NCBI GenBank assembly: GCA_041697335.1
Contig: JBGUGD010000016.1
Location: forward strand, 96,001 to 160,000
Origin: Vampirovibrionaceae bacterium NZW_1234
Lineage (GTDB): Bacteria; Cyanobacteriota; Vampirovibrionia; Vampirovibrionales; JAGQHJ01
Direction of reading: 5' to 3'
Length of the DNA: 64,000 nt
Part shown: piece after piece, positions 1-64,000 of the stretch
How the letters are laid out: the number at the start of each line of letters is the position of its first letter
Numbering within the stretch: the stretch's first letter is position 1
Made by a program: the position numbers and the translations under genes
Notes under the pieces: generated by a model
Seen by the model: only the letters and a program-made list of their open reading frames with translations
What the model was told of the DNA's origin: nothing
Databases searched by the model: none

Positions 1-2
1 CC

Positions 3-680
3 AACAACCCGACCGGTGCCGTTATGGCGGAGGGTTTTATGAATGAAACCATTGCTTTCTGCAAAGAGCACCAAATCCTGTTATGCCATGACAACGCCTA
101 CTCTGAAATGACCTTTGATGGTTATCGTGCCCCCAGTTTTTTAGAAGCTCCCGGCGCTAAAGACATCTGCGTTGAAATGTTCAGCCTGAGCAAGATGTAC
201 AATATGACAGGCTGGCGTGTGGGTTTTGCTGTTGGTAACAAAGGTGCTATTGATGCATTGGGAACCATCAAGAACAACTGTGATAGCGGTGTCTTTAAAG
301 CGATTCAGCAATGTGCTATTGAAGGTTTAAACCGCTCTGACAAACTGTTAGCCAACTTAAACCAAATCTATGCCAAACGCCGTGATATTTTTGTCAAAGG
401 CCTGCAAGAGATGGGTTGGGATTTTCAACCCAATGTGGCCACATTTTACCTTTGGATTCCTGTGCCCCAAGGCTATACCGACTTGGAATTTGTGGAATTC
501 CTGTTGGAAAAATGTGATATTGTCGTCGCTCCTGGAACGGGCTATGGCGATGCCGGTGCTGGCTTCTTCCGCGTAGCACTCACTCAGGAAGATCATCGAG
601 TGGAAGAAGCGATTCGCCGGATGAAGGCACAGGGCGTTCATTTTTCCGGCTTAAAGACGTCTGCGGGAACCCATGCTTAG
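3..680 (+). CDS. dapL: LL-diaminopimelate aminotransferase (class I/II PLP aminotransferase), 5'-truncated by the window edge
   Basis: Frame is open from base 3 (NNPTGAV). Motifs HDNAYSE, FSLSKMYNMTGWRVG (PLP lysine) and PGTGYG..G.GFFRVAL. Confidence 0.8.
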   Translation, partial: NNPTGAVMAEGFMNETIAFCKEHQILLCHDNAYSEMTFDGYRAPSFLEAPGAKDICVEMFSLSKMYNMTGWRVGFAVGNKGAIDALGTIKNNCDSGVFKAIQQCAIEGLNRSDKLLANLNQIYAKRRDIFVKGLQEMGWDFQPNVATFYLWIPVPQGYTDLEFVEFLLEKCDIVVAPGTGYGDAGAGFFRVALTQEDHRVEEAIRRMKAQGVHFSGLKTSAGTHA

Positions 681-2040
681 AACCTCGCTGGCCGTTGCCG
701 CAGGAAAAATCAGTGCTGAGCTCATTAAAGTCTTTCACGTGGGCTCAGGGACTTCCTTACCCGGCAAAGTGGCTCTAAAAGTCGATTCCCAACTTTTGTC
801 GAACCTGGGACGCCAGGTTCGACAAAAGACGGTCAGTATTACAGGTACCAACGGAAAAAGCACTACGGCAGGTCTGCTGTCTGCATTTATTGAGGCAGGA
901 CAAGCGCAGGTGGTGCATAATCAACTGGGTGCAAATATGCTTCCTGGGATTACGGCCGCTTTGGTCAAACAAAGTTCTCTGATTGGCCGACTTTCTGCAG
1001 ATTATGGCGTTATTGAGGTTGATGAAGCCTCTTTACCCGGTGTTGCCCAAGCTATCCGTCAGGACTTGACTGTGGTAACCAATTTATTTCGAGATCAATT
1101 AGATCGCTATGGTGAATTAGACACAACAGCCAGACTCATCCACCAAGGCATTGAAAATAGCGGCGGTTATTTAGCACTGAACGCTGATGATCCTATGGTC
1201 GCTAGTATAGGCCGTCATTTTCCACCTGAAAAGGTTGTTTATTATGGGGTTGACCACGTTGACTACCCCCATGACATTGCCCTGAACTACCCTGTCCCCT
1301 TTCCCAAAGAAGTCACGGATTGTCCGGTTTGCCAAGCAAGCCTGAACTATTCAAAGACGCTTTACGGCCATCTAGGCCACTATGCTTGTCCTCAATGTGG
1401 TTTTGCCCGACCTCAGCCTCAAGTCTTGGCAGACACCATTGATATCAATGCCGAAAGCACTCAGATTAAATTACATTGGGAAAGTCAACCGTCGGTTAAC
1501 CTGACATTGCATCTCCCCGGCTTATTCAATGCCTATAACTTACTTGCCGCCTCGGCCGCTGTTTACTGGCTAAAATTACCCTTGAGCCAAATTGAGCGGG
1601 GTCTGTCTCGCTACACCAGTATTTTTGGCCGTGCTGAAAAACGCTTCATTGACAATAAACCTGTCATGATCCTCCTGATAAAGAACCCTATCGGGGCCTC
1701 GGAAGTGCTCAAAGTTACTGCCACAGACCCTAATGCCCGTTTGGTTATTATGATTAACGATAACTACGCCGATGGACGTGACATTTCCTGGCTGTGGGAT
1801 GCCCCATTCGAACTTTTACGACAAGCCTCCAGGCCGATTGTGGTCTCAGGCCATCGAGCAGAAGACATGGCTCTGCGCTTACGCTATGCAGAGGTACCCA
1901 GCGACCTGATTCAAGTTGAGCCTAATATTATGTCAGCCTTTTATCACAGTGTTCGTGAAGCTAAGCCAGGGGAAACGGTTTATGTCCTTCCAACGTATAC
2001 GGCGCTTCTTCAGCTGAGCCAAGCGATCGGGAGCCGATAG
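673..2040 (+). CDS. murT: MurT-type Mur ligase with DUF1727 (lipid II isoglutaminyl synthase subunit)
   Basis: GTNGKSTT P-loop, EVDEA, NLFRDQLDRYGE, CPVC...CPQC zinc finger, KNPIG, DNYADGRDISWLWD, LPTYTA. Overlaps the dapL stop. Confidence 0.9.
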   Translation: MLRTSLAVAAGKISAELIKVFHVGSGTSLPGKVALKVDSQLLSNLGRQVRQKTVSITGTNGKSTTAGLLSAFIEAGQAQVVHNQLGANMLPGITAALVKQSSLIGRLSADYGVIEVDEASLPGVAQAIRQDLTVVTNLFRDQLDRYGELDTTARLIHQGIENSGGYLALNADDPMVASIGRHFPPEKVVYYGVDHVDYPHDIALNYPVPFPKEVTDCPVCQASLNYSKTLYGHLGHYACPQCGFARPQPQVLADTIDINAESTQIKLHWESQPSVNLTLHLPGLFNAYNLLAASAAVYWLKLPLSQIERGLSRYTSIFGRAEKRFIDNKPVMILLIKNPIGASEVLKVTATDPNARLVIMINDNYADGRDISWLWDAPFELLRQASRPIVVSGHRAEDMALRLRYAEVPSDLIQVEPNIMSAFYHSVREAKPGETVYVLPTYTALLQLSQAIGSR

Positions 2041-3127
2041 CTTTTAACATGGCAGCAATTAGCGCTGCCTCAACCCGTTTGGACAGCTTCTTACGAACAT
2101 CATAGCCCATATGTGGGTCATTCAAGGTTTTCAAGCGAATGCTTTGGCGTACGGTGTGTTTATACAAGTACTGTTGATAAAGATCCTGGGGGGTGACCGT
2201 CTTGCCAATCGTGCGACTTAGAATCTGAGTCAAGAGTTGCTGAATACGCTTAAAGTCCCGTCTCACAGGGCGAACCTCTGACAGATTCTGGGGTACGTCT
2301 GCATGGCGTGAAATTAAACGACCCAGCTGTTTCTTTAGACGACGCTCTTTGCCATGAGTGGCTTCACGCAGTTCCTGGAACTCGCCCTTCCACTGTTCGC
2401 GCAAGTATTGAGCCAAGTGCTGGTATTTATTCTCTTCTCGCAACGTGGCCATACGAATATAGGTCAATGTCAACAGCGTACGGGTTTGATCCATGTCCCT
2501 TGCCGTCGGTTTAGGACCAAGCACCGGTGAAAACCAATGGGATTGCGGCTGAAAAATTAATTGTGCTGCAGCCCGGAGTTGATCCTCGGGAATGCTTTTC
2601 GCAACCGTCTGAGCCACGCCCATAATATCTTTATCCGAGGGGAAATAAACACGCCCTTGACCGGCAGACCCTTTTAACCGAGTTAAGGCTTGTTGTGTTT
2701 TACGAAATGTCGAGTCCGTATCAGATAATAAGCCTTCTTGTTGAAGCATAGCCCCGACGGCTTCATACCAAGTATCAGCACCCTCTTCAAGGATAAGCAC
2801 TTTACCGGACATAATTTTTTCTTTAAATGTCGGTGCTGGCAGGGATTCCAAGACAGGCTTCAGCGAGCGTCTGACTGGCCCTGGCAATAAGCGCCAAGTC
2901 ATGATCGTACTGATATTCTTGTTGGAATCGGTTGTTACAGGCTTGACAGGTGGAGCTGCCGAGCTCTTAAAGAAATCGGTTTCGGCATAAACTTGGTCTA
3001 ACCCTGTGGCCACAGGAGCAAAATCGAGGAATTGGCTTCCAAAACGAACAGGAACAGGTTGCAAAACGCCCATAGAAGCACGTCGATTCGAAACCGAAGT
3101 AAAAACCGACTGAAGAGCGCTTACCAC
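1961..3127 (-). CDS. Hypothetical protein with N-terminal PVPVRFG motif and helical C-terminus
   Basis: 388-aa ORF filling the gap, GGGGA SD upstream of GTG, 80-bp convergent overlap with murT. No recognisable domain. Confidence 0.7.
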   Translation of the reverse strand: MVSALQSVFTSVSNRRASMGVLQPVPVRFGSQFLDFAPVATGLDQVYAETDFFKSSAAPPVKPVTTDSNKNISTIMTWRLLPGPVRRSLKPVLESLPAPTFKEKIMSGKVLILEEGADTWYEAVGAMLQQEGLLSDTDSTFRKTQQALTRLKGSAGQGRVYFPSDKDIMGVAQTVAKSIPEDQLRAAAQLIFQPQSHWFSPVLGPKPTARDMDQTRTLLTLTYIRMATLREENKYQHLAQYLREQWKGEFQELREATHGKERRLKKQLGRLISRHADVPQNLSEVRPVRRDFKRIQQLLTQILSRTIGKTVTPQDLYQQYLYKHTVRQSIRLKTLNDPHMGYDVRKKLSKRVEAALIAAMLKAIGSRSLGSAEEAPYTLEGHKPFPLA

Positions 3128-3408
3128 GTAAACATCCCCGTATTAATAAGCCTAATACGATTTCTCAGAAGATACCACGCCATTGTGTCAAATTGATGAC
3201 AGACTTCGAAATGATAGGACTTTTTCACGCCAGTGCCCCTCATCTTACCCAACCGTTTTGCAGCGATGAAAGCTGCTATGGCCCAACTCAAGGCAAATGG
3301 TATCATAAATGCCATTTTGATGCACTTAGCCTCCAGGCATAATGTAGGTAAATAGGGGCGCAACCAATCCCTACATGTCGACTTTGTGAACACGTGTGAA
3401 CGGCTTTT

Positions 3409-3540
3409 TCAATGAAACCAAATCCGCCTCCAAAATTGCGGCCTCCGATCATCATCTTGTTCTCCACCAAACAATGGAAGCCTTTCACCCCAATTTCTGA
3501 ACCCTAGCACTGAAACACTGATTCTGCCCAGCATCTTCAT
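3409..3540 (-). CDS. Candidate small protein, 43 aa (41 aa from the second ATG)
   Basis: Minus strand reads AGGAGGTG ATG AAG ATG; translation MKMLGRISVSVLGFRNWGERLPLFGGEQDDDRRPQFWRRIWFH*. Too short for the ORF track. Confidence 0.4.
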   Translation of the reverse strand: MKMLGRISVSVLGFRNWGERLPLFGGEQDDDRRPQFWRRIWFH

Positions 3541-3796
3541 CACCTCCTCAGGAGAAAAAACACTTTCCTATTTCAGCATCACACCTTTCGTGGGAAGGAT
3601 GTCTTTTCTGCCACAACGTTCCCTTTGTTCATCCCAAGTAAATAGACCCTCCCATATCCGTCCTTCTCATTTCAAGATCCTGAGAGCAGGGTGAAAAAAT
3701 CCTTTGACTATGGGAAGTCAAATCCCCAGGAATTCAGTAGAGTAACTGTATTACATGCCCATTTTCTTGGGAAAACCGAGTTATAAAGGCGTATCC

Positions 3797-4606
3797 ATGT
3801 CAGAGGCATCTCCCAGACCCGTCTCCAAAAAAAGCACATCCCGCTCTGTATCAGATGATCAGGAAGTTTTGGTCCTGTGGCAGCAATACAAATCGCAGCC
3901 AAACAACCCTCAACTTCGTGAAAAGCTTATATTAAAGTACTTACATTTAGTCCGATATGTGGTAAGCCGGCTTCCCATTTCGCTTCCCGTCAGTATCGGT
4001 CAGGAAGATCTAATAAGCTACGGGACCATGGGTCTCATGGAGGCCGTAGAGCGCTATGACTTGTCTCGAGGATTAAAATTTGAAACCTACGCCGTAACTC
4101 GGATTCGGGGAGCTATCATTGATCAGCTTCGCTTTCAGGATTGGGTGCCTCGAGGAGTCCGAAAACGTTCTAAGGACGTCGCCGATGCCATGGCCCGGCT
4201 GGAAGAAAAGCTAGGGCGAAACCCCACCGAAGACGAATTGGCACAAGAATTAGGTGTAAACAAGAACAAGCTCAAGTCTATGTTGGCAGAGAGCAATAAT
4301 CTACTAATTTCCTTGGATGAATCCCGGGGCGATGACAGCTCAGGTGCTTCTGCATCCTTAATGGATTTGGTTGAAGACAAAAACAGCCCTGATCCCCAAG
4401 CAGAGCTGGAAGCAGGAGAACTTAAACAACGCCTTGCCAGTGCTATTGGCAAGCTGCCTGAAAGAGAAAAACTGCTGATTGCCCTGTATTACCATGAAAA
4501 TATGACTTTAAAAGAAATTGGCGAGGTCATTAACGTTTCTGAGTCTCGGGTCTGCCAACTCCATGCACAAGCAATCCTAAGACTGCGGAGCGCCTTAAAT
4601 CAATGA
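3797..4606 (+). CDS. fliA: FliA/WhiG family RNA polymerase sigma factor (sigma-28)
   Basis: DLISYGTMGLMEAVERYD, KFETYAVTRIRGAIIDQLRFQDWVPR and region 4 LKEIGEVINVSESRVCQLH. Start 3797 preferred; ORF track gives 3755. Confidence 0.93.
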   Translation: MSEASPRPVSKKSTSRSVSDDQEVLVLWQQYKSQPNNPQLREKLILKYLHLVRYVVSRLPISLPVSIGQEDLISYGTMGLMEAVERYDLSRGLKFETYAVTRIRGAIIDQLRFQDWVPRGVRKRSKDVADAMARLEEKLGRNPTEDELAQELGVNKNKLKSMLAESNNLLISLDESRGDDSSGASASLMDLVEDKNSPDPQAELEAGELKQRLASAIGKLPEREKLLIALYYHENMTLKEIGEVINVSESRVCQLHAQAILRLRSALNQ

Positions 4607-5238
4607 GCCCTGCAGAGGTTCGTCTTGGTTATCTCCTGGTCGCATCACCTGTTGCCAACGTCTTTATTGGCGGCCTAATGGTGGTCGACAAACGAGGACT
4701 TCCGATTGAATTCCGCTACACCGAGCCTATTCAGCCCACTAAGATTCAACAAATTCTATATGGGGCAGCTCTAAACCGTTACATTAAATCTGAGGTTATT
4801 CTGGAAACCCTGCTGAAAAGCTTGGAAACAAAACCCAACTTGATTATTGTGAATGACGATTGCTTTTTATCTGAAGACATCGTGACCAAAGAGTTTGAAG
4901 TTGTAAGGCTGACAGAAACCAAATCAGGGCCTTTGAAGTCCTCTGTTGGGGGTGTCGAAAAAATTTCTGCGTCAGAATTTTTGCTACAACTCACTGCAGA
5001 AAGCAGTCCTGTTCGTGTTCAATTGGCTGCCACCAACAGTGCGGGTTCAGGACCCGGTGGCGTGAAAAGTCTTCCCAATAAGTCTCAGGACCCAAACACC
5101 ACCTTCCAAGGTACCCCACTCTATACCTTGCTGGTGGAAACAGGCAAAAGCACAGACATTTTAGAACCCTTAAACCGTGTTGAGAAAGCGTTGACCGTGT
5201 TATGTCAGGAAGCCGGGATAAAAGCTACCGCAAGCTAA
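4603..5238 (+). CDS. Conserved hypothetical protein
   Basis: ATGA overlap with fliA; globular-looking N-terminus with GGLMVVDKRGLPIEFRYTEPIQPTKIQQILYG. Confidence 0.8.
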   Translation: MSPAEVRLGYLLVASPVANVFIGGLMVVDKRGLPIEFRYTEPIQPTKIQQILYGAALNRYIKSEVILETLLKSLETKPNLIIVNDDCFLSEDIVTKEFEVVRLTETKSGPLKSSVGGVEKISASEFLLQLTAESSPVRVQLAATNSAGSGPGGVKSLPNKSQDPNTTFQGTPLYTLLVETGKSTDILEPLNRVEKALTVLCQEAGIKATAS

Positions 5239-6086
5239 TTCATGACATTAAAGAAACCTTGCGTATTCATTTCCAGGGCATTGAAAGCCATTCTCTTGAC
5301 CTGGGACTTTTCTCATTTGGCACCTTCTACCCTCTAACACCCTCATTTGAGATTTACGGTGGCGTTTTTACCGTCTCCAATGTTGCTTGCCATGCAGTCG
5401 ATTTGGTGAATAAGACAACATCAATTGCTGCAGACCTTGCAATGAAAGCCCATGCAAACACAGGCTCAATGCAAATTGAAACACCTCCAGTGATACTACC
5501 CTCACTAGCGATGTTTCCACCCCCACAGCCAAAATCACTGGCGCTTTTATCGGAAAAGCCAACACTTTATCAATGCCCTATCACGGGTTTTCATCCTCAT
5601 TTACCAAATCGCATCCGGCCCTCCGAACTTAAGTTTAAAAAGCCCAAAACCCCACAAAAACTTGTAGCAGCAAAAATCAAGTCCCCGGTAACGTATGGGT
5701 ATCGTGCTGCCATAAAAGCTAGGGCATTGGTCCTATCCGCAAGCAAACGCAATTTGCCCATCTATCGAAAACCCATTCCGGCACACCGGTTTTCTCGAGC
5801 CCATCGTGAATTGTTTCGCGAAAAGTTAGCAAAACAGAGTGGCCTACCTGCAAATGAGATTCATTTGGTCAATGTTTATGACCGGATTTATCTGGGAGTG
5901 TATCAATCGTGGTCGCAAACCGACGACGGCTTATTGCTTTGTACACCCAAACCCCTGAGTACCCTCACCTCCTCAACCAAAGACAGCCTCTCCGGCTATT
6001 TAGTTATTGGCAAATCCCCAAGAAAACCGGGCAATATATTACAAACCATTGTGACCGCCAAGGAATTGCTGGATGCCTCAGAGTAA
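5202..6086 (+). CDS. Hypothetical protein with basic, Pro-rich middle region
   Basis: 294-aa ORF overlapping both neighbours within the operon; start uncertain. Confidence 0.65.
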   Translation: MSGSRDKSYRKLIHDIKETLRIHFQGIESHSLDLGLFSFGTFYPLTPSFEIYGGVFTVSNVACHAVDLVNKTTSIAADLAMKAHANTGSMQIETPPVILPSLAMFPPPQPKSLALLSEKPTLYQCPITGFHPHLPNRIRPSELKFKKPKTPQKLVAAKIKSPVTYGYRAAIKARALVLSASKRNLPIYRKPIPAHRFSRAHRELFREKLAKQSGLPANEIHLVNVYDRIYLGVYQSWSQTDDGLLLCTPKPLSTLTSSTKDSLSGYLVIGKSPRKPGNILQTIVTAKELLDASE

Positions 6087-7170
6087 GCTTCAATCCGAAT
6101 GTCTGCGGTATGACAGTATGTTAAAACACGCGCCCTTAGGCGTTGTCATTACAGACAATGTGGGTAAGCTGGTCTGGCTGAATCCTATTGCACAAAGTTA
6201 CTTGGGTGATCAGTTGCGCCTGGGCAAACCTGTCTTGAATTCAAAGGACTGGCCAGGATTCCGAGCACTTATTCTACAAAACAAACCTTTCTATTTTTTG
6301 ATTGAAGATCAGGGATTTACCTTTACACCCCAAGCTCTTGAAGATTCTGAATCGCCTCGTACCTTGTTGTGGATTGTTCCCTCGGTATCACTGGATGTTG
6401 ATCTGGTCACCATGCAACAAGACCTGATTCGACAACGTAAAATGGCCAATTTGGGACGAATGATGGTCGAAATGGCCCATGAACTGAACAACCCCTTGAC
6501 CGGCATTTCCATGGGGACCCAATTGATCGGGATGTCCACCAAGCGGGCCCGCCGTCTTCTGCAGAGCGCCTCTCTAAATCTTGAGGCCATAAAAGACATT
6601 CTGGATAAAATCGATCAGGAAAGCAGTAAAATATCCTCATCCACAGCTCGAGCATCTGCTCTGCGCCAAGAACTTTTGGCCTATAGTAAGCCTAATCCAT
6701 TAAACTTGAGGCCCTATCAAGCCAGTCGCCTTATTGAAACAGTTCTGGACAATTTTAGAAATCAACCCATCTTTCGTCACATGACTCTGAAATTGGAACT
6801 CTCAGACCGCTCTCCAACAATTTTGTGCGATGCCTCCAAGTTGGAACAAATTCTCTACAATTTACTCAAAAATGCTCATGATGCGACCCACGCCAAAGGC
6901 CAAGTCTGGATTCGTGAATTTGTGGACGAAAATTTTCTGACCATTGAAGTTGAAGACAACGGGCCTGGCATTCCTCCGGACTTGTTGGACAAAATCTTCT
7001 CTCCTTTTCTAACGACAAAACCCCGAACAGGAACTGGTCTTGGGTTAAGCATCAGTCAAGAGATTATTCAGCAACACGGCGGACGTTTTTCAGTTTATAA
7101 TAAACCTGAGTCTGGAGCCTGCTTTAAAATTCAGCTTCCAATCACAAACCAACCCGATGCTAGTGTCTAG
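6073..7170 (+). CDS. PAS-domain sensor histidine kinase (cytoplasmic, NtrB-like)
   Basis: PAS-like GVVITDNVGKLVWLNP, H-box AHELNNPL, N-box QILYNLLKNA, DNGPGI, IFSPFLTTK, GTGLGLSIS. Confidence 0.93.
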   Translation: MPQSKLQSECLRYDSMLKHAPLGVVITDNVGKLVWLNPIAQSYLGDQLRLGKPVLNSKDWPGFRALILQNKPFYFLIEDQGFTFTPQALEDSESPRTLLWIVPSVSLDVDLVTMQQDLIRQRKMANLGRMMVEMAHELNNPLTGISMGTQLIGMSTKRARRLLQSASLNLEAIKDILDKIDQESSKISSSTARASALRQELLAYSKPNPLNLRPYQASRLIETVLDNFRNQPIFRHMTLKLELSDRSPTILCDASKLEQILYNLLKNAHDATHAKGQVWIREFVDENFLTIEVEDNGPGIPPDLLDKIFSPFLTTKPRTGTGLGLSISQEIIQQHGGRFSVYNKPESGACFKIQLPITNQPDASV

Positions 7171-7203
7171 CTCGTGCTGTTATCCTAAAAACAGGAGAGT
7201 AGT

Positions 7204-8148
7204 GTGGTGTCTGCTGTAAACAACCCCTATAGCATTCTACTCGTGGATGACGACAGCACTATTCGCGAGAACCTGAAAGAGTACCTGACCCATTATCACC
7301 AAGCCGACTATGAACTCACCATTTGCGAAGCTTCCACTTGTGAAGATGCCCTTAAAGCAATGGATTCACAAGCTTTTGACCTAGTTATCAGTGATATTAA
7401 CCTACCAGACCGGGATGGGTTTGAAGTCCTTAAATCCGCCATGGAGCATAACTCCAATATCAAACGGGCGTTAATCACGGCCTACGACCTGGACACTTAT
7501 ATCCACTTGGCCAAAGAAGAAAAAATTTACAATATCATCACCAAAACGGCCCCATTCAACTTTGAAGAGTTATCAAACGTCATCAACAACTTACTGGTTC
7601 CAGAAGAAGCCTTTGGCCTGGATAAATATATCACCACCCCTGAGACCTTTAAGGAGATTGTTCTGACCTCCAGCGACGATATCATGCCTGCTCAACAGGT
7701 CTTAAAAGACTTTTTTCAACAATTTAAACTTCCCGATATTGACGCCCTGTCCATTGTCGTCATTGAAGCCATTACCAATGCCATGTACCACGCGGCAAAA
7801 AATCCCGATGGCAGTTTTCGTTATAACAAAGGTGAAGTTATTGAAAAGCTTCCCCCAGAAGAATATGTCACCATTACTTATGGCTATGATGATGAACGGA
7901 TGGGTGTTTCCATCCGAGATCAAGGCGGCACTATGTCAGCTGATGAAGTCCTTTACTGGTTAGAGCGAAATATCTCCGGCAATTCCTTAATGGATACCCA
8001 TGGGCGCGGCTTGTACCTTATTCATCGCCTTATGGATCGGGTTATTATCAACCTCAGTAAAGATAAAGCGACTGAAATCATTCTGCTTCATAACCTGACT
8101 GATTCAGCCGGGGAAAACAAACCCATCTACATTAACGAAATTGCCTAA
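7204..8148 (+). CDS. Response regulator with REC domain and C-terminal RsbW/SpoIIAB-like ATPase (Ser kinase/anti-sigma) domain
   Basis: REC: ILLVDDD, DLVISDINLPDRDG, ITAY, TK. C-terminal: EAITNAMYH, IRDQGG, HGRGLYLI. AGGAG SD. Confidence 0.88.
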   Translation: MVSAVNNPYSILLVDDDSTIRENLKEYLTHYHQADYELTICEASTCEDALKAMDSQAFDLVISDINLPDRDGFEVLKSAMEHNSNIKRALITAYDLDTYIHLAKEEKIYNIITKTAPFNFEELSNVINNLLVPEEAFGLDKYITTPETFKEIVLTSSDDIMPAQQVLKDFFQQFKLPDIDALSIVVIEAITNAMYHAAKNPDGSFRYNKGEVIEKLPPEEYVTITYGYDDERMGVSIRDQGGTMSADEVLYWLERNISGNSLMDTHGRGLYLIHRLMDRVIINLSKDKATEIILLHNLTDSAGENKPIYINEIA

Positions 8149-8463
8149 CCAGGAGTAGTCCCTTTCGATTTCTCTGGCGTCCATACCTTTACAGTAAGTC
8201 TGCCTGGCAAATTCAAGCCAAACACATCTACGAGCCTCTGCCTTCGGGGGCAAAGAAATCTGGCCAATATATCAGAACAATTCTTTTTATATACACTTTT
8301 AGGGTCTAATTTTCACCCCTATTTTATTTTCAATAGCGACTAATCCCTGCTCAGAAAAAGGCTTTTACAAGCAAAACAAAACGTTACAATTTAGAAACAA
8401 ACAAGCTCCGCATTAAAGCAGCTTAACCCGCGCCAATCCAGCACTTATACCGATGGGGCCGCA

Positions 8464-8492
8464 TTGAATTTTCTTATAATTTATGGTAAGAT
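8464..8492 (+). promoter_or_regulatory. Sigma70-type promoter of the zinc-ribbon gene
   Basis: TTGAAT-N17-TAAGAT with an extended -10 TGn, in an AT-rich intergenic region. Confidence 0.5.
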
Positions 8493-8612
8493 TAGAAGTT
8501 AGTTTTTAGAAAGTTAGCTTTTTGCATTTACCTGTTTACAAACGGTCAATCTGTCGGAAAGGGCTTTCTCAAAAACGCTATCTCAATCAGTAACTCGGAG
8601 GCCCTGGACGCC

Positions 8613-8930
8613 ATGTTTCAAGAACGCGAAATCAACTGTCAAGCTTGTGGTGTAAATTTTCCTTTCTCTGCAGAAGAGCAGGAGTTTTTCCACTCGAAAG
8701 GATTTCAAGAGCCTAAAAAATGTAAGCCTTGCCGGGCTGCAGCCAAGCAAAATCGTGGCGGCGGCTATGGCGGAGGTCGCAGTGGCGGTTACGGCAGACC
8801 TCAACGACAATTATATGATGCAGTATGCGCTTCTTGTGGCGTACAAACCCAGGTTCCGTTTGTACCAAATGGCAGTAAACCGGTTTATTGTCGAGATTGC
8901 TACCAGGGCAGTTCTCTTTCTCGGGCTTAA
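8613..8930 (+). CDS. Double zinc-ribbon protein (zf-trcl-like plus CxxC-x17-CxxC) with Gly/Arg-rich linker
   Basis: CQAC..F.FSAEEQEFFHSKGF.EPKKCKPCR, RGGGYGGGRSGGYGR linker, CASCG...VPFVP..SKPVYCRDC. GGAGG SD. Confidence 0.9.
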   Translation: MFQEREINCQACGVNFPFSAEEQEFFHSKGFQEPKKCKPCRAAAKQNRGGGYGGGRSGGYGRPQRQLYDAVCASCGVQTQVPFVPNGSKPVYCRDCYQGSSLSRA

Positions 8931-8948
8931 AGGCCCCTTATGGAATTT

Positions 8949-8980
8949 CAAACCGCCTTATCTCTGGATAAGGCGGTTTG
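8949..8980 (+). terminator. Perfect 14-bp hairpin after the zinc-ribbon gene (terminator or 3' stabiliser)
   Basis: CAAACCGCCTTATC-tctg-GATAAGGCGGTTTG; no long U tract follows. Confidence 0.6.
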
Positions 8981-9137
8981 CGCGTGAGAGCAATTCTTTA
9001 GAGCAGATTTTTTTAGCTCAGTAAGAAAATGAGGGTTCAGAAATTTTCGAACTTTCCGATAATTGGATCGTCTTTTATTATACACACCTTGGGTTAGCTT
9101 ACCGCCACACAATAAGAAGAGTTGAGACCATTGCCTG

Positions 9138-9878
9138 ATGACAGATAAAAAGCCGCTTGTTGTTTTGATTCATGGCTTTCTAGGCCATCCTGAAGAATTT
9201 GGAGAGCTTATTCCTTTGCTACAAAGCCACGGGTATGCGACCCACCAGGTCTGCTTACCTGAGCATGGGAATGAACCCGGATACATTGCCAACATTACTT
9301 GGCATGATCTATTGAGCCACTGTCATACCGACTTGGACCGTATTACGATAGACTATTCTGATATCCATTTGATTGGTTTCAGTTTAGGCGGTGCGCTCAG
9401 CCTGGTCCTATCGGCACAACGCCCTACAGACTTTAAGTCGCTTACTTTGGTTGCAGCTCCGTGTAAGCCGGTATTCAACTTGGAATTTGGTCAGTATCAC
9501 ATCAAGAATTTTTTTAACCGATTTTTACCGGGCTTGCCTCGTCATCAGTGGAATACAGGCTTCCCTAAACCAATGTTTTATCCCCATGATCTGATTCGAC
9601 TCTACCGCCAGATGGACTCCCTGTTCACCGCTGTCCAGGATTCAGCACCCCGCTTAGCACTTCCAACATTGTTGCTCCATTCGGCCTATGACTTAACAAT
9701 TCCCTATGAGCATAGCGAATGGTTGCATGCCGCTATTCCGGCAGAAACAAATTTAGTAACACTCTTAGATTGCGGCCACCAGGTTTTTCCACACAAAGTT
9801 AAAGGTACCGTGGGGCAAAGCGTTATTCATCATATACAAACTGTAGACCAGCGCTACCTAACCCGCCTCACCGGCTAA
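9138..9878 (+). CDS. Alpha/beta hydrolase (carboxylesterase/lipase-like)
   Basis: LIHGF oxyanion motif, GFSLGG nucleophile elbow, HSAYDLTIP, CGHQ. Confidence 0.88.
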   Translation: MTDKKPLVVLIHGFLGHPEEFGELIPLLQSHGYATHQVCLPEHGNEPGYIANITWHDLLSHCHTDLDRITIDYSDIHLIGFSLGGALSLVLSAQRPTDFKSLTLVAAPCKPVFNLEFGQYHIKNFFNRFLPGLPRHQWNTGFPKPMFYPHDLIRLYRQMDSLFTAVQDSAPRLALPTLLLHSAYDLTIPYEHSEWLHAAIPAETNLVTLLDCGHQVFPHKVKGTVGQSVIHHIQTVDQRYLTRLTG

Positions 9879-11276
9879 TTCATCGGAAGTGGATATGGCA
9901 ATGAACGGCTTTCGCCCAAAGCGCTTATCCAGTAACTTTTTAAGATATGCCTTTGAGTCTCGGTCCCAGGTAAATATCAGGCACCGCTTGCCATGCAAGG
10001 TGGGAGCATCCAGCGGCAAAGAGGATACCTCAGAAAAATCCGCCAATTTGCCGTTAAAACGTCGAACCCAGATGGGTGGCTTGATACTGGGAGGCTGATA
10101 CAAGGGCTTAGGCGCCACAACCATGCTCTCAAACCCAAAATCAAAGGATAATTGATGGGATTCATAGTACTGTCGCATGTCGTCCAAAACAGGTTGTAGG
10201 GTTTCCTCAGACATATCTTGAGAGTATGAATTAAATTCAAGGTATTTAAAGAGATCATGCCCCAAGAGCCTGTTGGATAGTTGCTTTAAGAGAAGATCAG
10301 TGGAATAGCGAGCCCACATGTTCACCTTATCCCACAGATAACAGTCATCCAACATCAAATAATCTTCGACCGACAAGGAGTGTCCGTCGGTCATCAATGC
10401 ATATAACAGATCCGCCGGATGCCCTGGATCGATGCCTTGATCTCGGACCCACTTGAAACGCAGCAGCGTCATCTTGAGTAATGTTTCAGATGCTTTATCC
10501 AAAGAATGCAAGGCCATCTTATAGGCTTCATAACGGCCAAATAAATAATGTTCGACCGCCGGAACCGCTTCTTCCCGAATAGCCATTGCCATTTTTCCTT
10601 CAGGTGTTTGGCCAATACACAAGTTGGTGATAATGCGCTCAACTTCGACACGACCATATTGAACGCCCAAATGGTGGCTGTCTCTTAACAAATAGTCGAG
10701 CCGATCCATATCCAACTGGCTTGAGACCAAATCTGCCAAGTAATGCCGGTTCTCTCCAGGTTCACCGTCACTAAAACGTGTTACACTGCCCGGTAATTCC
10801 TTGCCATAACGGCGCCAAATCTGTTGCAACTCCTCGTCATTCTCAAGAATCAGCTTGTTCCAGTAGGTATCGTGAATGAGGCCTTTGTCCTTCAAATTCA
10901 AAACGTCTTCAAGCGTATGTGATAGGGGTGTATGGCCAATGTCATGAACCAAGATACTGAGTAATAGCAAGCGATCCATGGGGATATTGGTATCTTCATA
11001 CGAGGATTTCAGGATTTGACGAGCATCCTCATGCTCTTGTAAACATTCTAGGGTTTTAACCATAAGCCATGCCGCCCCGATGCTGTGAACAAATCGGTTA
11101 TGAGTAGCCCCGGGAAACACAAATTCAGCCATCCCCATTTGTCGAATACGACGTAATCGCTGAAATGCACGACTATTCATGACATCCAGAATCAATTGAT
11201 GATTTTCATCGTGGCGCTTCAGCCGAATCATCCCGTGAACCGGATCCGCCATTGACATCCATTGAGCCATTCTCAT
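9858..11276 (-). CDS. HD-domain phosphohydrolase (SAMHD1/YwfO-like dNTP triphosphohydrolase family)
   Basis: DPVHG, FQRLRRIRQMG, ATHNRFVHSIG, VHDIGH, LDMDRLDYLLRDS. Start about 11276/11270 rather than 11405. Confidence 0.9.
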   Translation of the reverse strand: MRMAQWMSMADPVHGMIRLKRHDENHQLILDVMNSRAFQRLRRIRQMGMAEFVFPGATHNRFVHSIGAAWLMVKTLECLQEHEDARQILKSSYEDTNIPMDRLLLLSILVHDIGHTPLSHTLEDVLNLKDKGLIHDTYWNKLILENDEELQQIWRRYGKELPGSVTRFSDGEPGENRHYLADLVSSQLDMDRLDYLLRDSHHLGVQYGRVEVERIITNLCIGQTPEGKMAMAIREEAVPAVEHYLFGRYEAYKMALHSLDKASETLLKMTLLRFKWVRDQGIDPGHPADLLYALMTDGHSLSVEDYLMLDDCYLWDKVNMWARYSTDLLLKQLSNRLLGHDLFKYLEFNSYSQDMSEETLQPVLDDMRQYYESHQLSFDFGFESMVVAPKPLYQPPSIKPPIWVRRFNGKLADFSEVSSLPLDAPTLHGKRCLIFTWDRDSKAYLKKLLDKRFGRKPFIAISTSDELAGEAG

Positions 11277-11407
11277 TAAGCGTCTATTAACCTCATTCAC
11301 GACCACGTCGAATCCGCATCTATCGGCAGACACACCACCATCATTCCATAAATTCAGAAAACAGAAAGCAATTATTCGATGTATTTGTGCGGCTGCCCTC
11401 AACAATA

Positions 11408-11776
11408 CTATGGCAAAGTCACATCATGAAGTCTGGGAACGGTATTGTTGTTTATAAATTGAACGATTGTTTCCCAAGGATCATCAACTACCCAGTAAGA
11501 CCTGACATAAGGACCCAAATGCCACGTTTGGGTATCTCGAAAATTACGGTATTCATCCTCGGCAAACACAACAATGTTAAACGTATCAAGGCAACGAAGT
11601 GTGTACTCCAATGTGGTCTTCCCATCAAACCAATTGTCTTCCAAAAAAATCTCATAATTGGCTAGGGCTACATTAAACCAGTCCCGAAACTGGTTCAAAA
11701 ATTCGTACAAGTCTTCATTGGCAAGCTTTAAAGCCTGAAACCGGAGTTGAATATGTTCGAGAACCGTTGCAGTCAA
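11408..11776 (-). CDS. Hypothetical protein (122 aa)
   Basis: GGGAGGT SD upstream of TTG; protein-like composition. Confidence 0.7.
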   Translation of the reverse strand: MTATVLEHIQLRFQALKLANEDLYEFLNQFRDWFNVALANYEIFLEDNWFDGKTTLEYTLRCLDTFNIVVFAEDEYRNFRDTQTWHLGPYVRSYWVVDDPWETIVQFINNNTVPRLHDVTLP

Positions 11777-11912
11777 TCCAGATACCTCCCAAGGGGTTTC
11801 CTAAGGATATAGCACAAACCGACTGAACTGACCGATACTTTCCATTTTGCATCCTCTGCGGCTATAATGACCTATCCGTGACAATGGTAAAAAATAAACG
11901 TAACCCTGATCC

Positions 11913-12113
11913 ATGCACTCCATTGATGATGACAACCCCCTCATCTGTTATTGCTTCAATGTCCATCAGCAAGAGATTATGGCTGTCATTCATCGTGAGG
12001 ATGTACACAGCGTGATGGATATTACTCGCCATTGTAAAGCTGGAAACGGCTGCAGTAGCTGCTGGGCAACCCTGGAGGAACTCCTTGCTCTCAAGCCACC
12101 CAACCACACTTAA
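11913..12113 (+). CDS. BFD-like [2Fe-2S]-binding protein
   Basis: ICYCFNV...KAGNGCSSC (CxC...CxxC). Confidence 0.8.
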   Translation: MHSIDDDNPLICYCFNVHQQEIMAVIHREDVHSVMDITRHCKAGNGCSSCWATLEELLALKPPNHT

Positions 12114-12215
12114 TCAATTTTAGTGGTTGAAACGAAAGTCACTTTCAGAAATGATATACAAGCTTACTTTACCAATCGGTACATTCTACAGCCATAACAA
12201 AAGAGGACCCCGCTG

Positions 12216-13034
12216 ATGTTGATGGAAAGCCAACCCCTAATCGATGTTCAAAGCCATGCTGATACTCGGGGCATTGCCCTTCAAAAAGTGGGTGTTAAAA
12301 ACGTTGAACTCCCACTGCATGTGCTTCAAAAGGATGGTCATACTCAAATGGTTGCCGCCAGTGTGACGATGAGTGTGGATTTACCCGAAGAACAAAAAGG
12401 AACTCATTTATCCCGATTTATTATTCAGTTGGCCGAGCAGAACGATAGTATTGCGTTCTGCTACAACCTCAAGCAATTCCTAGAAGAAACGCAACGCCGC
12501 CTTGATGCAACAAATGCTTATATCAAGATGGATTTCCGGTACTTTATTCAAAAAAAAGCACCCATTTCTCCTATGTCAGCCCCAATGGCTATTTCATGCA
12601 GTTTTGAGGCAGCCCTTCATGGGTCGGCCTATCAATTTGCTCTAGGCTTAGAAGTCCCGATTGCCACATTGTGCCCCTGCAGTAAAGCCATATCGGATTA
12701 TGGTGCCCATAACCAGCGGGCTTTAATCCGCACACGGATGCATTTGGATACTCAACACGATCATCAGGTGGCCTGGATTGAAGATCTGGTAACCGCGCTG
12801 GACGAATGTGGATCGTGCCCGGTTTACCCAATTCTGAAACGACCTGATGAAAAATATGTGACCGAACGCGCCTATGACAATCCCAAATTCGTAGAAGATG
12901 TGATTCGCGAGTGCGTCGCTACATTACGCCAAGTCCCCTCGGTCAATGGATTTGAAGTAGAGGTGGAAGCCTTAGAAAGTATCCATGGTCACAACGCTTG
13001 GGCCTACCAGAACGAAGGATTCACCAGTCTCTAG
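12216..13034 (+). CDS. folE2: GTP cyclohydrolase IB
   Basis: KGTHLSRF, TLCPCSKAISDYGAHNQR, LKRPDEKYVTERAYDNPKFVED, ESIHGHNAWA. Confidence 0.95.
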   Translation: MLMESQPLIDVQSHADTRGIALQKVGVKNVELPLHVLQKDGHTQMVAASVTMSVDLPEEQKGTHLSRFIIQLAEQNDSIAFCYNLKQFLEETQRRLDATNAYIKMDFRYFIQKKAPISPMSAPMAISCSFEAALHGSAYQFALGLEVPIATLCPCSKAISDYGAHNQRALIRTRMHLDTQHDHQVAWIEDLVTALDECGSCPVYPILKRPDEKYVTERAYDNPKFVEDVIRECVATLRQVPSVNGFEVEVEALESIHGHNAWAYQNEGFTSL

Positions 13035-13174
13035 GTGGCATAACATTCCCAACAACTCCTAATCCGGACTTCCAGGCTCTGGCTGTGAAATGTGCGGCAG
13101 GTCTTTTGGCAAATCTTGCTGTTAGCAAGATGCCTGAACCTGAACAGAACCTACAACCAATTTATCTCAGGCTG

Positions 13175-15433
13175 CTAAAGCCCGTAGCCTAGCTCCATTG
13201 ACCGTTGGAACTGCACTTTCTTGCCCTGCCATTGCATCGCAGAAAAGGTCCCTAAATCCATTCTTTGTAGGCTTTTTGAGCTATTTTTTACCGTCAGATA
13301 ACCTGCTTGACGATTCGTAGCGGTATACACAATGGGGCACTCTTGAAAAAGCCCGGCAAGCGAATTGATCGGTTCCTGGGCTTCAGACCATACAGTGGCC
13401 AGACAACCCTGAGGCGTATTAAACCGGTAGATTATAGTACCAGAAGTAGCATTGTAGAAAATAGCTGACCAGGAATGGCCTTGAATTATCTGAGTGCTGG
13501 TCAACGTGACCAGTGGCAGATCAGACTGACGGGCCAAGTGCAGCAAGAATGTTTGAGTACTCGGATGCAGAGCGGATGGAACCGTTATCGTTCCCACAGA
13601 GATGGTCTGCATCAAATCTTGTAGGCTCTTCTGATTTAAACGACGATCTGAAACAAGATTGAGTAAATCAATATGATTGAGGCCTGAGTGCTGCAGATAA
13701 TGCATCATACGCCGAGTTGCTGTTTTATCCAGGATCTGTGCGCTCACCAACACCTTCCTTCCAGGCAAAACTATAATCTGATTTCCACTTGCACCATAAG
13801 TATCGGGTAGCCACACAATTTGGGATGAAACCGAGGCTTTCACACCAGCAAAACCTATGGGTAACAAGACCATTAGTAGAGCAATAGCCCCATATCGGTA
13901 GCGTATTGACTTGTCGAAATTCAAAGGAAAATGTAAGACATAGGCCCCTGCAAACAATATCCCTTGTAGAAGCACCATACTTGTGGCAGGAATTTCACCC
14001 AGATACAGATTACTCCAGTGAAACTGACTAAAGCCCCCTGCTAATTGAATCAGCCAGGCAGATAAGACCGTTAACGGCCCTGATGTTATTTTTAATATGG
14101 CAGGCCATAGTAGAGACACTGATCCGGCTAAAAAGCCCAGGTAGGTGAGCAGTGAGACAATGGGCAAAGCTAAAATATTGGCAGGCACGGACGCGAGTTG
14201 AAGCTGATGAAAATGGTACAACAAGATGGGCGTGACCCACAATTGGGCCACAACAGGGACTAGCAGAAGGCCGGCCCCCCATCGCGTGAGAAAAAATCCG
14301 AGCTTGTCCTGTAAAGGCGGCACCATGGAAATCAAGCCGAAAGTACTCAGAAAGGAGAGTTGAAAGCTCATCATGCTGACAATCATGGGATCAATAAGAC
14401 ACAAGATGGCCCCAGCCGTGCATAGCAGTGTCAGCGGGGTCATCTCCCGCCGAATTAATTTCATCAAAAAAGCCAGCTCCAGCATGATACCGGCACGAAG
14501 CACCGAAGGCGGTAACCCTGCTAAAAGACAGTAGCTTGCCACTACTATCATCGCTATCACGATAGAGAGTGTAGAAGGCATTCGAAGACGGCGTCCAAGA
14601 AAAAGAATGCTCAAAGCAATCAGTCCAACATTGAAGCCACTAGCGGCAAGCACATGAATCAAGCCCGACCTCGTAAAGCTAAGTTTTAAGTGAGCATCGG
14701 TTCCTACAGCATGATTTCCTAAGACAATCCCTCCAAGTAAATCAGCTTGGGGCGTGGGCATATACTTTTGAAACCCACGTATGAGCTGATAAGCCACGTC
14801 ATCAGCTTGTCTGCGAACCCACAGCCATGGGTCTGAAGTTCCAGACGCAAGAATTTGCGTGGTTCGAGGATACATAACGGCCCCAATATGCTGATGGCTG
14901 AGATACTCTCGATAATTGAAGTCCCCGGGATACGATGGGCCAGAAGGAACACGAATTATCCCTTGAAGGCGGATCATATCCCCTACCTTCATCGGCGGGA
15001 GCTCCTCAATGTTTCGATACCGCAGTAAAACATTCTCGGCTACCCGATGTCCTTTTATTTGCGTCAACCTGACTATCCACTGCCTCCTCCCTGAGGCCTG
15101 TTCAACAAGAACTCCCTCCCAATAGGTAGGAGGGCTTGATAGTGCACTCATAAATGCTTCAGAAGGTTTGGTAAGTTCCTCAACAACTCCACGATAACCT
15201 GCTCCCAAGCAAAATATCAGGCAAAGTATTAAAAATTGCATGTCCCATTTGGGAAGGGGGCTCGGAATCCATAACAACAAGAATAGAATTGTCAGAAATA
15301 TGAAGGCAACAAAAAACCATACCCCGAATGCCAAGTGCAATTGCGAGAAGGCCCAAGCACCAATCAGCAACATCAGCGCTGAGGCAATCACCATTTGCCC
15401 ACAATAGCCAAAAAAACGTTGGGGATGTTTCAT
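13175..15433 (-). CDS. comEC: ComEC/Rec2 competence DNA-uptake channel protein
   Basis: OB-like DUF4131 region (FNYREYL), GLIHVLAASGFNV, PPSVLRAGIM, SFQLSF, many TM helices; degenerate C-terminal MBL-like region. Confidence 0.92.
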   Translation of the reverse strand: MKHPQRFFGYCGQMVIASALMLLIGAWAFSQLHLAFGVWFFVAFIFLTILFLLLWIPSPLPKWDMQFLILCLIFCLGAGYRGVVEELTKPSEAFMSALSSPPTYWEGVLVEQASGRRQWIVRLTQIKGHRVAENVLLRYRNIEELPPMKVGDMIRLQGIIRVPSGPSYPGDFNYREYLSHQHIGAVMYPRTTQILASGTSDPWLWVRRQADDVAYQLIRGFQKYMPTPQADLLGGIVLGNHAVGTDAHLKLSFTRSGLIHVLAASGFNVGLIALSILFLGRRLRMPSTLSIVIAMIVVASYCLLAGLPPSVLRAGIMLELAFLMKLIRREMTPLTLLCTAGAILCLIDPMIVSMMSFQLSFLSTFGLISMVPPLQDKLGFFLTRWGAGLLLVPVVAQLWVTPILLYHFHQLQLASVPANILALPIVSLLTYLGFLAGSVSLLWPAILKITSGPLTVLSAWLIQLAGGFSQFHWSNLYLGEIPATSMVLLQGILFAGAYVLHFPLNFDKSIRYRYGAIALLMVLLPIGFAGVKASVSSQIVWLPDTYGASGNQIIVLPGRKVLVSAQILDKTATRRMMHYLQHSGLNHIDLLNLVSDRRLNQKSLQDLMQTISVGTITVPSALHPSTQTFLLHLARQSDLPLVTLTSTQIIQGHSWSAIFYNATSGTIIYRFNTPQGCLATVWSEAQEPINSLAGLFQECPIVYTATNRQAGYLTVKNSSKSLQRMDLGTFSAMQWQGKKVQFQRSMELGYGL

Positions 15434-15621
15434 GTGGTTCCGGTCTTTATCTCCATCTCCTCAGCCCCTTATGACATAAACACGACTCATACGGATCACT
15501 ATATTGCTGAAGGTAAATTACACCCGTGGCTCCCCCACATGCTCAAATAGACTGACCTGCTTGCCCGAGACTGGAAACCTTCTACAATGGAAGGTGTTAT
15601 TGCCTGAGTTAGGACCCAATT

Positions 15622-16551
15622 GTGCTTCGAGCAATTATCAAACAGGTACTTCAAGGAGGCCTGACCCTGTGGATGGTGATTACCATCACCTTTTTCCTGA
15701 TTCGCGTGCTACCAGGGGGCCCATTTGACCAGGACCGAAAGTTACCTCCAGCCATTGAAGCCAATATGGAAGCCAAATACCATTTAGATGAGCCTGTTTT
15801 TGCTCAGTACATTCGATATGTATCACAATTGCTCCAAGGTGACCTTGGCCCTTCCTACAAATATATGACTCGCAATGTGAATGCCATTGTGTCAGAGGCT
15901 AGCAGTACATCAATTACACTGGGGGCAATGGCCCTCCTGGTCGGCATCTTTCTTGGTATGGTTCTTGGTACCTGGGCCGGGTCATCACCAAATCGACATA
16001 TTCAGAACCTCCTTGTCTTGGTAGGAACCACCAGTGTGTCACTACCGAGTTTTATTTTTGGAGCTTGTCTGACTCTGGTATTTGCTTATTATTTGAATGT
16101 ATTGCCCGCAGCACGGCTGGAAGGTCCGCTTTCGTATGTTCTACCTGTGTTAACACTGTCACTTACACCGTTTGCTTATACCTTCCTGTTGATCCGAGCC
16201 CGTGTCCTTGAATTGATGACAATGCCTTTTGTGCAGAGCAAGCACAGTTTCGGGCTCTCAGAATTTCGTGTTGTTTTTCTACATGTGCTTCGAAATGCAT
16301 TAATTCCTCTTGTTTCCATCCTTGGCCCGATTAGCGCAGCCACTATAACAGGGTCATTTGCTGTTGAACTTATTTTTGCAATTCCTGGTTTAGGTAAATA
16401 TTTCATTACAGCCGTTTCAAACCGAGATTACACCTTGGTTATGGGTATCACTATCGTTTACAGTACTTTTTTGGTTGTTTTTAACACCATAACTGAAATG
16501 CTCTTGGGCTTTCTGGATCCTAGAATTCGTGCGGATGAGGAGCCCACCTGA
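15622..16551 (+). CDS. oppB: Oligopeptide ABC transporter permease OppB
   Basis: LPGGPF, YHLDEP..QY..Y...LLQGDLGPSY, HVLRNALIP, VELIFAIPGLG, NRDY, LDPRIR. Confidence 0.9.
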   Translation: MLRAIIKQVLQGGLTLWMVITITFFLIRVLPGGPFDQDRKLPPAIEANMEAKYHLDEPVFAQYIRYVSQLLQGDLGPSYKYMTRNVNAIVSEASSTSITLGAMALLVGIFLGMVLGTWAGSSPNRHIQNLLVLVGTTSVSLPSFIFGACLTLVFAYYLNVLPAARLEGPLSYVLPVLTLSLTPFAYTFLLIRARVLELMTMPFVQSKHSFGLSEFRVVFLHVLRNALIPLVSILGPISAATITGSFAVELIFAIPGLGKYFITAVSNRDYTLVMGITIVYSTFLVVFNTITEMLLGFLDPRIRADEEPT

Positions 16552-17360
16552 TGCGTCTGCACTCACAACACCTTCGTCTCATGATTGGCCTAAGTATTCT
16601 TTGCTTGATGATCTGTTTACCGCTATTGGTTTCCTATTTAGGCCTGGATCCAACGTTTATTAACCCGGATCTGACAACCAGCCTCCCTTCGCTCAAGCAT
16701 CCTTTTGGAACCGATGAACTGGGCCGAGATATGCTCGCCCGACTGGCCATGGGGGCTCAAATGTCTTTATTTATTGGTTTGGCAACAGCCCTGGTTTCTG
16801 TGGTTATTGGTGCCCTCTATGGGACTATTGCAGCAAGTTTTCATGGGCGTGTCCTTGATACAACTCTCATGCGGCTGATTGACATCGTCTACAGCCTTCC
16901 TGCCTTAATGATTGTTATTCTATTTACGCTCTTTCTGGGTAGAAACACCTGGAGTTTGGTACTGGCTTTGTCACTATTCAGTTGGCCAGATACGGCGCGT
17001 GTTATTCGAGGGCAAGTTATACAGCTTCAGAAAGAAGAATTCATCGAAGCCTATCACAGCCTGGGAGGTGGACAGATTCGTCTGGCTGTAACCCACTATT
17101 TACCAAATCTCTTGGCATTGCTCATCCTGACCACAACAATTACGGTACCCCGAGCAATTCTCACGGAATCCACCCTGAGCTTTGTGGGTTTAGGGGTATC
17201 TCCACCTCAAAGTAGCTGGGGAACAATGATTAATGATGGATGGCAAATGATCCGTATCGCACCACATCTCGTTTTATTGCCCAGTGCCTTTTTATTCCTA
17301 ACCATGATGGCTTTGAATCTCCTGGGAGAAAGCCTAAAAACCCTCGCTCGGGTCCGTTAG
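16551..17360 (+). CDS. oppC: Oligopeptide ABC transporter permease OppC
   Basis: HPFGTDELGRD, ARVIRGQ, ESTLSFVGLGV.PP..SWG, NLLGE. TGATG overlap with oppB. Confidence 0.9.
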   Translation: MRLHSQHLRLMIGLSILCLMICLPLLVSYLGLDPTFINPDLTTSLPSLKHPFGTDELGRDMLARLAMGAQMSLFIGLATALVSVVIGALYGTIAASFHGRVLDTTLMRLIDIVYSLPALMIVILFTLFLGRNTWSLVLALSLFSWPDTARVIRGQVIQLQKEEFIEAYHSLGGGQIRLAVTHYLPNLLALLILTTTITVPRAILTESTLSFVGLGVSPPQSSWGTMINDGWQMIRIAPHLVLLPSAFLFLTMMALNLLGESLKTLARVR

Positions 17361-17400
17361 CTTCATCTCTCCGAAGCCCGCCCAAATAAACAAAACAGCC

Positions 17401-18939
17401 TTAAGGATGGTATATTTCCTGATTTCGAAGCCATTTTCGGCCCAAAACATAATACAGCGCCATAGCGAAGCCACACCCTCCCATTGCCCAAAGCAAATGG
17501 GCATGCATTCCATAGCGTATGACCCACATCAATGCAATCAAGGCCCCATTGAGAACCGCCAGTAATACCAAATCTTGAATAATGGATCGCGTTAATAATG
17601 GAATGTGAGAATGTCGTTGAAGCCAAACACCACAGAGCAAGGCCGTTACCAGATAGCCAAGTGTATTTGCCGAGGCGGCCCCACTAATCCCCCAATGGGG
17701 AATCAATGCCAAACTGAGACCCAGATTCGTGGCCGCCCCAAGTCCTACAATCATGGCTTTAAAACCCGGTTGATTAATCCCCCCAATAAGCCCGGTTGTA
17801 ATTCGGGCGAAATTGTCGAATAACAACCCTGCCAATAACACACTTAAAGCCACATGACCCTGAACAAACTCATGTCCGAAGAGCCCTAACAGGACATCTG
17901 AAAATCCAATACTCATAACCAATATCGGTGTTACCCAAAAATAAGAACGGCGCAGGGCAGAGCGATAAATCTGGCTCATCAACGTTGCTTCTTGATTGGC
18001 CCAAGCTCGCGAACTACTGGAAAAAACCATATCTTCGTAACTTGTTCCCATCATCAAGACCCTTTCAAATAAGGCATAAGCAAGAGTATAAACTCCAAGC
18101 AGGCTTGGCGATATGTAATAGCCTAAAATCAAGCGATCGGCATGCTGCAAAATACTAATGCTGGCCGTGGCAGGTAACGATTTCAGGCTATAGCGATATA
18201 CCGATGTGAGATCCTGTTTTAACCCATCATAGGACTTTGGGCGCTCAAGCCTTGGGAATAATTTGGGTAAACACCAAGCCAGTATGAGTGCCCCCACAAT
18301 AAACGCACCCACTTGCGCGACAATGCCCGATAGAGGCGCTGCCCCAAACCACCAGACCATGCCCAGCAAAATAACAATTCGAGCCATTCCGCTGGCCATT
18401 TCAGCAATAGCACTGTATTTTACTTCCTGATAGGCTAAAAATGGGACTGCAAACATCCCCATCAAATTATAAACACTATAAAAGCCAATCATATAGACCA
18501 AAAGCAGCGGGATTAACGATGGTTGATGATACACATTCACCAACATCGCCACTGCAAAAAGCCCATACGGAATGGATAAAAGCAACGTGATGCCAGCAGA
18601 TATTGCCGTCACAACCCCAAATAGTCGAATACTTCGCTGATCATGGGCTTGGTAGCGATTCAAAGCTGGAATGAGCGCAAACTGTTCTCCCAAAGTAGAC
18701 AAGGGCCGAAACAACCCCAAAATGCTTGTTAATAAAGAGACAACCCCAATCACAGACGCGCCTAGCAAGTGAGCTGAAGCCATCCAATAGCCAAACCCGG
18801 TAATCAAACTCAAGCCATATCGAATCAGAGAATACAAAACTCCTTTTCGAAACCGATCCGTTTCAACCTGGACTTGTGATCCGGCGTGATGTTCCCCTTG
18901 CTCTGCAGGAACACGTTGCGTGAGAGCGGAAGTTTCCAT
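17401..18939 (-). CDS. Polysaccharide biosynthesis flippase (Wzx/MOP superfamily)
   Basis: About 14 hydrophobic segments; ADRLILGYY...LGVYTLA and NLGLSLALIPHWGISGAA patterns. Confidence 0.85.
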   Translation of the reverse strand: METSALTQRVPAEQGEHHAGSQVQVETDRFRKGVLYSLIRYGLSLITGFGYWMASAHLLGASVIGVVSLLTSILGLFRPLSTLGEQFALIPALNRYQAHDQRSIRLFGVVTAISAGITLLLSIPYGLFAVAMLVNVYHQPSLIPLLLVYMIGFYSVYNLMGMFAVPFLAYQEVKYSAIAEMASGMARIVILLGMVWWFGAAPLSGIVAQVGAFIVGALILAWCLPKLFPRLERPKSYDGLKQDLTSVYRYSLKSLPATASISILQHADRLILGYYISPSLLGVYTLAYALFERVLMMGTSYEDMVFSSSSRAWANQEATLMSQIYRSALRRSYFWVTPILVMSIGFSDVLLGLFGHEFVQGHVALSVLLAGLLFDNFARITTGLIGGINQPGFKAMIVGLGAATNLGLSLALIPHWGISGAASANTLGYLVTALLCGVWLQRHSHIPLLTRSIIQDLVLLAVLNGALIALMWVIRYGMHAHLLWAMGGCGFAMALYYVLGRKWLRNQEIYHP

Positions 18940-18953
18940 TCGGGTTCATTCCA

Positions 18954-20888
18954 TCAGCGTTGGCTGACAGCCAAGGTTTCACCCCATAGATCAGGGCGCC
19001 CTTGTCCTGCCAGAAACACGTCATACCATACTTTCAACACATATAAGTTCCATAACGGCTGGGCATGTTTCATCTTTCCAGAGGCCATCCGCTGATAAAG
19101 CCGGTTTACGTAGGGTCGGCTAAACAGCCCAGTCTCCTCAAACAAGGCACTGCTATTCAATTCTTCATAAATCTCAGAGCCCTTCGCCCAAAACCAATCC
19201 AATAAGGGGAGATCAAAGCCCTTTTTAGGTCGATCTACTATCGAATCCGGTAAATATCGCCGGGCATAGCGTCGCAGCAGATATTTACTTTCTCCCTCAG
19301 ACCACTTGAGATCTTCAGGTAGCCCCATGGTCCATGTTACAAGACCCGGATCCAAGAACGGGGCTCTGGCTTCCAACCCATGAGCCATGGAGACTTTATC
19401 CAGACCCAGCAATAAATTATTGGGTAACCAGTGGTCTAGATCATTCCACTGGAGCTGAAGATATTCGTCCCATGGCAATGCTGCCTTTAATTGCATGGCC
19501 TGATCTGATACCAAAGGGGAGTTCGGCAAGAGCAATTGTCGCTCTTGCTCGGGAAAGTTCCAATATGTTTGCCAAATGGCTTGATAATCCTGCCGCTCCA
19601 GAGCCGCTATTAGAAGCTGATACCTGCCCCAACTTAATCCAGACGGCTGCACCTGACTTAAGCCCAAACGGCCTAAGCGACGAAGCCATTGCGGCAACGT
19701 CGCCAACTTCGCCAGATATCGAAATCGCTGATACTTATGATACCCGCCAAAAATTTCATCCGCCCCTTGCCCTGTAATGACAACCTTCAGGTGCTTACAC
19801 GCATAGGCCGAAATACGATCTGTTGCCAAAAGCGATGGATCGGCGATCGGTTCATCCAAATGCCAAACAATTCGGGGCAACTCGTCCAAGGTTTCCGGCC
19901 CGATCTCAATTTCATGGTGGTCTGTTTGAAGCGCTTCGGCTGTTGCACGAGCAAAAACTCGCTCATCCTCACTACGACGACTTTGACGATACCCAACACT
20001 GAAAGTCTGTAAGGGATAGTCCGTATGGTGTTTTGCCATTGCCGTCATCAAGCTTGAGTCTAATCCACCACTCAAAAAGACCCCAACAGGAACATCTGCC
20101 GCTTGAACCCGCAATTGCACCGACCGATACAGTCTTTCATCCAGTTCCGACAAGGCCGTTTCTATACTTAAACCTTGGTTTTTTCGGCGATCGGCCTCAA
20201 TTTTTGCTTGTAATTCTTGACTTTCAACCACTTGTATCTGATTTGTCTCGGCAAACCAATACAATTGATGCCCAGGAGAAAGCTTGAAGATCCCCTCAAA
20301 CATCGTCAAGGGATGAGGTACATATTGTGTAGCCAGGTACCATTGCACGGCTTGCGGGTTTAGGACAGGTCGACCCGGATAAACTGCTAAAAGCGCTTTC
20401 AACTCGGAAGCAAAACAGATGCCACTGTCATTAACGAAATAGTACAATGGTTTTTCACCGATTGGGTCACGAGCTAAGAGCAACCTTTGTCGAACTTCAT
20501 CCCAAAGTGCAAAGGCATACATTCCTTCAAGATGGCCAAACATCTTTTCTCCAAAGGCATCATAGGCCATCAACACAACTTCTGTATCGCTTTTTGTGCG
20601 AAATACCTTGCCTTGATGTTCTAATTTGTGTCTTAAATCCCTGAAATTATAGATTTCACCGTTCAGTACCAGAACCAGAGGCTTTTCTGGGTGACACATT
20701 GGTTGCTGACCCGATGCCAGGTCGATAATACTCAATCGCTGATGACCAAAACCACCATTTGAAAAAATGCTCTTACCAGTTTCATCAGGTCCTCGGTGAC
20801 GCACACTGTGGAGCATCTGATCCAAAAGGCGATGTGCCTCCCCAGATGCGGTCGGTTTTGCACGAAAGAAGCCAACAATGCCACACAT
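18954..20888 (-). CDS. asnB: Asparagine synthase (glutamine-hydrolysing)-like amidotransferase
   Basis: MCGI N-terminal nucleophile, HRGPD, RLSIID, NGEIYN, FLSGGLDSS, TGQGADEIFGGY, MAHGLEARAPFLD, RPKKGF. Confidence 0.93.
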   Translation of the reverse strand: MCGIVGFFRAKPTASGEAHRLLDQMLHSVRHRGPDETGKSIFSNGGFGHQRLSIIDLASGQQPMCHPEKPLVLVLNGEIYNFRDLRHKLEHQGKVFRTKSDTEVVLMAYDAFGEKMFGHLEGMYAFALWDEVRQRLLLARDPIGEKPLYYFVNDSGICFASELKALLAVYPGRPVLNPQAVQWYLATQYVPHPLTMFEGIFKLSPGHQLYWFAETNQIQVVESQELQAKIEADRRKNQGLSIETALSELDERLYRSVQLRVQAADVPVGVFLSGGLDSSLMTAMAKHHTDYPLQTFSVGYRQSRRSEDERVFARATAEALQTDHHEIEIGPETLDELPRIVWHLDEPIADPSLLATDRISAYACKHLKVVITGQGADEIFGGYHKYQRFRYLAKLATLPQWLRRLGRLGLSQVQPSGLSWGRYQLLIAALERQDYQAIWQTYWNFPEQERQLLLPNSPLVSDQAMQLKAALPWDEYLQLQWNDLDHWLPNNLLLGLDKVSMAHGLEARAPFLDPGLVTWTMGLPEDLKWSEGESKYLLRRYARRYLPDSIVDRPKKGFDLPLLDWFWAKGSEIYEELNSSALFEETGLFSRPYVNRLYQRMASGKMKHAQPLWNLYVLKVWYDVFLAGQGRPDLWGETLAVSQR

Positions 20889-21113
20889 GGCTCTTCATTC
20901 CTGTCCTGTCTCACGGATGATTTCGGTGCCCAAAGCAACCCCATTGAAAGACACGCTAAAACCCTAACACGCAAGGGGTTAGCTGAATCTCATTGTTGTT
21001 TCAGCTTTTTCATCTTCAGCGATTCACGCCAGGAACGTCAACCTCAGTTAGACTAGCCCATTAGGCCAGTGTCCCGATTAAATTATTCTCAATAAGTGCG
21101 CAAAACCAGTAAC

Positions 21114-22169
21114 TTAACTGACAAGCATCTCATCAAGTTGCAAGTCCATTTCGTTCAGACCAGACATCAGACTGCCTTCAACCGACTCATAAATCAATTC
21201 AATGCGACGCAATTTTTCTTCTTCGGCCTCGGCCACTTTCTGGGCTCGATGCTTTTTCAGCTGCCGTAATTTTAAGCGATAACGCCGTTCCAACTCTTCC
21301 AGTTGTTTGCGATACGCTTCTTCTACCGGCTGAATCTTCAGATAGCCCAAGTGAATCTTTTCCTGCTTGGCCAAGACTTGTGACAAGGCATCTTGTTCCC
21401 CAAGGTAAAAGTCAATAACCAGGGATTTAACAAGCTTCTTCATGGCTGCAACGTCTGTTTCTTTTTGCCCTTTATCTTTTTCCCACTTTTGGCGGGCAGA
21501 CATCATCTGCTTGAGGAGCAATGCTTGAGCCATCGGCGGCAGTTGATGGAAATCTCGCTTTAGGGCCGCCGAAAACTCAAGGAACTGGCTTAGAGAAAGT
21601 CCTAACAAGGCTTCATATAAGATTGCCTTGCCTAAGGGCTTCTCTGTTAAGTGGGGGGAAAACAAGATCAGCTTCATCTGCGTATGAGCCGAAATTTGGA
21701 CGGAATTATCCATACCGTTAAAGGCTAAATACGCTTTGAGCAAACTCAGAGCAGACTCTCGGACCAAAGTATCAGAACTTTTCAGCCCTTCAGCCCAGGC
21801 TTTACTCACAATATATTCATTCGGACGCTTTTTAAGATAAAACAGCGATTTTTCAAAAGGACTTTCCGCGTACACTTCTACCTGTTCACGCCAGTACTTC
21901 TGCTCAGGCAGCATAAAGGGATGGCTGGTTCCCGCCACAGGCCCCCGCTGGAAGGGTAACACCGACATGATCCAGTTCTTGACGGACTGAGTTGCGTTTT
22001 CAAAACGCTGCCCCAAAGAAGGCTTTGGAGACGCTGCTTTAGCAATCCCCTCAGTTACAACCGATATGGTTGCTGTCGATGGGAACACTTCAGGCAACAA
22101 GGTCGATGACCCGTCGCCCCGCACAGGAACCCCTATGACTGGTAATTTCGTTGGCCAAGCCAATCTCAT
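21114..22169 (-). CDS. Hypothetical protein (HEAT-like segment, C-terminal coiled coil)
   Basis: 351-aa ORF; LKSSDTLVRESALSLL HEAT-like motif and charged helical C-terminus. Confidence 0.75.
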   Translation of the reverse strand: MRLAWPTKLPVIGVPVRGDGSSTLLPEVFPSTATISVVTEGIAKAASPKPSLGQRFENATQSVKNWIMSVLPFQRGPVAGTSHPFMLPEQKYWREQVEVYAESPFEKSLFYLKKRPNEYIVSKAWAEGLKSSDTLVRESALSLLKAYLAFNGMDNSVQISAHTQMKLILFSPHLTEKPLGKAILYEALLGLSLSQFLEFSAALKRDFHQLPPMAQALLLKQMMSARQKWEKDKGQKETDVAAMKKLVKSLVIDFYLGEQDALSQVLAKQEKIHLGYLKIQPVEEAYRKQLEELERRYRLKLRQLKKHRAQKVAEAEEEKLRRIELIYESVEGSLMSGLNEMDLQLDEMLVS

Positions 22170-22348
22170 CGAATTATTAACTCTTTATCCTTTGTTGTTC
22201 CACTCGTGTGTAGGACACACTCTATCACCTTGGATTTAACTCGACAACGATAATACCTGATGGAGGCGTAACTTTCTCGGATACACTCGACCAGAGCGCC
22301 ATGGGCCGCTAAGTACCTCTTTATCATGCGATCAAGACTCGTAGCCAT
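22166..22348 (-). CDS. Possible small protein coupled to the downstream gene
   Basis: ORF MATSLDRMIKRY... whose TGA overlaps the ATG at 22169 (ATGA). No recognisable domain. Confidence 0.25.
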   Translation of the reverse strand: MATSLDRMIKRYLAAHGALVECIRESYASIRYYRCRVKSKVIECVLHTSGTTKDKELIIR

Positions 22349-22613
22349 ATGTCTTTTAATGAATAACAATCAAACACTCTCATATACAAAAGGCCTTTGA
22401 AGGTTATTCACTACAGGATGCAATATTACTTAGCCTTTACCTGCTCATCCGACTTACAGCCTCAATCCTGAAATGCATCCCTACTTCAAACAGGCAGACA
22501 TTGCAAAAAGACATTTATTATGATAAAAACAAACTTTGATACACTAGAGCGTTTCCAACCCTTGTTAGCGGCCATCTAGGGTGAGGAAGATACTTATAGG
22601 GAAGAGGTGGGAT

Positions 22614-23195
22614 GTGAAAACAAACCATATTTTATTCACCAGTAACACGAAGCATACAAAACCCGTCCATAGCAACTTTCGGATTGCAGCGCCACTGATG
22701 AAACTGATTGAACGCCCAAAACATTTTCATGACATTGAGATTCGGGGCGAGTTTGCCAAGAAATGGGCTGATAATCCCCAAGGCGCCATCGTAACTTTAG
22801 CCGATATATTGGCAAAAGCAAGCATAGCCTTGGACACAAAACCGACTCTCTCGAAAATCACCACTCAAGAAACAACAGATAAAATGCACCGCTACTTACA
22901 ATTCTTCCGTCGTGAAAATTTCTGGGACCCTCGCCCCGAAGAGCGTACCCGATTGATCTCAAGAATCTTAGACGAATTTCGAGGGCAAACCCGTCGAGAC
23001 CCGAATAGCCAATCTCAGGCTCAGGCTTTAAACTTGCCCGCCTCAGAAGGCGCTTGGCGAGGGCTGATCACGTTAATCCGAGACAGAGCCAAGCAACCGG
23101 TCTTAGACATACTTGAACAAATGAATGCGCTTGTTCCCATATCCTCACAACACCCCAAACCCATTCTTCACAAACCTCCTGAATTTTTAGACTGA
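22614..23195 (+). CDS. Hypothetical protein
   Basis: GAGGTG SD before GTG at 22614; about 193 aa. Confidence 0.65.
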   Translation: MKTNHILFTSNTKHTKPVHSNFRIAAPLMKLIERPKHFHDIEIRGEFAKKWADNPQGAIVTLADILAKASIALDTKPTLSKITTQETTDKMHRYLQFFRRENFWDPRPEERTRLISRILDEFRGQTRRDPNSQSQAQALNLPASEGAWRGLITLIRDRAKQPVLDILEQMNALVPISSQHPKPILHKPPEFLD

Positions 23196-23283
23196 TACAT
23201 GGTTCATTTACAGGACGTGACAAGAGGCTGAATCCGATTACACTAAAGCTATAGATTGGGATTCAATTCAATCGGAGTCAAGT

Positions 23284-24069
23284 ATGACCATGTCGTTTCG
23301 CACATTCCGAACGGTTGTGTTATTGCTTCTTATCGGCTTTCTCCTGCCCATAAGCTTGGCAAGCGATGATTTTCAAGGTATCCAAGAGCTCCCTGACTAT
23401 CCTGTCTATCCAACAGGGCAACCTGCCCCTGGAACCTTTTATCCCATGCCTGGACAGCCCAACTATCCAACACCCTACACCACAATGTACGCACCCTATC
23501 CACCCCCAGCACCGACACAAGCCCCATTGGCCCAAGAGCCCCCTAAGCCGTGGTACAAAAAGCTATTGAGCCCTGTTTCCAAGAAAGCCAATCTACCCAT
23601 CAAACAGGTTCAACCGGTACCCAAGGATAAACCCAAAGAAACCTTAGCCTTGAAAGACCCGATTATTCGGCTGGCAAAAGGCATACGGTATAATCACCAA
23701 AGCCTTCCTCCAGGAATTTACCTGCTTCGTCTCATTGAGAGCAATAATGATACAGAGGCAAGCTTAGTCATACAACGCCAACAACACCCCATGCTTACCG
23801 TCCCAATCGGATCCCGCACCGGAAATACCATGGAAAAAGCTGATCCAAAAGCCCAGTCGCTTCCACCAGCTCCTGATATTACTAGTAAAGCCAGCGAGAA
23901 GGGCAAAGCCCAACACAGTACTTCTATACAAGAGACCAAGACACCCCCGGAAGCAGAAGGGTGGGTGGAACTTTCAGAAGATGGCCAAAGCGTCAAATTG
24001 GTGTATAAAGCCCCCAAAATAGTTTATACATCAGTTCCACTTCTAGTTGATGGCCCTTGGCAACCTTAA
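23284..24069 (+). CDS. Hypothetical secreted proline-rich protein
   Basis: Signal peptide-like RTFRTVVLLLLIGFLLPISLA, Pro/Tyr-rich segment, beta-rich C-domain (LPPGIYLLRL). GGAG SD. Confidence 0.8.
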   Translation: MTMSFRTFRTVVLLLLIGFLLPISLASDDFQGIQELPDYPVYPTGQPAPGTFYPMPGQPNYPTPYTTMYAPYPPPAPTQAPLAQEPPKPWYKKLLSPVSKKANLPIKQVQPVPKDKPKETLALKDPIIRLAKGIRYNHQSLPPGIYLLRLIESNNDTEASLVIQRQQHPMLTVPIGSRTGNTMEKADPKAQSLPPAPDITSKASEKGKAQHSTSIQETKTPPEAEGWVELSEDGQSVKLVYKAPKIVYTSVPLLVDGPWQP

Positions 24070-24089
24070 AATAACCTGCCAAAGAGAAA

Positions 24090-25289
24090 CTAATACTGCT
24101 CAACCTGACGTTTAAGCAAAAGCTGTTCACAAATTCGATACGCTTGAACCTGAATTGCAACTATTTCAGGAGTTTCTGGCATCAACATCAGGGCCTTCAG
24201 TAACGGAACTGCTTCCTCTAAGGCTAATATATCAATTGCCTTCAGGTATTTGGCCGTGATGCCATTAAGCACCATTTCGGATAACAGCTTTTCCCGACCC
24301 CACATATACGCTCCAAAGGACGCCATCGTGATGGCCATCTCCCCATTAACTGCACGATTCAACAAGGCTGTTGGGGTTTCCAAAGGAAACAACGCCTCAA
24401 TTAACGGGACAGCCTTACGTAAACGACGCTTACGGACTTGCTTAACAGCCTCGATAATAACCAGAGGGGTCCCTCGGTAATCAGGAGAGAGACACGTCAA
24501 GTAAAATTGATCCACCTCGGGATAATCAAATTTCGCAAGCGCCTTCATAACGGCTCGAAGATACTCTGGGTATTCACGAGCGAAAGAAATCAAGGGTTTT
24601 ATAACACGATAACGCCCAATTTGTCCTAGCAGAGCAATGATTCGATAATTATGATCTGCCATTCTTGCGGGAAAGCAATTGAGAACCAAATCGGTCACTT
24701 CATTCCGGTACTGCTCAAGTCGGCGTAGAGCCTCCAGAACAATATCCTCCTGGACATTGCCCTGAATAAAACGGTTTAGCAGCGTATGGATCGCAAAAAT
24801 ACGCTCTTGAGGTGATTCACTGTAATCCAATTCCGATAACCATGTGAGTGCCTCATGGACTTGCTCCTCAGAAGCAACAGCAACCCATTCCGCCAAAGGA
24901 TAAGCCAACCAAGGCTCTTGAAAATGACGGATTTTCGATAGGACCTGACTGCGCCAAGAGCGTGGCAATCGGTTGTGACGGATAAAATCTTCAAATACCC
25001 AGCGAATCACCCACTGCTGAATCCCAGGTTCGGTGGAATGCAGCAATGTCTCCATGCGTTCCAAAAATGCCCGCAGTGCCCCTTCAGTAACACCTGAACT
25101 ATTAGCTGCTATAGGCAAGCCATTTTCCAAGAACTGACGAAGCGACTCCTCCAAGCCACCTACATCGGCGGGACGAGCAAACAAGGACTTAACCTGAACC
25201 AGCGCTTTAAGCGGAATAATAATCAAACCCTCTCTAATACAATCTATCCTTGGAACGGGCAACAGTTGCAATACTTGTAGTAAACGCAA
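24090..25289 (-). CDS. HEAT-repeat-like hypothetical protein
   Basis: IIALLGQIGRYRVIKPLI, VMKALAKF, AVPLIEAL and EAVPLLKAL helical repeats; start uncertain. Confidence 0.75.
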   Translation of the reverse strand: MRLLQVLQLLPVPRIDCIREGLIIIPLKALVQVKSLFARPADVGGLEESLRQFLENGLPIAANSSGVTEGALRAFLERMETLLHSTEPGIQQWVIRWVFEDFIRHNRLPRSWRSQVLSKIRHFQEPWLAYPLAEWVAVASEEQVHEALTWLSELDYSESPQERIFAIHTLLNRFIQGNVQEDIVLEALRRLEQYRNEVTDLVLNCFPARMADHNYRIIALLGQIGRYRVIKPLISFAREYPEYLRAVMKALAKFDYPEVDQFYLTCLSPDYRGTPLVIIEAVKQVRKRRLRKAVPLIEALFPLETPTALLNRAVNGEMAITMASFGAYMWGREKLLSEMVLNGITAKYLKAIDILALEEAVPLLKALMLMPETPEIVAIQVQAYRICEQLLLKRQVEQY

Positions 25290-25498
25290 CCCAAAGAGGG
25301 AAGCACGAACTCCTAATAGTGTATCGGGTTACTCCAGATTCTCAAACGCTGCGCAGCTAAAGCGATAAAAATATTTACAATTGGTCGTCTTTCGCCCAAA
25401 ATACGGGTATCATAACTTCGTGTTCTAGACACACTCATTCATCGTTTGTTCTGTTTGTCTTTTTTTCTTGTCATCGTTGAAAGTAGAAGGAATCGTTC

Positions 25499-26869
25499 AT
25501 GTCGATTACAACAGATTTGCCGCTTCATCGCAATGCGCCGACCCCAACGGTTGACGACATTATGAAAGAAGCCAAAGCCCAAGATGTTAAATTGGTACGC
25601 CTACAGTTTGTGGACGTTCATGGCCAACCTAAAAACATGTCTATCCACATTACCCAGTTGGAGAAAGTTCTGAACAACGAGATCATGCTGGATGGCTCTT
25701 CTATTGCCGGCTTTCGAACTATCGAAACCTCGGATATGTATTTTTACCCAGACTTAACGACCTTTAAAGTCTTGCCTTGGATGGAAGGCAATCGAAGAGT
25801 GGCCCGTCTCATTTGTGACATCCACAACCCGGACGGCACCCCCTTTGAAGGCTGCCCTCGGAACAACTTAAAACGCGTGCTTCGCCAAGTTGAAGAACAA
25901 GGCTATGTCTACAACGTTGGGCCGGAGCTGGAATTTTTCCTCTTTAAGAAACACCCTGATGGCACCATTTCGCCAGAAACCCATGACTCTGCAGGCTACT
26001 ATGACTTGGGTCCCGATGATATGGGTGAAGTCGTTAGGGGTGAAATTGTTGACACACTGGAACGCCTGGGCTTTGAAATGGAAGCTGATCACCATGAAGT
26101 GTCCCAGGGCCAGCATGAGATTGACTTTAAGTATGCCGATGCTCTGCGTACGGCAGATAACGTAACGACCGTCAAAATCATTACCCGCCTTATTGCTGCT
26201 CAGCACGGCCTGCATGCGACCTTTATGCCCAAGCCCGTCTTTGGTATCAATGGTTCTGGGATGCACGTGAACCAGTCTTTGGGTGATAAAAACGGGAACA
26301 ATGTCTTTACCAGTGAAGACGGCCAATACAAGCTGTCTCAAGAAGCATTATGGTTTATTGGCGGTATACTAAAACACATTCGTGGTATTACTGCTGTTTG
26401 TAACCCTCTGGTCAATAGCTATAAACGCCTGGTGCCGGGTTATGAAGCTCCTGTTTATGTTGCTTGGTCTCCGTCCAACCGCAGCGCCCTGCTTCGGGTT
26501 CCTGCAAAACGAGGTAAATCCACCCGGATTGAGCTTCGCTCACCTGATCCGTCAGCCAATCCCTACATGGCCTTTGCCGTTATGGTAATGGCTGGCTTGG
26601 ACGGGATCAAAAATAAAATTGATCCCCCCGCCCCTGCAGATGTTAATATCTACAAACTCACGGCAGAAGAGCGAGCCCAAATGGGTATACCTGCGTTGCC
26701 CGGAAGCTTGTATGAAGCCTTAGAGGAACTCAAGAAAAGTGAAATTGCCAAAGCTGCTTTGGGAGATCACATTTACAGCGAGTTCTTACGTACAAAAGAA
26801 CGGGAATGGGATGAGTTTCGCATCAACGTTTCACCTTGGGAAACGGAGCGTTACCTCAGCCGCTACTAA
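25499..26869 (+). CDS. glnA: Glutamine synthetase type I
   Basis: DGSSI, GPELEFFLF, HHEV..GQHEI, ATFMPKP.FGINGSGMH, NSYKRLVPGYEAP, RIELRSPDPSANPY. Confidence 0.97.
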   Translation: MSITTDLPLHRNAPTPTVDDIMKEAKAQDVKLVRLQFVDVHGQPKNMSIHITQLEKVLNNEIMLDGSSIAGFRTIETSDMYFYPDLTTFKVLPWMEGNRRVARLICDIHNPDGTPFEGCPRNNLKRVLRQVEEQGYVYNVGPELEFFLFKKHPDGTISPETHDSAGYYDLGPDDMGEVVRGEIVDTLERLGFEMEADHHEVSQGQHEIDFKYADALRTADNVTTVKIITRLIAAQHGLHATFMPKPVFGINGSGMHVNQSLGDKNGNNVFTSEDGQYKLSQEALWFIGGILKHIRGITAVCNPLVNSYKRLVPGYEAPVYVAWSPSNRSALLRVPAKRGKSTRIELRSPDPSANPYMAFAVMVMAGLDGIKNKIDPPAPADVNIYKLTAEERAQMGIPALPGSLYEALEELKKSEIAKAALGDHIYSEFLRTKEREWDEFRINVSPWETERYLSRY

Positions 26870-26877
26870 AACCCTTT

Positions 26878-26914
26878 GCCCCTCGGTGCCCTATGGTACC
26901 GAGGGGCCATTTTT
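26878..26914 (+). terminator. Intrinsic terminator of glnA
   Basis: GCCCCTCGGTGCC-ctat-GGTACCGAGGGGC 13-bp stem (one G-U), followed by CATTTTT. Confidence 0.75.
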
Positions 26915-26963
26915 CAGTGTATTCGCATAAAAACGACCATTTAAGCACAGACATGGGGGTTTA

Positions 26964-27407
26964 CTAATAAATCCAAAGTGGAAGACCTGTCACCTCGTCA
27001 TGCCCTCGAAACAGGGGATCATGGCCTGCAAGGGCATGAATCATAAATTCACAGGCGAATACCACCGCAGTGCCCTTGACCAAGTGACCGCCAAAACAAC
27101 CAAAATCCTGGCCAGACAAACTTAAATGCATATGGATAACCGGCTTATTCTCTTTTAACGATACATTGCCCGTTCCATTTAAAATTTCAAACTCCCCCTC
27201 AAAGGTTCGGGTCACATAGTTATGGGTCTGTTGATCGTAATACGCTAGATCCACCTTTGAGAGCGCCCCTAAAATATTAACCCACGCGGTTTTCACCTCA
27301 TTTTCGAGGCAAAACGTCTCGAGCGTATCGATAATATCCTTCCCATGATCAATGTTTCCCAGATATATCGCTTGTGAGCCAAAGGCTCGGACCACTTTAA
27401 CTCCCAT
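26964..27407 (-). CDS. PPC domain (DUF296) protein
   Basis: GALS...L.YYD, FEILNGTGNVS, HMHLSLS, GGHL. GGAGG SD supports start 27407. Confidence 0.9.
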   Translation of the reverse strand: MGVKVVRAFGSQAIYLGNIDHGKDIIDTLETFCLENEVKTAWVNILGALSKVDLAYYDQQTHNYVTRTFEGEFEILNGTGNVSLKENKPVIHMHLSLSGQDFGCFGGHLVKGTAVVFACEFMIHALAGHDPLFRGHDEVTGLPLWIY

Positions 27408-27544
27408 GAGGATAGCCTCCTCCCGTACTGCCATGTTCCGTTTTTCCCATTTTTCGATAGAATGAGAGAAAACGCAATTGCGCGAGGGCTTTGAGTTATA
27501 ATTCATGACCCTCTTACAGCAGGAAAAGCAAAGGAAGTATACCC

Positions 27545-28807
27545 ATGAGCATTGTTGTCCAAAAATTCGGTGGAACCTCGGTTGGGGATGTGGAGCGCAT
27601 TCGGCGGGTTGCCCGAATTATTGCCGACACCTACGATCAAGGCAATCAAGTTGCAGTCGTTATTTCCGCCATGGGACACACAACTGATGAACTGGTTAGC
27701 CTCGCTCAAGAGCTGGTCGAAACTCCCAGTGGCCGAGAATTCGATGCCTTGCTGATTACAGGAGAAATGGTCTCTGCGTCCCTTATGGCAATGACGCTCA
27801 ACAGTATGGGCTATAAAGCTGTTAGCCTGAATGGCCAACAAGCAGGGATTCATACGGAAGACCTGTATAACCGGGCCCGGATTTTAGAGATTGATACCGG
27901 TCGTGTACAATACCACCTGAACAATGGTGAAATTGTTATTGTTACTGGCTTTCAAGGCATCAATAGCAAGGGTGATTTTGCAACGTTAGGGCGTGGTGGT
28001 TCTGACACCTCTGCTGTCGCCCTGGCCGGTGCGCTTGGGGCTGAGCGGTGTGACATTTTTACGGATGTAAAAGGTGTCTATTCAACAGACCCCCGTATTG
28101 TTCCTGAGGCCGTTAAGCTTGACGGCATTACCTATATTGAAATGCTTGAATTAGCCAGAGTGGGAGCCCAAGTCCTTCACCCGAGAGCCGTAGAAACTGC
28201 CCGCCACGCTAACGTCCGGATTCGCGTCCGCAGTACATTCTACACCGATGATCTCGGAACCATGGTTAGCAATGAAACAGAAGCTGTAGAGCCCAATCAA
28301 CGTCCTGTTTCTGGTATTGCCTCCGATGAAAACCAAGCTCGAGTGGCTATTACTGGAGTTCCTGACCAGCCCGGTATTGCAGCCAAAATTTTCGGCAGCC
28401 TCGCCAGCCGGAATATCAGTGTGGACATGATTATCCAATCTCTGGATAAAGAAAACCGCAATGACATTGCCTTTACCGTAAGTGCTAACGATTTACCTGA
28501 CGCACTGGAAACCCTGGAGCAGGTTAAGGGCACTATTGAAGCGGAATCGGTTGTCCATGATACAGCTGTAGCAAAGGTCAGTATTGTTGGCATTGGCATG
28601 ATCGACCGTCCTGGGATCGCTGCCGATATGTTTGATGCCCTCTCACAAGCAGGCATTAACATTAAAATGATTGCTACCAGTGAAATTAAGATTAGCTGCC
28701 TAATAGAAAAAGATCAGGCAAAAGATGCTGTTCGCGCTATTCATCGGGTCTTCTTTTCGCCAGAAGAAGAGCCCACACTGGTTAGTGACCAAAAACTCGG
28801 CTACTAG
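27545..28807 (+). CDS. lysC: Aspartate kinase with two ACT domains
   Basis: VQKFGGTSV, SAMGHTTD, TLGRGGSDTSA, TDVKGVYSTDPR; ACT domains VPDQPGIAA and ATSEIKIS. Confidence 0.96.
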   Translation: MSIVVQKFGGTSVGDVERIRRVARIIADTYDQGNQVAVVISAMGHTTDELVSLAQELVETPSGREFDALLITGEMVSASLMAMTLNSMGYKAVSLNGQQAGIHTEDLYNRARILEIDTGRVQYHLNNGEIVIVTGFQGINSKGDFATLGRGGSDTSAVALAGALGAERCDIFTDVKGVYSTDPRIVPEAVKLDGITYIEMLELARVGAQVLHPRAVETARHANVRIRVRSTFYTDDLGTMVSNETEAVEPNQRPVSGIASDENQARVAITGVPDQPGIAAKIFGSLASRNISVDMIIQSLDKENRNDIAFTVSANDLPDALETLEQVKGTIEAESVVHDTAVAKVSIVGIGMIDRPGIAADMFDALSQAGINIKMIATSEIKISCLIEKDQAKDAVRAIHRVFFSPEEEPTLVSDQKLGY

Positions 28808-29016
28808 TGACCTTCGTTAAACCAGCGAACCCCAAGCCTACTTTTTGCCTTGGGGAGGTTTATCGCCAAAAACTATTCTCCCATTCGTGCTCTCAGACCT
28901 CCACTCATCCAAAGGGTGTAGATCCAAGGACCAATTTTTGTGGATCACAGGCGAAGTGAACTTCCCTTTCCTGTGAAAAACCGTATAATAAAAATTGAAA
29001 TTATACCCCTTCGATT

Positions 29017-29058
29017 GGCCGGACAAGAGCTTTTCTTCTCGTCCGGTTTCTTTTTTTG
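29017..29058 (+). terminator. Intrinsic terminator in the lysC-pyrD intergenic region
   Basis: GGCCGGAC...GTCCGGTT stem followed by TCTTTTTTTG. Confidence 0.65.
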
Positions 29059-29282
29059 TTGTTCCTACTATCATAATCACGGTTGATATCGATCACATCC
29101 CTGTGTCAGATGAGTTTGAGCGCCATGGCCTCCCTCAAACACAGGACTCCGGTATTCATGCCAATTATTGAGCATTATCTCGATCCCATCCGTCTCGAGT
29201 TCTCTAGGACAACTCTTTGCGGAGTGCGTCCCAACTGATACAATGCCATAGGCATTGCATCGTCGTACCTAATGAGGCTTCT

Positions 29283-30407
29283 GTGCTGTATCGTTCGTTC
29301 ATCAGACCACTTTTATTCCAAGGCAACCCGGAAAGTATCCATGATGCGATGCAACGCATCGGCCAAGGCCTACAGAAATGGCCTGCGTCCATGGCATTGC
29401 TCAATCAATGCTATGCGCCCCAGCTTACGTCGCGTTTAGCACAATCGTTTTTTGGGGCCGCTTTTCACCACCCTTTGGGTCTGGCAGCAGGTTTTGACAA
29501 GCATATTACCTTACTCCCCACGATTCGAGCTTTAGGGATGGCTTATGCCGAAGTCGGATCTATTTCCGCTCGCTCTTGGCAAGGGAACCCAAAACCACGA
29601 GTCTTTCGCTTGCCACAGGATAAGGCGATTATCAACAGAATGGGCCTTAACAACCCTGGGGTACTTGCCCTTTTACCCCGCATTAAATCGTTCCCCTCGG
29701 ACTGGCCTGTCGGAATCAGCCTGGTTAAAACCCCAGACCCCTCCATTTTAGAGCAGGACGCTATTGAAGATTATGCAGATGTGCTTCGTGGCGTCTATGG
29801 CTATGGAACGTACATTAGCCTCAACATAAGTTGCCCCAATACTGAAGAAGGAAAAACCTTTGAGGACCCTGAGGCATTAGATGCACTTTTAACTCAACTT
29901 CGAATCGTTGAAGCCCATTGTGAAGCCGAATTACAAATTCCTCCACGACCATGGTTACTAAAAGTGTCACCTGACCTGGATCCCAACCTGGTTGATACAC
30001 TTTTTGATATTGGTATCAAGCACCAGGTCGCCGGCTGGATCGCCACCAACACCACCAGTCAACGCCCCAGCACCCTAAAAACTTCCCCCAGCTATATACA
30101 GGCGATTGGTCGGGGCGGCTTAAGCGGCTTACCTCTCCAAGAGGCTTCCACACGGCTTCTCGGCCAACTCTATCAGAGAAGCCAACACGTCCAACACCCT
30201 CAAGTTTTAATCGGTGTCGGTGGCATTCATGACACGGAGAGCGCCTGGGACAAAATCATTCATGGCGCAAACCTGCTACAACTTTATACTGGCTTAATCT
30301 ATGAAGGCCCCGGCGTCATCCGACGCATCGTCCAGGGCTTGGAAAAAAAGCTGGATGAAAACCAATTGCCCCATATTCATGCCGCGGTTGGTCTGGCTTA
30401 CCGATAA
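29283..30407 (+). CDS. pyrD: Quinone-dependent dihydroorotate dehydrogenase (class 2)
   Basis: GLAAGFDK, GNPKPRVFRL, INRMGLNN, NISCPNT, LKVSPD, ATNTT, GGLSG, IGVGGI, QLYTG. Start GTG 29283 after GAGG. Confidence 0.95.
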   Translation: MLYRSFIRPLLFQGNPESIHDAMQRIGQGLQKWPASMALLNQCYAPQLTSRLAQSFFGAAFHHPLGLAAGFDKHITLLPTIRALGMAYAEVGSISARSWQGNPKPRVFRLPQDKAIINRMGLNNPGVLALLPRIKSFPSDWPVGISLVKTPDPSILEQDAIEDYADVLRGVYGYGTYISLNISCPNTEEGKTFEDPEALDALLTQLRIVEAHCEAELQIPPRPWLLKVSPDLDPNLVDTLFDIGIKHQVAGWIATNTTSQRPSTLKTSPSYIQAIGRGGLSGLPLQEASTRLLGQLYQRSQHVQHPQVLIGVGGIHDTESAWDKIIHGANLLQLYTGLIYEGPGVIRRIVQGLEKKLDENQLPHIHAAVGLAYR

Positions 30408-30437
30408 ACAACATCCTATATCATTCACAAGGCAAGT

Positions 30438-31478
30438 CTAGATTAGCGACATCAAGAGCATCAGGAGCATCGAGCCAACGCTACCCGTCATCGCCCCTCG
30501 GGGCGACATGTAGCCACCACCATAATACCGCTGAGTGCCTAATCCAAAACTCCCTCCCATTGGACCACTACCATAATAGCCACCGCCTGGGCCGATATTG
30601 GAATAGGCCGATTGATCCCGGCGCGAGGTCTGAGTGCTCGCCACGCTGACGATGCGATAAAACCGATCATCAGGCGACATTTCTGGGGCCGTGGCTTTAA
30701 ACACTTTTTGCTCAAGCCGCCCTAATCTTGCGTCCACAGAGTCATTTGGGAATGTTTGACGAAGCAATCGTTGTTCCACCTGCGGTAATGCCTGTAATAC
30801 GTCATTTGATACTGTTTGAGATCCACCAAGACCGGATGGCGTACCACTTTGAGAGGAAGTCCCCTGACTTGGATCTTCATAACCATTACCCACATCGCCC
30901 AGAACCATCATTCGAAGCTGATCGGTTCTTTCCTGCAACGTCCCCCCTTGTGGGCGTCCCATCACACGGGCCTCCAAACGGGCCAAGCGATTCTCAACGG
31001 CTTCTTTTTCAAAAGCCTGTTGAAAGACCCGCTGTTCCATGGCTGTCACCGCTGGATACTGACTCTCATTTAGAGCAGGTACACTAGGACCAGGAGTCGA
31101 AGTAGACAATGGCGCAGGATTGTTTTGCTGAGCCAACGCCCCATTACTTAGCACCCCTGCCGGTGGTGCCCCTGAGATTGGTGCCACCGAAGCCTTAAAA
31201 AAGCTTTGTAACGACTTCAAGCGATTTTCTTGGACCTGAGCACTCTGCTTAGCCCCAAACACGGTGGACTCTATACGATTCAAACGCTCTTCCGAGGTTT
31301 CCCCCTGATACATATGCCCAAACAACTGCTGTTCCATCTTGTCCAACTGTTGCTCAACAGATAATTGGCTCAGAGTAGGGCTATTGGCCTTTGCTACGTC
31401 ACAAATCAGCCATACACCCACACACAAAAAAACGCTAAGAACCACACGGAGAATTCGGTGAAACACATATTGGTTCAT
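30438..31478 (-). CDS. Hypothetical secreted protein with three tandem helical repeats and a Gly-rich tail
   Basis: Signal peptide-like N-terminus ending AKA; repeated E..lF...y..e....RL.RlE..vf motif. Confidence 0.8.
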   Translation of the reverse strand: MNQYVFHRILRVVLSVFLCVGVWLICDVAKANSPTLSQLSVEQQLDKMEQQLFGHMYQGETSEERLNRIESTVFGAKQSAQVQENRLKSLQSFFKASVAPISGAPPAGVLSNGALAQQNNPAPLSTSTPGPSVPALNESQYPAVTAMEQRVFQQAFEKEAVENRLARLEARVMGRPQGGTLQERTDQLRMMVLGDVGNGYEDPSQGTSSQSGTPSGLGGSQTVSNDVLQALPQVEQRLLRQTFPNDSVDARLGRLEQKVFKATAPEMSPDDRFYRIVSVASTQTSRRDQSAYSNIGPGGGYYGSGPMGGSFGLGTQRYYGGGYMSPRGAMTGSVGSMLLMLLMSLI

Positions 31479-31735
31479 CGTCACGATAGGCACCCCTGCA
31501 ATTGGTTGGCTATTGTCATTTTAGCTCGTCTTGAATGGCTTTCCTAGCCTTCTGGTTCAAACAAAGCAATAATCTTAATGACGAGATGGGTTTCTAAAAG
31601 TTCAAAACCTGCTTAGAATAGTAGAGTGTATCGTTTTATCTGCACAGACTACAGCCGTTTAGTTTAACAAGGATTAAATTTTATTGCAGATCGGAACCAT
31701 GATCCTGTGTTGTTTATCGGAGTTGTGAATACCCT

Positions 31736-32410
31736 GTGATGGCCCCAAAACCTCAATCCCTCACTGGAAAATACCAAATCAACCGTAACACGTTCATTAC
31801 GTGTATGCTGGATATTGTTTCGGCTACAGCTGAACAGGTTCAATTACGTGTGGGTATCCATAAATCTGGAGATACAAACGTCCCCAAAGGGACGCCAGTG
31901 TATCTGCCCACTCAAGTCCATACAGCCACTTCTGAGACAGAGTTTGAAACCTTAAGTGTCATTGTGACCCATATCGATGACGATGGGCTTCATACATGCT
32001 CGGCCATCCAACGCCAAAGGCACCCGGATTTGCGTCAGTCAGAACGCAAGACCGCAGAATTCCCGATTACCATTCAAGAATTGCCTGAAATCCGATTTAA
32101 AGTGGTAGGGGGCTCTCCCCAAGGGCTAACCTTGAGCTATCGCGCATCCAAATTGTTTATCGGACTGGTCCTTGGCAACACTTACACTCTAAAGACAGAA
32201 TACAAAACCGACGTGTTGGAATTACCCGGCAAGGTCACCCACATTCATTATGATTGGCGTACATTGGAACACCAGGTCGGCCTGCAGATTACCAATATTA
32301 GTGCCATTCAAGAGCTTATGTTAAATCGTCTGATTGATCCCAACTATGAAATTACCATTAAAGCCGCCTCCACCATTGATACAGAAGAAGCTCGTATTCG
32401 GGGAGATTAA
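31736..32410 (+). CDS. PilZ-like domain protein
   Basis: RQSER (RxxxR), GGSPQG in place of D/NxSxxG, LPGKVTHI...VGLQI beta-barrel pattern. Confidence 0.6.
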   Translation: MMAPKPQSLTGKYQINRNTFITCMLDIVSATAEQVQLRVGIHKSGDTNVPKGTPVYLPTQVHTATSETEFETLSVIVTHIDDDGLHTCSAIQRQRHPDLRQSERKTAEFPITIQELPEIRFKVVGGSPQGLTLSYRASKLFIGLVLGNTYTLKTEYKTDVLELPGKVTHIHYDWRTLEHQVGLQITNISAIQELMLNRLIDPNYEITIKAASTIDTEEARIRGD

Positions 32411-32482
32411 GCCAAAAGGGCCGTTCGCTTTATCCTATCAGGGCCTATCGCTCTCATCCATAAACAATGTTAGGATAGTCTT

Positions 32483-32818
32483 ATGATGAAACTCATTGAA
32501 GATATTACCGTTATTGCGGCTGATGAATTTCTTTCCTTTGAAGGGGAAATGATCTTCGTCGATACAGAATGCCCCTTTAAGTCTCAACCACTGTCTCAGG
32601 TCTTTATTGCCATTGGAGACTCAGAAACGGAATTACCCTCCATGTGGCAGGAATCTACCTTGTTTCAGGGAGATATTTTCAGCACCTTTGAAAATAATGT
32701 CCTTCATACGTTTATCTCCCTCGAGTTTCAACAATATCTAGAGCCTGGGCAATATTTATTTATCAAGGTCATTACCATGGGTGAGCCAAACGATCGAAAA
32801 GCTATCCGATTGACCTAA
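32483..32818 (+). CDS. Hypothetical acidic protein (111 aa)
   Basis: ORF with AGGA SD; no recognisable domain. Confidence 0.5.
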   Translation: MMKLIEDITVIAADEFLSFEGEMIFVDTECPFKSQPLSQVFIAIGDSETELPSMWQESTLFQGDIFSTFENNVLHTFISLEFQQYLEPGQYLFIKVITMGEPNDRKAIRLT

Positions 32819-33141
32819 GAAATTTGTTGAGCCTTCATGTTTTGAAACAAATCGAGGGAAAACCAAGCCGTCTCTACTAGAAACGAGTATGGGTTTTACT
32901 TCGATCAATAGAATGTGGCTAATGATTTTACCCGCCTGGCCAATTCCTTATCGATGACACAGATTGAGACGATACTTACAGCTTAGTTTTTATGTTGCTT
33001 CGTCATGGACACAGGTTCAACTGATAGAAAAAATAGAAAATATGCTCTTTTATGCGTTTTTCTGATAGAATAGGTCAGCTCAATTAGCCCCTCTAAAAGT
33101 TAGACGTGCCTTAACAACCAGTGTAGATAGGAGATTCAGGG

Positions 33142-34839
33142 ATGGGATTCGGATCATTTGTCCTTATGTTGCATAGTCACTTGCCGTACTATCGCAAACA
33201 TGGGATGTGGCCCTTTGGTGAAGAGAATTTATACGAATGCATGGCAGAAACCTATCTGCCCTTGCTCAATGCCTTGACCGAGCTCAAAAATGAAGGCATC
33301 AAAGCGGGTATTACCGTGGGCATCACCCCGATTTTGGCTGAACAACTGGCCGACCCCCATTCCAAGGCCGGGTTTATTGCCTTCCTGGATGCTCGTAAAA
33401 AAGCAGCTCAAGAAGATACCCAGCGCTATCCCAATCCAAACGTAGAGCATTCAGAGCACCTAGCTTACCTGGCCAATTGGTACGTCAATTACTACCAGCA
33501 ATTAAAAGACGATTTTATCCAAAAATACAATCAGGACCTCTTGGCAGGGTTCAAAGCATTACAAGATGAAGGGTGTATTGAAGTCACCACTTCGGGTGCC
33601 ACGCACGGGTTTTCACCACTTTTAGGTACCGATGAAGCAGTCAATAATCAGTTTCATGTGGGCGTGGAATCTTACAAACGCCACTTTGGACGTGAACCTA
33701 AAGGGGTTTGGTTGCCGGAATGTGCCTATCGTCCAGAAGAAACTGAGCTATTACCCTCTGGCCAAGCCAAGGTTCGGCCTTCTGTGGATGCTTTCCTGTA
33801 TGAAAACAATTTAAAGTACTTCTTTACGGAATACCACGCCATTGAAGGGGGTGTCTCTTCAGGTGCGCGTCGTGTCATTGGTGTATACGGCAATATCCAG
33901 TACATCCCTTTACCGGCTAGACCAGCCACTGGCCTAACAACCTACGAAGCCTATTGGATGCGTAACTATCCTGTAGCCGTCATGGGGAGAAATGATCGGG
34001 CCAGCTTCCAAGTGTGGTCTGCAGCTGATGGCTATCCTGGCGACGGTTTATACCGGGAGTTCCACCGCAAGGACGACAAATCCGGCCTTCATTATTGGCG
34101 ACTCACTTCTAAAGAGTGTGACTTGGGGCACAAAATGCTGTATGACCCAGTTTTGGCAGAACAGCAAACCCATCTTAACTCCGATCACTTTGCCAATTTG
34201 GTCTACCATCTGCTGAAAGATAACCATGAAGCCACCGGCAAGCATAGTTTAGTTATGGTGTCCTTTGATACCGAACTCTTCGGGCATTGGTGGTTTGAAG
34301 GGGTAACGTGGCTAAAGCGGGTTCTACAAAAATTGCATGCCGCTGAAGGTGTGGACGTTTGCACTTCGTCCGCCTATTTGGAAACACACCCACCCGAAGC
34401 CGCCATTGAACTGCCAGAAAGCACGTGGGGTCAAGGAGGCCATTACTGGGTATGGCAAAACCATCATACCGAATGGATGTGGCCACAAATCCACAGCGCT
34501 GAGTTCAAAATGAAAGAACTGGTTGAAACCTATCGCAACGAAACGAATACCTTAAAAGTTCGCTTGCTGAATCAGACACTGCGCGAGCTGTTGCTACTAG
34601 AAAGCAGTGACTGGCCATTTTTGGTGACCACGTTCCAAGCAAAAGATTATGCCATTGAGCGCTTTAATGAGCACAAAGATCGTTTTTGGGCCTTGGTTTC
34701 GATGCTGGAGACCGGAGCCATTGATGAAGGCCAGCTGGCGCTTTTTGAAGATGAAGACAACCCATTCCCCAATATTGATTTCCGGGGCTATCAGTATCAA
34801 TTCAAGCCGCAATTGCAAGTGGCTGCCAATCCGGCCTAA
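33142..34839 (+). CDS. GH57 1,4-alpha-glucan branching enzyme (DUF1957)
   Basis: LHSHLPY, ETYLPLL, ATHG, WLPECAY (nucleophile), FDTELFGHWWFEG (acid/base), RELLLLESSDWPF. Confidence 0.93.
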   Translation: MGFGSFVLMLHSHLPYYRKHGMWPFGEENLYECMAETYLPLLNALTELKNEGIKAGITVGITPILAEQLADPHSKAGFIAFLDARKKAAQEDTQRYPNPNVEHSEHLAYLANWYVNYYQQLKDDFIQKYNQDLLAGFKALQDEGCIEVTTSGATHGFSPLLGTDEAVNNQFHVGVESYKRHFGREPKGVWLPECAYRPEETELLPSGQAKVRPSVDAFLYENNLKYFFTEYHAIEGGVSSGARRVIGVYGNIQYIPLPARPATGLTTYEAYWMRNYPVAVMGRNDRASFQVWSAADGYPGDGLYREFHRKDDKSGLHYWRLTSKECDLGHKMLYDPVLAEQQTHLNSDHFANLVYHLLKDNHEATGKHSLVMVSFDTELFGHWWFEGVTWLKRVLQKLHAAEGVDVCTSSAYLETHPPEAAIELPESTWGQGGHYWVWQNHHTEWMWPQIHSAEFKMKELVETYRNETNTLKVRLLNQTLRELLLLESSDWPFLVTTFQAKDYAIERFNEHKDRFWALVSMLETGAIDEGQLALFEDEDNPFPNIDFRGYQYQFKPQLQVAANPA

Positions 34840-34852
34840 GGCGGTTTAGGCG

Positions 34853-36955
34853 ATGCCACGGGACTTGGTTGTCGGCAATGGCAATCTGCTGATCTGCCTG
34901 GATAAATACCTGCATCTTCGCGATCTGTACTACCCTCGCGTGGGTGAACTCAACCATATCATTGGTCATTATCATCGCCTCGGATTATGGGTGGATGGTC
35001 AGTTTAGCTGGACCAGTTACGCTGAATGGGAAATTCAGACCGGTTACCTACCAGACTCACTCGTAACAAAGTCCGTTGCCATCAATTCTGCGTTGCAAGT
35101 TCGCTTAACCTTGCATGATACGGTTCTCCCGGATAAAGATATTTATCTCAGACGGATTATCATTGACGATCTTTCTGACAGCGATACACCACGCTCCGTG
35201 CGTCTATTTTTCTGTCAGGACTATTATCTTTATGAGTCGGATATCGGTGATACCGCCTTTTATGATCCACATACCCATAGCGTGATTCATTACAAGCGCG
35301 AAACGTACTTGCTCAGCTCCGGCTTGGTAAATCGTACAGGTGGCTTTAGTGACTATTGCTGTGGTACAAAGAAGTTTCATGGTGCAGAGGGGACTTGGAA
35401 AGACGCTGAAGACGGAGAATTGTCTCAAAACCCGATTACTCAAGGCTCTGTCGATAGCGCTATAGGGTTTCGAGCGTCCTTAGACGCCAGTCATCCTGTA
35501 ACTATTGACTATTGGATTGTGGCAGGCACAAGCCTCAAAGAGGTTCGAAATCTGCACCATTGGCTCAAATCCAAGGGATGTGATGCCCTGCTCCACCAAA
35601 CTGAAAGTTACTGGCGAAACTGGGTCGTAAGCCAAGTCAATCTGAATCTCACGGAGCTACCCCCGATGTTGGGGAGCCTATTCAAACGAAGTCTATTGAC
35701 GATTCGCACTCAAGCTGATAATGGAGGCGCCATTACAGCAGCCAATGATACGGATTATTTCTCCTTCTCTCGAGATACTTACAGTTACATGTGGCCTAGA
35801 GATGGCGCTTTTGTAGCCTACGCCTTAGATCAAACTGGGCATCAAGACCTGACACGGCGCTTTTTCCGATTTTGCCACCACATTTTTCAGGAAGGGTTTG
35901 ACCCAAGTGCCACTGTTGATGGTGAACCACAGGCTTTCTTCTATCATAAATATACCCCAAGCGGCTCTGTTGGAAGCTCTTGGCATTCCTGGATTACCCA
36001 AAAACAAGATTTGGTTTTACCCATTCAAGAGGACGAGACAGCTCTGATCCTTTGGGCGCTGTGGAACCACTACCAACAATACCGGGATATCGCCTTTGTA
36101 CGGAATATGTACGATGATATGATCTGCCCGGCTGCCAATTTTCTGGCGAGTTACCGCGATCCTAAGACCCATTTGCCTTTACCCTGCTATGACCTTTGGG
36201 AAGAGCGCCTGGGCATTCATACATTTACCGTAGCTACGGTCTATGCGGGTCTACAAGCGGCAGCGAATTTTGCCACATTGTTTGGCGACACAACACACTC
36301 GCTTCGGTACAGAGAAGCGGCAAGCCATGTCAAAACAGCTGCCTTAACTTACCTTTGGAGTGATCAACTTGGGTATTTCTATCGTTGTTTATTTCAAGAC
36401 CCCCAAACGGGTGAGCTCCAAGCGGATACCACCTTGGAAAGCAGTACTTATGCCATGTTTTTCTTTGAGCTGTTAACTCCCGATGACCCGCGCATGGTGA
36501 GCACTATGAAGGCCCTGCGCAACGCCTTGTGGGTTAAAACAGAGGTGGGGGGCATGGCCCGCTACATGAACGATTATTACCATCAAGTGTCCAAAGACAC
36601 ACAACAAATTCCTGGGAATCCATGGATCGTTTGCACCATGTGGCTTGCCCAATGGTATATTGCTGCTGCTCAAAGCAAAGAGGACCTGGAATCTGCACTT
36701 GAGCTTCTGGAATGGGCAGGCCGTGTTACCCTGACCAGTGGGCTGATGCCAGAACAGTTAAACCCCTACACAGGCGAACCTATTTCAGTGGCCCCTCTGA
36801 CCTGGAGTCATGCAGCCTTTGTCAGCACCATCAGTATTTATTTGGACAAATACAAAAAAATTGCCAAGCGTGAGCGCCTACGTAATATCACCAGTGCCCG
36901 ACGAGAAGGTATCTTGTCCGTCTCTTCTCTGAGTGAACAAGGCGAACTGTATTAA
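34853..36955 (+). CDS. GH15 glucoamylase-like glycoside hydrolase
   Basis: YSYMWPRDG, QEDET, YDLWEER, GGMARY.ND.Y, GNPW, MPEQLNP, PLTWSHA. Confidence 0.92.
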   Translation: MPRDLVVGNGNLLICLDKYLHLRDLYYPRVGELNHIIGHYHRLGLWVDGQFSWTSYAEWEIQTGYLPDSLVTKSVAINSALQVRLTLHDTVLPDKDIYLRRIIIDDLSDSDTPRSVRLFFCQDYYLYESDIGDTAFYDPHTHSVIHYKRETYLLSSGLVNRTGGFSDYCCGTKKFHGAEGTWKDAEDGELSQNPITQGSVDSAIGFRASLDASHPVTIDYWIVAGTSLKEVRNLHHWLKSKGCDALLHQTESYWRNWVVSQVNLNLTELPPMLGSLFKRSLLTIRTQADNGGAITAANDTDYFSFSRDTYSYMWPRDGAFVAYALDQTGHQDLTRRFFRFCHHIFQEGFDPSATVDGEPQAFFYHKYTPSGSVGSSWHSWITQKQDLVLPIQEDETALILWALWNHYQQYRDIAFVRNMYDDMICPAANFLASYRDPKTHLPLPCYDLWEERLGIHTFTVATVYAGLQAAANFATLFGDTTHSLRYREAASHVKTAALTYLWSDQLGYFYRCLFQDPQTGELQADTTLESSTYAMFFFELLTPDDPRMVSTMKALRNALWVKTEVGGMARYMNDYYHQVSKDTQQIPGNPWIVCTMWLAQWYIAAAQSKEDLESALELLEWAGRVTLTSGLMPEQLNPYTGEPISVAPLTWSHAAFVSTISIYLDKYKKIAKRERLRNITSARREGILSVSSLSEQGELY

Positions 36956-36988
36956 GAGCGCAACAACCCGTAAGTAGTAGAGAGTGCT

Positions 36989-38329
36989 TCAGCCTCTGGA
37001 TCTGGCCATTAGCAGATGTTGCATCGTGTCATAAAAACCAGGATAAGAGATGCCGACCCATGAGGTTCCCTCAATTGGCAAAGCTGTCTTGGAGCGGAGA
37101 TTCAAGATTTCCAATGCCATTACCAGGCGATGGTCATGATGGGTTTCCAAAGGTTTAGAAACAGAAGGGACTTCCCATACCGGGTTTCCGGTAAAAGACA
37201 TGCCATCCGGATAGGCTTCAACAGCAACACCGAACGTTTCTAACAAATGAATTAAGGACCCCAGACGATCGGATTCCTTGAAGCGAAGCTCTTCGGCACC
37301 GCGTAAGGTAAAGCGACCTGCCGTAAACAGACCCAAAATCGTTAAAATAGGAATTTCATCAATTAAAGCGGGCACTAATTCTGGCTCAATGACAATATCG
37401 CCTTTCAAAGGCTGACTTTCAAATACCAAATCGCCATAGGGCTCCCCGCAGCTGATGCCCTGATTTTCAATGTTTATGTGCAGCCCCATCCGCTTTAAGA
37501 CAGACAATAGACCCGTCCTGCCGGGATTGAGGGAAACCTGCTGAATCCGAAGGACTGAGCCAGGTAAAATAGCGGCCCCCACAAGCCAAAATGCGGCGGA
37601 CGAAATATCTCCCGGAACCACAATATCTTGTGCCACCATATCGGACTTACGTCCGTGTAACGTAATCGTATGGCCGACAGTTTCAACTCGGGCGCCAAGT
37701 GCGGTCAACATACGCTCTGTATGATCTCGCGAAGGTAAAGGTTCTTCCACTACCACCTGAGTCTGGGGATCCGCGAATAAGCCTGCCAGTAAAATAGCAC
37801 TTTTCACCTGGGCAGAAGCCATGGGCAGTGTGTAATGAACGCCAGAAATACCATGAGCTGCAGGTTCTAGCTTCAATGGCGCAGTTAGTGCATCACCTGT
37901 CGCGTTAATAGTAACGCCCATTTGGCTTAGGGGGTCTATCACGCGTTTCATGGGCCGCTTACACAAGCTGCTGTCTCCGGTCAGAGTTGCAGCAATCCCA
38001 GCCCCAGCAAGAATACCGCTCATCAATCGGATAGTTGTCCCGGAGTTACCGCAATCCAAAGGTTCAGAAGGAACGATAAATTGTTCCCTACCAGTAACTT
38101 TCCAGCGATTATCCCCTAAAGATTCTATTTGACAGCCTAAAGTACGCATACATGCCAGAGTCGACATCACGTCCTGCCCGGAAGATAAGTTTGAAATAAC
38201 AGCCTGTCCTCGTGACAGACCTAACATCATCAGTGCCCGGTGACTGATTGATTTGTCACCCGGCAGGGAAAGAGTGCCTTGAAGGTGTTTGGACACAAGC
38301 AGATCCTCTAATTTCAAATTGCGAGTCAA
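36989..38329 (-). CDS. aroA: 3-phosphoshikimate 1-carboxyvinyltransferase (EPSP synthase)
   Basis: PGDKSISHR, DCGNSGTT, SAQVKSA, SRDHTERM, PGDISSAAF, ELRFKESDR, DHRLVM. Confidence 0.96.
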   Translation of the reverse strand: MTRNLKLEDLLVSKHLQGTLSLPGDKSISHRALMMLGLSRGQAVISNLSSGQDVMSTLACMRTLGCQIESLGDNRWKVTGREQFIVPSEPLDCGNSGTTIRLMSGILAGAGIAATLTGDSSLCKRPMKRVIDPLSQMGVTINATGDALTAPLKLEPAAHGISGVHYTLPMASAQVKSAILLAGLFADPQTQVVVEEPLPSRDHTERMLTALGARVETVGHTITLHGRKSDMVAQDIVVPGDISSAAFWLVGAAILPGSVLRIQQVSLNPGRTGLLSVLKRMGLHINIENQGISCGEPYGDLVFESQPLKGDIVIEPELVPALIDEIPILTILGLFTAGRFTLRGAEELRFKESDRLGSLIHLLETFGVAVEAYPDGMSFTGNPVWEVPSVSKPLETHHDHRLVMALEILNLRSKTALPIEGTSWVGISYPGFYDTMQHLLMARSRG

Positions 38330-38361
38330 TGGCAGTCGCGTCTTTGTGGTAGGTTGGTGTT

Positions 38362-39639
38362 ATGAAGCAGTTTAGTCAAACCGACTCGGCTCTGCAAGCC
38401 TCAGCCTCGGGCATTCTGAATCCTCGAGCCGATCGGCTTATTATGCGCCCCTTGGGACTACCTTTAGCCGACACTCTGCCCACACGAAATACGGATCTGG
38501 TCCAACAGCAATGGGTAATTGCCTATCCGGATAGTGTCATGCTTTCAGCGCATATGGCACAACTGATCCAGTCCGGGTTTCCATCAGATTCTCTTGCGGC
38601 CATTACCCCTGAAACACCGCCTCATGAGGAACGATTCATCTGGGATGCCTGGAACAACCGTAAGGTGTCAACGGTACTCATCACAGGAGCAAGATTACAA
38701 GCCACGACAGTTTTAGAACGTCTCTATGATGCCTCTCCGTGGTTTACTCTCATTATCGAACATGCCCATTTGAGTTTAGCTCCTTGGGACGGCCCGGATG
38801 CCCATCATCCATATACAAGTCTAAGTCGGCTCATTAGTGAGCGTTGGCCCAACCGCCCTCCTCTATGGCTGGTTACTCCAGGTCTTGGCTCAGAGGATTC
38901 TAAATTACTTTATGACATCTGGGGCCTTCAAGTACCAGACCCAGTGTGGGCAAATGTCACAAGCCGCAACATAGAAGCGTTTCTTCACTATGAAGTTACT
39001 CAATACCAGAAGATCCGACGTCTCCAGCGTCTCTTAAAAAGCTCATTAGCGGAAGGTGTGCTTCCTATTGTCATTGTTCCCCACGGCAATGACATGAGCC
39101 GATTAACCCGATACTTATCTGCTCTACCCGTCCACACGCTCTCTCGTCAGCAATTAACTTCTTTCACACCTGCCGACGGGACATCTGCTTCCATTATTCA
39201 TCCTGAAGTAGCCCTCGTGATAGAGCAGCGGCTGCTAGATACATTACCTTGGTCATGGCTTCATTGTGGCCCGCGTCACGTGATTCATTGGCAAGTCCCA
39301 TGGTGCGTGGATCAACTTCGTCACCATGTGCATTTGGCCAACTCTACCCAGGCACAACACCAACTGACCGTTCTATATACCAAAGAAGATGTCCTTTCGA
39401 TGCAGGCATCCCTAAAGCGTCGACGCATTGAACACAACCAGGCACTCTTTGACAGAGCCTACGCTCGTTTACAATTCATGAGAGAACTCTGCCTGCAAGG
39501 ATTTCATGGATCCGAACTCCACTGGCCTGAACTGTCTCAACAGGTTGAGACTTCTCCTATAGCTATCGGAGAATCAGACGCCAGAACTTCCAAATTCTCC
39601 TCTCGATGGATGAATCTCTTGCGTCGCTTGGTCTTCTGA
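38362..39639 (+). CDS. Degenerate RecQ-like (SF2) helicase paralogue, probably catalytically inactive
   Basis: Colinear by eye with the RecQ core. Walker A remnant DRLIMRPLGLPLA, IIEHAH for VDEAH, LVTPG for ALTAT, RHVIHWQVP for RFVVHFDIP, motif VI lost. Confidence 0.65.
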   Translation: MKQFSQTDSALQASASGILNPRADRLIMRPLGLPLADTLPTRNTDLVQQQWVIAYPDSVMLSAHMAQLIQSGFPSDSLAAITPETPPHEERFIWDAWNNRKVSTVLITGARLQATTVLERLYDASPWFTLIIEHAHLSLAPWDGPDAHHPYTSLSRLISERWPNRPPLWLVTPGLGSEDSKLLYDIWGLQVPDPVWANVTSRNIEAFLHYEVTQYQKIRRLQRLLKSSLAEGVLPIVIVPHGNDMSRLTRYLSALPVHTLSRQQLTSFTPADGTSASIIHPEVALVIEQRLLDTLPWSWLHCGPRHVIHWQVPWCVDQLRHHVHLANSTQAQHQLTVLYTKEDVLSMQASLKRRRIEHNQALFDRAYARLQFMRELCLQGFHGSELHWPELSQQVETSPIAIGESDARTSKFSSRWMNLLRRLVF

Positions 39640-39697
39640 CCCCAGCCACAGGATATAATAATTTCCTAGAATCAGGCATCTTACGGGTTTAAGCTCT

Positions 39698-40474
39698 GTG
39701 GATATTACCTCTCTGATCGGACTCATTTTTGGCATTGCGGCCGTTATCGGTGGTCAAATTCTGGAAGGCGGCAGTGTGATGGCCATCGTCCAGCCGACAG
39801 CTTTCCTCATCGTTATGGGTGGAACCGTGGGCGCGGTCCTTTTAAGTTTTCCCGGCAAAGACCTGATGAATGCCGTCAAAGGTCTAAAAGCCGTCTTTTT
39901 GGGTGCAGGTGGCAATTTCAAGGAAACCATTGATCTGCTGGTTAATTTAGCCTTGAAAGCCCGTAAAGAAGGTATCCTCGCACTGCAAGCCGAGATCAAA
40001 GACATTGATGATGTGTTTTTGAAGAAGGGCATGGAGTTGATGACGGATGGGACAGATCCAGCTCTTGTACGGGATATTTTAGAAACGGAATTATCCTTTC
40101 TTGAAGAAGAAGTACAGTCCGCCTCCAAGGTATTCGAGTCTGCGGGCGGCTTTGCTCCCACCGTAGGCATTCTTGGGGCCGTCTTAGGCTTAATTCACGT
40201 TATGGAAAACCTTTCCGATCCCAGCAAGTTGGGATCAGGCATTGCCGTTGCGTTTGTGGCAACCGTCTATGGGGTAGGATTTGCTAATCTGATCTTTATC
40301 CCCATGGGGAACAAACTCAAATTCAATATGCGAAAGTTTATTGTGATGCGGGAAATGATGATCGAAGGGATTCTCTCAATTCAAGCAGGAGAAAGCCCGA
40401 ACTTCATCCGGCAAAAACTCCAGGTGTTTGACGGCGGCGGAGAAGCCGGTGGCGAAGCCGCTGAGGCAGGCTAA
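39698..40474 (+). CDS. motA: Flagellar stator protein MotA
   Basis: AFLIVMGGT.GA, ARKEGILAL, FLKKG..L..DG, FAPTVGILGAVLGLI, AFVATVYG, EGILSIQAGESP. Confidence 0.95.
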   Translation: MDITSLIGLIFGIAAVIGGQILEGGSVMAIVQPTAFLIVMGGTVGAVLLSFPGKDLMNAVKGLKAVFLGAGGNFKETIDLLVNLALKARKEGILALQAEIKDIDDVFLKKGMELMTDGTDPALVRDILETELSFLEEEVQSASKVFESAGGFAPTVGILGAVLGLIHVMENLSDPSKLGSGIAVAFVATVYGVGFANLIFIPMGNKLKFNMRKFIVMREMMIEGILSIQAGESPNFIRQKLQVFDGGGEAGGEAAEAG

Positions 40475-40477
40475 GGC

Positions 40478-41695
40478 ATGGGGAAGAAGCACAAGCACCC
40501 CGAACACGAGAACCTTGAACGTTGGCTAGTCTCCTACGCCGACTTTATTACCCTGCTGTTTGCAACCTTTGTTGTTCTCTACGCATTGTCTCAGGCCGAT
40601 TTAGCAAAATTCAAACAGTTTTCTCAGTCCGTAAAGCAAGCCTTTTCACCAGCCAAAAGTATTATGCAAAACCCAGGTGGCGTGTTAAAAGGCAATCCCA
40701 ATGCCGGTATTCTGAAAGAAAGCGGCAATAGCATCCTGGACAAATTTGTTCCCAAGGATCCGGGCGAAGGCGGGGGTAGCACAGAAGGTAAAGGGCAAGC
40801 AAAGAACCTCTTGGTGGAGACCATTAAGGAAATTAACCAGCAAGTTGAGGCGATGAACAAACAAAACACGGCTCAAAACGGTGAATCTATTGGTGCAAGC
40901 AGCATCAAGGTTCAGGAGCGAGGGGTCGTCATCAGTTTGTCTAGTGGCCTCTTCTTTGAGCCTGCCAGTGCAGGATTGAAACCAGCCTCGTTTAAAGTTT
41001 TAAATCAGCTCGCTGAGCTCCTGAAAAAGACACCGAACATCATCCATGTTGAAGGTCATACTGATAACCAACCCATGACCTCCGCTATTTATCCCTCGAA
41101 CTGGGAATTATCCACAGCTCGTGCAAGCAGCGTGGTGCGCTATTTTATCAGTCGTCATGGAGTCCCGCCAGAGAGAATTGCTGCAGTTGGGTATGGCGAT
41201 ACCCGACCCATTGCCGACAACACTTCCCGTGAAGGCCGGCAAAAGAACCGTCGAGTAGATATCGTCATTCTTTCCTCGAGCGCAAGCAGTACGGCAGATG
41301 CAGGGGTTGCCCAAACCTCGGAACAGAACGTCATCCTAAACCATGAAAGCCAGGGCCCCTCCGCTTCTGATCATCCAGAACATTCACAGCACTTGCCTGA
41401 AGCTCACAAGCCTGCTGCAAAACCCGAACATGCCAAACCATCCGGTCAGATCCACACTGCTCCTTCAAGCTTTTCGACTCACACCCCGCAAGAACCAGCG
41501 AAAGAGTCTCATGAAGCTAAGGAGGAGAGCCCTGCCAAGCCGAATAGTATAAACATCATTCCTGAGAAACCCAACATCTTTAGAAGCAAACCCGATACCG
41601 CACCCATGCAAGAAAAACCCAACAAGGGCCGCTCGCGTATCCGGTTTTCAGACGAACCCAGCAGCCGGTCTGATCATACTCAAGCCATGCATTAA
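40478..41695 (+). CDS. motB: Flagellar stator protein MotB with long C-terminal low-complexity tail
   Basis: ERWLVSYADFITLLFA (conserved Asp); OmpA domain VEGHTDN, NWELSTARA, KNRRVDI. Confidence 0.95.
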   Translation: MGKKHKHPEHENLERWLVSYADFITLLFATFVVLYALSQADLAKFKQFSQSVKQAFSPAKSIMQNPGGVLKGNPNAGILKESGNSILDKFVPKDPGEGGGSTEGKGQAKNLLVETIKEINQQVEAMNKQNTAQNGESIGASSIKVQERGVVISLSSGLFFEPASAGLKPASFKVLNQLAELLKKTPNIIHVEGHTDNQPMTSAIYPSNWELSTARASSVVRYFISRHGVPPERIAAVGYGDTRPIADNTSREGRQKNRRVDIVILSSSASSTADAGVAQTSEQNVILNHESQGPSASDHPEHSQHLPEAHKPAAKPEHAKPSGQIHTAPSSFSTHTPQEPAKESHEAKEESPAKPNSINIIPEKPNIFRSKPDTAPMQEKPNKGRSRIRFSDEPSSRSDHTQAMH

Positions 41696-41827
41696 ATTGT
41701 TTCAACAGCTCAGAACATATTCTCCTCTCCGCACCCCAGGTAATCTAGGGCGAGGTAATATAGTGAAAGTGACGTTCGATTCTTGCAATCACCTGGATGA
41801 TTCACTTCAACGTTGGAGGAGCGACTG

Positions 41828-43456
41828 ATGAGAAGGCTTACTTTGGCAGTCACGAGAGCACTTTTGCTCGGCCAAATTCTCTTGCTCTTCACGTTATGGG
41901 GCTGTCAGGACAAGCGCTTCAAAGAGAAGCACCTGCCGCCGAAAAATGGTGTGTTTCGGATGAACATTGGAACAGAGCCACCCACATTGGATCCAGCCTT
42001 GGCCGATGATCTCATCTCGATGACGGTGTTATCCAACCTGATGCAAGGTCTCACCCAGTATGATACTCAAGGGCGAATCGCTCCCGGTGTTGCCTCCCAT
42101 TGGACTGTTAGCCCCGATGGCACCCATTACCGATTTCATCTTCGTCCTCAGGCCAAATGGAGTGACGGTAAGCCTGTGACTGCCCAGGACTTCGTGGATG
42201 CCTGGCGGCGGGTGCTGTCTCCTCAGACCGGCTCTCACTATGCTTTTCTCTTGTTTGATATTCAAAATGCAAAAGCCTATTATGACGGACAGATAACCAA
42301 TCCCGAGAAATTGGGGCTCAAAGCCATTGATTCTCGTACATTAGACGTGTCACTAGCGCGTCCCACGGCATTTTTCCTTCAGATTGCTGCCTTTTCGATT
42401 ACCTACCCCCAAAGGACAGACAATATCAAACACCATCCGGATACCTTTACAGAAGCCCAGTACAGCATTACAAACGGTGCCTATACACTTGCCCGGTGGG
42501 ATCACGAAAATCAAATCCTCCTTAAGCCTAATCCACACTATTGGGCCGGACCGCCCAAGGTTTCCGGCGTTCAGATGGTCATGATCCCCGAACCCAATAC
42601 CAGCCTGATCATGTACGAAAACAATGAGCTGGACTTTATTGAAACCACCAGCAGCCTACCCGCAAAAGAGGTGCGCCGATTAAAGTATCGCCCAGATTAT
42701 TATCAGAAACCTCTTCATGCGGTCTCCTATATGGGATTCAACGTGAGCAAAGCTCCCTTTAATGACGTTCGAGTCAGGAAAGCCTTTATCCAGGCCTTCG
42801 ATCGAACAGCTATTGCAAAAATCTTTCAAGCAGGAGAACAGCCGACCACCTCTCTGATCTCTCCCGGTATGGTCGCCCATAACCCTAACATTGGCCTACC
42901 TTTTAATGTTGAGGAAGCGAAAAAGCATTTAGCAGAGGCTGGTTACCCCAATGGAAAAGGCTTTCCACCTGTTGAGCTCCTATTTGCCAGTACCAGCCCA
43001 GAAACTCGACAATTGTCCGAATTGGCTCAATTTGAATGGCACCATCACCTGAATGTTCCCATTACTTTAAAAGCCGTCGAGTGGAAGGTATTCCTGAGTC
43101 AACTGGACAGCGACCCTCCCGCTTTATTTCGTCTGCAATGGTATGTGGATTACCCTGACCCGGATAGCTTTATGAATCTTATGCTGGCTGAGAACGGGAA
43201 TAATCATACACGCTGGCATCACCCCCAGTACGAACGCTGGGTCAAGGAAGCAGCCATTACGAAAGCCCCCGAAAAGCGCAAAGAACTTTACGACAAGGCA
43301 CAGCGACTCTTATTGGAAGATGAAGCTGCATTCATGCCGCTGTACGTCATCCCGAAAAGCTATTTACTCAAACCTTATGTACGAGGTTTCCGACTTAACA
43401 CCCTTAATGTGCCGTCATTAGAGGATCTTTACTGGCAAACCGCAGCCCTCAATTAA
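41828..43456 (+). CDS. oppA: Oligopeptide ABC transporter substrate-binding lipoprotein OppA
   Basis: Lipobox LWGC, EPPTLDP, AKWSDGKPVTAQDF, NGAY, PFNDVRVRKA, WYVDYPDP. GGAGG SD supports ATG 41828. Confidence 0.92.
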   Translation: MRRLTLAVTRALLLGQILLLFTLWGCQDKRFKEKHLPPKNGVFRMNIGTEPPTLDPALADDLISMTVLSNLMQGLTQYDTQGRIAPGVASHWTVSPDGTHYRFHLRPQAKWSDGKPVTAQDFVDAWRRVLSPQTGSHYAFLLFDIQNAKAYYDGQITNPEKLGLKAIDSRTLDVSLARPTAFFLQIAAFSITYPQRTDNIKHHPDTFTEAQYSITNGAYTLARWDHENQILLKPNPHYWAGPPKVSGVQMVMIPEPNTSLIMYENNELDFIETTSSLPAKEVRRLKYRPDYYQKPLHAVSYMGFNVSKAPFNDVRVRKAFIQAFDRTAIAKIFQAGEQPTTSLISPGMVAHNPNIGLPFNVEEAKKHLAEAGYPNGKGFPPVELLFASTSPETRQLSELAQFEWHHHLNVPITLKAVEWKVFLSQLDSDPPALFRLQWYVDYPDPDSFMNLMLAENGNNHTRWHHPQYERWVKEAAITKAPEKRKELYDKAQRLLLEDEAAFMPLYVIPKSYLLKPYVRGFRLNTLNVPSLEDLYWQTAALN

Positions 43457-46400
43457 GCGATGCATTTAATAACAGTGATTTTGCTTCTGCATAGCCCGGT
43501 TTCTGCAGCCACTGAGGTGTAACAGACTCTTGCCGCTCCAAATCTGTACGTAACAATTGGCGTTGTTCAGATGATAAAGCCAAGGCTTTTATGGCCTCGT
43601 GCATTGTTGATAGGTTAGCCAACTCAGGCCTTTTTCTCATCCATTGGAGCCACAGCTTGGCAACAGACAGTTTTTTCTCCGGTGAAATCCCTAACTGTGT
43701 CATCAAAGATGCTAAATTGCCCAGTGTTTTTGGGTCATGCGTCCGCTTACCAGTTCGAACCTCCTTTGCAGCATCGAAAATATGCTGCCTCACCAGCCGC
43801 TTGTGAACAGGAGCCGTCACCATGGCGAGATCCGCCTTGGCCAATGCTTCGATCGCCAAGGCTCGAATGCGGCTTGATGGACTGTCTGGCACTGTAACCC
43901 GATCCGTCTGCTGTAGAAAATACGTTACTCCTTGATGCAGTCGATCCAGCAAGGCTCTTTGGGCCAAATGCTCCTCAGGATTAAAACGCGACTTCAGCTC
44001 TGTAACCAGCCGGGATACCTGTCTTTCCACTCGCCGATGCTGCGATGCAGGGAGCGAGGGTAGAGCCTCAAGATGCCGACGTAGCTGAAGTAAACGTTTT
44101 AAGCCCTTTTGATCTGAAACAAGCCCTATCGGTAGGGTAAACCCTGTTTCCAACAAAGAAATTAACTCTTTCGGTGGTATGACCTGAAACTGAGGATAGG
44201 TTTGGAAGACTTGCAAAGACGCTTCAAAGTCTTGACGGCGCTCTTCTGGCAAGCGTTGACGATAATCAACGTTAGCAAAATCAGCAATCACATTGAGCTT
44301 ATGTAACCGCTTCAGCGCCTGATTGGTTAAAGGTGGCACCGTTAATTGGTGCGCCCAATCCAGCATTCTACTCTGAAACATCTTATCCAATTTTTGGAAC
44401 CCGGGTGACTCATAGTGAGTCAAGGCAACCAGTTGCTCGAAGCTCTTGGGATTGGCCAAACGACCATCTTCGTTTTTACGAATACCTATCTCGGCTATTA
44501 GGGCTGCAGCCGCCATCTGTTCAGCCTTATAGGCTTGGTAGGCTTGAGACCAATCCGTATCTCCCAAAGGAAGAATATCGGGCGCAAACAAAACAGCTTG
44601 CAAAGCTGGTAACTGTGCATCCGTAACACCAGCTGCTTTAGGGGATACCGATTGAAGCAACTGGCTACCTTGAGTCCGCAATAGGGTCAGCGCTTTAACA
44701 TAGAGTGCATTGGCCATAGTGGGACGCATAAGCGTTCCTCGCGTCAAGGCATACTGAGATTCACGATGCAAAGTAACCTGAGCCTCTCGGGCTTGCTGAT
44801 ACAGCTCTATATTCCACCCGGAATCCATAGCGGACCGGGGAATACGAAAAGGTTTTAAATGGGTATCTTCATCCGCTGCTTTTTCCAAGCCACCGAATCC
44901 ATCTTTCGACAGCGCTCTCAATCGTTCTAAGGTGGGGACAACGGCATTTGCATCACCTAAAGCCTGCTGCAGTTGAGATGAAGCAGTCTGCAAGTACACA
45001 TCGTCATCATCTGCATTGAAATAACCGTCTTCTTGAAAGACTTGAAACCACTCGGCCAAAAGCTTCTCCGGCGGCTCATCCAAGAGCTGCAACTGGGTCA
45101 ACGGCTGCAAATCTTTAATCACTGACTCATCAAACAACGCCTTGACCGACTTACCCTCCAATCGAGCCAGCAAGGCCTGGCGATAGAGATTACTAAAACG
45201 ATCCTCTGGATCCAGATAGTGGGAAACCGTTACATTTCCCGCTTTCGTCGGCAGAACCACTTCAGGTTTGGGATGCATCATCCCCTGGTTCAAAACCGTT
45301 TTAAGACGATTTGATAGATCCGGGGATGCTTTTATCCCAGCCAGAATGCGCTGGTCCATCAAGAGACCCATCAAGGTCCTCTCTGTGCAAGCTGCGTACC
45401 CAACAGCCTCGAATTTATCTGGAGTCGACGACGCCAGAAGATCAATTAATTGGGCTGCTCCTTCCGGCTTTGCCGCCAGAGCCTTTAAGAGAGAACGATC
45501 CAGGGGCTGAAGCAGGCCTGAAGAAGATGGGTTTAGTTGCGGGCCTTTTTTGAGAAGGGTCACCAAATGTTTCTGCATGGGCGCAGTCTCACCCAACACA
45601 GGCTGCTCTAAGTGTGCTAAGACTTGTCGTATCCCTTGCTCCAACAGAAGTCGATCATCACTCTCATGAGAGGGCTCAGATATGGCCGGTGTGGCCAAGT
45701 TGGCATTCAGGGAAGATACCAATCCTTGTTCAACGACCAGGGCTCGGGTCTCCGAGGTTAATAAACTATAGAGGGCCAAAGCTCGAATTCCCGGACTTGC
45801 GGGAGAGGCGGCCGAAGAAGTCAAGCCATGGTTCATTAAATCGCCCACCACAACAGCTAAGGCTTGAGGCATACCATTTTGCGCCATCCCAACAAGCGCA
45901 TTGGAAGCTGAAAGTGCCACATCCGGGTCAGGATTGTCCACTAAGGTTCTTAAAGCAGGGACAACTCGAAACGTACCTTCCTCAAAAGCCTGCTGAATCG
46001 TGTCCAACAAAGTGGCTTTAGGTTGATCAGGTTTCAAACGTTGCTTTATCGAATGATCCAAATAAATTTGGGCGGCGCGCCCAGCCAAACTGGATGCAAA
46101 AGCCTGCTGCTGTCGAAACTGCTGTTCTCGGTAAGCCTGAACATCACTTCCGGCAGAAAACGGCTCGTTGGGAGTATGGGCCGAGAGCACATTCTCCCGT
46201 AAACGTCGTAATTGGCTTTGTATATCTGCTTCAGGATAAACCTGAAGCGCATACCCACGAACATCGGACAAGGACGCATCCATAAAGACTTCAACAAAGG
46301 CCTCCAAAGCCCGAGGCTCCCCCCGTGCTGCCATCTCTACAATGGCGTCCACGGCATCAAAACGTTGCTCGGGCGTGAGGTTCGGATCTAAAGCCCAAGG

Positions 46401-47156
46401 TAAAATATCCGGAGTCAAGGCATCGCTGGCCTCATCGCTGGCTCTCTGAAAGATAGGGGCTCGCTGCGCTGGTGTGGATGCCCCTTGAAGCGCTTCACGA
46501 ATTTGTCGGTCTATAATTGTCTGACGGGCCTGACCCAAGAGACTCGATGCATAGGCCGGTGACTGACTGCGCAATCGCACATGACCAGGAATGTCTCGAG
46601 CTTTCAAGAGTTTATCTCGGGTCACCATGGATTCCGGCACCTTGGATTCCAAAGCTTCCAACAAGGCACGGTTAGTCACCATCGCCTGCTCACAATGGTT
46701 TCGAACAAAGCCTGGTGCATGGGGCAAAATAATGCGAACCAATGCCTCTTGGCTGGCCTCTTGCCCACGTCCTGCCATCATAATTAGGGCATCAGCCGTG
46801 GTCAAGGCAACATTCTGTTCTTCATGGGTCAGCAATGGCAGAAGAACATTCACCAGCTCTCCACTTCCCTCTTCACCTGCACGGTAAATGGCTGCCAACA
46901 GACCCATGTGCTCATGGTTATTTAAATGTCCTTTTTTTCGATAATGCCGAAGCTGTTGCTTTAATTGCTGATCCACAGTTACAGTTGAGGTCCCATGGCC
47001 TTCTGGAAGCCCGGACTCGGCTGTAGGCTCCTCAGGTAAAGATGGGTCTGAAGGGTTACTCCTAAAGCGTGGCACCCCCAAATCGGCCGCTTTTGTTTTT
47101 GTACCCAAGCGTTTCTCCAGAACACTTGTCAAACCCACATGCCACTGGCTCATCAC
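43449..47156 (-). CDS. Large (1235 aa) HEAT/ARM-like repeat hypothetical protein
   Basis: AGGAG SD; three internal repeats of about 150 aa; all-helical composition. Confidence 0.85.
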   Translation of the reverse strand: MMSQWHVGLTSVLEKRLGTKTKAADLGVPRFRSNPSDPSLPEEPTAESGLPEGHGTSTVTVDQQLKQQLRHYRKKGHLNNHEHMGLLAAIYRAGEEGSGELVNVLLPLLTHEEQNVALTTADALIMMAGRGQEASQEALVRIILPHAPGFVRNHCEQAMVTNRALLEALESKVPESMVTRDKLLKARDIPGHVRLRSQSPAYASSLLGQARQTIIDRQIREALQGASTPAQRAPIFQRASDEASDALTPDILPWALDPNLTPEQRFDAVDAIVEMAARGEPRALEAFVEVFMDASLSDVRGYALQVYPEADIQSQLRRLRENVLSAHTPNEPFSAGSDVQAYREQQFRQQQAFASSLAGRAAQIYLDHSIKQRLKPDQPKATLLDTIQQAFEEGTFRVVPALRTLVDNPDPDVALSASNALVGMAQNGMPQALAVVVGDLMNHGLTSSAASPASPGIRALALYSLLTSETRALVVEQGLVSSLNANLATPAISEPSHESDDRLLLEQGIRQVLAHLEQPVLGETAPMQKHLVTLLKKGPQLNPSSSGLLQPLDRSLLKALAAKPEGAAQLIDLLASSTPDKFEAVGYAACTERTLMGLLMDQRILAGIKASPDLSNRLKTVLNQGMMHPKPEVVLPTKAGNVTVSHYLDPEDRFSNLYRQALLARLEGKSVKALFDESVIKDLQPLTQLQLLDEPPEKLLAEWFQVFQEDGYFNADDDDVYLQTASSQLQQALGDANAVVPTLERLRALSKDGFGGLEKAADEDTHLKPFRIPRSAMDSGWNIELYQQAREAQVTLHRESQYALTRGTLMRPTMANALYVKALTLLRTQGSQLLQSVSPKAAGVTDAQLPALQAVLFAPDILPLGDTDWSQAYQAYKAEQMAAAALIAEIGIRKNEDGRLANPKSFEQLVALTHYESPGFQKLDKMFQSRMLDWAHQLTVPPLTNQALKRLHKLNVIADFANVDYRQRLPEERRQDFEASLQVFQTYPQFQVIPPKELISLLETGFTLPIGLVSDQKGLKRLLQLRRHLEALPSLPASQHRRVERQVSRLVTELKSRFNPEEHLAQRALLDRLHQGVTYFLQQTDRVTVPDSPSSRIRALAIEALAKADLAMVTAPVHKRLVRQHIFDAAKEVRTGKRTHDPKTLGNLASLMTQLGISPEKKLSVAKLWLQWMRKRPELANLSTMHEAIKALALSSEQRQLLRTDLERQESVTPQWLQKPGYAEAKSLLLNASLN

Positions 47157-47408
47157 AACACTCCTATTACACCTTGCTCATTTTTACCGAGGTTTGCTCC
47201 TCGGCTCCTAACCTCGCAGGGTCAAGCCCCACGGCGGGTTTGAGATCAAAAGCGACCTCATGATGGCATAAACCCCGCACAAATACCATGGTTCTAAAAC
47301 AACGCCACAATCGAAAATGCCGTTTTCATTCTGAATATGACAAAATGTGACAGACGCCGTGGAAGCTGGCCCATGGTTTTCTAAAAATGCTTTGGATAGA
47401 ATACAACT

Positions 47409-48410
47409 ATGGAACGCTATAAAGTCACCCTATCGCCCCTGTTTCAGGATCAAGCCCGTGTGGCCCTCATGGATCTTGGAAACTGGCAGGAAAAAACCGA
47501 GCAGAATTGTCGTTACCGCCTGGACTGGACAACTCCCCAAGGCTGGGTTCGAGTTAAACAGTTTACGAACGGCACATTTTATCTTGAAGCGACAGACGCA
47601 AGCGCTTATTTGCAGGTACTTTCCAAAATTCAAGCATTGACCGGTCAATGTGTAGCCCCCGCCACCCCAGCATCTACCCTGAACACGAATCACTCAAACA
47701 AGGGTAAGGTGACCTCAATCCGGTCCGAAACCCGAGGTCTTATTGCCTTGGACGTTCCCTATATTGGCACGGATGAATCCGGCAAAGGGGATTATTTTGG
47801 GCCCTTGGTTATTGCCGGTGTTTATACTACTCCTGAAAACACCGAAGCCCTCTTACAGCTAGGTGTAATGGACAGTAAACTTTTGAAAGATGGCCAGATG
47901 GCTCAAATTGCCGTCGCCATTCAGAACCTGGTGGGCCCCACCGGCTTTGACATCATCGAAATTGGCCCCAAGCGTTACAACGAACTGTATGACAAGTTCA
48001 AACAGAGCGGGAAAAACCTAAATCACCTACTAGCCTGGGGCCATGCCCGAGTGCTGGAGAACTTGCTGAGTAAAAACCCCAACTGCACTCATGCAATAGC
48101 GGATCAATTCGGTAGCGAACATTACATCAAAACTCAGCTACAGACACGGGGCAAAGGGATTGAACTCCACCAAACCCCTAAGGCCGAAGCCAATCTTGGG
48201 GTGGCAGCAGCGAGTATCTTAGCCCGGGTCCGCTTTGTCCAAAAACTCAAAGCGCTTGGACATCAATACAATACAGATCTCCCGCCAGGCGCGGGTTCCC
48301 AGGTTCTAACAAGAGCCAAAAGTCTAGTAGCTACTTATGGACCCGATATTTTAAGCCAAATTGCCAAACTGCACTTTAAGACGACAGAAACGGTCTGTAA
48401 TAAAACGTGA
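47409..48410 (+). CDS. rnhC: Ribonuclease HIII
   Basis: N-terminal TBP-like domain (KQFTNGTF), IGTDESGKGDYFGPLV, GVMDSK, YNELY, NLN.LLAWGH, DQF, VAAASILAR, AKLHFKT. Confidence 0.92.
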   Translation: MERYKVTLSPLFQDQARVALMDLGNWQEKTEQNCRYRLDWTTPQGWVRVKQFTNGTFYLEATDASAYLQVLSKIQALTGQCVAPATPASTLNTNHSNKGKVTSIRSETRGLIALDVPYIGTDESGKGDYFGPLVIAGVYTTPENTEALLQLGVMDSKLLKDGQMAQIAVAIQNLVGPTGFDIIEIGPKRYNELYDKFKQSGKNLNHLLAWGHARVLENLLSKNPNCTHAIADQFGSEHYIKTQLQTRGKGIELHQTPKAEANLGVAAASILARVRFVQKLKALGHQYNTDLPPGAGSQVLTRAKSLVATYGPDILSQIAKLHFKTTETVCNKT

Positions 48411-48417
48411 GAACGCT

Positions 48418-49167
48418 TTAATGTACCGAGGATGGTAATAAAGACTCAATTACAATATCTCGGACAAACGATTTATCTGGTTGCTTGAGGGCATAGCGAA
48501 CTGCTTCGGCTACATTTTCCGGATCCAGCATCTTGCTGTAGTCCGGCGTGTCATGATCACGTAACTGATACTGCAATGGGGTATGGACCTCACCAGGGTA
48601 GATCCCCAAAACTTTGATATTATTCATCCGTTGCTCATCCGCAACACACTGGGTCAAGGCCTTCAACCCAAACTTGGAAGCACAATAGACGCTGGAGTAA
48701 GCAAAAGGAATAGAGCCCGCAATCGAGTTAATATTGACAATCGTCCCACCCTCACCTTGGTGAATCATGTGAGGAAGGACAGCTTTCATCAGATACATGG
48801 GGCCTTTCAAGTTGATATCAATGGTTTTATCAATATCAGAAACCGATAATTCCTGAAATAATTGGAATTTTGGGGCAACTCCAGCATTGTTCACAACAAT
48901 GTCCACACGACCCCAGAGATCCAATGTAGCGTGGACCAAGGAATGAACCGCCTCAGCATCACTTACATCAGCAGGAAAGACCATCAGCTGAGCCGTCGGA
49001 TGTTTGGCAAGTACATCGCGCTGGACTGCGTGTAAATCCGCTGCCGTTCTGGCAGTCATCATTACCTTGACACCTTCATCAGCCAACATGGCGACCAAAG
49101 CCGCCCCAATGCCCTTACCAGCGCCAGTTACAATGGCCACTTGATCCTGTAAACTGAGTGTCGTCAT
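48418..49167 (-). CDS. SDR oxidoreductase, sepiapterin-reductase-like
   Basis: TGAGKGIG, RTAADL, NNAG, YCASK, PGEVHTP; last gene of the PTPS operon. Confidence 0.85.
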   Translation of the reverse strand: MTTLSLQDQVAIVTGAGKGIGAALVAMLADEGVKVMMTARTAADLHAVQRDVLAKHPTAQLMVFPADVSDAEAVHSLVHATLDLWGRVDIVVNNAGVAPKFQLFQELSVSDIDKTIDINLKGPMYLMKAVLPHMIHQGEGGTIVNINSIAGSIPFAYSSVYCASKFGLKALTQCVADEQRMNNIKVLGIYPGEVHTPLQYQLRDHDTPDYSKMLDPENVAEAVRYALKQPDKSFVRDIVIESLLPSSVH

Positions 49168-49200
49168 CGTAATTTTTTATCCTCGTTCTGGTTTGCCTCG

Positions 49201-49614
49201 TTAAATACTATCCTGAGCAACCGCCTCAGCCCAGTTTTGATCGGATTCAAACAGGCGAACTCGAAATAAACGAGCCGGTTCAGGAATGGCGGGTTGAAGC
49301 CGTTCAAAGAAAATTACAACGACATTTTCCACCGTGGTTAAGACGTCCTTGAGGAAGGGAACATCCTGCTCCAAAAAGCGATGATCCACGTGAGTCAATA
49401 TGACCTCTTGCACAATAGCGTCTAAGACAGGCAGGTTAATGATCATCCCGGTCACTGGATCAGGCAGACCCATCACGGTCACTTCTAGTTTGTAATTATG
49501 GCCATGTGTGCGAATACACATGCCAAAGGCCTGTTCGTTTTCCTCGGATGATAACGCCGCATTCCAGAGGCGGTGGGCTGCAGAGAAACTGTAGCATTTT
49601 GTAATGGTCAACAT
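49201..49614 (-). CDS. 6-pyruvoyl/6-carboxy-tetrahydropterin synthase domain with QueD-like CX3HGH motif
   Basis: FSAAHRL, CIRTHGHNY, GMIINL, VDHRFL, TVEN, LFES. Confidence 0.88.
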   Translation of the reverse strand: MLTITKCYSFSAAHRLWNAALSSEENEQAFGMCIRTHGHNYKLEVTVMGLPDPVTGMIINLPVLDAIVQEVILTHVDHRFLEQDVPFLKDVLTTVENVVVIFFERLQPAIPEPARLFRVRLFESDQNWAEAVAQDSI

Positions 49615-50034
49615 TCAAACCATCACCCCATCGTACTCAACAAATAAGTCGGGATTTTCTGTCACCTTGATACGATGCAAAATCAACCCTTTCTGGCCAA
49701 TAGCCGGTGCCAACTGTTCCCAAATATAACAGGCTATGTTTTCTAACGTGGGGATACGGGCGGCAAAAAAGGGCACCTGGGTATTTAAATTTTTGTGATC
49801 CAAGGGTTCAATAATCAAAGCTTTTAACAAGGGATCCAGCTCAAAAAAGTTGATAAGCATGCCTGTTTTCTGATGAATAGGTCCATCTAGAATCACATCC
49901 ACCAGATAATTATGCCCATGGCCTTCCTGGTTGGCACATAGACCAAAAATGTCATGGTTCTGAGCATCGGGCCAGCCCGGGTGCCAGTAATGATGGGCCG
50001 CCGAAAAGGCAATCTGCTTGGCTAAAAAGGGCAT
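49615..50034 (-). CDS. 6-pyruvoyl-tetrahydropterin synthase domain with PTPS-II-like CX5HGH motif
   Basis: FSAAHHY, CANQEGHGHNY, GMLINF, LDHKNLN, PTLEN. Start ATG 50034 after AGGA. Confidence 0.88.
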   Translation of the reverse strand: MPFLAKQIAFSAAHHYWHPGWPDAQNHDIFGLCANQEGHGHNYLVDVILDGPIHQKTGMLINFFELDPLLKALIIEPLDHKNLNTQVPFFAARIPTLENIACYIWEQLAPAIGQKGLILHRIKVTENPDLFVEYDGVMV

Positions 50035-50111
50035 GACACGTCCTGACTCTGATGACATCGTCTTTCTAATTCTAGGGCAAAGCGGCCTCAAAGTCAGCAA
50101 AACCCTCAGAC

Positions 50112-50140
50112 TTGATTTCAACCTATGTGAACGATAGAAT
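50112..50140 (+). promoter_or_regulatory. Sigma70-type promoter of rpmE
   Basis: TTGATT-N17-TAGAAT ending about 45 nt upstream of the rpmE ATG. Confidence 0.55.
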
Positions 50141-50185
50141 TACCCACACTGATCTATTTGACTTACTATCAGGAGTGTCCAACCT

Positions 50186-50479
50186 ATGAAATCCGGGATT
50201 CACCCAGAATACCATGCCGTTGAAGCCACCTGCGTTTGCGGCAACGTTATCTTAACCGGCTCCACCAGCAAAGCCGTCAAAATGGATATTTGCAGCGCCT
50301 GCCACCCGTTCTTTACCGGTACCCAAAAGATTATCGATACCGAGGGTCGGGTTGAGAAATTCAAAAAGCGCTACACCCAATCAGAAAACCTTCGCAAATC
50401 CAATAAAAAAGGCGCGAAAGCCGAGCCTGCGGCGGATGCTCCTGAAACCCCGGCCGCTGAAACAAACACGGAAGCATAG
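50186..50479 (+). CDS. rpmE: 50S ribosomal protein L31 (zinc-binding type)
   Basis: [42 protein letters not shown]. Confidence 0.97.
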
Positions 50480-50584
50480 CCTTATTGCCGCTCCTGCCTG
50501 TTGCGACCACCCCTGGTCGTAATCTCTTGGGCCGGGTAGAATAATAAGGGTATGACGTGTTAACAGCAGATTCGGCGCCGCATA

Positions 50585-51676
50585 ATGCAACAACTGATTG
50601 ATAAAATGGAAGAGGTCGAAAAGACCTATCACGCCCTGGGTGAACAATTGTCTCAGCCGGAAATCTTGGCTGACTCCAACAAGCTTCGCGACATCTCTAA
50701 ACGTCGCGCCGCTTTGGAAAGCACGATGGAGGTCTTTCAAGACTGGAAACAAACCCAGGCAGACCTCAATGATTCGCGTGAACTGCTTCACGGCGAAACG
50801 GACGGCGAGATGCGAGAGTTTTTGCAAAACGAAATCGTTCGTCTGGAAAGCAAAATTGAAAACCTGGTTGAGAAGATGCGGGTCCTCTTGTTGCCACGAG
50901 ATCCGATGGATGACAAGGATATTATGTTGGAAATTCGCGGCAGTGCCGGTGGGGATGAAGCCAACATCTTTGCCGCCGACTTGATGCGAATGTACATGCG
51001 CTATGCCTCTGATGTAGGTTGGCGAACTGAAATCATCAGCGTCTCAGACAATGAGCTGGGCGGTGTTAGTGAGGTCATCATTGCGATTAAGGGTGACAAC
51101 GTCTATAGTCGTCTTAAATACGAATCCGGCGTTCATCGTGTCCAACGGGTTCCGGTTACCGAATCCCAGGGCCGGGTTCATACCAGCACTGCCACCGTCG
51201 CGGTAATGCCGGAAGTAGAAGATGTATCCATCGAAATTAACCCCAATGACATTGAAATTCAGACCACGCGAAGCGGTGGTGCTGGAGGACAGAATGTTAA
51301 CAAGGTAGAAACTGCCGTTCGCCTCTTCCACAAACCATCCGGAATCCAGGTACACTGTACAGAAGAGCGTAGCCAACTTCAGAACAAAGAACGGGCCATG
51401 CAAATTCTGAAGGCCAAGCTTTATGACCTGGAATTGCAGAAGCAGATGAAAGAAATTACGGACTTACGTCGCTCCCAGGTAGGCACCGGAGACCGGAGTG
51501 AGCGGATCCGCACCTACAATTTTCCCCAAGACCGGGTCACGGATCACCGGATTGGTCAAAACTTTCCGTTAACTCCGATTATCAATGGCGAACTGGCCCC
51601 TGTGTTAGATGCCTTACAACAAGCGGACCAAAAAGCGAAGCTGGAAAAGCTGGCTGAATCGGCCCCTGTGGGCTAG
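50585..51676 (+). CDS. prfA: Peptide chain release factor 1
   Basis: [16 protein letters not shown] (PxT anticodon), [23 protein letters not shown]. Confidence 0.97.
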
Positions 51677-51688
51677 GAGCCCATCTGG

Positions 51689-52456
51689 ATGGGTATTCTA
51701 AAAAGCAGAACCGATATTCAAACCTTTACCCAAGCTGCCCATATTGCTGGCTTGGTGTGTGATGCCTTAATGGACGCCGCCCTGCCCGGGGTCACCACAA
51801 TGGAACTGGAGTCCTTGGCTAACCGCCTTTTACAGCAGCAGCGTTCTTCAGCGCCCTTTAAACTCTTCGAAGGGTTTAACCATGCCTGTTGCATTTCCAT
51901 CAACGACGAGATCGTCAATGGCCTGCCTGCACGCGATCGGGCCTTGCAGGAAGGCGATGTCATCAGTATCGCTGTCGGCAGCTGTTATCGGGATTATTAT
52001 GGAAAGGCAGCCCGAACCCGCTATTTGGGTGCCCATTGCCCTTCTGATATCCAGCAGTTGATAGAGGGCACAGACAGGGCTATTGCCGCCGTGATTGCTG
52101 CCTCTAAAACGACAACCTCCTTAAAACAGATGCTTCAGGCTATTGTCGATACAGCACATGCGTTTAATCTTCAAATTATCGATAGGTCCGCAGGCTGTGG
52201 CATTGGTAAGCAGCTTCATGATGCCCCGGCCACCTACAATCATCCGGATTGGTTAGACGAGGATGTCGAAGTGATCCCGGGAATGGCCTTTACATTAATG
52301 CCCATGATGACACTTGGGCCGACCGGCCAGTGGACCCTTCACGCGGATGGCTGGACCCAAGTGACCCAAGACGGAGCCACGGCTGCTCATATTGCCGACA
52401 GCTGCCTTATGACTGAAACAGGTCTGATTAACCTTAGTCGGATTCCTTCGGCCTAG
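51689..52456 (+). CDS. Methionine aminopeptidase-fold (M24) protein lacking the metal ligands (pseudo-MetAP)
   Basis: PGVTT.EL, CISIND, GIG..LH..P, PGM.FT..PM and DGWT align with Map, but all five ligands are substituted. AGGAG SD. Confidence 0.85.
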   Translation: MGILKSRTDIQTFTQAAHIAGLVCDALMDAALPGVTTMELESLANRLLQQQRSSAPFKLFEGFNHACCISINDEIVNGLPARDRALQEGDVISIAVGSCYRDYYGKAARTRYLGAHCPSDIQQLIEGTDRAIAAVIAASKTTTSLKQMLQAIVDTAHAFNLQIIDRSAGCGIGKQLHDAPATYNHPDWLDEDVEVIPGMAFTLMPMMTLGPTGQWTLHADGWTQVTQDGATAAHIADSCLMTETGLINLSRIPSA

Positions 52457-52607
52457 GAGGGACTAACTCCAGGATCAAGCCTGGTCGAGGGATTTCTTCC
52501 TGAGCTGGTCAGGTCGTGCTTGCATTGGCTATAATAAACGCGTATTCTGGGCTCAGGGACATTGCGAGTATCTTACTCGTGCTGGCTGTAGAGGGAGGCG
52601 AAAAACC

Positions 52608-52751
52608 ATGAGTCATAGGAACCATTATGACCCCTTGGCCATCCCTCACAAGAGGGACTCAACTTTTCCAGACAATCGTCGATACCCCCTCCATAGTGAT
52701 GAGGCTGTCCTGAAATCAAAAACCCGAGTAACCTCCCCAGGACAAGGTTAG
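52608..52751 (+). CDS. Candidate small protein (47 aa)
   Basis: AGAGGGAGG SD; MSHRNHYDPLAIPHKRDSTFPDNRRYPLHSDEAVLKSKTRVTSPGQG*; stop codon abuts the next gene's SD. Confidence 0.45.
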   Translation: MSHRNHYDPLAIPHKRDSTFPDNRRYPLHSDEAVLKSKTRVTSPGQG

Positions 52752-52762
52752 AGGAAACGCTT

Positions 52763-53944
52763 ATGTTCTTAGTGAACCAGCCTTACGGACTCGAAATTCC
52801 TTGGGAAACCCTTGAAGGAATGTTAAAAGGCATATCGGCCATTGACATGAATCATGTCGGCCACACAAGCATAGAAGAGGCCGAGCAATTCATCTTGAAC
52901 TACGGCTATGATTATCATGACCCTGCAGATAGGGACGAATTAACCCGAATCAAAGCCGAAGCCATCTCCTTTATCCAACGTCGTTTTTTAGATGCCGACA
53001 TTGACTGGCAAGCTCTGGGCGAAGAAACCTTGGATTTAGCCATCCCTCCCTGCATCACTCAGAATGATGATATCCGAAAGCTCTTGCTTTTGGCTTCCCA
53101 AGGTGCCTCCATTGAACAACGCTGGGCCTGTGCCGTACTCAAAGTCATGCATATTATTTCTCATATTAACAATGCCATCTTGTACCGTTACTTTGAAGCG
53201 GCCAAAAGCCAAATATTAAGCCGGTATCAGAAGGTATTGTCCTACACCGACAGCGGCGAACTACTGCTGGGTAGCTCGGAAGATGTTCAGCTGGCTCTGG
53301 CTGGGTTTGAAATCAAGGACGAAAAATCCCGAGACAGTATCTTAATGAAACTCTTGTGCAAGCGTGAAAACGTGGCTGAAGAGGTCTTTGACATGATTGG
53401 GGTCCGTATTATTACCCATACATCGGCCGAAGCCATATTGGCCGTCGAAATCCTACGTCGGGCCAAAATTCTCCTGTTTCCCAACATCATCCCCAGCCGT
53501 AGCCGTAATTCACTCATGGATGTAGACGATTTTAAAATCCAGTACGATGAGGCCCTTGAAAAATACCAATGGGGTGAAACCCGGCTGGAAGATACCTTGC
53601 AGGCTATTTCACAGATCACGTCAGATACGCCTCCAGAAACGTTTAATCCCCAAAACGCCTCAACATTGGAGTCTTACCGCTCAATGCACCTGACGCAACG
53701 TCAGTTAATCCGGGTGCGCATGGACGGCACCGAAGAAGAGACTCGCTTTTTCTTCCCCTATGAACTCCAGATTGTGGATGAGGCCAATTACTTGCAAAAC
53801 AGTGCTGGCAGCAGTGCTCACAGCCTCTACAAGCAGAAACAACTGGTTCAGGCTCGCCGTCGGGTCCTAGGCCCCTTGTTTATCGCTCTTCGCAAACAAA
53901 ACCGCCATGCCACTGCCGATCTTGAGCCCAACGCCACGCCTTAA
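52763..53944 (+). CDS. RelA/SpoT-like nucleotidyltransferase (TIGR04552-like family, from recall)
   Basis: KSRDSILMKLL, FDMIGVR, SYRSMH, FPYELQIVD and AHSLYK in RelA/SpoT synthetase motif order. Confidence 0.8.
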   Translation: MFLVNQPYGLEIPWETLEGMLKGISAIDMNHVGHTSIEEAEQFILNYGYDYHDPADRDELTRIKAEAISFIQRRFLDADIDWQALGEETLDLAIPPCITQNDDIRKLLLLASQGASIEQRWACAVLKVMHIISHINNAILYRYFEAAKSQILSRYQKVLSYTDSGELLLGSSEDVQLALAGFEIKDEKSRDSILMKLLCKRENVAEEVFDMIGVRIITHTSAEAILAVEILRRAKILLFPNIIPSRSRNSLMDVDDFKIQYDEALEKYQWGETRLEDTLQAISQITSDTPPETFNPQNASTLESYRSMHLTQRQLIRVRMDGTEEETRFFFPYELQIVDEANYLQNSAGSSAHSLYKQKQLVQARRRVLGPLFIALRKQNRHATADLEPNATP

Positions 53945-54407
53945 AACGGCCTTATACAATACACTGGAGACAGAGTCTCCATGGCAGGCAACCTCTGACT
54001 GGGGTTGCTGGTACTGGCCTGATACCTTCTCAGGTGCTAGTTTTGCGGTTCGTTGGCAGCCACCCTCATCTCAACGAGCGCTAAACGCCCAAGGACTGCG
54101 TTCGCTGAGCTGGACACTCAGATCGCCAGCGTTTTCGGCTTGGCTTGACCAGAATGGCATTGCCCATGGGTATTGGATCATCACCTCAGCCGGCGCGGAT
54201 GTCCACGATCCTTTTGCCTCATTCAAAGCCCTCAACCAGCTGATTGAAACGGTTTTGGATCTCAAGCATACTCATTCCATGAGCTTTACGGGTGTTGTTG
54301 ATACACCGCTAGGCACATACGGCGGCGCCTCCCTCTTCCTGGCCACGGTATGTGACAGCCTGTGGTGTGATACTCCGACAGATCTTCACCTCCTTGGCAA
54401 CCATTAA
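53907..54407 (+). CDS. Hypothetical protein, truncated carboxyltransferase/crotonase-like domain
   Basis: TSAGADVHD...GVVDTPLGTYGGASLFLATVCD...LHLLG resembles AccD/MdcD motif spacing. Confidence 0.5.
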   Translation: MPLPILSPTPRLKTALYNTLETESPWQATSDWGCWYWPDTFSGASFAVRWQPPSSQRALNAQGLRSLSWTLRSPAFSAWLDQNGIAHGYWIITSAGADVHDPFASFKALNQLIETVLDLKHTHSMSFTGVVDTPLGTYGGASLFLATVCDSLWCDTPTDLHLLGNH

Positions 54408-54442
54408 CACCAAAGCCCGTATCACCAAAACTCAGCTCAAGT

Positions 54443-56038
54443 TCAGCAAACTTGGGGCTGAACACGCTCCACACCTGCCAAGGCCAAGGGATGTTGTGGC
54501 TCCAGCGCCAACGCCTTTTGATAGTAGTCCAATGCCTGGGCATATTGCCCTAAGCCTTCATGGCTCACGGCGATATAACAGAACGCCAAACTATCATCAC
54601 GACCCAGAATGTACATATAGTGTTGAAAAGCTGCTTTGCAATCCTCATAAGCAGCCAGCTCCAGAAACACCATACCAAACCATTTATAGAACATAGCTTC
54701 CGTTGCTTCAGAAGGGAAAAACAAATTGGCTTCGACCCGTTTCAAGACTTGGACAATGTCCTGCTGCTGAAACGTCCATTCCACCGTACTGGCATGCTCG
54801 AGAATCTTGTCTTTACAGAGATTAAAGACCAAGGGATCCCAATGGCACAGCTTGAGCATACCGATACAGCTTTTCAGGATCTCTGCGCCAGGCTCATTGA
54901 GCTGGCCTTTCAACAAGGTCTGGGCATGGTAAAGACTGTTAATGGCGTTTTGATCACTCAAGACTTGTCCAAACGTATACTCGGCACGTTCACAACGTGA
55001 CTCCGCCTCTGGCCACAAGACCCCCATTGCGGTTTCCAAAAACAATGTATTATCCGCCGTAACCCACATCTGGCCGTGCTGGGCTGCCGCATAGCGTTGA
55101 AGCGCATCAAAGTTCACCATAAAGGACATAGCCCCCCCATGAATCCCATAGTGATGCTGGCGCTTGCCTCGAATCAGATCTGGGCTGACAAATCCTTTAT
55201 CCGTAGCCAGTAAAATGACCCGATTATCCGACAAGCACTGCAAATTCTGGAGGGTTCGAAATGCTCCAATAGGGAAGATAAAGCTGGCTTCAGGATACGC
55301 TCGGGCATAGTCGGCCAAAATCCCATCCAATACTGCATCCTGATAGTAGGGGAGGACAATAGGCAGGGCCCGCTCTTCTCGGCTCAAATCCGCAATGCGT
55401 AAGGTTTCCGGTGTCTTTCCCAAATGGGCAGGGGCATAAAAGTCCAAGCGGATCTCAGCCAACTGCCCCCCTTCCACACAAAAGAGATCATGCTTCAAGG
55501 TATCGAAACAGTAATTGGCCAGAGCCACCACCGGATTTTTTAGCTGCCCTTGGCCCAATGTCTTCTTGGACCATCGTAAGCAAAGTGACTCTTGATCTTC
55601 AGGCCGAAATACAGCGGCATCCAAGAGCCCGGCTTCAAAGTAGGGTTTCAGCTTAGGGTGCTGCTCCCAAAAGGTCACCAGATTTTCCGTAAAGTCGGTT
55701 AAAACATAGCAGAACTTGATGTTTTTAAGGCTCGGCAAACGGGTGTGCTTTTCCGCGAGGGCTTTAAGCACGTAAAACCCCAGGGTCCCGGACCCGGCAG
55801 CCAATTCCAGGAGGTAAACCGGCTCTTGGGACGAAAGCAGATCCCGCTGATCGGCCAGGGCATTCAAAATCAGATCGGCATAGATGCTTCCCAAGAAGGC
55901 ATTACTGGTGGGGTAAAACGGAATCTGCTCCTCCCAAGCCCCGATACTCTCCTGATCATAATAAGCCTCCATCAGGGGCCATAAAATCGACTCGGACAGT
56001 CGTGTGTTGTGACTGACACAGACCCGATCAGCGGACAT
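54443..56038 (-). CDS. SAM-dependent methyltransferase (MidA/NDUFAF7-like) with C-terminal TPRs
   Basis: LLELAAGSG, YVLTDF, ANYCFD, DKG, SFMVNFDA; TPR GQYAQALDYYQKALALEP. Confidence 0.8.
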   Translation of the reverse strand: MSADRVCVSHNTRLSESILWPLMEAYYDQESIGAWEEQIPFYPTSNAFLGSIYADLILNALADQRDLLSSQEPVYLLELAAGSGTLGFYVLKALAEKHTRLPSLKNIKFCYVLTDFTENLVTFWEQHPKLKPYFEAGLLDAAVFRPEDQESLCLRWSKKTLGQGQLKNPVVALANYCFDTLKHDLFCVEGGQLAEIRLDFYAPAHLGKTPETLRIADLSREERALPIVLPYYQDAVLDGILADYARAYPEASFIFPIGAFRTLQNLQCLSDNRVILLATDKGFVSPDLIRGKRQHHYGIHGGAMSFMVNFDALQRYAAAQHGQMWVTADNTLFLETAMGVLWPEAESRCERAEYTFGQVLSDQNAINSLYHAQTLLKGQLNEPGAEILKSCIGMLKLCHWDPLVFNLCKDKILEHASTVEWTFQQQDIVQVLKRVEANLFFPSEATEAMFYKWFGMVFLELAAYEDCKAAFQHYMYILGRDDSLAFCYIAVSHEGLGQYAQALDYYQKALALEPQHPLALAGVERVQPQVC

Positions 56039-56067
56039 CTAGAAACTCCTACCCGGACGAAACACCA

Positions 56068-56541
56068 TTAACAGTGAAGCCCCTTCAGCCCGCGTTTTTG
56101 AAAGTACTGCTGGTGGTAGTCTTCAGCCGGATAGAATTGGGGCGCAGGCTTGACTTCGGTCACAATAGGTTTGCCCGCGTAGCGACTGGCTTGTAACGCG
56201 AGAATTGCCTCGTTCACCTGGGCTTGCTGTTCAGGGGCATGGTAAAAGACCGCTGAGCGGTACTGATGCCCAATATCCGGGCCTTGGCGATTCAGTGTGG
56301 TCGGGTCATGGATTTCCCAGAACACATTGAGCAACACGTCATACGAGACTGCCTGTGGATCAAAGGTTACTTCAACAGCCTCGGCATGCCCCGTATTTCC
56401 TGTACAGACCTCTTCATAGGTCGGATTTTCCTTGTGGCCGCCAATGTAGCCGACTTGCGTCGAAAGGACACCCGGAATTTCCTGAAATGCCGCTTCCACA
56501 TGCCAAAAACAGCCTGCCGCAAAGGTTGCTTTCTCACTCAT
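56068..56541 (-). CDS. msrA: Peptide-methionine (S)-S-oxide reductase
   Basis: [46 protein letters not shown] supports start 56541. Confidence 0.96.
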
Positions 56542-56709
56542 CGGTATTTCCTCCATTGGCTATCCATCATTACCTACCCCGTAGGTTGCCATTTCTCCAT
56601 CATACCATTGGTGATCCAGCCTTGCATCGGCCACGCTGATCGCAAAAAGCCTGGCAATTTTTTGGCTGGCGCGGGTTTAGTATGAGCACGTGTGAGGAGG
56701 ACCCATGCC

Positions 56710-57279
56710 TTGTTAACACCCGGCCCAACATCCTATACCGCTTTGCCCGGATGGCCTTACATTCCCGCGCAACCCTACCTGCCCGCCGCTCCCATGCCCT
56801 CGACCCAGGCAGGGCCAGCGCCGACATTATCACCGGTGCCCATTCCCTACCCCTACCCTGCCTTTTTGTTACCAAGATCCCCAATAGCACCTGTGAATCC
56901 CTTACCGGTGAATGCCTCCTCAACACCCACGCAATCCAACGTGTCGGCACCACGAGACATTGAAGAAGTGCGGGCCAGCCATATTCTTGTCAAAACGCAG
57001 GCTGAGGCAGCCCAATGGCGCCAAAAGATCCTCTCCGGACAGATTAGCTTTGAAGAGGCCGCAAAACAGGTCTCGACATGCCCTTCAGGCAAAAAAGGAG
57101 GCGACCTGGGCTTTTTTGATCGAGAGCAAATGGTGGAAGCCTTTAGCAAAGCCGCATTTTCGCTACCCAAAGGCCAACTCTCGGAGCCCGTGGAAACGCC
57201 CTTTGGCTGGCACCTGATCAAGGTTGTGGATCAAAAACTGGCTAACCCCAATGCTGCTCAGATCGCTAGCGAGCGTTAG
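56710..57279 (+). CDS. Parvulin-type peptidyl-prolyl isomerase with proline-rich N-terminal extension
   Basis: VRASHILV, S.CPSG.KGGDLG.F, MV..F..AAF, PVETPFGWHLI. GAGGAGG SD lies 9 nt before an in-frame TTG. Confidence 0.9.
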   Translation: MLTPGPTSYTALPGWPYIPAQPYLPAAPMPSTQAGPAPTLSPVPIPYPYPAFLLPRSPIAPVNPLPVNASSTPTQSNVSAPRDIEEVRASHILVKTQAEAAQWRQKILSGQISFEEAAKQVSTCPSGKKGGDLGFFDREQMVEAFSKAAFSLPKGQLSEPVETPFGWHLIKVVDQKLANPNAAQIASER

Positions 57280-58489
57280 GCAGCGGGTAGGCCCGAACCA
57301 CCCAATCCACCTTCGTGGTTCTGCCATGGGGTAGCACCCGTGGCTGAATGGCAACATAGGCCGGATGTTTTAAACCCAGGATTTCAACATTGACCGGATG
57401 GCGACGCTCGGGATCGGCGGGTATCAGATAGGCCTCACCCTCTGATGCATCGTTCTGCTGGGGCTTAAGAATATGGATGTTCCCCTGGGAATCGGTGACC
57501 TTCAACCGCACCTGACGGCCCATATTCGTAATTTTGAGCCCGGTATTGAACATATCTTCAATGTCCCCAAAAGCTTGGGTCCGAATCACGCCATTCATCA
57601 CTTCAAGCTTGAGATAATGTCGTTCTCGCCCATGATTATCATCATAACGGCCGATGGCCACCTGATCGAGGTGATCTGTCTCCTCCCACCCTTCTAACTC
57701 ATCATGGGTATACCCAAAGGATCGCCGAGAACCGGATTTGGCCAAGCGATCATCGTCGTCCTCCTCACCGTCATCCCCACCCCGAGTGGGATCATAGTCC
57801 CGATAAGGTAAGAATTTCGAGGAGTCCGACTCTTCATCATTATTGTCAGCGTGATACGACTCATCCGAAGCATCGTCAAAACGCGCTCCTGTGCTTGAAA
57901 GGTCTTCGTCATCCTCCTCATTCACACTCCGGTCATCGTCTTGCAAAGGCATCACAGGCTTGCTGATGACCAATTCCCGGCGATCTTTGTTCAAGACCCC
58001 ATCATAGAAATAACCGGCAACGGCATGAAACAAGGGAATCCGGATCTGGCTGGCACTGGAGACCACGAAGAGCTGCCGAAAGGTTTCATCCAAATGTCCC
58101 AGTGTCTTTTTATCCCTTGCTGATCCCATTACCTTGGCTTTCACCATCTGGGCACGGGGATCGGTGTGGAGGAACATCGCAAGTGTCCAAATCGGATCAA
58201 GCCCATCCGAGTCGTACCCGATGTGCTTGGCATTGGCCATTAAATGAGCCAAATCCTCAACGTTTAGCCCCACCGCAGCCATCACTCGTTTTCGCTCAGC
58301 GTCAGAGGGCACATTCAGCGGATACTCATTAACCCACGCGTGCCATGAGGGGTAGAGAGCCCCCGAGAATACAACCTGATCCTGTTTCAAAGCCTGTTTA
58401 GACAGACCCACAGGCAGAGTCCCATGGCCAACCTTGAAAGGCGGTCGCTCGAAACGCATCAGCCGAAGCCCGGAAGCCTGAATCTTCAT
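57266..58489 (-). CDS. Hypothetical protein with central Asp/Glu-rich insertion
   Basis: GGAG SD before ATG 58489; acidic tracts such as EEDDED and DDGEEDDDD. Confidence 0.75.
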   Translation of the reverse strand: MKIQASGLRLMRFERPPFKVGHGTLPVGLSKQALKQDQVVFSGALYPSWHAWVNEYPLNVPSDAERKRVMAAVGLNVEDLAHLMANAKHIGYDSDGLDPIWTLAMFLHTDPRAQMVKAKVMGSARDKKTLGHLDETFRQLFVVSSASQIRIPLFHAVAGYFYDGVLNKDRRELVISKPVMPLQDDDRSVNEEDDEDLSSTGARFDDASDESYHADNNDEESDSSKFLPYRDYDPTRGGDDGEEDDDDRLAKSGSRRSFGYTHDELEGWEETDHLDQVAIGRYDDNHGRERHYLKLEVMNGVIRTQAFGDIEDMFNTGLKITNMGRQVRLKVTDSQGNIHILKPQQNDASEGEAYLIPADPERRHPVNVEILGLKHPAYVAIQPRVLPHGRTTKVDWVVRAYPLPNAR

Positions 58490-58718
58490 AACCGTCTCCA
58501 ATCACACACAAGGCCGCTACAGGGGCATTCAACCACAAATTCATTTATTTCAAAAGCGTCATTCTCAGCGTAACCCATGCTTGTTGGAAACAAAATGCAT
58601 TTTAAGCGTCTTCAGCCATAATAGAGATGTACCGGCCCCGCATTTCGTCCAGCACACGAAATGGAACACAGGTTGGCGCAATCTGGAAGTCGACGTGTTG
58701 AACAATAGGAGTTCTCCA

Positions 58719-60221
58719 ATGGCATTATTGAATCACCTTCCCCGTATCCTTGCAGCCACTTTGCTGCTGACCACGGCTGTTTCCTGGGCCTTTCATGAAA
58801 GCCCTTCAGAGCGGGATCAACGGCTGAAAGAAGCCTTTGCCGAGGAAAACATTGCCTTAAATCCTGCCCAGATCAAGGCCATTCGAGATAACGTACGCCT
58901 GGGGGTACAAGAATCCTGCCAACACCGGGCCGGGAACAGCAAGGTCAAGTTTACCGCCGTAGAAATTGCCCAAGAACTCAGGCTGGATCCTGCCCTTGAC
59001 ACCTCCCTGGTGGATCGCATCAGCCGTGCCCTGGATAAACTGGCTCACCAAAGCGACGACTGCCATTTGCAAGTCCTTCGCGAGGACAGTTGGGAGACGT
59101 ACTACAACAACACCCTTTCATTAACCAACAATGCCGCCTTCTTGACCTTGCTGGAAGACAAGCAATTTTTTCCAGTTAAAATCTCCTGGGAAGACATTGG
59201 ACGATATGAGAACAGTGTCTGGGGTGACCGGATCAGCGATGTGGGTATCTGGGTCCGCAAGCATGAACCGGATCCAAGTTCTGCGGAGCTCGCTTTATCC
59301 GTCCGACGGGATAGTAATTTTCGGGATAAAGTCCTTGTCGTCCCCGCCAACCAAATCAAAGTCCACCTCAACCGAGGAAATCACACCGATGAAGTGACCT
59401 TGCCCGAACGATTGGCCCAATTGGGGCTGAGCTCCAACCACCGGGATCGCAATGTCATTGTCTCCAACCAGTTCGCCATTGTCCCTGTTCCAGCAAAAAC
59501 CATGGATGTTGCTCGCAAAACGGGGCAAGCACCGCGAGTCGCCTTTAACTTCAGTATTTACCCTTACGGCTCCACCAACTATGTCATCACCGATGTCATT
59601 GAAGGCAGTTCAGACGCCATTGTCGGCCCTGGGAACCACCAATTGCTGTTTACCAATATCAACGGCAAAAAAGCCCCGTTCACTGCCAGCCGAGCCGCAG
59701 AGCGCCCGGATCTGTTAAAGCTGGAACGCGATCTCAAAGCCAAGGGCATGGATGTGGATGTGCAGCGCTATTACTTAATCCAAATTCCGCTGAAGAAAGA
59801 TGCTAAAGGCATTACCCTGGCCAATATGGGAACGCCACCCGCCATCCGTTACCCCGCCTATGCCGATGTAGCTCCCTCTGCCGGTGGTGTGGGCAGTGGC
59901 TATGATATGGAAGAGAATGCCCAGAATGTCATGGCTCCGAGTCCGGCCCCTGGCATGGCCAAGAAAGCCGCTGAATCCCGAGCGAAAGGCCTCAGCAAAG
60001 TGGCTATCGGCCATGGAGAGGCTGAAGGCATCTATCGAACAGGAAGCGGCTTCCGAGGTCAGCGGGCCGATGAACCCATCCGGGTCACCGTGGTCTACTT
60101 CGTTACCCCCGTGGGTCAAGTGACTGAAAACGATATGGACACCTTTACCCGAGCCTTTGAAGCCTGGGATGGCCAAGCCCTATGGAACGGCTCATTTGTG
60201 GTTAAAGAAAAAACCATGTAG
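58719..60221 (+). CDS. Hypothetical secreted protein
   Basis: AGGAG SD and ATG 58719; signal peptide RILAATLLLTTAVSWA; conserved-looking ISWEDIGRY..S.WGDRISD motif. Confidence 0.8.
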   Translation: MALLNHLPRILAATLLLTTAVSWAFHESPSERDQRLKEAFAEENIALNPAQIKAIRDNVRLGVQESCQHRAGNSKVKFTAVEIAQELRLDPALDTSLVDRISRALDKLAHQSDDCHLQVLREDSWETYYNNTLSLTNNAAFLTLLEDKQFFPVKISWEDIGRYENSVWGDRISDVGIWVRKHEPDPSSAELALSVRRDSNFRDKVLVVPANQIKVHLNRGNHTDEVTLPERLAQLGLSSNHRDRNVIVSNQFAIVPVPAKTMDVARKTGQAPRVAFNFSIYPYGSTNYVITDVIEGSSDAIVGPGNHQLLFTNINGKKAPFTASRAAERPDLLKLERDLKAKGMDVDVQRYYLIQIPLKKDAKGITLANMGTPPAIRYPAYADVAPSAGGVGSGYDMEENAQNVMAPSPAPGMAKKAAESRAKGLSKVAIGHGEAEGIYRTGSGFRGQRADEPIRVTVVYFVTPVGQVTENDMDTFTRAFEAWDGQALWNGSFVVKEKTM

Positions 60222-60268
60222 GTCTCAAGAACTCGGATCCGTTTTTCCACAGGCGAGCCTAAGCCGGA

Positions 60269-61309
60269 TTGACATCCCTGGAAAAGGTCCTTAGAGTGGA
60301 TGACAAGACCCTAAGTCTTGTTTCAGGAGTTGTCGTGCTTTTAGGCTCCCCCTTTGAACAGCCTTCGTTTCAGTCCTGCTGGGTAACCCACTTCACACCC
60401 AAATTCGGATTAGTGAGCCAGGTAGGGGACTTCGTGGTTCACCCCGAACGTCGGGCCAAAGGATTACTCCGTCTCAGGGCTTTACGCTTGAAAGGCTGGA
60501 ATGTGGCGTGGTCACAACGACTCAACGAGAACCACTGGACCGCCTTTGATGCGGCGTTAGACCAAAAGTCGTGGGACTATTTCCGCCTGACCTGTGACAC
60601 CTCGGAACCGGCCTTAGACGAGACCAAAGCAGCATTACTGGAGCGAAAACTCCTCCTGTATCTATTTCAAGCCCCAGTTCACTACTCAGTGGACCTGTCA
60701 GAAGGCTGGGAAGCGTATTTCAACAGCCGCAGTGCCAATACCCGTAAAAACATCCGAAAAACCTTACGCCAGGCCAAGGCCTTTAAGCCACATCGTGTGT
60801 TCTTCGAAGGGACTGAGGGAGTTGACGCTTTCTGTGATGCTTTTTTCCCTTTACACCAGCGCTATTGGCAAGAAAAATCAGGCCAGAGCTATTTTAACGA
60901 CCCCCAGGAACAAGCCTTTACCCGGGCTTGGCTCAAGCAGCTTCAAGATCAAGGAGTATTGACCCTGGAAGCCCTACACCTTGACAAAACCCTGGCCAAT
61001 CTGAGTGCCAGCTTTCAATGGGGAGAGGCAAGTTATTGCCTTTACACCATGAATACCGGCCATCACCTGGAGCTTTCGCCCGGGGTGCTCAGCCTCTATC
61101 TGCGTTTTCAACGGGCACAGGAAGAGGGCATCACGACGTTTTTACTGGGTCCGGGTGATTATCCCTATAAACGCCAGCTGGCCAACCACACCATCGCCCA
61201 TGAGGACTGGCTTGTTGTTCCTCAATACTCTTGGGCTGGCCGCCTCTATGCCCTTGGTTTAAGCCGTTGCATGCCCCCAGTCCCCCCCCAGCAAAGCCAG
61301 ACGATATAA
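60269..61309 (+). CDS. GNAT family N-acetyltransferase (CelD/BcsL, Acetyltransf_6-like)
   Basis: WEAYFNSRSANTRKNIRK, LHQRYW, LSPGVL, FLLGPGDYPYKRQLA; start uncertain. Confidence 0.82.
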   Translation: MTSLEKVLRVDDKTLSLVSGVVVLLGSPFEQPSFQSCWVTHFTPKFGLVSQVGDFVVHPERRAKGLLRLRALRLKGWNVAWSQRLNENHWTAFDAALDQKSWDYFRLTCDTSEPALDETKAALLERKLLLYLFQAPVHYSVDLSEGWEAYFNSRSANTRKNIRKTLRQAKAFKPHRVFFEGTEGVDAFCDAFFPLHQRYWQEKSGQSYFNDPQEQAFTRAWLKQLQDQGVLTLEALHLDKTLANLSASFQWGEASYCLYTMNTGHHLELSPGVLSLYLRFQRAQEEGITTFLLGPGDYPYKRQLANHTIAHEDWLVVPQYSWAGRLYALGLSRCMPPVPPQQSQTI

Positions 61310-61398
61310 GGCCTCCGAGAAGAGGGAAGCCGATTGCTGATCCTCTATCTTTGGCGGACAATCAAAGCCGAGTGGATGATGGTGGATGAGGAGACGCC

Positions 61399-62715
61399 GT
61401 GGTGAACCTGTCTCAAATCAAAACGTATTTTGGCATTGATGACGCCCAAACCAGCATCCGGCGTGAGATTCTGGGAGGCATCACCACCTTTGTAACCCTG
61501 GCCTACATTATTGTGGTCAACCCCAAGATCCTGGAGGCAGCCGGCATTCCCTTTGGCCCTTCCATGGTGGCCACCATCCTCACGGGCTTCCTGGGCACCA
61601 TGCTGATGGGAATTTACGCCCGCAGGCCCTTCGCCATTGCCCCCTATATGGGCCAAAATGCCTTTGTGGCTTTTACTCTGGTCAAAATCATGGGTATCCC
61701 CTGGCAAACCGCCCTGGGTCTGACCTTTATTTCCGGCCTGATCTTTGCGCTCCTGACCCTCAGCCACATTCGTCCCTGGCTGGTGAATGCCATCCCTCAG
61801 CAACTCAAGTTGGCATTTAGCGGGGGCATTGGTCTCTTCTTAAGCTTTATTGGCCTCAACATTAGTGGCTTAATCCGTTTGGGCGTGCCGGATGCCCCTG
61901 TGACCTTGGGTTATCTGAATCGCCCGGAAACCCTTCTGGCGGCTCTCGGATTTATTCTCATCAGTCTGATGATGGTCCGGCGACTCAATGGCGCATTGCT
62001 CTTGGGCATCCTCGGCATCACCGGCCTGGGGTTTCTCTTGGGCAAAGTGCCCTTGCCGCCTCAGTGGATCAGCATGCCACCGGACATTCGTCCCATTCTT
62101 GGCCAATTAGACCTGCTAGGAGCGTTGAATCCGGCACTCCTTCCCATCCTTTTGGTGTTCTTGGTGCTCATCTTTGTCGATACCATGGGCACCCTGATCG
62201 GCATTGCCTATAAGGCCAACTTCCTGGATTCACAAGGCCGCCTGCCGGATGTGGAAAAGCCCATGTTGTGTGATTCACTGGCCACCATGGCGGCAGCAAC
62301 CCTGGGCACAACCACGGCCGGGGCCTATATTGAATCCATTGCCGGCATTGAGGCCGGGGGGCGCACCGGCCTTACCGCAGTGGTCACAGCGTTGTTGTTC
62401 TTGTGCGCCTTGTTTTTTGCCCCGCTTTTTTCCAGTGTACCCGCCTTTGCCTACGGCCCTGCCCTGGTGGTGGTCGGCATGATGATGCTGTCTTCACTCA
62501 AAGACCTGGATACTGGGGATCTGACAGAGCTTATCCCGGCATTTACAACGCTCGTGATGATTTGCTTTACATATAACCTGGGCATTGGCATGGCGGCAGG
62601 CTTTATTGTTTACCCGCTGATTAAAACCCTCAGTGGCCGCTCCGGCGATGTTGCCCCGGGTTTATGGGTGTTAAGTGCCCTGTCTCTGGCGTTTTTTATC
62701 TTCTACCCCTATTGA
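61399..62715 (+). CDS. NCS2/AzgA family nucleobase permease
   Basis: EILGGITTF.T.AYII.VNP, APYMGQNAF, GIGLF, FVDTMGT, YIES.AGIEAGGRTGL. Confidence 0.93.
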   Translation: MVNLSQIKTYFGIDDAQTSIRREILGGITTFVTLAYIIVVNPKILEAAGIPFGPSMVATILTGFLGTMLMGIYARRPFAIAPYMGQNAFVAFTLVKIMGIPWQTALGLTFISGLIFALLTLSHIRPWLVNAIPQQLKLAFSGGIGLFLSFIGLNISGLIRLGVPDAPVTLGYLNRPETLLAALGFILISLMMVRRLNGALLLGILGITGLGFLLGKVPLPPQWISMPPDIRPILGQLDLLGALNPALLPILLVFLVLIFVDTMGTLIGIAYKANFLDSQGRLPDVEKPMLCDSLATMAAATLGTTTAGAYIESIAGIEAGGRTGLTAVVTALLFLCALFFAPLFSSVPAFAYGPALVVVGMMMLSSLKDLDTGDLTELIPAFTTLVMICFTYNLGIGMAAGFIVYPLIKTLSGRSGDVAPGLWVLSALSLAFFIFYPY

Positions 62716-63422
62716 TAGGCAGCCCGCAGGGCCGCCATATCCATGTGTTGTGGCATTAAGCAATGGGTTAAAAAAGCTTGCCCTAGACGAATGGCCTCTG
62801 GATCAATCCCATGCCCCAACCCTGAAATGCAATGCGTCACCAGGGGCACCCCATGATGCTCCAGGGTCTGCGAAGCATCCTGCCATTCCGAGAGGGGGAT
62901 CACCGTATCCTCATCCCCATGGATCAACGCAACGGGGGGCTTGGAGCGAAGCTCATCGGCCAGGGTTTCAACGCCAGCCAAGCGTCCGGAGTAACCCAAA
63001 ATCCCAGCACATGGGTGAGGCCGCCGCAGCGCCGTATATAAAGCCATAATGGTGCCTTGGGAAAAGCCCACCAAGACCAAGCGTGACTCGGGCAAGCCGC
63101 GTTGGGTCAATTGACTGTCGATAAATGCGTCCAGAATAGGAGCCACTTCCTGGACCCGTTGCGTGCGCACCTCCGGCGTAATCCCGTCCAGACTAAACCA
63201 TTGATAGGCATCGGTCATCCAGGGTATCCCGCCATCAAAAGGATACGGAGCATTTGGAGAAACGAATTCGGTATTAGGCAAGGCTGGTGCCCAAAACTCG
63301 GCAAGAGAAATCAGATCGGCCCCACTGGCGCCCACCCCATGAAGCAAAATCACCAAGGAGTCGGCAGCCTGTCCGGAAACAGGTTTTTGGTAATAATCCG
63401 GCTGCAATTGGGGTTTTATCAT
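62709..63422 (-). CDS. Phospholipase/carboxylesterase (Abhydrolase_2)
   Basis: LLHGVGA, YQWF, GFSQG, HGDED.VIP, LGHGI. Confidence 0.92.
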   Translation of the reverse strand: MIKPQLQPDYYQKPVSGQAADSLVILLHGVGASGADLISLAEFWAPALPNTEFVSPNAPYPFDGGIPWMTDAYQWFSLDGITPEVRTQRVQEVAPILDAFIDSQLTQRGLPESRLVLVGFSQGTIMALYTALRRPHPCAGILGYSGRLAGVETLADELRSKPPVALIHGDEDTVIPLSEWQDASQTLEHHGVPLVTHCISGLGHGIDPEAIRLGQAFLTHCLMPQHMDMAALRAAYQ

Positions 63423-63556
63423 CAGGTGTCGATCCTTTTCGTATTAACGTATCTGATTTTAAGCGTTCTGCTTCTTTGCCATTCTGGACAATAATGTCTT
63501 GTTATTGTACCGGCACCCAAGCGCAGTGTCATTGCCTGAAGATTGCGAAGTTCAGT

Positions 63557-64000
63557 TTAAATCCATCGCTGAGATCGAAAGTAACCAAGCATCCCTAGAG
63601 CCACCAAGATCATGGTCCAAATGGTGAGCCAAAAGCCCCATGGGTTATGCAAAAAAGGCATATGGTCAAAATTCATCCCATACACCCCGGTAATCACATT
63701 GAGCGGCAACATAATGGTGGCCAGCACCGTCAAGAACTGCACAACCGTGTTCACCCGGGCCGCACTAATCGCATATTGAATCTGCATCGCCCCTTGCAAA
63801 GCCTGCTGGTGATGAGCCGTAAAATCCACCACCCGAACCACGTGATCATAAATATCCTTGAATCGTCTCGCCTGGTCTCGGTCGATAAAAGCCATATCCG
63901 AGTGACTCAGTTCATAAAACACGTCTTGGTTTTTCATCGACAGGCGGCGCAATAATAAAACCGCTTTGGTCAATTGGAAATACTGATCCGATAGAGACGC
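63557..64000 (-). CDS. corA: CorA family Mg2+/Co2+ transporter, 5' part outside the window
   Basis: FKDIYDH, LTVLATIMLPL, ITGVYGMNF..MP (GMN signature), two TM helices; frame is open to the window end. Confidence 0.92.
   Translation of the reverse strand, partial: ASLSDQYFQLTKAVLLLRRLSMKNQDVFYELSHSDMAFIDRDQARRFKDIYDHVVRVVDFTAHHQQALQGAMQIQYAISAARVNTVVQFLTVLATIMLPLNVITGVYGMNFDHMPFLHNPWGFWLTIWTMILVALGMLGYFRSQRWI

Follow-up and report, generated by a model that had tools for sequence, protein, structure and literature searches.

The closest described relatives of the protein analysed here are the type I methionine aminopeptidases (MetAPs; M24A), represented by E. coli Map and by the T. maritima enzyme TM1478 (1o0x), in which a single-domain pita-bread fold carries a dinuclear metal centre next to a pocket for the methionine side chain (S1). 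The same M24 pita-bread fold also supports a metal-free enzyme, creatinase, a dimer with an additional N-terminal domain. In Ebp1, a eukaryotic member, the fold is extended by an insert domain and a basic C-terminal region.

In the accessible part of a 2024 review of inactive metallopeptidase homologues (PMC11266112), Ebp1 is the sole M24 example. It is described there as derived from type II MetAPs, as keeping two of the five metal ligands, with a lysine (K320) at one of the lost positions (Table 2 of that review), and as binding rRNA at the ribosomal tunnel exit. In bacteria, a preprint on the mycobacterial enzyme MetAP1c (bioRxiv 10.1101/2024.11.26.625572) proposes, in the text available, a non-catalytic role in translation for a second type I MetAP paralogue; MetAP1c is still a metalloprotease and needs a 40-aa N-terminal tether. 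For E. coli MetAP, the available text of another preprint (bioRxiv 10.1101/312850) reports a basic ribosome-binding loop and contacts with the ribosome that are mainly with rRNA. In the literature outside subscription journals, we found no description of a bacterial MetAP paralogue that lacks its metals.

Here, we describe such a paralogue, which we call pMap. It is encoded in a 64,000-nt stretch of contig JBGUGD010000016.1 (the window) from Vampirovibrionaceae bacterium NZW_1234.

The pMap locus and its lost metal site

The initial annotation of this DNA reported a full-length 255-aa open reading frame with its own Shine-Dalgarno sequence 12 nt past prfA, and both the coordinates and the AGGAG motif can be read directly (Table 1). 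The frame starts with ATG and ends with TAG, and the stop codon of prfA is the TAG at 51674-51676. A scan for promoters and terminators gave no terminator-like site on the plus strand from rpmE to the end of pMap. Together with the short gap, this makes pMap look like the last gene of a local rpmE-prfA-pMap run. In the same scan, the 306 nt that separate pMap from the next gene contained a promoter-like site (52506-52535).

Table 1. Positions of the pMap gene, its upstream neighbours and the codons discussed in the text (window numbering; residue equivalents refer to E. coli Map)
Feature	Position	Strand	Remark
rpmE (L31)	50186..50479	+	opens the local rpmE-prfA-pMap run
prfA (RF1)	50585..51676	+	gene upstream of pMap; PCRF and RF-1 domains
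Shine-Dalgarno-like AGGAG	51675..51679	+	overlaps the prfA stop codon, 9 nt before the pMap ATG
pMap CDS, including the TAG stop	51689..52456	+	255-aa type I MetAP-fold paralogue without metal ligands
R52-S53-S54-A55-P56 codons	51842..51856	+	R52, S53 and P56 clade-specific and near-invariant, just before S1-pocket F57
N77 codon AAT	51917..51919	+	H79 position; invariant in clade
A95 codon GCT	51971..51973	+	D97 metal ligand; invariant in clade
K106 codon AAG	52004..52006	+	D108 bridging metal ligand; invariant in clade
C170 codon TGT	52196..52198	+	H171 metal ligand; varies in clade
H177 codon CAT	52217..52219	+	H178; kept in 92% of clade
M204 codon ATG	52298..52300	+	E204 metal ligand; 100% in clade
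A236 codon GCC	52394..52396	+	E235 metal ligand; 97% in clade

The product had been described as colinear with type I Map, with alignment to the M24 profile proposed as a check. The Pfam profile PF00557 (Peptidase_M24) matches residues 13-243 end to end (profile positions 3-208 of 208, E 8.5e-28), and the best solved relative, T. maritima MetAP 1o0x (E 1.7e-33), aligns over its residues 16-256 with residues 4-247 of pMap, so the proposed colinearity holds. An AF2 model built on 61 homologues has a mean pLDDT of 95.5 and a pTM of 0.92. With this model as the query, Foldseek returned, among the matches listed, solved MetAPs, almost all of them type I, at TMq values of 0.85-0.92. pMap has in common with these enzymes the single-domain pita-bread fold, the S1-pocket residues, the histidine equivalent to H178 and 26 strongly conserved structural positions. 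Its matches to M24 proteins other than MetAPs are weak (e.g., ectoine hydrolase, 1.6e-06), and at 255 aa it lacks the creatinase N-terminal domain and has no sequence similarity to creatinase beyond the fold.

The signature difference between pMap and a working Map is the metal site. Residue-by-residue alignments to 1o0x and to E. coli K-12 Map (NC_000913) both bear out the earlier reading that all five ligands are replaced: Asp97 by A95 (SIAVG), Asp108 by K106 (YGKAA), His171 by C170 (AGCGIG), Glu204 by M204 (TLMPM) and Glu235 by A236 (HIADS), where the first residue of each pair follows E. coli numbering. Both alignments likewise agree that His79 has become N77 (IVNGLP) and that His178 is retained as H177, so that one half of the catalytic histidine pair is lost and the other kept. 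With none of the five ligands in place, pMap is predicted to be unable to hold a dinuclear metal centre and hence not to be a metallo-aminopeptidase. Its score on the type I MetAP equivalog TIGR00500 is 158.3 bits, under the cut-off of 171.35. pMap is therefore a type I MetAP (M24A) by fold and descent that lacks the ligands and His79 of the enzyme and falls below the equivalog cut-off.

Origin and range of the pMap clade

Of the 61 close homologues recovered by a protein search (E <= 1.6e-54, 42-64% identity), few carry names, and those that do are Vampirovibrio sp., Vampirovibrio chlorellavorus or 'Cyanobacteria bacterium'. Across the alignment of all 61, N77, A95 and K106 show no variation, while M204, A236 and H177 each occur in at least 90%. 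A profile search over 1.84 billion representatives shows how sharply this pattern ends: among the best 150 matches, 14 have the signature N-A-K..M-A, all within the first 18 ranks, and the remaining 136 have the catalytic signature H-D-D..E-E, except for one H-I-H..E-E. Of 216 proteins collected in total, 72 read N-A-K-x-[H/Q/L]-M-[A/G], 143 read H-D-D-H-[H/Q/W]-E-E, and a single one reads H-I-H-H-H-E-E. This last protein has the equivalents of D97I and D108H with both Glu ligands intact, and no intermediate between the N-A-K..M-A and H-D-D..E-E signatures was found among the 216.

For a FastTree tree, also of 216 rows, we left out five proteins shorter than 230 aa and brought in E. coli Map and four Maps from Vampirovibrionales. 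The 67 N-A-K rows all group into a single clade (SH-like support 100), and this pMap clade is old and of single origin. No internal branch of the tree is longer than its stem (0.79, against a median of 0.098). The clade is not sister to the order's own Map; the rows nearest to it are three representatives across the long stem. The 148 catalytic-type rows have H, D, D, H, E and E at the six replaced positions without exception, and the 67 pMap rows have N, A, K and M in 100% and A236 in 97%. Because each group is fixed for its own set, the replacements cannot be put down to chance. The sole former ligand position that varies within the clade is that of His171, which holds A (26 rows), S (14) or C (13), and also Q, H, F, Y, T, M, W or N. 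One sub-type has His at this position and Gln in place of H177.

Named members of the clade come from a narrow range of bacteria. We scanned one genome per species for clade-specific peptide patterns and obtained 15 member loci. By their record titles, 11 of these belong to Vampirovibrionales or Vampirovibrio MAGs or isolates, three lie in unclassified cyanobacterial or Melainabacteria MAGs, and one is labelled Coleofasciculaceae, although its contig matches a genome (G028) placed in the window's own order. A sixteenth match (L056) was rejected as a member, since it is a normal Map with H79N only. Named members of further representative clusters were again Vampirovibrionales or cyanobacterial MAGs, and a search of the ESM Atlas returned generic M24 clusters only. 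Among named records, then, pMap is found only in Vampirovibrionales, an order of predatory relatives of cyanobacteria, and in unclassified cyanobacterial MAGs.

We also sampled 251 genomes of the class. At a threshold of E <= 1e-40, which misses a divergent sub-type found in four genomes (G006, G010, G020 and G038), 20 genomes had a match, and all 20 belong to the window's own order. By family, matches were present in two of four genomes plus the window's own (f1), in one of 19 (f2) and in 16 of 25 (f3), and at this threshold none of the 202 genomes from the eight other families of the class had one. As far as sampled, the pMap family is restricted to one order. Within that order its function appears dispensable, because the gene was not found in 18 of the 19 sampled f2 genomes and in some f3 genomes.

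The genome of the window (3.7 Mb in 41 contigs, 94.75% complete) has three M24 matches including pMap. That a canonical map gene should exist elsewhere in the genome had been anticipated, and it does: a Map that keeps all ligands and scores 299.4 bits on TIGR00500 is encoded at C34:147255-147941, directly after adenylate kinase and SecY in the classical secY-adk-map order. The third match (C34:99920-100426) was not matched by any NCBIfam model. Two peptide deformylase (def) genes and prmC are also present elsewhere in the genome. With a canonical Map and two def genes, ordinary N-terminal processing is complete without pMap. The same pairing recurs elsewhere: a Map with the H-D-D-H-H-E-E signature was present in 16 of 16 other pMap genomes checked, so that counting the window's own genome, and a weak-scoring copy in its closest relative (G004), a canonical Map accompanies pMap in 17 of 17.

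Selection and the methionine pocket

All 24 pMap reading frames that we compared are uninterrupted, with N77, A95, K106 and M204 in every one and A236 in 23. The least saturated pair of orthologues (L014/L015) gave a Nei-Gojobori (NG86) dN of 0.107, a dS of 0.73 and an omega of 0.146. This is the sole trustworthy omega, as dS is saturated in all other pairs; among the 25 most similar pairs listed, the others for which dS could be computed gave 0.085-0.265. The expectation that orthologues would keep the frame and the substitutions under purifying selection was thus borne out, and pMap is not a decaying gene. It is a conserved pseudoenzyme in the general sense of the term, having lost its catalytic residues while its reading frame has been under selection in many lineages beside an active paralogue.

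Comparing pMap with the active Map of the same genomes reveals where this selection falls. In the 16 genomes with both genes, median identity is 48% for pMap and 65% for Map, and pMap is the lower of the two in 120 of 120 genome pairs, which are not independent of one another. At 15 active-site and pocket positions, however, mean conservation is nearly the same (0.92 in pMap, 0.95 in Map), whereas across all other columns it is 0.60 in pMap and 0.77 in Map. A pocket that stays nearly as fixed as Map's in a protein that changes faster overall points to a site that has been re-tooled and probably still works.

The loss of all five ligands and an evolutionary rate above that of Map would fit an ordinary pseudogene, or a Map that has stayed active by means of a different metal site. 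We consider either to be highly improbable. The 24 uninterrupted frames with fixed replacements, the omega of 0.146 and a pocket conservation of 0.92 are not what is expected of a pseudogene, and another metal site would have to form with no acidic/His ligand set left and a lysine at the position of the bridging ligand.

Constraint centres on the methionine pocket. We take the residues that line the S1 pocket of E. coli MetAP to be C59, Y62, Y65, C70, F177 and W221. Their counterparts in pMap are F57 (100%), F60 (79%, with Y in another 17%), F63 (98%), C68 (100%), L176 (92%) and W222 (100%), so these positions are conserved as in catalytic Maps, or more. We then asked which residues reach at least 90% fixation in the clade while occurring in less than 10% of catalytic Maps. 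There are solely eight: R52, S53, P56, N77, A95, K106, M204 and A236. Five of them are replaced catalytic positions, and the other three stand just before F57 of the S1 pocket.

These observations lead us to propose that pMap is a metal-free protein that keeps the methionine pocket and binds a methionine-like ligand without cleaving it, and that selection maintains the gene for this use of the pocket. We hold this reading tentatively, at a probability of roughly 45%. The pocket is judged most likely to be the part still at work because its positions are fixed to a new set, the methionine site itself is kept, and the other fixed residues adjoin the pocket loop in sequence. The dinuclear metal cage would have been swapped for a fixed set comprising K106 at the position of the bridging Asp together with A95, M204, A236 and N77, and the clade-specific R52, S53 and P56 would complete the new set from just before F57. 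Where K106, R52 and S53 lie with respect to the pocket is as suggested by alignment to MetAPs.

In the proposed mechanism, pMap would act as a soluble cytosolic monomer. A methionine-like ligand, for example the methionine end of a peptide or of a nascent chain, would sit in the preserved S1 pocket and remain uncleaved, while K106, placed where the metals once sat, would stand in for their charge. Such a ligand would most plausibly offer an oxygen or anion to the lysine, as N-blocked methionine or a methionine carboxylate might do. Speculatively, either would be a better fit than a free methionine N-terminus, because no acidic residue is left for the alpha-amino group. A fuller version of this idea, which we put forward as a long shot, would make pMap the first bacterial pseudo-MetAP family, in which an invariant lysine replaces the metal centre and the pocket reads its ligand instead of cleaving it: either formyl- or otherwise N-blocked methionine termini, at the ribosome or as part of N-terminal quality control, or free methionine, with the carboxylate pairing with K106.

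Gene neighbourhoods and alternative roles

The initial annotation joined two ideas, namely that pMap is an intact but catalytically dead protein, and that its place in a translation operon marks it as a ribosome factor. The loss of the ligands and the evidence for selection support and strengthen the first. The second was motivated by synteny with prfA, and judged on that evidence it is not supported. Across 24 genomes, which are not independent since many come from one genus, rpmE-prfA lies upstream of pMap in two only, the window's own and G004 (56% identity), and both belong to one family. Synteny with prfA was therefore rejected as a guide to function. Lying behind prfA reflects a local operon arrangement and not a conserved functional link.

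Other neighbourhoods are more frequent. In five of the 24 genomes, spanning both deep sub-types, purK lies upstream of pMap in the same orientation, overlapping it or a few bases apart, and purE precedes purK in the three of these genomes where purE was found. In nine, mostly of one genus, a heme oxygenase-family gene and a YCII gene lie downstream. The remaining eight have none of the purK, heme oxygenase-YCII or prfA contexts, and their neighbours include genes for PPDK, subtilase, glutaminase and RlmN. In the window's genome, purE-purK is on another contig, without pMap. With two prfA contexts among 24 and such varied neighbours, no conserved partner can be named from the neighbourhood, and the tie to RF1 is a local one; operon partners differ between lineages and form no coherent pathway.

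What remains of the ribosome proposal is that pMap could be a non-catalytic factor similar to Ebp1 and Arx1, located at the tunnel exit or elsewhere on the ribosome, where it would contact or shield nascent N-termini in connection with L31 and RF1. The 12-nt gap and the Shine-Dalgarno-like motif overlapping the prfA stop codon in the window are in keeping with this, as is the rpmE-prfA context of the window and G004, and a retained methionine pocket would suit contact with a nascent chain. There is precedent as well: in the accessible parts of the sources cited above, MetAPs associate with ribosomes and the tunnel exit is capped by Ebp1 (PMC11266112), and a moonlighting role on the 30S subunit is described for a bacterial MetAP1c (bioRxiv 10.1101/2024.11.26.625572). 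Against these points stand the confinement of prfA synteny to two genomes of one family and the presence of rlmN downstream in just one other genome. pMap is also acidic (pI 5.1, with a mean net charge of -8 over 16 orthologues), and it has no N-terminal tether of the MetAP1c type and neither the type II insert nor the basic tail of Ebp1.

The segment equivalent to the basic ribosome-binding loop of E. coli MetAP, +4 in E. coli, averages -2.9 in pMap, which is a weak point against ribosome binding. As a clue this loop is uninformative, because the segment is acidic in the order's own active Map too (-4.3). The ribosome-factor reading is nevertheless weakened, because its main argument, prfA synteny, is gone, and because pMap is acidic and without the extensions that mediate ribosome contacts in MetAP1c, according to the available text on that enzyme (bioRxiv 10.1101/2024.11.26.625572). 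As a whole we regard it as improbable; ribosome binding by pMap would be a minority possibility.

Nor is pMap a member of the Ebp1/Arx1-like family to which it had been likened. Its fold is that of type I, as are its best structural matches, and lacks the type II insert, for which 255 aa would not leave enough space. On TIGR00495 it scores 22.1 bits, where the cut-off is 430, and a basic tail at the C-terminus is missing. pMap and Ebp1 do share the M24 fold, a degenerate metal site and a lysine at one former ligand position, and by behaviour Ebp1 is what pMap most resembles; like Ebp1 and Arx1, pMap possibly uses its pocket for binding instead of catalysis. However, Ebp1 is eukaryotic, type II-derived and keeps two ligands, whereas pMap is bacterial, type I, acidic and keeps none. 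The resemblance is convergent, the ligands having been lost independently and not through shared ancestry. MetAP1c, in turn, resembles pMap in being an additional type I paralogue in bacteria for which a non-catalytic role has been proposed, but differs in retaining both the metal site and the N-terminal extension that pMap lacks.

The metabolic contexts, purK upstream in five genomes and heme oxygenase-YCII downstream in nine, bear on the main rival to a ligand-binding pMap, which is a metal-free neo-enzyme. Under this alternative, the pocket would have been re-tooled to act on a methionine-like or carboxylate small molecule or on an N-blocked peptide, with K106, whose surroundings are no longer acidic, H177, H234, N77, R52 and S53 as the new catalytic set. 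The replaced positions are indeed invariant and not drifting, each of the eight clade-specific fixed residues either takes the place of a former ligand or immediately precedes the pocket loop, and the pocket is almost as conserved as in the active enzyme. The fixed polar residues (Lys, Arg, Ser, Asn, His) would suit binding and a newly formed catalytic site equally well. Yet these neighbourhoods are inconsistent across lineages, no candidate substrate emerged, the former His171 position varies freely, H177 is Gln in one sub-type, and pMap and creatinase, the metal-free enzyme on this fold, have only the fold in common. We rate a neo-enzyme as unlikely, though a serious competitor.

A last alternative places the function on the surface of the protein: as a pseudoenzyme, pMap would regulate a protein partner, such as the active Map, RF1 or another enzyme, or act as a scaffold for it, and the pocket of pMap would be structural only. 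Regulation of an active paralogue is common among pseudoenzymes in the part of the review available (PMC11266112), and an active Map is present in every pMap genome checked. A surface role is nonetheless difficult to reconcile with how the protein evolves, as the columns outside the pocket change faster than those of Map, with lower identity in every genome pair, and no clade-specific conserved position was found outside the pocket. Moreover, no neighbour gene is conserved, and type I MetAPs are monomers. We consider such a partner role to be quite improbable.

pMap also has a practical bearing on how these genomes are read. Public records name pMap proteins 'type I methionyl aminopeptidase', 'methionyl aminopeptidase' or 'M24 family metallopeptidase', and such names overstate the N-terminal processing capacity of these genomes. 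The N77, A95, K106, M204 and A236 signature cleanly separates pMap from true Maps. A design that retains the pocket and is fully metal-less is unusual and easy to test. The family would be an independent bacterial case of a type I pseudo-MetAP, and an unusually clean one, with all ligands gone, their replacements fixed and the pocket kept: a natural experiment on what the MetAP pocket does without metals.

Genes flanking the rpmE-prfA-pMap segment

The gene that follows pMap, the type I methionine aminopeptidase (Map) paralogue lacking the metal ligands, encodes a 393-aa TIGR04552/TIGR04562-family protein that also gives a weak RelA_SpoT nucleotidyltransferase match. We did not find this gene 3′ of pMap in G004, the closest relative of the window genome. 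Its 3′ end is overlapped by a 166-aa ORF, which has no family match, and beyond this lies a 531-aa protein on the opposite strand, with TPR repeats at its C-terminal end and a sub-threshold Methyltransf_28 match. On the other side of the segment, two abutting minus-strand ORFs lie immediately upstream of rpmE and are divergent from it. Farther upstream, the RNase_HII Pfam match is confined to residues 119-326 of a 333-aa protein, whose first 118 aa or so form an N-terminal extension.

Genes around pMap in the window, and Map loci and pMap neighbourhoods in other genomes (G, related genome; L, locus)
Feature	Location	Strand	Match
RNase_HII-family protein, 333 aa	47409-48410	+	Pfam
ORF, 137 aa	49201-49614	-	
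ORF, 168 aa	49615-50121	-	
TIGR04552/TIGR04562-family protein, 393 aa	52763-53944	+	family
ORF, 166 aa	53907-54407	+	none
TPR-repeat protein, 531 aa	54443-56038	-	family
Weaker-scoring Map paralogues, L074-L077	G036:C7, G024:C26, G032:C15, G004:C48		
Map with Asn at position 79	L056:4001-4717		
pMap, then heme-oxygenase-family gene and YCII	L027, L028, L030, L032, L033, L034, L083, L084, L085		
purK, then pMap	L029, L031, L036, L039, L079		

Other Map-like proteins

Some Vampirovibrionales genomes carry an additional, weaker-scoring Map paralogue in which all ligands are present, bringing the number of Map-like genes in these genomes to as many as three. A separate variant, distinct from pMap, is the six-member protein cluster P0102, in which D97 is replaced by I and D108 by H while the remaining ligands are intact (signature H-I-H-H-H-E-E); its metal site may be altered. 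The Map of an unrelated MAG keeps all five metal ligands and has Asn in place of His79 (INAEVVNGIP). In the ESM Atlas, two of the three feature clusters nearest to the window pMap protein are M24/Map-like families with mainly viral members, Uroviricota making up 91% of 162 members in one and 63% of 64 in the other.

pMap neighbourhoods in relatives

In five genomes, representing both deep sub-types of the pMap clade, purK lies 5′ of pMap in the same orientation, with purE upstream of purK in three of them. This purK-pMap order may be the older arrangement. In nine Vampirovibrionales genomes the genes 3′ of pMap, again in the same orientation, encode a heme-oxygenase-family protein (PF01126, E 2e-18) and then a YCII protein. 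The presence of a heme-oxygenase-family gene beside pMap is notable, the Vampirovibrionales being a non-photosynthetic lineage.
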